NCBI RefSeq assembly: GCF_000260965.1
Contig: NC_017856.1
Location: 300,001 to 332,000, forward strand
Origin: Methylophaga frappieri
GTDB lineage: Bacteria > Pseudomonadota > Gammaproteobacteria > Nitrosococcales > Methylophagaceae
Length of the DNA stretch: 32,000 bases
Reading direction: 5' to 3'
The notes beneath the pieces are model-generated. The model had not been told where the DNA came from, did not search any database, and worked only from the letters and a program-made list of their open reading frames with translations. Below, in pieces: positions 1 to 32,000 of this stretch. Numbering within the stretch: position 1 is the first letter of the stretch; every line of letters starts with the position of its first letter. A program made the translations under genes and the position numbers.

Positions 1-515
1 GATAATCCTTTCCCAAGAGCATTAGCGGCTATTGTGGCAAGCGTAGCGTCTTTACTGTAGGTGAGAGGTAGTAAATTAACGGATTTAGTGCTGAAGAAAA
101 CGAAACCAAAACGGTCATCTGGTCGCTTGCGAACAAACTCGGTCAGGTAATCTTTCGCTATCCGACGCTTTGAGTTATCCCCTCCCACGCTTACCGCAGC
201 CGCTTGCGTTTTCACGGCAAAAGGATCATCCATGCTTCGACTTCGATCCAGTAACAGGACAATCTCAGCGCCTTCACCTAACCGTTCTACTTTTTTTTCT
301 GGCACTTCTGGCGCGGCTAAAGCCAGCAGTAAGCTAGCCATCGCTAGTGTTGTCATACTTTTTAAGAAAATACTGATAAACCGTGAAACAGGATCATTGG
401 GAACCAAAGATACCCAGGCAACCGTTTTATCAAGATTATGATTAAACCAAGGGAGAAGCGCTAACGGTAAAAGTAATAACCAATACGCAGCATCCCACTG
501 TAATCCGAACAGCAT
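1..515 (-). CDS. VWA (von Willebrand factor A) domain protein, BatA-like; 3' end runs off the window
   Basis: Not in the ORF track because it is open to the window edge. My translation of the minus strand from the ATG at 515-513 gives MLFGLQWDAAYWLLLLPLALLPWFNHNLDKTVAWVSLVPNDPVSRFISIFLKSMTTLAMASLLLALAAPEVPEKKVERLGEGAEIVLLLDRSRSMDDPFAVKTQAAAVSVGG..., with no stops. It has N-terminal hydrophobic helices followed by a DxSxS MIDAS motif (LLLDRSRSM). Its start overlaps the upstream stop (TGATG). Confidence 0.65.
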   Translation of the reverse strand, partial: MLFGLQWDAAYWLLLLPLALLPWFNHNLDKTVAWVSLVPNDPVSRFISIFLKSMTTLAMASLLLALAAPEVPEKKVERLGEGAEIVLLLDRSRSMDDPFAVKTQAAAVSVGGDNSKRRIAKDYLTEFVRKRPDDRFGFVFFSTKSVNLLPLTYSKDATLATIAANALGKGL

Positions 516-1381
516 CATGCCAATTTCTCCCGACGACGGCAGTCCTTAGCTAATTGGTGCAATGCATTAAAATTCTGTTGTTCGGCTTGCTTATCACTAA
601 AAAAATGCGCCGAGGAATCAGTAAAAAACTGGCTTATTTCTGCATGAAGAGGGCGTAACCAAGGACATTTCTGCCATAGCGTCTCCAGATTACTTACCAC
701 AAGGACACGATCTGCACTTTGATTAAAAGCAGCATGCAGTATTCGACTGGCCTCTTCCGTATCTGACTGACCAAACCACCGTAGTTTATTCAACGCAAAA
801 ACAGCATGCGCAAAAGGTAAGCGGCGTCTTGGCCTTAAGCCTATGTGCCAAGCGACATAAATCAACAAACTCGCTAATAGGACCCCAGCAGCCAACCAGC
901 TATTACGAACCCAAGACTGCTCGTTAATCATGGTGGTCGCTATATCCGGTTGTGAAACAAAAACGCCATCACTGTTAAGCGCATTTTCTGGTAAAAAGGA
1001 ACCGATTTGGACAGTAGCGCCGGTTACCGCTATCAACTCACCGCTCAAGGTTCTCAACTCGAAACTTGGCGTCAGCACCTCACGGTGATTAGCTGGAACG
1101 TTCACGACCTGAAGTGCCATGATCAATTGACTTTCTTTCAAGTCACTTTCTTTCAAGTAAAACCAGTCACCATGCCGCTTTTGTCGTTGCGGTAAACTCC
1201 TTTCGTCAACCGTAACATTTTCTGGAAGCGCAATCTTTAACGTCAAATTATCGCCGATCAAGAGACCAATTTGACGTTCGGCCGTCGTTGTTGCTGTTAA
1301 TTCGTATTGAATCTGACCAGCGTCATTTGCTGACAACGTTGTTGTGAGTATGAAACCAATAAAGACTATGGCAAAACGCAT
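515..1381 (-). CDS. hypothetical membrane-anchored protein of the MoxR/DUF58/VWA operon
   Basis: 288-aa ORF with a signal-like N-terminus (MRFAIVFIGFILTTTLSA) and one central TM helix (WLAAGVLLASLLIYVAWHIGL). It sits between the DUF58 and VWA genes with short or overlapping junctions. I recognise no catalytic motif. Confidence 0.6.
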   Translation of the reverse strand: MRFAIVFIGFILTTTLSANDAGQIQYELTATTTAERQIGLLIGDNLTLKIALPENVTVDERSLPQRQKRHGDWFYLKESDLKESQLIMALQVVNVPANHREVLTPSFELRTLSGELIAVTGATVQIGSFLPENALNSDGVFVSQPDIATTMINEQSWVRNSWLAAGVLLASLLIYVAWHIGLRPRRRLPFAHAVFALNKLRWFGQSDTEEASRILHAAFNQSADRVLVVSNLETLWQKCPWLRPLHAEISQFFTDSSAHFFSDKQAEQQNFNALHQLAKDCRRREKLA

Positions 1382-1393
1382 TTTTTTGGATTC

Positions 1394-2290
1394 CTAAGAC
1401 TTTTTCATAGCAAAAAAATATGCCGTAAGCTGTTGTGGCGACACGGTATCTCGAACATAAAGTGGTTTGAATTGATACCGCCTAAAGCAGGCATCCAACT
1501 TGGCAAAATGTGACATGCGTTGATTTAGCCAACGCTTGCGCAAACTTGGTCTCATCCACACACTATGTCGCTGACCCGTTTCCGCATCCCGTGTTTCTGT
1601 CCACCCGGCATGAGAAGGAAACAGATCTACGTCATCGTGCTGCCATACAATTGGGATAACCGTAAAATGTGCCAATTTACGTAAAGTCCGTTCTACCAAC
1701 GACACATCACAGCAAAAATCCGATACTAAAAATACCAGGGCGCGCTTGCTATTAATGACCCCAGCAGCATTCAACATGCCCTCTGCACCAGGCTTCAACG
1801 CTTGATTCGACCTAAGAATTTTGTCTGCTGCAAATGCTGGCATACTGCGTTGTCTGGTGGGCATAATTGAGACATCCTGTCTCCACACATGGTCAAACCC
1901 GGTCATAGCGAACTGATCGCCCAAACCAATAGCACTGTAAGCAATCATTTGCGCCAACTCTGCCAGACGTTTTTTATTTGCTGTGGCTAAAACCATTGAT
2001 TGACTCATGTCCGCTAACAACCACAAGGTAATTGAGGATCGTTGCTGATAACGGCGAACCAACCAACGATGCTGGTCATGTTGCGTTGAGTCTATGGCTT
2101 GACTACGAATACTCGCCCGTAAATCCAGTCGTCGCGGATCTGGATAATCAAACAAGTCGGCAAAACCCGCGAACCGATCTCCGCTTCCCATCGCTGAACC
2201 GCTATGTGCGCCAGGAATATGACCAAACACTTTATCCGGAAACCGATAGAAAAATTCCTGCATCGGCAGGTTTGATGGCTTTGTCACCAT
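1394..2290 (-). CDS. DUF58 family protein (VWA-like, MoxR partner)
   Basis: 298-aa ORF directly downstream of the MoxR ATPase (3-nt gap). It has a degenerate VWA-like core (LWLLADMSQSM ... ALVFLVSDF), typical of DUF58 proteins encoded next to MoxR. Confidence 0.7.
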   Translation of the reverse strand: MVTKPSNLPMQEFFYRFPDKVFGHIPGAHSGSAMGSGDRFAGFADLFDYPDPRRLDLRASIRSQAIDSTQHDQHRWLVRRYQQRSSITLWLLADMSQSMVLATANKKRLAELAQMIAYSAIGLGDQFAMTGFDHVWRQDVSIMPTRQRSMPAFAADKILRSNQALKPGAEGMLNAAGVINSKRALVFLVSDFCCDVSLVERTLRKLAHFTVIPIVWQHDDVDLFPSHAGWTETRDAETGQRHSVWMRPSLRKRWLNQRMSHFAKLDACFRRYQFKPLYVRDTVSPQQLTAYFFAMKKS

Positions 2291-2293
2291 GAT

Positions 2294-3313
2294 TTAAGGT
2301 GTCGCAATTTTATCGCGCAAAGCTGTTACGAATTCCGGCATGATTTGTTCGCGCCGACTTTCATATACTGGCGTTAAAAATACGCGATGGGTCATGGTAG
2401 GAAGCAAGACGGCATGAATATCATCAGGTAAAACATGCTCACGACCGGCCAACCAAGCGCATACTTTAGCGGCTCTTACCATAGCGGACATACCTCGTAC
2501 GCTTGCACCTGCGACAACCAAATCTTCAATAAATATATCGGCCATTTCAATGCCATACTGATGCGGCTGCCAACTTGCATCCCAAAGTTTCACCACATAG
2601 TTTTCAATTTCAGTTGAAACATAAATAGATTTTTGAATGAGTCGATCAACCTCATTGAGCGCCTTGTAATCTACTAACGCCGGCTCTATGTTTTCTAGTA
2701 ATTGATTTACGTCATGGAAAGCAGGATCAAAAATCAGCTTGCGACGTTGCGCATCATCTCGTGGCCGACTAATGCTAATTTCAAACAAAAAACGATCCCG
2801 CGCCGCGGCGCTGAGTTCAAACGTCTCTTCTTTTTCTACTGCATTCCGATCAGCAAAAACGACCATATGCGGGAAAAGATATTCTTTACCAAACGCCTCA
2901 ACACTCCGTTCTGCCATTGCACGAAGCAATAATGATTGGACCTGAGGGCGAGCACGATTAATTTCATTAAAGAAAAACACGGCCGTTTCTTCGCCATGCG
3001 CAATCAGTGGTCCCGGATCGATGACAGGTTTGCCATCTGCATCTACCCACGCACTATAGAGTAAATCATTAGGCATTAAGTCAACACTGCCTTCGATGCG
3101 ACCAAAGGCACCGCCTAATGCGCGTGAAAATGCACGTAAAATGGTTGTTTTACCAACACCGACTCCCCCTTCAAGCAATACATGTCCTCGCGCATGCAGG
3201 GCCACCATGATTAATCGAACCGCTTCCTCCTGCCCAATCACCACTTGATTTATGGCCTGCTCAAGCGATAACGCTTGCTGCCTTGCTGATTCAAGTTGTT
3301 GCAAACCGATCAT
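2294..3313 (-). CDS. MoxR-family AAA+ ATPase
   Basis: 339 aa with Walker A GGVGVGKT and Walker B-like VFFFNEINR. The overall MoxR layout (QEEAVRLIMVALHARGHVLLEGGVGVGKT) and the C-terminal lid region are present. Confidence 0.85.
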   Translation of the reverse strand: MIGLQQLESARQQALSLEQAINQVVIGQEEAVRLIMVALHARGHVLLEGGVGVGKTTILRAFSRALGGAFGRIEGSVDLMPNDLLYSAWVDADGKPVIDPGPLIAHGEETAVFFFNEINRARPQVQSLLLRAMAERSVEAFGKEYLFPHMVVFADRNAVEKEETFELSAAARDRFLFEISISRPRDDAQRRKLIFDPAFHDVNQLLENIEPALVDYKALNEVDRLIQKSIYVSTEIENYVVKLWDASWQPHQYGIEMADIFIEDLVVAGASVRGMSAMVRAAKVCAWLAGREHVLPDDIHAVLLPTMTHRVFLTPVYESRREQIMPEFVTALRDKIATP

Positions 3314-3352
3314 GAATACTCCCTACCCTTTCATTTTGATAATTCCAGTCAA

Positions 3353-3763
3353 TTAATTTATTGACCAAGCGTATTTCAAAAAACTGATACCAACCCAAGT
3401 AAAGCCAATGGTCGTAATGACAAAGCTGATTGCCGAAAAAATCTTCCAACGCACTTTATTCCAAAACTCTGGATCGAATGCTGCTATGACAAAAATGGTG
3501 GGATTCGTAAAACCACCTACGGCAACACACCAACATGCAACACTAGCCAACTCAATCCCCGCCCCTTTTGCCGCACCATAAAAACCCAGGCTGAATAATG
3601 CCATTAAGGCATAATCAACATGCGCTCTAATCATGGTTTTATAGTCAACTAAAAAATCCCCATCAATACCCTGTATGGGAAACCATCTCGCAAAGGTCAT
3701 CAGCCACGCTGATAAAATCAATGCGGCCATCATCGCAACAGCACCTATCAATAACACTGACAT
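3353..3763 (-). CDS. small integral membrane protein, unknown function (about 4 TM)
   Basis: The ORF track gives 3353-3850. I prefer the internal ATG at 3763 (MSVLLIGAVAMM...) because it has a perfect AAGGAG Shine-Dalgarno 6 nt upstream. The protein is hydrophobic throughout. Confidence 0.55.
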   Translation of the reverse strand: MSVLLIGAVAMMAALILSAWLMTFARWFPIQGIDGDFLVDYKTMIRAHVDYALMALFSLGFYGAAKGAGIELASVACWCVAVGGFTNPTIFVIAAFDPEFWNKVRWKIFSAISFVITTIGFTWVGISFLKYAWSIN

Positions 3764-3936
3764 CACGCTCTCCTTGTTTATGTTGAGTGCGTTATTGAAT
3801 AGGACATTGTGTGTAATAACACCTGATATCTGCCTGCCAGTCTCGGGCAAATTTCCCGCAATGTAAATATATACTTTCCTAGATCACCGCAACCTTTTAG
3901 ACTGAACGAATGTTTCACTCGCATTTTTAGACGGCA

Positions 3937-5289
3937 ATGAATCTACAACGTCAGCTGTTGATTCGCATGGTATTTATCGCATTACTCTGCGTATTTGGTA
4001 GCGGTTATTTCGTGCTCTACCAAACGAATCAGCAAGCTTTATTTGAAGCAAAAGAAACCGCTAAAAGAGTTGAACATCAATTCAAAAATCAGTTGCTGGA
4101 AATGTTTCAACGTTATGACTTCAATCGTTCATTTCCAGATCAAGCCTTATGGCAACAGATCAAAAGTGTGCCGGGATCCTGCATACAATTTTTATCGCGT
4201 ACACAAAGCCGGGAAAGGAATCTCTGTAACGCCGCACTAAGCGAAATAAAGTTTCCATACTGGTTTGGCAAGCTGTACCAACACTTTTTTCGACCGGTTG
4301 ATGAAGTCAGACAACCGGTCAGCTTTAATGCCATACAATACGGTATCGTTTTGGTTACTTTAAATTCACAGCTAGAAACCACCCGGGCATGGAAAAATTT
4401 ACGTGCTGTCACTGGCGTGATGACCGTGACTTTATTGATCCTGTGTTTGTTTATTTTTTTAGTTTTTCAACGTCTGCTTCGTCCGGCCAAACAAATTGTC
4501 AACGGCCTCGAAAAAATGCGCGAAGGTCAACTCCATTATCAGTTACCAGATTTTGAGATCAATGAGTGGAAACAAACCAGTTCAGCCATTAATGCTCTCG
4601 CCAAAAGCCAGCTCGATATTCTGCGTGAAAATAGGCGCTTAACATTAAAGCTGATGAATACTCAGGAGGATGAACGCCGCTATATCGCTCGTGAGCTTCA
4701 TGATGAATTTGCCCAATGTTTAGCTGGCATTAATGCAACCACAGCAAGTATGCGAATGAGTGTCAAAGATAGTTCGTCATCAATTCGCGCCGAGTTAGAT
4801 AGTATCAACCAAATCACTGAACACATGATGACAGCGCTCAGAAGTTTATTAATACGACTTAGGCCTGTCGAAGTGGATGAAATCGGTTTACGGGCAAGCC
4901 TGCAAAAACTAATTAAAAGCTGGCAACAACGTAGCGTTGATCAAATTGAGATAAAGTTACTTCTCTCTGCAAATCTTGAAGAACTCCCAGATCCCTTACC
5001 CATAAACATCTACCGAATCATTCAGGAAGCATTAACCAACATTGCCAAGCACGCCAATGCAACACAAGTCGATATTGTCATCGACCAAACCTTGGATCAA
5101 CAGCTATCAATGGTCATCAAAGACAATGGACAAAATGTTCAAGCAGACATACAGCCAGGAATGGGCTTACTTGGTATAAATGAACGTGTTGATGCATTAG
5201 GTGGCACAAGTAAAGTTTTTTGTGACACTGACGGCGGATTTATAATGCATATAACACTCCCGCTACATCAATTGCAGGAGACGCCATGA
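3937..5289 (+). CDS. sensor histidine kinase, NarX/UhpB-type (HisKA_3)
   Basis: 450 aa with two TM helices flanking a ~140-aa periplasmic region, then a HAMP-like linker. The H-box is ERRYIARELHDEFAQCL and the HATPase has N and G boxes (EALTNIAKHA; GMGLLGINERV). It overlaps the downstream regulator by 4 nt. Confidence 0.85.
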   Translation: MNLQRQLLIRMVFIALLCVFGSGYFVLYQTNQQALFEAKETAKRVEHQFKNQLLEMFQRYDFNRSFPDQALWQQIKSVPGSCIQFLSRTQSRERNLCNAALSEIKFPYWFGKLYQHFFRPVDEVRQPVSFNAIQYGIVLVTLNSQLETTRAWKNLRAVTGVMTVTLLILCLFIFLVFQRLLRPAKQIVNGLEKMREGQLHYQLPDFEINEWKQTSSAINALAKSQLDILRENRRLTLKLMNTQEDERRYIARELHDEFAQCLAGINATTASMRMSVKDSSSSIRAELDSINQITEHMMTALRSLLIRLRPVEVDEIGLRASLQKLIKSWQQRSVDQIEIKLLLSANLEELPDPLPINIYRIIQEALTNIAKHANATQVDIVIDQTLDQQLSMVIKDNGQNVQADIQPGMGLLGINERVDALGGTSKVFCDTDGGFIMHITLPLHQLQETP

Positions 5290-5957
5290 GCCCCATTCGC
5301 ATCCTTTTAATAGATGATCATGCCATCGTGCGAGAAGGTTACCGAGCTTTATTAGAAAAACAGCCACAATTTCATGTTGTTGCTGAAGCCGACAATGCGC
5401 AAAAAGCGTATCAGCTTTTTCAATCCATTCATCCCGATATTGTCATTCTGGATATTTCGCTTCCAGGCCAAAGTGGTTTAGAAGCAATAAAACGTATCCG
5501 GCAGTTTGATAATAACGCGCGTGTCATTGTTTTCAGTATGCATCAAAATCCAAGCTTTGCTATCCAAGCAACAAGGGCTGGTGCATTAGGTTACATAACG
5601 AAAAGTAGCGATCCAACCCTACTCATTCGAAGTATTTTTGACGTCCTAGAAAATAAGGTCAGTCTTAGTCCTGATATTGCACAAGCACTCGCAATAGAAA
5701 AGTTGGGACATAACCAGATGAGGCTTGACGACCTGACAGTGAGAGAGTTTGAGATTTTACGTTTGCTTTTAGAGGCGCGGCCTCATCATCAAATTGGCGA
5801 AATGCTGAATATCAGCACTAAAACTGTTTCAAATGCCCATTACATCATTAAGCGAAAACTTGATGTAAATAGCGATATTGAACTTACCCGCCTCGCCATT
5901 CGCATGAGGCTATTAGACCTTCGCGAATTAATTAACGAGGCAGATGAGTCCAACTAG
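5286..5957 (+). CDS. NarL/FixJ-family response regulator (REC + LuxR-type HTH)
   Basis: 223 aa. The receiver domain shows ILLIDDH and a phospho-acceptor context VILDISLPG. The C-terminus carries a LuxR HTH (LTVREFEILRLLLEARPHHQIGEMLNISTKTVSNAHYIIKRKL). Confidence 0.85.
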   Translation: MSPIRILLIDDHAIVREGYRALLEKQPQFHVVAEADNAQKAYQLFQSIHPDIVILDISLPGQSGLEAIKRIRQFDNNARVIVFSMHQNPSFAIQATRAGALGYITKSSDPTLLIRSIFDVLENKVSLSPDIAQALAIEKLGHNQMRLDDLTVREFEILRLLLEARPHHQIGEMLNISTKTVSNAHYIIKRKLDVNSDIELTRLAIRMRLLDLRELINEADESN

Positions 5958-5961
5958 TTGT

Positions 5962-7533
5962 TTATGCGGCTTTGTCTTTGTCGTCAAAGTCGGTGCGAAT
6001 CAGATAATCAAAAGCCCCTAATGCTGCTCGTGCACCTTCGCCCATTGCCATAATAATCTGCTTGTATGGAATGGTAGTGACATCCCCTGCAGCAAATACA
6101 CCCGGCATTGAGGTGGCACCATGCGCATCAATTTCGATTTCGCCATATTTGCTCAATGACAACGTGTCTTTCAAAAAGTCGGTATTTGGCAATAAACCAA
6201 TCTGGACGAACACGCCGGCGACTTCCAGATGATGGCTTTCACCGGTTGCCCGATCTTCATAGTTCAAGCCATTGACTTTGTTGTCCGCACCCGTAATTTC
6301 ACGAGTTTGAGCCCCAATCAGCACCGTGACATTATCCAGACTGTGCAGTTTTTTCTGCAAGACTGCGTCTGCCTTCAATTGATCGTTGTACTCGAGCAAA
6401 GTGACATGACCCACAATACCTGCCAGATCAATGGCTGCTTCTACGCCAGAATTACCACCACCAATAACCGACACGTGCTTGCCCTTAAATAACGGACCAT
6501 CACAGTGCGGGCAGTAGGCAACGCCGTGACCACGATATTCCGCCTCACCTGGTACACCGAGCTCCCGCCAGCGCGCACCTGTGGCCACAATCACCGATTT
6601 ACTGGTCAATGTCGCACCGCTTTCCAGTTCCACGGTGATCATTTTATCTTTCTGACGCAGCTTACTAGCACGCTGCAGATTCATCACATCCACATCATAA
6701 TCTTTCACATGCTCTTCCAGCGCCGCAACTAATTGCGGCCCTTCAGTGGCCTTGACCGAAATAAAGTTTTCGATAGCGAGCGTGTCCATCACCTGACCAC
6801 CGAAGCGCTCAGCAACAATACCGGTTCGAATGCCTTTACGCGAAGCATAAATGGACGCGGAAGCACCTGCCGGACCGCCGCCGATGATTAACACATCAAA
6901 CGGATCTTTCTGACTGATTTTTTCTGCTTCCCGCTTAACTGCACCCGTATCCAGTTTGCCGATAATTTCCGCCAGACTCGTGCGACCCTGAGCAAACTGT
7001 TTGTTATTCAGGTAAACCGTCGGCACCGCCATGATTTGCTTTTCGGTCACGTCTTCTTGGAACAGCGCACCATCAATCATGGTGTGGCTGATCTTGGGAT
7101 TAATCGCCGCCATTAAATTCAGCGCCTGAACAACTTCAGGGCAATTCTGGCAAGACAGCGAAATATAAGTCTCGAAGTGCAAATCGCCTTCGAGATGACG
7201 TATTTGTTCGATAACTTCAGGCTCGGTCTTCATCGGATGGCCACCGACATGCAGTAAAGCCAAAACCAATGACGTAAACTCGTGTCCCATCGGAATACCA
7301 GCAAAGCGGATTTGCTCGTGCCCCTCTGGTTGTTTAACCCGGAAAGATGGCTGACGTGCGTTATTATCACTGTCATCCAGTGTAATAAAATCGGACATAT
7401 CTGCAATTTCTACCAGTAATTCACGCATTTCCTGCGCTTTTTGAGTGGCATTGAGAGACGCCAGCAAATGGACTGGACGCTTCAAATTTTGCAAATAGGT
7501 TTTTAATTGTTCCGCAATTTTTGCATCTAACAT
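5962..7533 (-). CDS. ahpF: alkyl hydroperoxide reductase subunit F
   Basis: 523 aa with an N-terminal thioredoxin-like CxxC (SCQNCP), a GGGPAG FAD motif and the redox-active CPHCDGP. It lies downstream of ahpC. Confidence 0.92.
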
Positions 7534-7575
7534 AAGGCACCTGCCTAAATAAATTTTGTTGATTTTAAGTGGTAC

Positions 7576-7591
7576 CCGGGCCGAAGCCCGG
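7576..7591 (-). other. GC-rich stem-loop in the ahpC-ahpF spacer (possible attenuator or partial terminator)
   Basis: CCGGGC-CGAA-GCCCGG is a perfect 6-bp stem with a 4-nt loop, 21 nt after the ahpC stop. The T tract after it on the minus strand is weak. Confidence 0.45.
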
Positions 7592-7611
7592 ACACCAGAG
7601 CCAGCAATGAA

Positions 7612-8178
7612 TTAGATTTTGCCGACCAGATCCAGTGAAGGAGAAAGCGTCTCTTCACCTGGCTGCCAAGAAGCTGGGCAAACTTCACCATCATGTGATG
7701 CCACATACTGAGCGGCTTGAATTTTACGAACCAGCTCTTTTGCACTGCGGCCAATGCCCAGATCATGGACTTCACATACTTTGATAGATCCTTCTGGATC
7801 CATCACAAACGTACCGCGAAGTGCCAGACCATCTTCTTCAATCATGACTTCAAAGTTACGACTAATTACACCGGTTGGGTCGCCGATCATAGGGAATTTG
7901 ATCTTCTTAATCGTTTCAGAAGCATCATGCCAAGCTTTATGTGTGAAGTGAGTATCCGTTGAAACCGAGTACACTTCTACGCCCATTTCCTGAAGCTGGT
8001 CATAATAATCTGCCAGATCACCCAATTCGGTTGGACAAACAAAGGTGAAGTCAGCTGGGTAGAAGAATACCACTGACCATTTGCCCTTCAGATCAGCATC
8101 ACTGACCGGAATGAATTCACCATTATGGTAAGCCGTGGCTTTAAATGGCTTAATCGCTGTATTAATTAACGTTGACAT
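7612..8178 (-). CDS. ahpC: peroxiredoxin, alkyl hydroperoxide reductase subunit C
   Basis: 188 aa with the peroxidatic Cys motif FTFVCPTE and a resolving Cys near the C-terminus (EVCPASW). Confidence 0.93.
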   Translation of the reverse strand: MSTLINTAIKPFKATAYHNGEFIPVSDADLKGKWSVVFFYPADFTFVCPTELGDLADYYDQLQEMGVEVYSVSTDTHFTHKAWHDASETIKKIKFPMIGDPTGVISRNFEVMIEEDGLALRGTFVMDPEGSIKVCEVHDLGIGRSAKELVRKIQAAQYVASHDGEVCPASWQPGEETLSPSLDLVGKI

Positions 8179-8445
8179 GCTTTTAGCTCCTTTTGATTGT
8201 CAGAAACGACTATTGCATTTTATTGTCGCCCTATTAAATGGTCAAACAACTTAATTCTATTAAACTAATCGCTTAAAACGATTAAGTGGTGACCAAGAAA
8301 AATCCCCAAATTTAAATCATAGAGATTTCATACTTTGCAACTCTGAAAACGTTGCATTATCAACCTCGTCTACCGAAGTCTTTTTCTACATAATCCCGCT
8401 CATCAGGAAAACAACCAGTCAGTCGTTTTCTGGTAAGCAGAAATA

Positions 8446-9753
8446 TCAGGTTGATGATTCTTTCTCAGAAACCGCAGCAACAATTTGCGCGATCGCATGG
8501 GTCAGTACCCGCAATTGCTGCGTGTTGATAATATAAGGCGGCATAATGTAGATAAGATGACGAAAAGGACGGATCCAGACCCCCTGATCCACAATAAATG
8601 CTGGTAACCAATCCATATGTGGGTCTAATGGCACAGTCAATTCAACGACGCCGATAGCGCCTTTAACACGAACATCTTTAACCAAATCTTGCTTGGCCAA
8701 AGGCGCTAAATCAGATTGCAACTGGGCTGAAATCGACTGAACCGATTGTTGCCAGTCGGATGCCAAAAGCAGATCGATACTTTCACAAGCCACCCGACAC
8801 GCTAAAGGATTGCCCATAAACGTCGGCCCATGCATCAAAACGCCTTGACCATCTGCCGAGATACCTGTTGCCACTTGCTGGCTGCATAAAGTTGCCGCCA
8901 GCGTCATATAGCCGCCTGTTAACGCCTTACCAAGACAGAGAATATCCGGCACAACGTCAGCCGCTTGATAGGCAAAAAGATGACCGGTTCGGCCAAAACC
9001 GGTGGCAATTTCATCAAATATCAATAGCAAGCCATACTCGTCACAGAGTTGACGTAGCGCTTTCAAATAGTGAGCAGAGTAAAACCGCATACCACCAGCG
9101 CCTTGTACCAAAGGCTCAATAATCACTGCTGCCATGGTGTCGTGATGCTGTGCAATTAATGCACGAACCGGTTCAATATCACGCTCATGCCAATCCTCGT
9201 CGCTGCCGCACTGCGGCGGTGGTGCAAAAATCTGTTTCGCTAACACACCAGAAAAGTGGCTGTGCATACCATTGACAGGATCACAAACTGACATAGCACC
9301 AAAAGTATCGCCATGATAACCACCACGGACGGTCAATAAGGTATGGCGTTGTGATTTACCCTGCGCAATCCAGTATTGCAAGGCCATTTTTATTGCAACT
9401 TCAACAGAAACCGATCCGGTATCAGCGAGGAAAACATAGTCTAATGCGGGATCCGTCAGATCGATCAAACGACGTGCGAGACTGACCGCAGGATCATGGG
9501 TTAAACCACCAAACATGACGTGCGCCATTTTATCGATTTGGTCTTTGGCGGCTTGATTCAAACGGGGATGGTTGTACCCATGAATGGCAGACCACCAGGA
9601 TGACATGCCATCAATCACTCGCCGACCATCAGCGAGGTTGAGGTAAACACCGGATGCAGAAACAACTTCGTGAAGTAACGGCGGCTGGGTGACACTGCTG
9701 TATGGATGCCATAAATGCGCGGCATCAAACGCAAGGTTATCAGACTGAGTCAT
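8446..9753 (-). CDS. bioA: adenosylmethionine-8-amino-7-oxononanoate aminotransferase
   Basis: 435 aa class-III aminotransferase with WHPY near the N-terminus, DEIATGFGRTG and the PLP-lysine context LCLGKALTGGY. Confidence 0.85.
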   Translation of the reverse strand: MTQSDNLAFDAAHLWHPYSSVTQPPLLHEVVSASGVYLNLADGRRVIDGMSSWWSAIHGYNHPRLNQAAKDQIDKMAHVMFGGLTHDPAVSLARRLIDLTDPALDYVFLADTGSVSVEVAIKMALQYWIAQGKSQRHTLLTVRGGYHGDTFGAMSVCDPVNGMHSHFSGVLAKQIFAPPPQCGSDEDWHERDIEPVRALIAQHHDTMAAVIIEPLVQGAGGMRFYSAHYLKALRQLCDEYGLLLIFDEIATGFGRTGHLFAYQAADVVPDILCLGKALTGGYMTLAATLCSQQVATGISADGQGVLMHGPTFMGNPLACRVACESIDLLLASDWQQSVQSISAQLQSDLAPLAKQDLVKDVRVKGAIGVVELTVPLDPHMDWLPAFIVDQGVWIRPFRHLIYIMPPYIINTQQLRVLTHAIAQIVAAVSEKESST

Positions 9754-9814
9754 GTTGCCTGTTGACTGGAATATAGAATTAAACGTTGTTGCCCGAAAAA
9801 GTTATGGGCGAGGG

Positions 9815-10147
9815 TTACTTGGTGACGCTAAAACTTTCACCGCAACCGCACTCTGAGGTGACGTTCGGATTACGAAATTTAAAGCTCTGGTTAAGCCCTT
9901 CTCGAACAAAGTCCAGTTCCATTCCCTCGAGCATCGGCAGACTTGCTTTATCTATCACTACTTTCACATCACCTTGAGCAATGACTTCATCATCGCTGGT
10001 GACTTCTTCTGCGTAATCCAACGCGTAGCTAAAGCCAGAGCAACCGCTTTTAACCACGCCTATGCGCAGCCCGACACCACTGCCCCGCTTCATGACCATG
10101 TCTCTAACCCGTTTAACCGCTGCTTCTGTCAGTTTAATAGTCATCAT
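9815..10147 (-). CDS. iscA: A-type iron-sulfur cluster carrier (HesB/IscA family)
   Basis: 110 aa. An internal Cys (KSGCSGF) plus the C-terminal CGCGESF provide the three conserved cluster ligands. There is a 2-nt gap after the desulfurase gene. Confidence 0.8.
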   Translation of the reverse strand: MMTIKLTEAAVKRVRDMVMKRGSGVGLRIGVVKSGCSGFSYALDYAEEVTSDDEVIAQGDVKVVIDKASLPMLEGMELDFVREGLNQSFKFRNPNVTSECGCGESFSVTK

Positions 10148-10149
10148 AA

Positions 10150-11292
10150 TTACCTGTTCAACAAATGGTTAAAACGCTCAGATTCTCGGCTAAGTATCGC
10201 CAGTAATTCCGATATTTGTGCTGCTGTATTTTCCAAGCCCAGACTGACCCGAACGGCGCCAAGTGCCTTGTTTGCCTCCACCCCCATCGCGGTCAACACA
10301 TGACTGGGCGTTTGCCTACCAGTACCGCAGGCACTGCCACTTGCTACTGAAAAACCATATTTATCCAAGGCCATTAGTAACGTATCCGCATCAAATCCTG
10401 CTAGCGAAAAAAACACGGTATTTGGCAACCGTTCACTCTCTTCAGCAAAGATGGTGGCACCAGCCAATGATTTCAATCCCTGTTCGAGTTGATGACGTAA
10501 CGCCAGACAGTGCCGCTGGTAACTCTCAAGCTGATTACGCACATAGTCCGCCGCAACCCCAAAGCCAGCGATAGCTGCGACATTCTCAGTGCCACTTCGT
10601 TTATCATTTTCCTGCCCGCCACCCAGCACATATCCGGGCCAATCGAGCTGGTTATCAACAATTAACGCACCAATCCCTTTTGGCCCACCGAACTTGTGTG
10701 CCGATAAACTCATTAAATGCACCCCACTGGCAGGAAAATCCAGTGCTAATTTACCCGCCGCCTGCACTGCATCGGTATGAAAAATAATGCCCTTTTGCCG
10801 GGTCAATTGGCTTAATGCGCTAATGTCTTGAATGACACCCGTTTCATTATTTGCCCACATCACCGAAACCATACGGCTATCAGCGCCCAACATTTCACTC
10901 AATGCTGCCGGTGTAATGTAACCACTCCCATCGACTGGAATTTCAGCCATCTGAAAACCATATCGCTGTAAGTCATAAGCTGGTTGCAACACGGCTGGAT
11001 GCTCAATACTGCTCACCAGAATATGTCCATCCGAGTGAAAGTGTCGAATACCGTTTAGCGCCTGATTGTTGGACTCTGTCCCACCACTGGTAAACCAGAC
11101 CTGTTCTGGCTGTACATTCACCAACCTCGCCACTTGAGCACGCGCTGTATCGATAGCCGCTCTGGCAAAGCGGCCAAAGCGGTGGCTGCTGGAAGGGTTA
11201 CCCTGTTGCTGACGCAGGTAAGGCAACATCGCTTCTAAAACATTCGGGGCCAGCGCTGTACCGGCATTGTGATCCAAATAATTAAAAGCCAT
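10150..11292 (-). CDS. cysteine desulfurase, NifS/IscS-like (class V aminotransferase)
   Basis: 380 aa with HTDAVQA, the PLP lysine in SLSAHKFGGPKGIG and the catalytic Cys loop SGSACG. It is shorter than canonical 404-aa IscS. Confidence 0.85.
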   Translation of the reverse strand: MAFNYLDHNAGTALAPNVLEAMLPYLRQQQGNPSSSHRFGRFARAAIDTARAQVARLVNVQPEQVWFTSGGTESNNQALNGIRHFHSDGHILVSSIEHPAVLQPAYDLQRYGFQMAEIPVDGSGYITPAALSEMLGADSRMVSVMWANNETGVIQDISALSQLTRQKGIIFHTDAVQAAGKLALDFPASGVHLMSLSAHKFGGPKGIGALIVDNQLDWPGYVLGGGQENDKRSGTENVAAIAGFGVAADYVRNQLESYQRHCLALRHQLEQGLKSLAGATIFAEESERLPNTVFFSLAGFDADTLLMALDKYGFSVASGSACGTGRQTPSHVLTAMGVEANKALGAVRVSLGLENTAAQISELLAILSRESERFNHLLNR

Positions 11293-11294
11293 GC

Positions 11295-11741
11295 TCAGGT
11301 GAAGTCAAACTTGATAATTTTTTGACCGCTCCGATTGAGGAGATAATCAGACACCACCTGATGTAAGGTGATACCAGCAAGATAATGCCGAATTTGATCG
11401 CTCAAACTTTCCCACAGTTCGTGGCTGACGCATTGCTCTTCGGCATGGCAGTTATGCTTGCCTTGGCATTGCGTACTATCAACTTTTTCATCCACCGCCG
11501 AGATCACATCCAGCACCGTTATTTCAATTGCAGCACGACTCAGGCGATAGCCACCACCAGGCCCACGAGAGCTACTGACTAACCCCTGCTTGCGCAGCCG
11601 GGAAAAAAGTTGTTCCAAATAGGAAAGTGAGATGCCCTGACGCTCAGAAATATCTGCCAGCGTAATCGCACCGGCACCATAATTCAGGCTAAGGTCAAGC
11701 ATGGCGGTAACAGCGTAGCGACCTTTTGTCGTTAAACGCAT
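11295..11741 (-). CDS. iscR: Rrf2-family Fe-S cluster regulator IscR
   Basis: 148 aa. The N-terminus [17 protein letters not shown] carries a winged HTH, and there is a three-Cys ligand cluster ([13 protein letters not shown]). It lies directly upstream of the desulfurase gene. Confidence 0.85.
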
Positions 11742-11779
11742 GGCACGATCCGGTTAACTTAAATCAAATTTGAGTGTTC

Positions 11780-11804
11780 CATACCCGACTATTTTAGTCA
11801 ACTT
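11780..11804 (-). promoter_or_regulatory. candidate IscR type-1 operator / iscR promoter
   Basis: The minus strand reads AGTTGACTAAAATAGTCGGGTAT. This closely resembles the E. coli iscR site A as I remember it (ATAGTTGACCAATTTACTCGGGAAT). It lies about 40-65 nt upstream of the iscR ATG, overlaps the cysE stop codon and contains a TTGACT -35-like hexamer. Confidence 0.5.
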
Positions 11805-12588
11805 TTGTCTGGTCGCGTTCCTTGTCCAGTTCGCAGCCATCAAGTTCGGGCATTTCACCTTCAGGAACCTGTCCACCCAATTGTCTTATAGTTTGGCATA
11901 ACTGCTCAACGCGCTTATCCGTAATATGGATATGCTCAATCAATCCATGGATGGCAGAAGCCACCGGATCAGGTGTCTGGTTTGAGGTACCATACGCATC
12001 AAAACCAACCGACTGGGCCAATTTCTCTTTGGCTTTTTCATCCTGAGATTTTTGTGCACGCACCACTCGGCCAGGAATACCGACAACTGTTGCTTTCTCT
12101 TCAACATCTTTAACCACGACGGCATTCGACCCCACACGTGCGCCAGCATGTACCGTAATTGGCCCCAGTACTTTTGCACCGGCGCCAACGACAACATCAT
12201 TTTCCAGTGTCGGGTGCCGTTTTCCCCCTTTCCAGGAAGTGCCGCCAAGTGTCACACCATGATACAACGTACAATCATCGCCAATCTCCGCGGTTTCGCC
12301 GATGACAACGCCCATACCGTGATCGATAAAAAATCGACGACCGATTTTAGCTCCAGGATGTATCTCGATACCAGTCAACCATCGTGCAATGGTCGATAAA
12401 AATCGCGCAAACCATTTCCAGTTTTTCTGCCAAAACCAGTGACTAATGCGGTGTGCTGTCAACGCGTGAACACCGGGATAGGTCGTGACAATTTCAAATA
12501 CATTGCGCGCAGCAGGATCACGCTCAAAAACGCAGTAAATATCTTCTTTAAAACGTTGCCATACCGATAACTTTCGCATTTCACTCAT
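11794..12588 (-). CDS. cysE: serine O-acetyltransferase
   Basis: 264 aa with the N-terminal SAT helical domain and left-handed beta-helix hexapeptide repeats ([38 protein letters not shown]). It overlaps trmJ by 4 nt. Confidence 0.88.
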
Positions 12589-13319
12589 TCTGGTTTCCTT
12601 GCTTTGGTCTCAGCCGCGCGTAACATGCCATGAAGAATTTGTACTTCATTGCGATCCAAATCAGCCCGATTGAACAAGCGACGAATACGCCGCATTAACT
12701 GACGCGGATTGTCAGGGTCTAAAAAACCAATTGTGGTTAGACTTTGTTCAAAATGGCTGTACAAATGCGCCATATCTTCAGCGTTAATTGTCTCTCGTTT
12801 TTCTCCAACGCGTCCCGGATCCACGACCGGATTCACGCTCATGCGAATCTCATACGCCATTACCTGAACAGCCGCAGCTAAATTCAACGAACTATAATCG
12901 GGGTTTGCCGGAATATTAATCAGCGTCTGGCATTGGTCGATTTCTTCATTCGACAAACCTGAATGCTCTCGACCAAACACCACAGCAATTTGCTCGTCCG
13001 GCGCAATTTTGTCCAGACTTTGTGCCGCCTCACGTGGCGTCATATACGGCATCGATAAATGACGTAATCGTGCGCTCATCGCATAGACATGTCGACAACC
13101 GACCAAAGCATCGGCAAGAGAGTGATGTACCTGTGTATTCGCCAAAACATCGTCCGCTCCTGACGCCCGTGCTGTCGCTTCAGCACAAGGATAGGTCTTT
13201 GGCGCAACCAGATGTAACTGTCGCAATCCCATCGTCTTCATTGCCCGCGCTGATGCGCCAATATTACCGGGATGCGTCGTGCCAACTAAAATAAAACGAA
13301 TATTATCCAGCGGTGTCAT
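12585..13319 (-). CDS. trmJ: tRNA (cytidine/uridine-2'-O-)-methyltransferase, SpoU/TrmH class
   Basis: 244 aa with the SPOUT motifs [22 protein letters not shown] and [13 protein letters not shown] ... [16 protein letters not shown]. Its position upstream of cysE-iscR matches the pseudomonad arrangement. Confidence 0.8.
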
Positions 13320-14347
13320 GTGTCTTTCCGTCTAATAAACATGGCATCGCCATAACTGAAAAATCGATATCGTTGCGCGATCGCGTGCTGGTAGGCCGCC
13401 ATAATATTATCGCGGCCCGCAAAAGCCGACACCAACATCAACAGTGTTGACTCTGATAAGTGAAAATTGGTGATCATCGCATCGACCGATCGAAAGCGAT
13501 AACCGGGATAAATAAAAATATCTGTATCTCCGCGAAATGGTTCAATCTGTCCTTGTTTTGAGGCGCTTTCAAGCGCACGGACACTTGTTGTCCCCACAGC
13601 AATAACACGCCCTCCTCGTTTGCGCGCAGCATTGACTGCCTCACAAACCGGCTGTTCAACCTCAATATATTCAGAATGCATTTGATGATCACGAATGTCG
13701 TCAGCCCGAACGGGTTGAAATGTCCCGGCACCGACATGCAAGGTCACCTCTGCCGTCTGAACACCGAACGCTTTCACCGCCTGCAATAATGCATCATCAA
13801 AATGCAGTCCCGCCGTTGGGGCAGCGACGGCACCAGCATGCTTTGCATACACAGTCTGATAGCGTGCTAAATCAGCCTTATCCACCTCCCGCTCAATATA
13901 GGGCGGTAACGGCAAACGTCCATAACTTTCCAGTAAGCCGATCAAAGACGTTTCACTTAGAAAACGTAATTCGAATAAATTCTCACGGCGTCCTATGACT
14001 TCCGCTTCCACAGCACCTTCTAATCGGAGTCGCCTACCGACTCCCGGCGATTTACTACTACGTACATGCGCGAGTACACGTTGATCATCCATCAACCGCT
14101 CTACCAGCACCTCGACTTTTCCGCCCGTTTCTTTTTCCCCCAACAAGCGTGCCGGTATCACTTTGGTATTGTTAAAAACCAGCAAATCATCCGCTGTTAA
14201 TAAGGATGTCAGATCAGAAAAAACATGATCCCGAAACGCACCAGTATTGCCATCCAACTCAAGCAGACGGCTGGCGGTTCGGTCTTCGGAAGGGTACTGC
14301 GCAATCAGTTCTTCAGGCAGATCAAATTGAAAGTCATTTCTTTGCAT
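13316..14347 (-). CDS. queA: S-adenosylmethionine:tRNA ribosyltransferase-isomerase
   Basis: 343 aa. The start is [12 protein letters not shown], followed by [20 protein letters not shown] and the C-terminal [11 protein letters not shown]. Confidence 0.92.
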
Positions 14348-14436
14348 GCCGCGATCATAGCAGAGCCTCAGCCCAAAACGGTAAGCATTATCCGGACAAA
14401 ATTCTTAAAAGATGACCACTTTATGACAAATCGGGC

Positions 14437-14465
14437 TTTCCAACAGACGATCAGGTCGTTATAAT
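14437..14465 (+). promoter_or_regulatory. candidate sigma70 promoter of tRNA-Leu
   Basis: A perfect TATAAT at 14460-14465 is followed by a GC-rich discriminator (GCGCG) and lies 11 nt before the tRNA 5' end. TTTCCA at 14437-14442 sits at 17-bp spacing and matches TTGACA at 4 of 6 positions. Confidence 0.55.
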
Positions 14466-14476
14466 GCGCGTCTTGT

Positions 14477-14561
14477 GCCGGGGTGGCGGAACTGGTAGAC
14501 GCGCCGGATTCAAAATCCGGTTTCTTCGGAAGTGTGGGTTCGATTCCCACCCTCGGTACCA
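14477..14561 (+). tRNA. tRNA-Leu (anticodon CAA), encoded CCA end
   Basis: Folded by hand. The acceptor stem is GCCGGGG/CCTCGGT with two G-U pairs. The anticodon arm is CCGGA-TTCAAAA-TCCGG, giving anticodon CAA. There is a long variable arm (TTTCTTCGGAAGT), a T arm GTGGG-TTCGATT-CCCAC, discriminator A and CCA. Confidence 0.9.
14531..14561. repeat. attL-like direct repeat (3' end of tRNA-Leu)
   Basis: AGTGTGGGTTCGATTCCCACCCTCGGTACCA is repeated at 20801-20831 with a single mismatch (T14539 versus G20809). Similarity continues weakly downstream (ACTTT) if one gap is allowed. Confidence 0.85.
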
Positions 14562-14688
14562 ACTTTCACATCAACCATATTTTTCCTTCTAAATAAGTAG
14601 GTTAAAAATCTCCAGGTAGAGCTTGTGTCCAACACATGTGGACTACAGATCACTTAACAGCTTGGATTTAGATTTGATGGTCTATGGC

Positions 14689-14889
14689 TCAAGGTTCTGG
14701 GCCAATCTCATTGTCCTTTGATTCAGCCATATCCTTGAGAAGCTCCTCAGCTAGAGCTCTTTCATCTTTTTCACCTAGTTTGGCCGTTCTGCTGAGACGA
14801 TGACCAGTTACAGTCAGCATTCCATCATCAACACTGTACTCTGCTGCAAAACGTTTTCCATCAAGCTCAATCTCAACAATTTCTGCCAT
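14689..14889 (-). CDS. small acidic hypothetical protein (66 aa), island cargo
   Basis: ATG with an AAGGA Shine-Dalgarno 7 nt upstream. The protein is MAEIVEIELDGKRFAAEYSVDDGMLTVTGHRLSRTAKLGEKDERALAEELLKDMAESKDNEIGPEP, with a predicted beta N-terminal half and an acidic helical tail. I recognise no family. Confidence 0.5.
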   Translation of the reverse strand: MAEIVEIELDGKRFAAEYSVDDGMLTVTGHRLSRTAKLGEKDERALAEELLKDMAESKDNEIGPEP

Positions 14890-14919
14890 GTTCTATCCTT
14901 GTTCAATATTAGCGTTTTG

Positions 14920-14938
14920 AAGACAAAAGTTTTGTCTT
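14920..14938. promoter_or_regulatory. perfect 9+9 palindrome between the S8 protease stop and the 66-aa ORF
   Basis: AAGACAAAA-G-TTTTGTCTT. It could be an operator for the small ORF's promoter or a weak terminator hairpin for the protease gene. There is no clean T tract. Confidence 0.35.
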
Positions 14939-14956
14939 AATTGGTACACCCTTTAT

Positions 14957-17140
14957 TTATACTTGGAGTCGGATCTCTTGTCTGAGCGGTATTGGTGACA
15001 AAGTCTGATATTCCTGCCTAATTGCATTGTATACCTCAGGGGTATTCTTGACTTGAACAGTTACTACTAGTGCATAAGGCAAAGCATCACCATCAGAGTA
15101 TGGCGAGTGGCCCATTTCGCGAGCTTGATAGACCACATCGAAGCAAGGTTTATCCAAAGAAGTGTTTCTAAATGCTTGCTCTTTATGCAAAGTAGTTTCC
15201 CACTTGTGCCCATCTGTTCTAAATTCTTGTTCAGTCGGGTACAGACTTTTCAGATTAAAAAATGACTTTGTCGAATCTGCGTTGTGCTTTGGCCTAAAAG
15301 TCACTACTAAACCACTTCTCGTGTAATTTATCGGGTGCTCAGGATCTATATCTGAAGCAAAACAGAACGTTGCTTTGATGGTCACATTTCCCTTTAACTC
15401 TATACTCGGGAATGGCAAAGGAATTCTCACATACTGCGATGTTGTTAACTCACCTCTGTAGACAACAGTTACCTCATTATCATCACAATAAACAACGTTA
15501 TTTAGATCACTATTAAAACGCCCCCACCCCACTTCCTTCTTATCATGCTGGGATTTTTCAACATTGTGAATCATCAAAGCCTTTACAGCTAAAGCGCTCA
15601 TGTCATGTTCTAGCGACGACTTAATCGCAATAGCATTCCTCAGAACCAATGGAGCCGCAAAACTAGTTCCCGCTGTATGAACCAGCGAGTTGTTGTACGG
15701 AGAAAATAACGTAAAGGGTTTGATACTATCCCCACCGAATGCAACACCATCGGGCTTTACTATTCCAGGGGCTCTACCTGGTCCGATACAACTGTAGCTT
15801 GCCCGCTTCCATCCAGCATGGCACGTATCCGCTGCACCCACCGAGAGTCCATTTACTAGGTCGGCTGGTGGTTGAATACGGTTTTGTCCTTCTATTTCAC
15901 CATCATTTCCGATAGCGATCGTTGCTAATGATTTTCCCGTAGCTAAATACTTGTCGAGTTTTGATGTCCAGACATGAACTTCGTCATCCTCAATCGGAAC
16001 TCTGGGTCCGAGGCTTAAGTTGAAAAAATCATATTGCTTTTCTTCCAGAGCTGTTGTGATTCGTCTTAACACATCGAATAAATCAGGATCTCTCCCAGTA
16101 ACAGTATCCAGAACCCTATAGTGATCAACATTGCAATATGGAACCGGAAGAGACACTGTGTTCTCATCACATACGCCAAACAACACTGTTGATGTTACAT
16201 CGGCACCGTGCTTGAGCAGTTCAGGTGAAGTTCTATGTCCAGTGTCGTAGATAACCTCGTCACACCAGCGATCAATGGTGTTAGTTCCCACGCCACCGTC
16301 AAAAACAGCTACCCGAATGTCTGGATTTATTGCATCTTTATCAGGGAGAGCAGGTTGAGTTTTTGAGGATAGAATATTTCTCAAAATTTGAGGCTCATTT
16401 ACTCGCAATGTAGGTAGATCTCGTAGCACTCGCAAGAAAGTAAACTTTGCAAGTTCTATTGCTCCAGCAAAGTCCGCTATCACAGGTAGGAATGTAAGCC
16501 CACCGACATTCACGCTACGGTCGATATCAACACTACTGTTGCATGTCTTCGCAAACTCATAAAAACAGTCCAAAATTTCACTACTGTGGCCATCTGGCGT
16601 GTGCAAAACAACCTCCAGAAGCCTGTCATTGATCTCAGTGTCCAGTTTGCGAATTTTGTCTTCCGGCTGAAAGTCGTCTAGCTCTTCTATCTTAATGACA
16701 TCGTTCATCGTGCCTCTTGCCATCTCCTCTGTCTCAAGGGCACTCAGAAAACACGAAAAATCACCCTCAGTCCCTGCCAAATACAGGCACGATGTTTCGA
16801 GATTCTCTTTTTTAATTTTTGTGGTCTGTTTCCTTGGGGTAACTCTGACTGATTTACTACCAATGTCACTCAGATGAAATGCCCTTAGGAGGTTCTCTGG
16901 ATAATAGGACTTTGCTAGATATGCTGGGTGAAGAGTGACTCTTGCAACACTCCTCCCACCGGGTTTGGCTAGCTCTGGTAGATCATGTGAGCGTCCGATA
17001 AATTGAGACGTCTGCTCAGTCAAGATGCCTTTTACATCACTGAAACTATATGGATGAGACTTTGGGCCTCCACTTGATGGTCTATCAATGTTGTAAGTTA
17101 GAGTTTCACCAAACCCAAGTAATAAGTTTTTCTGGCTCAT
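14957..17140 (-). CDS. cytoplasmic S8 (subtilase) family serine peptidase with large unassigned N- and C-terminal regions; IetS-like
   Basis: 727 aa with no signal peptide. The catalytic set is in canonical S8 order: D281 (RVAVFDGG), H311 (KHGADVTS), N412 (IGNDG) and S493 (GTSFAAP). Its ATG overlaps the ATPase stop (ATGA at 17137-17140). Confidence 0.85.
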   Translation of the reverse strand: MSQKNLLLGFGETLTYNIDRPSSGGPKSHPYSFSDVKGILTEQTSQFIGRSHDLPELAKPGGRSVARVTLHPAYLAKSYYPENLLRAFHLSDIGSKSVRVTPRKQTTKIKKENLETSCLYLAGTEGDFSCFLSALETEEMARGTMNDVIKIEELDDFQPEDKIRKLDTEINDRLLEVVLHTPDGHSSEILDCFYEFAKTCNSSVDIDRSVNVGGLTFLPVIADFAGAIELAKFTFLRVLRDLPTLRVNEPQILRNILSSKTQPALPDKDAINPDIRVAVFDGGVGTNTIDRWCDEVIYDTGHRTSPELLKHGADVTSTVLFGVCDENTVSLPVPYCNVDHYRVLDTVTGRDPDLFDVLRRITTALEEKQYDFFNLSLGPRVPIEDDEVHVWTSKLDKYLATGKSLATIAIGNDGEIEGQNRIQPPADLVNGLSVGAADTCHAGWKRASYSCIGPGRAPGIVKPDGVAFGGDSIKPFTLFSPYNNSLVHTAGTSFAAPLVLRNAIAIKSSLEHDMSALAVKALMIHNVEKSQHDKKEVGWGRFNSDLNNVVYCDDNEVTVVYRGELTTSQYVRIPLPFPSIELKGNVTIKATFCFASDIDPEHPINYTRSGLVVTFRPKHNADSTKSFFNLKSLYPTEQEFRTDGHKWETTLHKEQAFRNTSLDKPCFDVVYQAREMGHSPYSDGDALPYALVVTVQVKNTPEVYNAIRQEYQTLSPIPLRQEIRLQV

Positions 17141-18246
17141 AAGCTGCTTCCTTGCTCAACTTTAGTAATTAAAGTTTTAATAAATCCTCTTGAGACTCCT
17201 AAAGCCTCAGATATCTTCCTCTGAGATACTCCCTGTCCTGTAAGGTTAATAACTTGAAAATCTCTCGTTAAATGTTCGTCATGACTGACGTGAGTTTCAC
17301 GCACCTTGAACTCTTTGAGAAGTTCAACACTGTATGGTGTTTGGTTCAGTATCGAGCTTTTTCTAGCATATGCAAGTCGCTTTTCAATATTCGCGAAAGA
17401 GCTTCCAACAACAGCCAGTGATAGAATACTCGCCAGCGACTCATGAACACCTTTCATCCTTATGAATTCTCTGATGTTCCTTGCATCCGGGATATCAAAG
17501 CGTATGACCTTATCAAACCTTCTCCAAACAGCAGGGTCGAGCAACTCACCATGATTAGTCGCTGCTATGAGAATTGATGTTGAGGGCCAATCATCAATGG
17601 ATTGTAAAAGTACTGTTACGAGACGCTTTAACTCACCAACATCAGTATCGTCGTCACGCTTTTTAGCGATGGAATCAAACTCGTCTAATAGTAAGACGCA
17701 AGGGAAAGACATAGCGTAGTTTAAAACTGCTCTGATGTTGTTACCTGTTTTACCAAGAAAGCTACTCATAACAGTAGCAAGGTCTAATGTGAGAAGAGGT
17801 AAATCAAGGGATTGTGCCAGCCACTTTGCTGCGAGAGTTTTACCTACTCCAGGTGGCCCCTCTAGCAACATGGATCGAGAAGGAAGAAGCCCTTGCTCCA
17901 TTAGTTTTTCAGCACCTTCACGCTCCCTGATAAATAAGTCCAAGTCATAAGACACATGCTCATCCCAGAATGGATTTATTGTGAGAATTACTGGATAAAT
18001 TTCACTCACTAAGTGCTGTCGTGTATCACTATCAACTGGCACCGGCCCCTTCTCTCTAGTAACTCCTCTCAAAGCAGTATCACTTCCAATTAACTGATTT
18101 AAATGGCTGACAAAGTCTGGGTCCTTTGAGCGTAAGCTACTTGCAATCCGTCTAACCCTCATGCCAAGACTATCGATATTTCCAGACAAACCATCCTTGA
18201 TTAAGTCGATCAACAACTCACTTTTGATGGAAACACTTTTTGACAT
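17137..18246 (-). CDS. classical AAA+ ATPase with a C-terminal HTH-like tail; IetA-like
   Basis: The ORF track starts at TTG 18267. The ATG at 18246 (MSKSVSIK) has a GGAGG 8 nt upstream and is the likelier start. Numbering below follows the ORF track. Motifs: Walker A GPPGVGKT (137-144), Walker B LLLDEFD (192-198), sensor-1 N238 (AATN), R249/R250 (PAVWRRFD) and the tail GVSQRKISEALGVSRGFIKTLI (346-367). Confidence 0.85.
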   Translation of the reverse strand: MSKSVSIKSELLIDLIKDGLSGNIDSLGMRVRRIASSLRSKDPDFVSHLNQLIGSDTALRGVTREKGPVPVDSDTRQHLVSEIYPVILTINPFWDEHVSYDLDLFIREREGAEKLMEQGLLPSRSMLLEGPPGVGKTLAAKWLAQSLDLPLLTLDLATVMSSFLGKTGNNIRAVLNYAMSFPCVLLLDEFDSIAKKRDDDTDVGELKRLVTVLLQSIDDWPSTSILIAATNHGELLDPAVWRRFDKVIRFDIPDARNIREFIRMKGVHESLASILSLAVVGSSFANIEKRLAYARKSSILNQTPYSVELLKEFKVRETHVSHDEHLTRDFQVINLTGQGVSQRKISEALGVSRGFIKTLITKVEQGSSL

Positions 18247-18721
18247 TATGGCACCCTCCATGACCAATATTGGTACTTATATTAATGCAAAAACACCATT
18301 TTTTAATCGCACCAACTATTTTTGGTACATTATGAGCGACACAATGGAACAGGTAAAGAATAATTTTTAAATATTACTAGGAAGGCGGATCGTCCTCAGG
18401 TACTCCCCAAAGTTAATCACCAAATGAAATAAAGAAAGAGAATAATATGGTTTCATCAAGCATGGTATTCATGAACTAGGCCACCTTCATTGGTATTGAT
18501 TTTATCCACTATCGGACAAGCCTCCTGCTGCTCTCGCCGACAAGCAACACAGCAAGAAGTTAAGTTAATAGCGAATACGTCAGCATGAGAGAGCGAATAA
18601 AGATTCTAGTCTTCACAGCAAGGCTGCCATCCCCCCCCTTCCCTATGAGTTCTATAAAGAACCATGCGGGGGTAGAGGGGGAAAGCTACAAACTGTAGTG
18701 GTCTGGTAAGGCCTGACTTAT

Positions 18722-19600
18722 CTAGACACTTTTCATATTCTGAAAATACCGTCGCTCATACTCATTAGGTGATGTTCTACCATTGCTTGTATGTCGACGA
18801 GTTGGATTGTAAAACATTTCGATGTAATGAAATATTGCTTGTCTGGCTTCCTCCCTGTTTTTGTAGATACTACGCCTGATTTTTTCTTTCTTCAGATTGC
18901 TGAAAAAACTTTCAGCCACCGCATTATCCCAACAGTTTCCACGTCGAGTCATGCTCGCTTCAATATTCAAAGTATCGAGTAACTTTCTGAATCTTCGACT
19001 GGTGTATTGTGAACCCTGGTCAGAGTGCAACCTGACTCTCTGGCCCGGCTTTCTCCGCCAATAGGCCATGGTCAGTGCATCCAAGGTTAGGTCATCGGTG
19101 ATCCGATGCCCCATCGCCCACCCAACGATGTTTCGAGCATACAAATCCATCACGACTGCCAGAAACAAGAATCCTTAGTGGGTGTGGATATAGGTAATAT
19201 CGCTCACCCACCACTGATTCGGCTTTTCCACATCAAATTCGCGTTGTAGCTGATTCGCTGTTTTTATATCTGGAACGCCACTGTAATACCCTTTAGGTGT
19301 TTTATAGCCACGCTGTGCTTTTAAACCCGCTTCTCGCATCAGACGTAATACTCGGTCTCGCCCACAATTAATTCTGGCCTCTTTCAAATCCAGATATATA
19401 TTGCGATAGCCATAATGGCCTCCACTTTCCAGCCAGAACTGCTTGATACTGGGGATGAGACGCTTATCCTGTTGTTGCCGATAACTGATGGGCTGCTTTA
19501 GCCAAGCATAGTAGCCACTCGGGTGAATACCTAAAGCACCACACAATAAGCGTACCGGATAATAACGACTACGAGCTTTTACGAACGGGTAGCGTTCTTT
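18722..19600 (-). pseudogene. IS3-family transposase OrfB (DDE), interrupted by an in-frame TAA
   Basis: The -1 frame is open from a candidate A-AAG slip site (minus strand, about 19600-19597): ...GSK/ERYPFVKARSRYYPVRLLCGALGIHPSGYYAW.... The DDE residues are present (WVSDITYI; LHSDQGSQYTS; NAVAESFF). The frame reads ...YIHTH-TAA-GFLFLAVVMDLY, with the stop at 19175-19177 where relatives usually have Glu or Gln. Confidence 0.75.
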
Positions 19601-19875
19601 GACCCGCTGGCAAAGAACACGGCGGCTTCCTTTAGGATGTCTCGCTCTTGTTGGGCACGTTTAAGTTCACGTTTCAGACGGGCAACCTCGACCTGTAAAT
19701 CCTGCTCTGACTGCCGCTGCTTGCTTGGTTTTGAATAGAGCTTCATCCATTTGTATAGGCTTTTTGTACTGACGCCTAGACGGTTGGCGACGTCAGCAAC
19801 TTCATAGCCATGAATGGTGATTTGATTGACTGCTTCTTGCTTAAATTCGTCCGTGTATCGGATCCCTGTTCCCAT
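19579..19875 (-). CDS. IS3-family transposase OrfA (HTH + leucine zipper)
   Basis: 98 aa: YTDEFKQEAVNQ...GYEVADVANRLGVSTKSLYKWMK, then a coiled coil (LQVEVARLKRELKRAQQERDILKEAAVFFA). This is typical IS3 OrfA. Confidence 0.85.
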   Translation of the reverse strand: MGTGIRYTDEFKQEAVNQITIHGYEVADVANRLGVSTKSLYKWMKLYSKPSKQRQSEQDLQVEVARLKRELKRAQQERDILKEAAVFFASGSKNATRS

Positions 19876-19906
19876 GTTTGACCTCTTATGGTTTTAGTTA
19901 CATTTT

Positions 19907-20362
19907 TTACCATAAAAAGTGTCTACTGTTCTCAGGCCTTACCAGTTTATTCTCCAAGAAAAATTTCTTACGCTGAGTAGTGATATATGCATTCTCTCGC
20001 TCGCTACCGTTTTGATACCAGTGCCCATCTGCAAAAGTTACCTGTCCATACCAATCTTTGAGCTCGATGACCAGGATATTGTGATGAGTAATAATGACGA
20101 GGTCATACTCACCCTCGTAGTCTTTACCCTTTTTATTCTTCCCTGCGAATCGAAAGCCAGCATAGCCTTTCCAAGGAAACATATTCGAAACACCAGCTGC
20201 TTGTAATGCAGTTGCTAAACTGTTCCCACTATAGCGGATGTTTTGTTGCTCAGCATTACCACTGCCTGTTTGAACAAAAGCACGTGAGATCCGGTCAAGA
20301 GCTCTTTCCTCGTGCAACTCCAGACCGCCAGGATAGCGTTTGATTTCCATTTTCTCTTCCAT
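19907..20362 (-). pseudogene. NERD (nuclease-related domain) protein gene, interrupted by the IS3 element after about codon 140
   Basis: The NERD core is GEYDLVIITHHNILVIELKDW. The last 11 codons (VRPENSRHFLW-stop) are read from the IS left inverted repeat, which begins at 19943. Confidence 0.65.
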
Positions 20363-20800
20363 ATTTAGTCCATTGAGCCGCTAACCGATGATCGGGTGCT
20401 TGAATATCAGTAGCTTGATTAATTCTGTTTTATGGTGTCATCCAAAAGACGATAGCTCAAAAACTCTATCTCAACTATAAGAACGACTCAACACTGAAGA
20501 TTCTGAAGTTATCGAGATATGGTGACTTTAATCTTTGCTTAAAAGAAAACAACAAAGTCTGCCCTGTAAACGTAAATTTAGAATCTCCAAATTTTATACG
20601 TTTTTAAAACTAATCAGTGCTGTGCTAGCAAGTAATTTCAGAACTCTAGATACAAAAATGATACCCAAACTGGTACATAGCTTGGTACACAAAACTAGCA
20701 TTTTGGAAAATAAACCGTTAATATATAACTAAAATAACGCCGATAAGCGACTGTTTTTATTGGTAGTAAGTTTATTTGTCAAGGTTTTAACAAGTGGTTC

Positions 20801-20831
20801 AGTGTGGGGTCGATTCCCACCCTCGGTACCA
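20801..20831. repeat. attR-like direct repeat (orphan copy of the tRNA-Leu 3' end)
   Basis: AGTGTGGGGTCGATTCCCACCCTCGGTACCA matches 14531-14561 at 30 of 31 positions. There is no upstream tRNA body, so it is not a second tRNA gene. Confidence 0.85.
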
Positions 20832-20885
20832 CTTTAACGTATCAATATCACCATTTTTTTGGGTTTAACGGGTTTTGTGTGGCGG

Positions 20886-21671
20886 TTAAAAACGCCAGAC
20901 AACCAGCCCTTGGACAGCACGTTCATCGCTATCATCACCCAGCTTGTTTTGCCACCATTGGTATTCGATACCGGCAAACAGAACGTCTTGCCGGTTAAAT
21001 AAGGCATACCCCATATCCCAACGAAACTGGGGTTGAGCAAGGATCCAATGCCTGACCGGTGAACCAAATTCATCATGCCGGCTACCGATGTATTCGATAT
21101 GCCCTTCAAATGAGAATCGCTGCTGGCCTAACGTAAAAGGCACCCCCCAGTTAACATCAATCATATAACTGTCAGATTCTTTTGGCGCGCCTCCATTACG
21201 CAGGCCTTTGCTGTCATCAATATAGGCCGTAATGTCAGTATTAAAAAAATGAAACCCCGGCAAACGCCATGAAAAACGAAGGCCTGGCAAATACTTCAAC
21301 ACCTTTGCTTCTCGGGCGTAGTTAATACCACCAATGATGCTGACATCTTTTAACCATCCGAGCGTCAAATCACGACCCGACATTTTGCTCAGACTCAAGG
21401 CACCGTAGTATTCAAGATACAGATCGTTATCATTGAAACCGTCATCCCGGTCATCATTGAGGTAATCAGCAAAGAAAAAATGTTCGCCATATTGCCAGCC
21501 ACTTGCGTGCTGTAAAGTCAGAATATCGGTCTGACTTTTTACGCCACCAGCAAACCCCGGGCTTTTCAGCGCACCACGTTGCCACTGCAACTCCGTCACT
21601 GACCAATCCAGCGCCATCACCCTGCCGGGCGACATTAATATCATGAGTAAGAGTAGCGCGGTGTATTTCAT
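20886..21671 (-). CDS. outer-membrane beta-barrel protein, Tsx/OmpK-like
   Basis: I prefer the ATG at 21671 (MKYTALLLLMILMSPGRVMA, a signal peptide) over the ORF-track start, which overlaps the upstream gene. The sequence shows alternating aromatic/polar beta-strand patterning, many Trp/Tyr/Asp residues, and a C-terminal ...GLVVWRF with terminal Phe. Confidence 0.65.
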   Translation of the reverse strand: MKYTALLLLMILMSPGRVMALDWSVTELQWQRGALKSPGFAGGVKSQTDILTLQHASGWQYGEHFFFADYLNDDRDDGFNDNDLYLEYYGALSLSKMSGRDLTLGWLKDVSIIGGINYAREAKVLKYLPGLRFSWRLPGFHFFNTDITAYIDDSKGLRNGGAPKESDSYMIDVNWGVPFTLGQQRFSFEGHIEYIGSRHDEFGSPVRHWILAQPQFRWDMGYALFNRQDVLFAGIEYQWWQNKLGDDSDERAVQGLVVWRF

Positions 21672-21694
21672 AAAACCGTTATCTCGGCCTCTTT

Positions 21695-23680
21695 CTATGA
21701 CAGACAAAAACCAATCACACAAATATCATCTCGTTGAGCGTAAGCATCGGCCTTCCAACTATCAAGAAAATGTCGAATCGCCTCACCTTGCTCGGCCAGC
21801 GGATAGCTATTAGCAGAACGAATTGCCGCTTCAAAATCTTTAAAGCGTAGCCCGTAGCCATTATCACCACCCGGCTGATCCAGATAGCCATCCGTTGTCA
21901 GATAAAAATTCAGCCCCTGACAATCTGTTAGCACGGTATCAGTAAAAATATGTGGCTTTCGGCCCACTAATTGACGACGTGCCCCTTTGTATTCTGTCAA
22001 CGCCTGCCCATTCCAAGCGTAAAGCGATAATTTAGCACCCGAAAACGTCACTTTCTGGTCTTGGCTATCCATGACCACCAATCCGGCATCCATATTGGTA
22101 GCGAGCCCCCTTGGCAGTTCAAGATCCAACAGCATACCTCTAAGCACCTCATCCATTTTCTGTAACAAGGCCGCCGGTGATTGTAAGCCATGTTCACGAA
22201 TCGCATGATCCAGGGCTGCTCTTGCCAGCATGGTCATTAAAGCACCAGGCACACCATGTCCAGCACAATCTACTAATCCTAGCAGCTGTTGTTTGCCAGC
22301 TTGATGATACACATAGAAGTCGCCCCCGACGGTGTCGCGCGGCAGCCAGACAATGCAACACTGGCCAGACAGATTTCGCTGCATGGTCATGTCCGGCAGA
22401 ATGGCTTGTTGTATCAACCGGGCATAATCAATCGAGTCATTAACCATTTTATTGATTAAGGCAATCTCGCGACTGCTCTCTTGCAAGTCGCGTGTGCGTT
22501 CCTGCACCTTTGATTCAAGCTCATGGGTGTGCGATTGAATAGTTTGTATCATTTGCGAAAAGGCACGAGACAAGTCACCAATCTCATCACTGGTTTGCGC
22601 AGGAAGATTGACGTCATACTGTCCTTGAGCCAGCGCATTAGCAGAGCTTTGCAACTTGCTGAGTGGCTGAATCAAGATACGCTGCACCGAAACGGCTAAG
22701 GCAAGGATAATCAGTAAAATAACAGCGCCCACCCCCAGTAAGATGGTATACCACCATTTGCCACTCACCACTTCAGCAACATCCAGATTGATTAATGACG
22801 CAACATACCAGTCCAGTTCGGCAATAAAGGTCATCACCAACAAATGGGGCGTACCGTCAACATCGACATCGACCAGTTGAACCGTTTCTGTGTTTCGCTG
22901 GTTAAGTAACTCTGACACCGTCGCCTGATCGGCTAACGAGACCAGATCGGACAGTTGCTTACCCTGGTTATCCAGTCCCGCCCCGCTACCATAAGCAATT
23001 AACGATGCATCAGGATGGGCCTGAATAAACCCCTCCGTATCTACCGCCATCGTCGTCACCCCGGCCTCACTTTGCAGCAATTGGCTTATGAAGCGGGTTA
23101 GGTCAAGCCCGGTCCCGACCAGGCCAAGTTTTTGTCCTTCAGCAAAAACCGGTACATTAAACCAAACTCGGGTGGTGCCCAGTTGTTGATCTGGGTTGAC
23201 ATTAATACTGTATTTTTCATCACTGGCCATGATGTTAAAAAACCAGCCATCATCAAGCTTGTCTGAGGACAGCTGATAGCTTGGCGTTTGGGCAGTCATT
23301 TCACCACTATCATCAAAATAATAGTTTTTGCTCTGTGCATGAATCGCAAAATACGCTTGCTCATCAAAACTCTGCCGATAGGAATTAGCTTCCATAAAAA
23401 AGGCGGCGGCCTTATTTTGGTTAGTTTCTTCGGCAAACCAGTCTCGAGTAACGCTGGCACGCGCAAACTGCTGACTTAACAGCAGCTCCCGACTGACTGG
23501 TGCCCGAATTTTATAACGATTCAGTTCCGCCAGATTTTCAGCATAATTAATGGCCAGATCTTTGTGCACTTGCTGAAAAACCTGCCAGGTAATCAGACTT
23601 GCTGGCAAAAGAATAATCAATAGCACCAGAATGAGTGCCGTCAGCGCCTTATTGCGCAGCCCCATTTTCAACAATGCCAT
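21695..23680 (-). CDS. membrane-bound PP2C/SpoIIE-type phosphatase with periplasmic sensor and HAMP (SiaA-like)
   Basis: 661 aa. TM1 is followed by a ~280-aa periplasmic region, TM2, and HAMP (PLSKLQSSANALAQGQYDVNL...DEIGDLSRAFSQMIQTI). The PP2C motifs are GGDFYVY and VDCAGHGVPGA. Confidence 0.8.
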   Translation of the reverse strand: MALLKMGLRNKALTALILVLLIILLPASLITWQVFQQVHKDLAINYAENLAELNRYKIRAPVSRELLLSQQFARASVTRDWFAEETNQNKAAAFFMEANSYRQSFDEQAYFAIHAQSKNYYFDDSGEMTAQTPSYQLSSDKLDDGWFFNIMASDEKYSINVNPDQQLGTTRVWFNVPVFAEGQKLGLVGTGLDLTRFISQLLQSEAGVTTMAVDTEGFIQAHPDASLIAYGSGAGLDNQGKQLSDLVSLADQATVSELLNQRNTETVQLVDVDVDGTPHLLVMTFIAELDWYVASLINLDVAEVVSGKWWYTILLGVGAVILLIILALAVSVQRILIQPLSKLQSSANALAQGQYDVNLPAQTSDEIGDLSRAFSQMIQTIQSHTHELESKVQERTRDLQESSREIALINKMVNDSIDYARLIQQAILPDMTMQRNLSGQCCIVWLPRDTVGGDFYVYHQAGKQQLLGLVDCAGHGVPGALMTMLARAALDHAIREHGLQSPAALLQKMDEVLRGMLLDLELPRGLATNMDAGLVVMDSQDQKVTFSGAKLSLYAWNGQALTEYKGARRQLVGRKPHIFTDTVLTDCQGLNFYLTTDGYLDQPGGDNGYGLRFKDFEAAIRSANSYPLAEQGEAIRHFLDSWKADAYAQRDDICVIGFCLS

Positions 23681-23709
23681 GTTTTCGGTGTCTCCCGCGC
23701 CTGCATGCT

Positions 23710-24531
23710 TCAGGCAATTCGAATACAGTTACGACCAGCCTGCTTGGCCTGATATAAGGCATCATCAGCACGTTTGATGGTTTCATCAAAGCTTTCATTG
23801 GTCTGGAAAACCGTCATCCCGGCACTGAAAGTAATCTCGTTTATGACTGTGAAATCAAGGTTATTCCCCGGTAAGTGTGTTTGCCATGGAATAGCGCGAA
23901 CCTCATGTAAAATACGCTCTACCATTTGCTCAGCCGATTCCAGTGCCAGATCTGGCACAATCAGTAGAAACTCCTCACCGCCCCAGCGACTGCAAACATC
24001 TGTTTTTCTGGCGCCTTTTTTGAGAACTTTCGCAACGACTTTCAGTACCATGTCGCCGAGCTCATGACCGAACTTGTCATTAATCGCTTTAAAATGATCA
24101 ATATCAATCAGTGCCAAGCAAAAAGGCGTCTGTTTACGTTGGTAAATCGCTTCCAGTTCTTTTAAACGATTGATGGCAAAACGCCGGTTAGGCAGATCCG
24201 TGAGCAAATCATGTTGCGCGTGGTATTCAAGTTGCTCATTCATATCAACCATATTTTTCTGATACATATCAGAGATACGAGCAATTTTTTGCAGGCGGCG
24301 GAGTTGCTTGCCAAACTGCTCACGCAACTCACTATTTTCTTGAAATGTCAGGCCGTCAAACGCATCGGAAATACGCATAAGTTTTTGCAACTGTCGCTTG
24401 TGTTCCTGCGTTTCGTCGTATAACCGTTTCACCACCGGCATCAGCGGATTATCATTGAGTTTCGGATCTTGAAGAATCCGCTCAATTTCCGGATCTTGAG
24501 GCATTAATTTTGCAGAAGATTGTTTTGTCAA
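23710..24531 (-). CDS. diguanylate cyclase (GGDEF) with coiled-coil N-terminus (SiaD-like)
   Basis: 273 aa. The active site GGEEF is intact and an RxxD I-site (RKTD) lies five residues upstream. Also present: DIDHFKAINDKFGH. Confidence 0.85.
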   Translation of the reverse strand: MTKQSSAKLMPQDPEIERILQDPKLNDNPLMPVVKRLYDETQEHKRQLQKLMRISDAFDGLTFQENSELREQFGKQLRRLQKIARISDMYQKNMVDMNEQLEYHAQHDLLTDLPNRRFAINRLKELEAIYQRKQTPFCLALIDIDHFKAINDKFGHELGDMVLKVVAKVLKKGARKTDVCSRWGGEEFLLIVPDLALESAEQMVERILHEVRAIPWQTHLPGNNLDFTVINEITFSAGMTVFQTNESFDETIKRADDALYQAKQAGRNCIRIA

Positions 24532-24563
24532 AACTGACCTGCCAATTTGGTTGTTACGCGCTA

Positions 24564-24944
24564 TTATCTGGCTTGTATTCTGAAAGGAAAGCTGCAGTCT
24601 TCCATAAATTCTTCAACCATTTCGACCACGCGCTCATTCAACGGATCGTAAAACCAAACCACTTCCATTTGTTTACCTTCCGTATAAGCCTCTTCCATCA
24701 TATCAAACAGATCCATCATCGCTTTAACACTACTGGTGTTCATATAAGCGATCTGTAGTTGCATCATCAGGACGCGATCCGACTCATTCAGAAACTGCTC
24801 TACCCAATCAAACACCGGCGTAAAAAACTCGTACGAGTTTTCAGGGTAAGAGTCGCCTTCAATAACAAATTTGCCCGTATCCGGTTCAGCCAGGACATGG
24901 GGTGTATTTTTAGTTTGTTCTAAACTTAATGTTTGCAAATTCAT
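24564..24944 (-). CDS. DUF1987 / SiaC-like partner-switching protein
   Basis: 126 aa. The start TPHVLAEPDTGKFVIEGDSYPENSYEFFTPVFDWVEQFL matches my recollection of the DUF1987 family. It is encoded between the kinase-like and GGDEF genes. Confidence 0.6.
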   Translation of the reverse strand: MNLQTLSLEQTKNTPHVLAEPDTGKFVIEGDSYPENSYEFFTPVFDWVEQFLNESDRVLMMQLQIAYMNTSSVKAMMDLFDMMEEAYTEGKQMEVVWFYDPLNERVVEMVEEFMEDCSFPFRIQAR

Positions 24945-24958
24945 AACTGTTCTTAGCG

Positions 24959-25498
24959 TCAGATTGTTGCCAGTATACTTAAAAAAGCCTTGCCCTGACC
25001 GGCATCATTTAAGGAGCATGACAAGGGCGCTGAAGATTTTCGGCTAATGTCGATAAGGCCAAGTCCTGCTCCTGATCGGGTCGTTTTATCACGCGGCATT
25101 CGCAGCTGCTTTTTGAAAGCCGCTTTCAGTTCGACTTTATCTAGAGTTGATAAGGATTCGATTTGTCGCACCATTGTTTGTCCGTCTTCTGGCTCGATAA
25201 TATTGCCCGCCATCACTTGATAACCAGTACCATTATGCGCAACGACAACCGTGGCAGAGCTTAACAATTCGGAGTAGCCCTGCTCCTGCGCGTAATGACG
25301 AATATTTTGGGTCAGTTCGATATAGACGCCAAATACATCCATGGCCAGAGTTGGCTCCGTCGCTTCCGTATGCAAATGGTTTTTTAACGCGTCGCCAAGC
25401 TCTTGAATCAGGCCGCTGGATATGGGGCCGTTAAAACACAGCAGGATATTTTTTTCGTTTAACTCCTGCCGTAATGTCAACAGATTAATCGATTGCAT
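24959..25498 (-). CDS. SiaB-like anti-sigma-type serine/threonine kinase (HATPase-like fold)
   Basis: The ORF track gives 24959-25708, but the first 70 codons overlap bfr and its terminator. The ATG at 25498 (MQSINLLTLRQEL...) has an AGGA 7 nt upstream and gives 179 aa. A G-box-like GAGLGLIDISRKS lies near the C-terminus. Confidence 0.6.
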   Translation of the reverse strand: MQSINLLTLRQELNEKNILLCFNGPISSGLIQELGDALKNHLHTEATEPTLAMDVFGVYIELTQNIRHYAQEQGYSELLSSATVVVAHNGTGYQVMAGNIIEPEDGQTMVRQIESLSTLDKVELKAAFKKQLRMPRDKTTRSGAGLGLIDISRKSSAPLSCSLNDAGQGKAFLSILATI

Positions 25499-25591
25499 TA
25501 TGCATCCTGATTGGGTGGGTAAACTCCGAACTACTATACAACATTCAAATCTTAGCAACCTACTCGCTTGGTATTTTCTGAGATGATAGAC

Positions 25592-25622
25592 AAAAAAAAT
25601 CCCGAACCAGAGTTCGGGATTC
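25592..25622 (-). terminator. rho-independent terminator after bfr
   Basis: The minus strand reads AATCCCGAAC-TCTG-GTTCGGGATT followed by TTTTTTT. The 10-bp stem begins 28 nt after the bfr stop. Confidence 0.85.
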
Positions 25623-25649
25623 AAATGGCCTAGGTTTGTAAACTTTTTG

Positions 25650-26129
25650 TTATTCTGCTTCTTTGACGATTTGTGCCTGATGAAAGTTTTCAATACCCAT
25701 TTTGTCAATTAATCCTAACTGCGTTTCTAACCAATCGACATGTTCTTCTTCGGACTCCAGAATATGTTTCATCAGATCACGACTGACATAATCACCCGTC
25801 TGTTCACAATACTGGATCCCTGCTTTCAAATCAGGGATCGCATCCAGCTCTAAGGAAAGATCGGCTTCAAGCATCTCCCGTGTGTTTTCCCCAATGCGCA
25901 ACGCGCCGAGATCTTGCAGATTGGGCAGCCCCTCAAGAAATAAAATACGCTCGGTCAGCATATCCGCATGCTTCATTTCATCGATGGATTCATGATATTC
26001 ATGCTCATAAAGGTTTTTCAGCCCCCAATCCTTGTATATTTTGGCATGCAGAAAATACTGATTTATCGCGATCAGTTCGTTTCCTAACACCTTGTTTAAA
26101 ATCTCAATAACTTTTGTGTCACCTTTCAT
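25650..26129 (-). CDS. bfr: bacterioferritin
   Basis: 159 aa: [36 protein letters not shown]...[15 protein letters not shown]. The ferroxidase ligands and the haem Met context are conserved. Confidence 0.93.
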
Positions 26130-26210
26130 GACGGTTTCCCTCTAACATCTGACACGACAATTATCGCTATTTTGCTGCAAATGTCAAAGCTAAGTTATTG
26201 ATATTTAAAG

Positions 26211-26230
26211 GCAATGATAATAATTCTCAT
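26211..26230. promoter_or_regulatory. Fur-box-like site upstream of bfr
   Basis: GCAATGATAATAATTCTCAT. My alignment matches the GATAATGATAATCATTATC consensus at 14 of 17 positions. The site is 82-101 nt upstream of the bfr ATG. Confidence 0.5.
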
Positions 26231-26334
26231 ATCGAATAGGCCTTAAAAAACGGACTGATTTTCGATATCAAGTTTAACTGGCTGCTTGCCAGCTCAGGAG
26301 GGTAAGACTAAAAGAAGTTTATTAAAGAGAAAGT

Positions 26335-26350
26335 CCGCTTTAAACAGCGG
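26335..26350 (-). terminator. possible weak terminator after bfd
   Basis: CCGCT-TTAAAC-AGCGG hairpin 25 nt after the bfd stop, followed on the minus strand by ACTTTCTCTTT. The stem is short. Confidence 0.3.
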
Positions 26351-26374
26351 TAAATCAAGTAGATAAGAGTAAAA

Positions 26375-26596
26375 TCAGGAGCGTATTGCGGTTTTTACTG
26401 CGCATTGCTGCTCAGTAAAAGTGCTATTTTCTGCAGGCGCATGTTGTTGCAACACTCGATTCACTTTGAAAAGACATTTACCGCAACAAGTTGAAGCAAG
26501 GGTTTCTTCACGGATACGATCAACGGTATCTGCGCCACAATCAATGGCAGATTTTATCTTGCTGACGTTTACGTTGTGGCAAACACAAATGATCAT
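26375..26596 (-). CDS. bfd: bacterioferritin-associated ferredoxin ([2Fe-2S])
   Basis: 73 aa. MIICVCHNV... and ...CCGKC provide the four Cys ligands (C4, C6, C37/C38, C41 pattern). It lies upstream of bfr. Confidence 0.85.
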   Translation of the reverse strand: MIICVCHNVNVSKIKSAIDCGADTVDRIREETLASTCCGKCLFKVNRVLQQHAPAENSTFTEQQCAVKTAIRS

Positions 26597-26620
26597 AGAA
26601 AAAGCCTAAGTAACTTAAAC

Positions 26621-26643
26621 TAAATGATAATGATTGTTATTAT
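26621..26643. promoter_or_regulatory. Fur-box-like site in the bfd / response-regulator divergent spacer
   Basis: TAAATGATAATGATTGTTATTAT. The AATGATAAT core is perfect and about 13 of 19 positions match the consensus. The site is 25-47 nt upstream of the bfd ATG. Confidence 0.55.
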
Positions 26644-26746
26644 TTTAGTCAATTTATTACCAGCTTATCTTTAACGAATGCAATCACTTGAAAGTCACCA
26701 TTAATCATCGTAATTTGACAAACAACCTCTTCAGGATACAGACACT

Positions 26747-27445
26747 ATGCAAGTCCCCTCAGCGACGATATTAATTGTTGAAGATCATCGAGATTTAGCT
26801 GCAAATATCGGTGATTATCTCGAATCTGGTGGTTTTGTGGTTGATTTTGCCACGGATGGCATCAGTGCTTTACAGCTCTGTGCGGATAACCATTACGATG
26901 CCATTGTGCTGGATATTATGTTACCTGGACTGGACGGCTTTGAGGTATGTCGCCGTTTGCGACAAGAAGCCCATAAAAACATGCCAATTATCATGCTGAC
27001 CGCGCGCGATACGCTTAATGACAAGGTCGATGGCTTTGATGCCGGCGCCGATGACTATCTGATCAAGCCATTTGAGTTACGCGAGCTGGAAGTACGGCTG
27101 ATTGCAATGATTCGTCGACAACGGGGAGAACTTGAAGGGGGACAATTGCAAGTCGATGATTTATGCTTTGATTTGCAAACCATGCGTGTCACACGTGGTG
27201 ACGCCCCCATAAAACTGTCTCGTATTACGTTACAGATTTTGCGAATATTGATGCGGGAATCCCCAAAATTAGTAACCCGGGAACAGCTGGAAACCGAAGT
27301 ATGGGGAGAAGATACACCCGATAGCGATACTTTACGCAGTCATTTATATAATCTGCGCAAAAGTATCGACAAACCGTTCGCATCACCACTAATGCATACC
27401 ATTCCGGGCGTTGGCTACAAAATCTGTAGCGCATCGGATCTGTAA
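26747..27445 (+). CDS. OmpR/PhoB-family response regulator
   Basis: 232 aa. The receiver domain shows ILIVEDH and VLDIMLPGLDG, with KPF also present. The C-terminus is a winged helix (LTREQLETEVWGEDTPDSDTLRSHLYNLRKSI...IHTIPGVGYK). Confidence 0.88.
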   Translation: MQVPSATILIVEDHRDLAANIGDYLESGGFVVDFATDGISALQLCADNHYDAIVLDIMLPGLDGFEVCRRLRQEAHKNMPIIMLTARDTLNDKVDGFDAGADDYLIKPFELRELEVRLIAMIRRQRGELEGGQLQVDDLCFDLQTMRVTRGDAPIKLSRITLQILRILMRESPKLVTREQLETEVWGEDTPDSDTLRSHLYNLRKSIDKPFASPLMHTIPGVGYKICSASDL

Positions 27446-27446
27446 T

Positions 27447-28745
27447 TCAGTTTATTTTACGTTGTGCTTTCGGGAATTCGATCCCAACTTCGGTACCTTC
27501 GCCGATTTTGCTCGATAACCGTAAGCGCCAGTCATATCGGTTGCATAACCGTTTGACGATAGTCATGCCGACGCCATGACCAGCCACCTGATTGTCTGGT
27601 CCACGAAAAAACGGAGTGAAAACCTGATTTAACTGGGCTTTATCCATGCCGATGCCACTATCGGAAATCACGAAGCCTTCTGCACTAATTCGTATTGTAA
27701 TGCTGCCCTTCAAAGTGTAGTTAAAGGCATTACGCAGCAAATTACCAATCAAAATCGGCAAAACCCTTTCAGGCGCTCGAACCTGAAGCAAACCGGACTC
27801 TTCAACATGAATACTCACCGGCTTATCTTTATGCACGATCTGCAGATTATCCAGTTCTCTGGCAATCAGATCGTTAACGTTAATCTGTTCAATATGTAAG
27901 GCATACTCTTGATCACGTGCTAACAGCAACAGCGTTTCAATCAAAGACTCCATGTCATACAAGGTGCGGTACATCCGATGAATCTCAGCACTGCCGGCGT
28001 CACCGTATTTACGCTCAACCAGCTCCAACGCACCGCGAATCACGGCGATTGGTGTCCGCAGCTCATGACTGACATCCCGGGTAAAATTGCGTTCTCGTTC
28101 GACAAATGACTCTAATCGACTGGTGAAATGATCCAGTGCTCTAACCAGACTGCTGACCTCTTCATCAGGAATACGTCGAATCTCACTTAATTCCAACTTA
28201 GGCAGCTGGCCATCATGAAAATCCATCTGCTCAACCGCACGAGACAATTGCACAATTGGCGATATGGCCTTGTGACTTTGTCGATAGGCAATCCAGGCCA
28301 ATAAATACAGCACGACCAAAACCAGTGCCAGCGGCAAAATGCCAAATACTAGTGCAAGCCTGGAGACCTTGACTTCATCAAAGACCAGATACAGTCGTTG
28401 TCCATTTTGTTCATCAACATAGATAATCGGCTGCTCACTCTGAAAATCCACCCGATGCAAACCTGAAGACAAAGTTTTTAATGGTGCAGGCAAGTTATCC
28501 AGCGCATCAATCTCGGCTAGATATGCCGTCAAATTCATGGTGTCGGGTAAAGGGAAATCGGCATCACGATTGTACTTTTGCCAAAAGTGCGCGGCTTCCC
28601 CCTCCAGTGCAGCTCTGACCAACACATCCTGCAGCGTCGCTTTAGCGGCAAAAATACCAGCCAGCGTGACCAGACTGATCAAGACAATCTGAATCAAAAA
28701 AACTTTGATTAACTTGGCTTTAAGGGTGGTTTGTGATGCAGCCAT
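27447..28745 (-). CDS. sensor histidine kinase (HisKA + HATPase_c), two TM helices
   Basis: The ATG at 28745 (MAASQTTLKAK...) lies 2 nt after the stop of the upstream methyltransferase gene, whereas the ORF-track start overlaps that gene. The H-box is FTRDVSHELRTPIAVI. The N and G boxes are LLRNAFNYT, DSGIGMD and GHGVGMTIVKRL. Confidence 0.85.
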   Translation of the reverse strand: MAASQTTLKAKLIKVFLIQIVLISLVTLAGIFAAKATLQDVLVRAALEGEAAHFWQKYNRDADFPLPDTMNLTAYLAEIDALDNLPAPLKTLSSGLHRVDFQSEQPIIYVDEQNGQRLYLVFDEVKVSRLALVFGILPLALVLVVLYLLAWIAYRQSHKAISPIVQLSRAVEQMDFHDGQLPKLELSEIRRIPDEEVSSLVRALDHFTSRLESFVERERNFTRDVSHELRTPIAVIRGALELVERKYGDAGSAEIHRMYRTLYDMESLIETLLLLARDQEYALHIEQINVNDLIARELDNLQIVHKDKPVSIHVEESGLLQVRAPERVLPILIGNLLRNAFNYTLKGSITIRISAEGFVISDSGIGMDKAQLNQVFTPFFRGPDNQVAGHGVGMTIVKRLCNRYDWRLRLSSKIGEGTEVGIEFPKAQRKIN

Positions 28746-28747
28746 TG

Positions 28748-29782
28748 TTAGGCAGTCGGCTTTGAAAACAAGTAATGACTGACCAGCCATTCCTGACCAT
28801 TACGGTAACCAAATAACTCGGCGCAGGCCATAAAAAAAAGCCGCCAGCGTTGTAACCACACTTCGCCTTGTTGTGGCCCATAAATCTCATCAAAGAGTTG
28901 GCTTATCTGCGAAGCATGTTTATCGGTATTGGAAAGCCATGCGTTGGCTGTTTTTTCATAATGGCTACCACTGACCAGCCATTGCTTTTCAATATTTAAT
29001 TTATTCTGGAAATGCAGCAGGGTATCTGCCGATGGCATTAAACCTCCGGTAAAGAAATATCGCCCCATCCAGTTATCCTCACCTTCCGTCTCAAACGGAT
29101 AAACAACACTCCGGTGACAGAAAATATGAATAAATAATTTGCCATCCTCGCGCAGCCAGCCGGCAATATTGTCAAATAATTTTTGATAATTACGCATGTG
29201 CTCAAACATTTCGATAGACACAATGCGATCAAACTGGGCCCCCAGAGTCAATTGATTAACGTCTTCCGTTATGACGCGAATATTGGTCAGTCCTCTGTCT
29301 TTGGCCTGCTCCTCAATGAAGCGACGCTGTGATGCCGAGTTAGAAACAGCAGTGATTTTGGAACGGGAAAAGCGTTGTGCCAGATACAGTGTTAATGATC
29401 CCCAGCCACAGCCCAGCTCAAGAATATCTTGACCGTTATGAAACTGCCCCCGCTCCACATATTTTTCCAGCATAGCCTGCTCAGCATCCGCCAGTGATAA
29501 CGCACTGCTTTGCCACCAGCAACCGCTGTATTTCAAATGGCTGCCTAATACCAGCGAGTAAAATGCTGCCGGTATTTCATAATGTTGTTCATTCGCGGCG
29601 GCGGTTTCGATTGCAATCGGGCTTGACCTTAACTCATCAATGAATGCCGCTTTACGCTCACTGCTTAGTTGAACATCATTGGCGCTCTCCGTTGCAAGCC
29701 GTTGACGTAATAAATAGCGAATTCCCATGCGAATAAGACGATCTGGTAATACGCCTTTTTCAGCCAGCTTAATCAGCGACAT
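28748..29782 (-). CDS. SAM-dependent methyltransferase, cyclopropane-fatty-acyl-phospholipid synthase (CMAS) superfamily
   Basis: The ORF track starts at 30064 inside the upstream gene. The ATG at 29782 (MSLIKLAEKG...) gives 344 aa. Motifs: HYEIP.AFY, SAM motif I ILELGCGWGSL, and SIEMFEHM. Confidence 0.8.
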   Translation of the reverse strand: MSLIKLAEKGVLPDRLIRMGIRYLLRQRLATESANDVQLSSERKAAFIDELRSSPIAIETAAANEQHYEIPAAFYSLVLGSHLKYSGCWWQSSALSLADAEQAMLEKYVERGQFHNGQDILELGCGWGSLTLYLAQRFSRSKITAVSNSASQRRFIEEQAKDRGLTNIRVITEDVNQLTLGAQFDRIVSIEMFEHMRNYQKLFDNIAGWLREDGKLFIHIFCHRSVVYPFETEGEDNWMGRYFFTGGLMPSADTLLHFQNKLNIEKQWLVSGSHYEKTANAWLSNTDKHASQISQLFDEIYGPQQGEVWLQRWRLFFMACAELFGYRNGQEWLVSHYLFSKPTA

Positions 29783-30542
29783 GTTTTTTTCTCCACGGAA
29801 TAAATGGACTGGTTGTTTTTTGATAGCTTCGGTAGGCCTCACCTCGGCTCCGCAATGCCTGTTTTTCGGTGTAGGGGATACCCGTAATGAAATACAAAAA
29901 CAGCCACATAACCACCGGTGCCAACCAAAGCCATTGCCCCGCTGCCAAGCCAATGGCCAGCAACGGATAGGTGAACCAGTGCAGCCATTCAAAAAAGTAA
30001 TTGGGGTGTCGAGAGTAATACCACAGACCGTCTTCGCAAACCTGACCACGATTCGTCGGATCATTCACAAAACGTTTTAACTGATAATCCGCGGCAGTGA
30101 CCCCGATAAAGGCGCTGATAAACACCATGACGGCGAGGCCATGAAACCAGCCGAAATCAGCCGTTTGGCTATTTGTAATAATGTAAATGGGCAAGGTGAA
30201 TGCCCAGACGAGTAAAGCCTGAAACTGAAAAAACCAGAAATAGTACGTATCTGCACGTGTTCCCCAATATTGCCGGAGATATCGATAACGCCCTTCCTCT
30301 TCACTTCCAAAGACGCGCTTGGCCAAATGCATGCCAAGCCGAACATACCACATCGACATCATTAGGCCAGCAAGCCACTTCAGCCATAGCGTGCCCTCTC
30401 CTGTCACGGCATAAAACAGTGCCAATATCGATAAGCCAAATGCCCATAACACATCTACCACACCCGCATTCTGACGCTTTTTTTGCCACAACCACCCTAA
30501 GCTCATGATAATTACGGCAAACGCGAAACTAAGCCACAACAT
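29769..30542 (-). CDS. DUF1295 family polytopic membrane protein (steroid reductase / ICMT-like fold)
   Basis: 257 aa with multiple TM helices. It carries the signature YSRHPNYFFEWLHWF near the C-terminus. Confidence 0.75.
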   Translation of the reverse strand: MLWLSFAFAVIIMSLGWLWQKKRQNAGVVDVLWAFGLSILALFYAVTGEGTLWLKWLAGLMMSMWYVRLGMHLAKRVFGSEEEGRYRYLRQYWGTRADTYYFWFFQFQALLVWAFTLPIYIITNSQTADFGWFHGLAVMVFISAFIGVTAADYQLKRFVNDPTNRGQVCEDGLWYYSRHPNYFFEWLHWFTYPLLAIGLAAGQWLWLAPVVMWLFLYFITGIPYTEKQALRSRGEAYRSYQKTTSPFIPWRKKHVAD

Positions 30543-31068
30543 TCGCTGCCTCCACTTCTTTTTGTTGCCAGTCCCGTGCCAATTTAAATAATAGCGGTAA
30601 CACCACGGCCCAGCTAAACGCTGCTGCCAGTGCCATCGGAATAGGCATTAACCACGTTACGGCACCAAGTTTTTGACCAGCCAGATAAGACAGTGGACTT
30701 GCAACAAAGGCACATATCGCCGCCAGCCAGGCTCGTTCACGTAACCAAGACAACGAGTGATTCAGGGTCAGAACAAAAACGCACCATAAACACAACACCC
30801 AAATCGGCGCTAAAGGCGGCCACTGCTGTGACGCGTAGGCCATTAAACCGGTAGCGGACCACAGTGAATCGAGTATTAGTCCAGTCAGTACACCAACAAT
30901 CACCAGTTTGCTGTCACTTTTAGGACAATGGCTAAAACGAAAGTGAATTGCGACAAATAAGATTGTGACCAACAATGCCAGCCAATTAAGCTGATAGGCG
31001 CCAGCCAGTACACAGCCCAGCCAGCCAATCTGAAACAGCACAAAGTTGATCACTTGCCGATGCGCCAT
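30529..31068 (-). CDS. DUF2878-like small polytopic membrane protein
   Basis: 179 aa, hydrophobic throughout (FVLFQIGWLGCVLAG...). Its position between a cfa gene and a DUF1295 gene fits my recollection of DUF2878 synteny. Confidence 0.55.
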   Translation of the reverse strand: MAHRQVINFVLFQIGWLGCVLAGAYQLNWLALLVTILFVAIHFRFSHCPKSDSKLVIVGVLTGLILDSLWSATGLMAYASQQWPPLAPIWVLCLWCVFVLTLNHSLSWLRERAWLAAICAFVASPLSYLAGQKLGAVTWLMPIPMALAAAFSWAVVLPLLFKLARDWQQKEVEAANVVA

Positions 31069-31069
31069 A

Positions 31070-32000
31070 TCAGGCTACCCACTGCGATCGACGATTATCG
31101 GGCTTGGCAAATAACAACTGCACATCACCAATGGTGCGCTCCGCAAAGCCCCCCTCGCAGTAGCACAGATAAAACTCCCACATACGAATAAATTCGTCTG
31201 GATAACCCTGACGTCTTATCGTATCCAGTTGTGACATAAATCGGTGGCGCCATTCAGCCAGTGTTAAGGCATAACTTGGACCAATATCTTCAAGGTTAAT
31301 TAATCGCAACCGCGATGCGGCGGCGGATTCGGTCAACACGCAGACACTAGGAATAAAGCTACCGGGAAAAATATAACGCTTGATAAAATCGACTGATTTA
31401 ACCGCCTGGTCATAACGATGATCGGCAATCGTAATAGCCTGAATGATCGCCAAGCCATCCGTTGCTAATAACGCACTGCAACATTCAAAATAATCATCCA
31501 GATAGTGATGCCCCACTGCTTCGACCATCTCAATCGAGACTAATTTGTCATATTCGCCGGTTAACTCACGGTAATCCTGCATCAATACCGTCACTTGATT
31601 TTGCAGACCGGCTTGTTTTATCCGTGCATTTACGTAGTCAAACTGTGCTTGAGAAATAGTTGTAGTCGTCACCCGACAACCATAGTGCTTAGCTGCAAAA
31701 ATAGCACATCCGCCCCAACCCGTGCCGATTTCCAGCAAATGATCGCTGGCTTGCAGATCTAACTTGTCACATAAGCGTTGCAGCTTCTGATGTTGGGCCT
31801 GCTCCAAGGTGTCCTCATTTCGTAGGTATAAACCTGATGAATACATCATCCAGTCTTTATCCAGAAACAGGGAAAACAAATCATTACCAAGGTCGTAATG
31901 GGCGGCAATATTTTTACGGCTGCCCCTGAGATTATTGCGGTTTCGATCATGCCAGGCACGCAGTACCCAGCCAGCAATTCGGGCTGGACCGTGTTCGACC
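31070..32000 (-). CDS. cyclopropane-fatty-acyl-phospholipid synthase family protein; 5' end outside the window
   Basis: The ORF-track start (31879) is a TTG inside the conserved motif. The frame stays open to the window edge: VEHGPARIAGWVLRAWHDRNRNNLRGSRKNIAAHYDLGNDLFSLFLDKDWMMYSSGLY.... The SAM motif is LLEIGTGWGG, and SIEMVEAVGH and EFYLCYCEGGF are also present. Confidence 0.85.
   Translation of the reverse strand, partial: VEHGPARIAGWVLRAWHDRNRNNLRGSRKNIAAHYDLGNDLFSLFLDKDWMMYSSGLYLRNEDTLEQAQHQKLQRLCDKLDLQASDHLLEIGTGWGGCAIFAAKHYGCRVTTTTISQAQFDYVNARIKQAGLQNQVTVLMQDYRELTGEYDKLVSIEMVEAVGHHYLDDYFECCSALLATDGLAIIQAITIADHRYDQAVKSVDFIKRYIFPGSFIPSVCVLTESAAASRLRLINLEDIGPSYALTLAEWRHRFMSQLDTIRRQGYPDEFIRMWEFYLCYCEGGFAERTIGDVQLLFAKPDNRRSQWVA

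Follow-up and report, generated by a model that had tools for sequence, protein, structure and literature searches.

An IetAS-type ATPase and subtilase pair on a decayed tRNA-Leu island of Methylophaga frappieri

Two adjoining minus-strand genes of Methylophaga frappieri (14957-18246) encode an AAA+ ATPase and a cytoplasmic S8 subtilase, an arrangement that raises the question as to whether the pair is a conflict system or part of the housekeeping proteolysis of the cell. Coordinates refer to the window, i.e., the whole stretch of 32,000 nucleotides that was analysed. The earlier note on this DNA, made from the sequence alone, had proposed an IetAS-like conflict system. Our analysis points to an IetAS (Gao_Iet) module, subtype PDLC02196/PDLC02197, that looks functional and sits on a decayed island, a reading to which we assign a probability of about 0.8. 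IetAS is a system described earlier, and the M. frappieri copy is intact but ordinary. The pair and its junction are as follows:

17137-18246, minus strand: ietA, AAA+ ATPase and putative antitoxin, 369 aa (ORF, Shine-Dalgarno (SD) sequence, Pfam AAA, PADLOC IetA)
14957-17140, minus strand: ietS, cytoplasmic S8 subtilase and putative toxin, 727 aa (ORF, Pfam, PADLOC IetS)
17137-17153, minus strand: translational-coupling junction (SD AAGGAAG at 17147-17153 plus ATGA overlap at 17137-17140)

The HMM check that had been suggested for the pair, with Pfam and the PADLOC Iet models, returned all four matches. IetA was matched by Pfam AAA (4e-30) and by PADLOC IetA PDLC02196 (4.4e-84, model positions 6-371 of 374), and IetS by Peptidase_S8 (7e-20) and PADLOC IetS PDLC02197 (1.1e-42, protein residues 61-714 against model positions 62-734 of 749). 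A Methylophaga frappieri protein matches the window IetS at 100% identity. Homologs from E. coli (P0188) and Salmonella (P0019) match the same two PADLOC models, and the best NCBIfam matches were IteA and IteS, at scores far short of the equivalog cut-offs (246 vs 510 bits and 110 vs 900 bits, respectively). The assignment of the pair to the IetAS family is therefore very probable, while its function is extrapolated across subtypes because of these sub-cut-off scores and the low identity to the pTi pair.

IetA and IetS are the products of one translationally coupled operon. The ATGA at 17137-17140, noticed earlier, is the overlap of the ietA stop and the ietS start, and both the ORFs and the upstream SD agree with it. 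Among homologs, all 78 loci that could be tested (78 of 78) have ietS directly following ietA. These loci come from Proteobacteria, Planctomycetota, Acidobacteriota, Bacteroidota, Nitrospirota, Actinomycetota and others, and their gap from ietA stop to ietS start is -35 to +21 nt, one frameshifted locus excepted. For ietA itself, list_orfs offers an alternative start at TTG 18267 (17137-18267, minus strand, 376 aa). The true start is most likely ATG 18246, since the SD GGAGGG (18254-18259) is placed 8 nt upstream of it, the TTG falls within a palindrome described below, and the deposited protein (P0121) has 369 aa. The ATPase residue numbers given in the earlier note thus shift by -7.

The genomic setting bears on whether the pair could serve housekeeping. 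It lies between repeats derived from a tRNA gene, in the company of other mobile and defence sequences:

14477-14561, plus strand: tRNA-Leu(CAA) from the tRNA call, the last 31 nt of which (14531-14561, 3' end) serve as left direct repeat
20801-20831, plus strand: right direct repeat, matching the 3' end of tRNA-Leu at 30 of 31 nt
18703-19945, minus strand: IS3-family insertion sequence within the island, with 34-nt imperfect inverted repeats
19946-20362, minus strand: N-terminal NERD fragment of an MkoA/PglW-like defence gene (Pfam NERD 1e-10, PADLOC MkoA)

The two repeats delimit an island at 14562-20831 (6.27 kb), in which blastx found no integrase or remnant of one. Its GC content is 0.426, compared to 0.479 and 0.449 in the flanks, so that the integrase-less tRNA-Leu island, its AT-rich appearance and the neighbouring NERD fragment and IS were all read correctly from the sequence. 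Cytoplasmic protein quality control or regulatory proteolysis in Methylophaga would share with the pair the general layout of an AAA+ ATPase plus a protease, but this low-GC position between tRNA-derived repeats and the distribution of homologs make it extremely unlikely. Homologs are scattered patchily over phyla beside unrelated genes and without conserved operon partners; they are also present on 67 plasmids, in the Pf inovirus PfAC08 and in the P2-like phage phiT5282H, flanked there by the gene for replication and that for the portal. No conserved housekeeping operon was seen around homologous pairs, whose neighbours vary. Among the 134 immediate neighbours at 23 loci, integrases (six), prophage genes of Mu and P2 type and genes of known defence systems are enriched, the latter including a type I restriction enzyme, GajB and a CBASS cyclase with a 2TM effector; dCTPase, PD-T7-1, PDC-S05, Mza and Pbe were also present. 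Together with the PADLOC matches and the synteny, these mobile and defence contexts uphold the proposal of a conflict system.

The island itself has decayed, which leads to the question of whether the pair is a non-functional remnant. There is no integrase, and the IS3 orfB contains an in-frame stop (19175-19177) in its transposase. The IS has cut off the NERD gene, whose ORF runs into the IS end and matches PADLOC MkoA at 1.1e-27 over model positions 1-105 of 1607. No target-site duplication was found at the IS3 element, which suggests a deletion. The ietAS pair is the sole intact cargo left, and both of its ORFs are full length relative to homologs, with all invariant family residues kept, including those of the N- and C-terminal domains, and with the SDs, the ATGA overlap and the promoter/operator region intact. 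A decaying remnant is thus very unlikely. The promoter/operator region lies 436 bp downstream of the IS end, and a 66-aa ORF downstream of the pair is absent from all other IetAS loci.

Two parts of IetA were delimited:

17347-17961, minus strand: AAA+ core, approximately aa 96-300 in ATG numbering (invariant alignment columns, motif positions)
17167-17232, minus strand: C-terminal helix-turn-helix (HTH), GVSQRKISEALGVSRGFIKTLI, aa 339-360 (weak Pfam matches, conservation, AF2)

IetA belongs to the classical clade of AAA+ proteins, and its pore loop and arginine fingers are intact. Walker A K136, Walker B D188/E189, sensor-1 N231 and Arg fingers R242/R243 (in TTG numbering K143 within GPPGVGKT, D195/E196, N238 and R249/R250, exactly as previously located) are invariant in an alignment of 54 IetA homologs, and the pore loop SSFLGKTG follows a conserved SS[F/Y/L]LGKTG pattern. 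The AF2 model (pLDDT 87.7) has FtsH, p97/Cdc48, proteasomal Rpt/PAN and Vps4 as Foldseek neighbours, and PDB sequence matches reach 1e-42; IetA probably forms a hexameric unfoldase. Members of this clade thread substrates through the pore, and this, in addition to the strict coupling of ietA and ietS, would fit a two-component ATP-dependent protease resembling PAN-proteasome, ClpXP or FtsH, in which an IetA hexamer unfolds phage proteins and feeds them to IetS without suicide of the cell. The nature of the protease is of importance here:

15506-16333, minus strand: IetS catalytic subtilase domain, approximately aa 270-545 (Pfam, residue conservation, profile alignment)
16406-16690, minus strand: propeptide-like α/β unit, approximately aa 151-245 (DSSP of the AF2 model, Foldseek, junction conservation)
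14975-15493, minus strand: C-terminal β-sandwich domain, approximately aa 550-722 (AF2 model, Foldseek)

The catalytic set D281/H311/N412/S493 is complete where the earlier note had placed it; it is invariant among 59 aligned IetS homologs and maps onto D32/H64/N155/S221 of subtilisin BPN' by profile alignment. No signal peptide is apparent, the top 12-residue Kyte-Doolittle mean within the first 60 aa being 0.68. Subtilases are monomeric open-cleft enzymes rather than self-compartmentalised chambers, which counts against an ATP-dependent protease of the ClpXP kind. The protein ends, previously left unassigned, are domains conserved in the family, with subtilase-type neighbours according to the structure prediction (AF2, pLDDT 88.6, pTM 0.90). 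Residues 173-241 of the model follow the β-α-β-β-α-β order of the subtilisin I9 propeptide, after which a conserved junction, P243..R246..P250..R254, is found. Foldseek aligned the model with unautoprocessed pro-subtilisin E (3whi) over ~400 columns (TMt 0.71-0.73), with mature subtilisins over ~280 columns and with ProN-Tk-SP (3afg) over 562 columns, while no sequence-level propeptide match was found by Pfam or hhalign. The β-rich C-terminus carries conserved T591, H602, E637, R641 and W647/E648, and the top structural neighbours, Tk-SP (3afg), KP-43 (1wmd) and SubHal (5fax), are subtilases with C-terminal β-domains. At the level of structure prediction, the IetS model thus resembles an unprocessed pro-subtilase composed of a propeptide-like unit, the catalytic domain and a β-sandwich.

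The C-terminal HTH-like segment of the ATPase, observed in the first reading, is borne out by weak, sub-threshold Pfam matches (HTH_23 with E=0.005, Sigma70_r4, HTH_28), by AF2 helices at 342-349 and 353-368 and by its retention in 54 of 54 aligned homologs, with S341 and I345 conserved at 90% or more. That the tail marks a distinct subtype did not hold, as it is part of PDLC02196 and universal in the IetA clade of the window; only the 328-aa Agrobacterium pTi IetA is without it. The recognition-helix variant of the window, SRGFIK, is common to few relatives only. Autoregulation, also suggested for this tail, was considered in light of the upstream region:

18329-18357, minus strand: promoter-like site of ietAS (consensus scan)
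18263-18326, minus strand: operator-like palindromes ACCAAAAATAGTTGGT (18326-18311) and ACCAATATTGGT (18274-18263), in the stretch that separates the -10 from the start codon

The promoter-like site, a consensus match only, consists of a -35 TTTACC (18357-18352), a 17-nt spacer and a -10 CATAAT (18334-18329); over the region as a whole, the consensus scan returned 9 sites vs 8.4 expected, i.e., chance level. The -35 hexamer is itself the family half-site TTTACC, and the two ACCAA..TTGGT palindromes are located between the -10 and the SD of ietA. Across homologous loci, the density of TGGTA/TACCA half-sites is 9.0 per kb in the DNA upstream of ietA vs 1.4 per kb elsewhere in intergenic DNA of the same loci, and that of GGACTA/TAGTCC half-sites 4.7 vs 0.12 per kb. 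In a 6-mer scan upstream of ietA, 29 of 73 loci had GGACTA where 1.5 would be expected, and 22 of 73 had ATGGTA, compared to an expectation of 2.3. GGACTA accompanies an SRDT[IL]R recognition helix in 27 of 29 loci vs 2 of 43 (Fisher 3e-15), and TGGTA tracks the helix [ST][RH]PT[VI] (Fisher 6e-8); this covariation largely follows two clades and may therefore reflect few independent events. The exact palindrome of the window recurs in just one other lineage, Xenorhabdus. Repression of their own operon is typical of most antitoxins. Autorepression is favoured by the operator-like repeats over the ietA promoter, which recur in different phyla and change in step with the recognition helix, and on this comparative evidence it is fairly probable that the ietAS operon is repressed through the IetA HTH.

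Published work on homologs bears on how the two proteins may act. In the founding pair IetS is the toxin and IetA the antitoxin, IetS being toxic alone and its toxicity relieved by IetA (PMC5006074). Defence by ietHAS needs protease activity, and its ietA mutant could not be cloned (PMC13069673). The Bacillus cereus homolog acts by abortive infection triggered by SPbeta yosG, with culture collapse at high MOI (bioRxiv 10.1101/2022.08.27.505566). A toxic IetS alone, an unclonable ietA mutant and the collapse of cultures are the opposite of what an ATPase-dependent protease would give, and we regard such a machine as quite unlikely. The trigger and effector logic, which the earlier note took to be undescribed, is thus in part published (toxin and antitoxin roles, abortive infection, the yosG trigger), while the same literature calls the anti-phage mechanism unknown.

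By homology with pTiC58, SGI1 SgiAT and ietHAS, IetA would neutralise the cytoplasmic subtilase IetS in an ATP-dependent manner in the uninfected cell, and its HTH would bind the repeated half-sites over the ietA promoter and 5' leader to repress the operon. Upon infection, a phage product may perturb IetA, so that IetS is set free, or is switched on from a state like that of a pro-subtilase, and breaks down essential proteins; as in the B. cereus homolog, cell arrest or death would precede phage release. By this analogy, the balance tilts slightly towards an abortive anti-phage function in M. frappieri. An action of IetA on the zymogen state of IetS, or on its prodomain, is a tentative and somewhat doubtful suggestion from the models.

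Toxin/antitoxin behaviour would also hinder the loss of the island. It is conceivable that addiction or stabilisation is all that the pair does, with post-segregational killing keeping the island, or in earlier times a plasmid or integrative element, in the genome, and that no anti-phage role exists here. Stabilisation was the founding role, described for the pairs of pTiC58 and SGI1 (PMC5006074; summarised in PMC13069673), and a pair that alone stays intact on an island without an integrase and with a truncated defence gene is expected if deletion is resisted. However, it was the HTH-less pTi/SGI1 subtype that supplied the data on stabilisation (pTi IetA has only 35% identity, and its match to PDLC02196 ends at position 322 of 374), whereas the subtype of the window sits in a P2-like phage and a Pf prophage, and beside restriction-modification, Gabija and CBASS genes. 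Homologs protected against phage in published tests, and the two roles are compatible. We consider the addiction-only explanation rather unlikely, and the preferred IetAS reading is of a system used by mobile elements for both phage defence and self-maintenance.

Compared to known systems, the IetAS of E. coli, Salmonella and further Enterobacterales shares with the window pair the gene order, the PADLOC models, ~49-50% amino-acid identity, an IetA of ~360-370 aa (N-terminal helical region, AAA+ core, C-terminal HTH) and an IetS of ~725-735 aa. The window pair differs in its marine methylotroph host, its SRGFIK recognition helix with palindromes of its own and its scores below the NCBIfam cut-offs; its closest relative, from Alteromonas sp. 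KUL49, is only 60-62% identical. The pTiC58 IetA/IetS and SGI1 SgiAT (S026/S025) pairs, described as plasmid or island stabilisation rather than phage defence, likewise have an AAA+ ATPase gene followed by an S8 protease gene. The pTi IetA (328 aa, without the HTH tail) aligns in the N-domain and core, its 35% identity extending over aa 9-253, while the pTi IetS has 836 aa, has PDLC02198 as its best model, unlike the window IetS, and shows ~24% identity that is confined to a portion of the catalytic and C-terminal region. The ietHAS system (Liu-DS4) combines IetA and IetS with an SNF2-type helicase; the window has no helicase gene, an IS being located upstream and the 66-aa ORF downstream. The structures closest to the IetS model are those of the pro-subtilases Tk-SP of Thermococcus kodakarensis, KP-43 and pro-subtilisin E, with equivalent catalytic residues and a likeness that extends to the propeptide-like N-terminal unit and the C-terminal β-sandwich; these enzymes are secreted with signal peptides, in contrast to IetS, which has ~150 extra N-terminal residues and no sequence-level similarity to them beyond the catalytic domain. 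FtsH, the PAN/Rpt-proteasome and Cdc48 belong to the same clade as IetA in ATPase core, pore loop and arginine fingers; however, IetA has a single AAA module in which an HTH replaces the protease or adaptor domain, and IetS, unlike the chambered partners of AAA+ machines, is a monomer-type subtilase that, according to the published genetics, is toxic without its ATPase.

Two open reading frames on the minus strand make up the gene pair, and their coordinates and overlap agree with the earlier note:

14957-17140, minus strand, ietS (S8 subtilase), 727 aa
17137-18267 from TTG, minus strand, ietA (AAA+ ATPase), 376 aa

The overlap is a 4-nt ATGA, an AAGGAAG Shine-Dalgarno sequence lies within the 3' end of ietA, and deposited M. 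frappieri proteins match the window IetA and IetS at 100% identity. Counted from the TTG, the ATPase contains the Walker A K143, the Walker B D195/E196, N238 and R249/R250, and the protease contains the complete catalytic set D281, H311, N412 and S493, all as previously named. These residues were invariant in alignments of 54 IetA and 59 IetS homologues, and a profile alignment mapped the four IetS residues onto D32/H64/N155/S221 of subtilisin BPN'. A hydrophobic N-terminus was absent from IetS, in accordance with the claim that the protease has no signal peptide. The TTG start proposed for the ATPase at 18267 was not retained; judged from the sequence, ietA most likely starts at ATG 18246, giving 369 aa, because this codon is preceded by GGAGGG, the TTG sits in a palindrome, and the database entry for the protein has 369 aa. 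The ATPase residue numbers therefore fall by 7.

The Pfam and PADLOC profile checks named in the earlier note returned matches. PADLOC models were used for detection of IetAS: IetA matched PDLC02196 (E=4.4e-84; protein 18-370, model 6-371 of 374) and three additional IetA models, and IetS matched PDLC02197 (E=1.1e-42; protein 61-714, model 62-734 of 749) and five additional IetS models. Pfam AAA and Peptidase_S8 were matched at 4e-30 and 7e-20, respectively. The top NCBIfam matches, 'anti-phage ATPase IteA' (NF042959; 246 bits vs. a cut-off of 510) and 'S8 family anti-phage peptidase IteS' (NF042956; 109.7 bits vs. a cut-off of 900), were both below the equivalog thresholds, so the window pair belongs to the family as a divergent member, without being orthologous to the reference proteins. 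Its closest relatives, from Alteromonas sp. KUL49, share only 60-62% identity. No solved structure resembling IetS came up in sequence searches of the PDB, subtilisin DY (E=0.006) being the sole match, and IetA retrieved only generic AAA+ proteins. Pfam remained blank even at E≤5 for the isolated N-terminus of IetA (129 aa) and the N-terminus (270 aa) and C-terminus (184 aa) of IetS.

The database search retrieved more than 2,000 IetS-like and more than 6,000 IetA-like proteins. Scanning one genome per species yielded at least 518 loci, of which the best 80, spread over many phyla, were analyzed. Within this set, ietA was immediately upstream of ietS and co-oriented in 78/78 testable loci, with a gap of -35 to +21 nt except in one frameshifted locus. 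Profiles, gene order, overlap and intact motifs all agree that the AAA ATPase and S8 peptidase are a real IetAS (Gao_Iet) member, correctly named at first reading; the identity, operon structure, conservation and context of the pair are demonstrated here.

No conserved neighbours of IetAS were found across the surveyed loci. In a survey of 23 loci, whose counts are not a formal enrichment statistic, the 134 immediate neighbours (within ±3 genes) included 6 integrases, prophage genes of Mu and P2 type, and genes for a type I restriction enzyme, GajB and a CBASS cyclase with its effector; dCTPase, PD-T7-1, PDC-S05, Mza and Pbe were further neighbours. The pair is also carried by 67 plasmids. The earlier note had argued for a conflict system and named observations on which that reading could fail; the variable, mobile-rich neighbourhoods answer these in favor of a conflict system, given the lack of shared neighbours, the integrases, the prophage and defence genes, and the phage and plasmid copies. 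The same evidence makes a role of the pair in housekeeping proteolysis extremely improbable.

Two phage genomes contain complete IetAS pairs: the P2-like temperate Enterobacter phage phiT5282H (locus L084, 2922-6205), between its replication-nickase and portal genes, and the Pf inovirus PfAC08 of Pseudomonas (locus L085, 216-3526), in whose record the names are swapped, the ATPase being called IetS and the peptidase IetA. In a Planctomycetota MAG (locus L042, 93-2610), IetAS and an array of 11 tRNA genes are ~4.5 kb apart. A tRNA was present within the fetched flanks at 13/80 loci, with tRNA-Leu in Xenorhabdus, Enterobacter and Hyphomonas.

Besides the pair, the surrounding DNA holds the following features:

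14531-14561, the 3' 31 nt of tRNA-Leu(CAA), which ends at 14561
14689-14889, minus strand (as ietS), 66-aa ORF between the tRNA-Leu repeat and ietS
18703-19945, IS3-family insertion sequence with imperfect inverted repeats of 34 nt, present once in the window
19579-19875, orfA of the IS3 element, HTH_Tnp_1
orfB of the IS3 element, HTH_21 and rve, with an in-frame stop at 19175-19177
19907-20362, minus strand, NERD ORF of 151 aa, running into the IS end

The last 31 nt of tRNA-Leu(CAA) are repeated directly at 20801-20831 (30/31 identical), which delimits an island of 6.27 kb at 14562-20831. Its GC content is 0.426 vs. 0.479 and 0.449 in the flanks, and its cargo consists of the 66-aa ORF, ietS, ietA, the IS3-family element and the NERD ORF. 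Core genes flank the island, with cysE-trmJ-queA at one end and a siaABCD-like operon at the opposite end. No target-site duplication was found at the ends of the IS3 element, suggesting that the IS mediated a deletion and did not simply insert. The final codons of the NERD ORF are IS sequence, and the ORF matched PADLOC MkoA (E=1e-27) only over model positions 1-105 of 1607; on this profile match, it is what remains of the N-terminus of a large MkoA/PglW-like defence protein, and a second system, Mokosh- or BREX-kinase-like, was probably once present on the island. When the unassigned island DNA (14562-14960, 18268-18702 and 19946-20831) was compared by blastx with all ORFs of related IetAS loci, no integrase or other gene remnant was matched. 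Based on the IS-cut NERD stub, the missing target-site duplication and the lack of an integrase remnant, the island is a decayed leftover, probably of an earlier small defence island. That IetAS itself is a dead remnant is very unlikely, since its conserved residues and signals are intact.

Two neighbours on the island were considered as partners of IetAS and rejected: the 66-aa ORF, as a third component, and the NERD fragment, as a conserved partner, were each absent from 80/80 homologous loci. The 66-aa ORF has no Pfam or PADLOC match and only 6 relatives among 1.8 billion representative proteins, five of them of 64-91 aa; it is probably unrelated island cargo. In the right flank, the operon at 21695-25708 (minus strand) is by appearance a c-di-GMP signalling operon of siaABCD type, encoding a dCache-HAMP-SpoIIE phosphatase, a GGDEF cyclase, SiaC and a DUF6272 protein. 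It is followed by a ferritin-like gene (25650-26129) and adjoined by a 278-aa ORF (20886-21722) with a signal-peptide-like start and no Pfam match.

The C-terminal tail of IetA, with two predicted helices, is a helix-turn-helix (HTH) segment that Pfam HTH families match weakly. Upstream of ietA, the window contains the following elements:

18357-18352, -35-like, TTTACC
18334-18329, -10-like, CATAAT
18326-18311, palindrome 1, ACCAAAAATAGTTGGT
18274-18263, palindrome 2, ACCAATATTGGT
18259-18254, Shine-Dalgarno sequence of ietA, GGAGGG

A promoter scan alone was uninformative (9 promoter-like sites vs. 8.4 expected), and a terminator scan gave no convincing terminator after ietS. Across the family, the 130 nt upstream of ietA hold short repeats overlapping the predicted promoter region. 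When 73 non-redundant loci were scanned for 6-mers, 29 contained GGACTA against an expectation of 1.5 (p about 1e-29), and 22-23 contained ATGGTA/TGGTAA against an expectation of 2-3 (p about 1e-14 to 1e-16); relative to intergenic DNA elsewhere in these loci, GGACTA/TAGTCC was enriched 39-fold and TGGTA/TACCA 6-fold. Typically, two direct copies of TGGTAAA are followed by a -10-like box and then by an inverted TTTACCA; alternatively, the inverted pair TGGACTAGTT...AACTAGTCCA flanks a -35 box. The longer motif ACCAA-N(0-8)-TTGGT was rejected as a family signal, being too specific and limited to the window and three Xenorhabdus loci; the conserved signal is a shorter half-site and not the full palindrome.

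The motifs were associated with the recognition helix of IetA. An SRDT[IL]R helix occurred in 27/29 loci with GGACTA vs. 2/43 without the motif (Fisher 3e-15), and a [ST][RH]PT[VI] helix was associated with TGGTA (Fisher 6e-8), statistics that carry the caveat that the split into two motif classes largely follows a split into two clades. The helix variant of the window, SRGFIK, is rare. Upstream of ietA in PfAC08 (L085, 86-215) there are about four copies of TGCAACA, two of them forming a palindrome; with the helix IHASTVSR, this is a third operator/helix pairing beside the TGGTA and GGACTAGT classes. IetA probably represses its own operon through the HTH at these predicted operators. The relation between operator motif and helix is new relative to the literature searched, in which we found no mention of the IetA HTH or of operator motifs for it. 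The HTH-bearing clade gains testable candidate operator motifs, i.e., half-sites of TGGTA type and GGACTAGT type tracking the recognition helix.

The predicted structure of IetA (pLDDT 87.7) comprised a three-helix N-terminal region, a classical AAA+ module and the terminal HTH. Neighbours of the AAA+ module were FtsH, p97/Cdc48, proteasomal Rpt/PAN and Vps4, and at the pore-loop position it has an aromatic residue or Leu and then L-G, which is compatible with a substrate-threading unfoldase. A PVDxDxRQ segment in the N-terminal linker (aa 70-77, window 18016-18039) is strongly conserved and has a pLDDT of 50-63. The IetS model was folded throughout (pLDDT 88.6, pTM 0.90), and its top PDB neighbours were pro-forms or subtilases bearing β-domains: ProN-Tk-SP aligned over 562 columns, KP-43 and SubHal were also among the best, and unautoprocessed pro-subtilisin E aligned over about 400 columns (TM 0.71-0.73 on target), in comparison to about 280 for mature subtilisins. 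In the predicted model, residues 173-241 show the β-α-β-β-α-β order typical of I9 propeptides. They are followed by the junction P243-x-x-R246-x-x-x-P250-x-x-x-R254 (window 16379-16414), whose four named residues are nearly invariant; in the profile alignment, the prodomain/catalytic junction falls at the position of the subtilisin pro/mature cleavage site.

The propeptide-like unit of the model suggests that IetS has a pro-subtilase-like architecture, of which no mention was found in the literature searched. Sequence methods (Pfam on isolated parts, hhalign) did not detect this unit: in hhalign of the IetS profile with pro-subtilisin BPN', the catalytic domain aligned and the propeptide did not, so the assignment stays at the level of structure. 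PVDxDxRQ in IetA and the aa 243-254 junction in IetS are candidate interaction, pseudosubstrate or processing sites. Such an architecture hints at where inhibition and activation might act across the HTH-bearing clade.

In the SGI1 pair S025/S026 and in pTiC58, toxicity comes from the protease and is neutralised by the ATPase (PMC5006074). For homologues, defence requires protease activity, and an ietA mutant was uncloneable (PMC13069673); a B. cereus homologue acts by abortive infection triggered by SPbeta yosG (10.1101/2022.08.27.505566). By homology, IetS of the window would be the toxin and IetA the antitoxin. A degradative protease to which the ATPase feeds substrate is distinctly unlikely, as the published toxicity genetics contradict it. 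Together with the present data, the work on homologues leads to a model in which the window IetAS would be an autoregulated abortive-infection module of toxin-antitoxin type: ATP-dependent IetA would restrain a zymogen-like cytoplasmic subtilase, and a phage product that disturbs IetA would release IetS. We assign a probability of roughly 55% to an anti-phage role by abortive infection in this host. A pure addiction module would be compatible with this model, and we consider it somewhat unlikely.

Within the abortive-infection model, we tentatively suggest that IetA may act on the prodomain state of IetS. A joint reading of zymogen, ATP gating, HTH coupling and suicide circuit as an 'unfoldase-gated pro-protease' switch is speculative and, taken as a whole, unlikely. 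IetS would be kept as an intracellular zymogen, with the I9-like prodomain and the P243-R246-P250-R254 junction occupying the active-site cleft, and an IetA hexamer would set the prodomain state with ATP or, alternatively, contact IetS via the conserved disordered PVDxDxRQ segment. The HTH would tie the level of free IetA to operon transcription, so that a phage protein titrating or stalling IetA would switch on the protease and de-repress the operon together, in a feed-forward suicide circuit. If true, this switch would supply the missing mechanism of the IetAS family.

The family still merits study because papers from 2025-2026 (PMC11878078, PMC13069673) explicitly call its anti-phage mechanism unknown; the literature searched yielded no IetAS paper on mechanism or structure. 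The locus alone is of small significance and has nothing unusual; it extends the host range of a widespread, catalogued defence/toxin-antitoxin system to a marine methylotroph. The value of the analysis comes mainly from the unsolved mechanism of the family and from the operator and pro-subtilase hypotheses.

The HTH tail, which the earlier note had singled out as a possible mark of a distinct subtype, is typical for the family clade. Its SQRKI..LG.S(R/H)..(V/I) signature is kept in 54/54 aligned homologues, it is usual in the clade with the E. coli and Salmonella proteins, and it is part of the PADLOC IetA model; therefore, it defines no new subtype. The window pair does differ from the pTiC58/SGI1 subtype, in which IetA is ~330 aa without HTH and IetS ~800-840 aa (PDLC02198/PDLC04233), since the HTH is present, IetS has 727 aa and its best model is PDLC02197. 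The Agrobacterium Ti-plasmid IetA, standing for the founding pTiC58 type, is 328 aa long, ends before the HTH segment and is 35% identical to the window IetA over aa 9-253 only, and its partner IetS, at 836 aa, is assigned to another PADLOC model.
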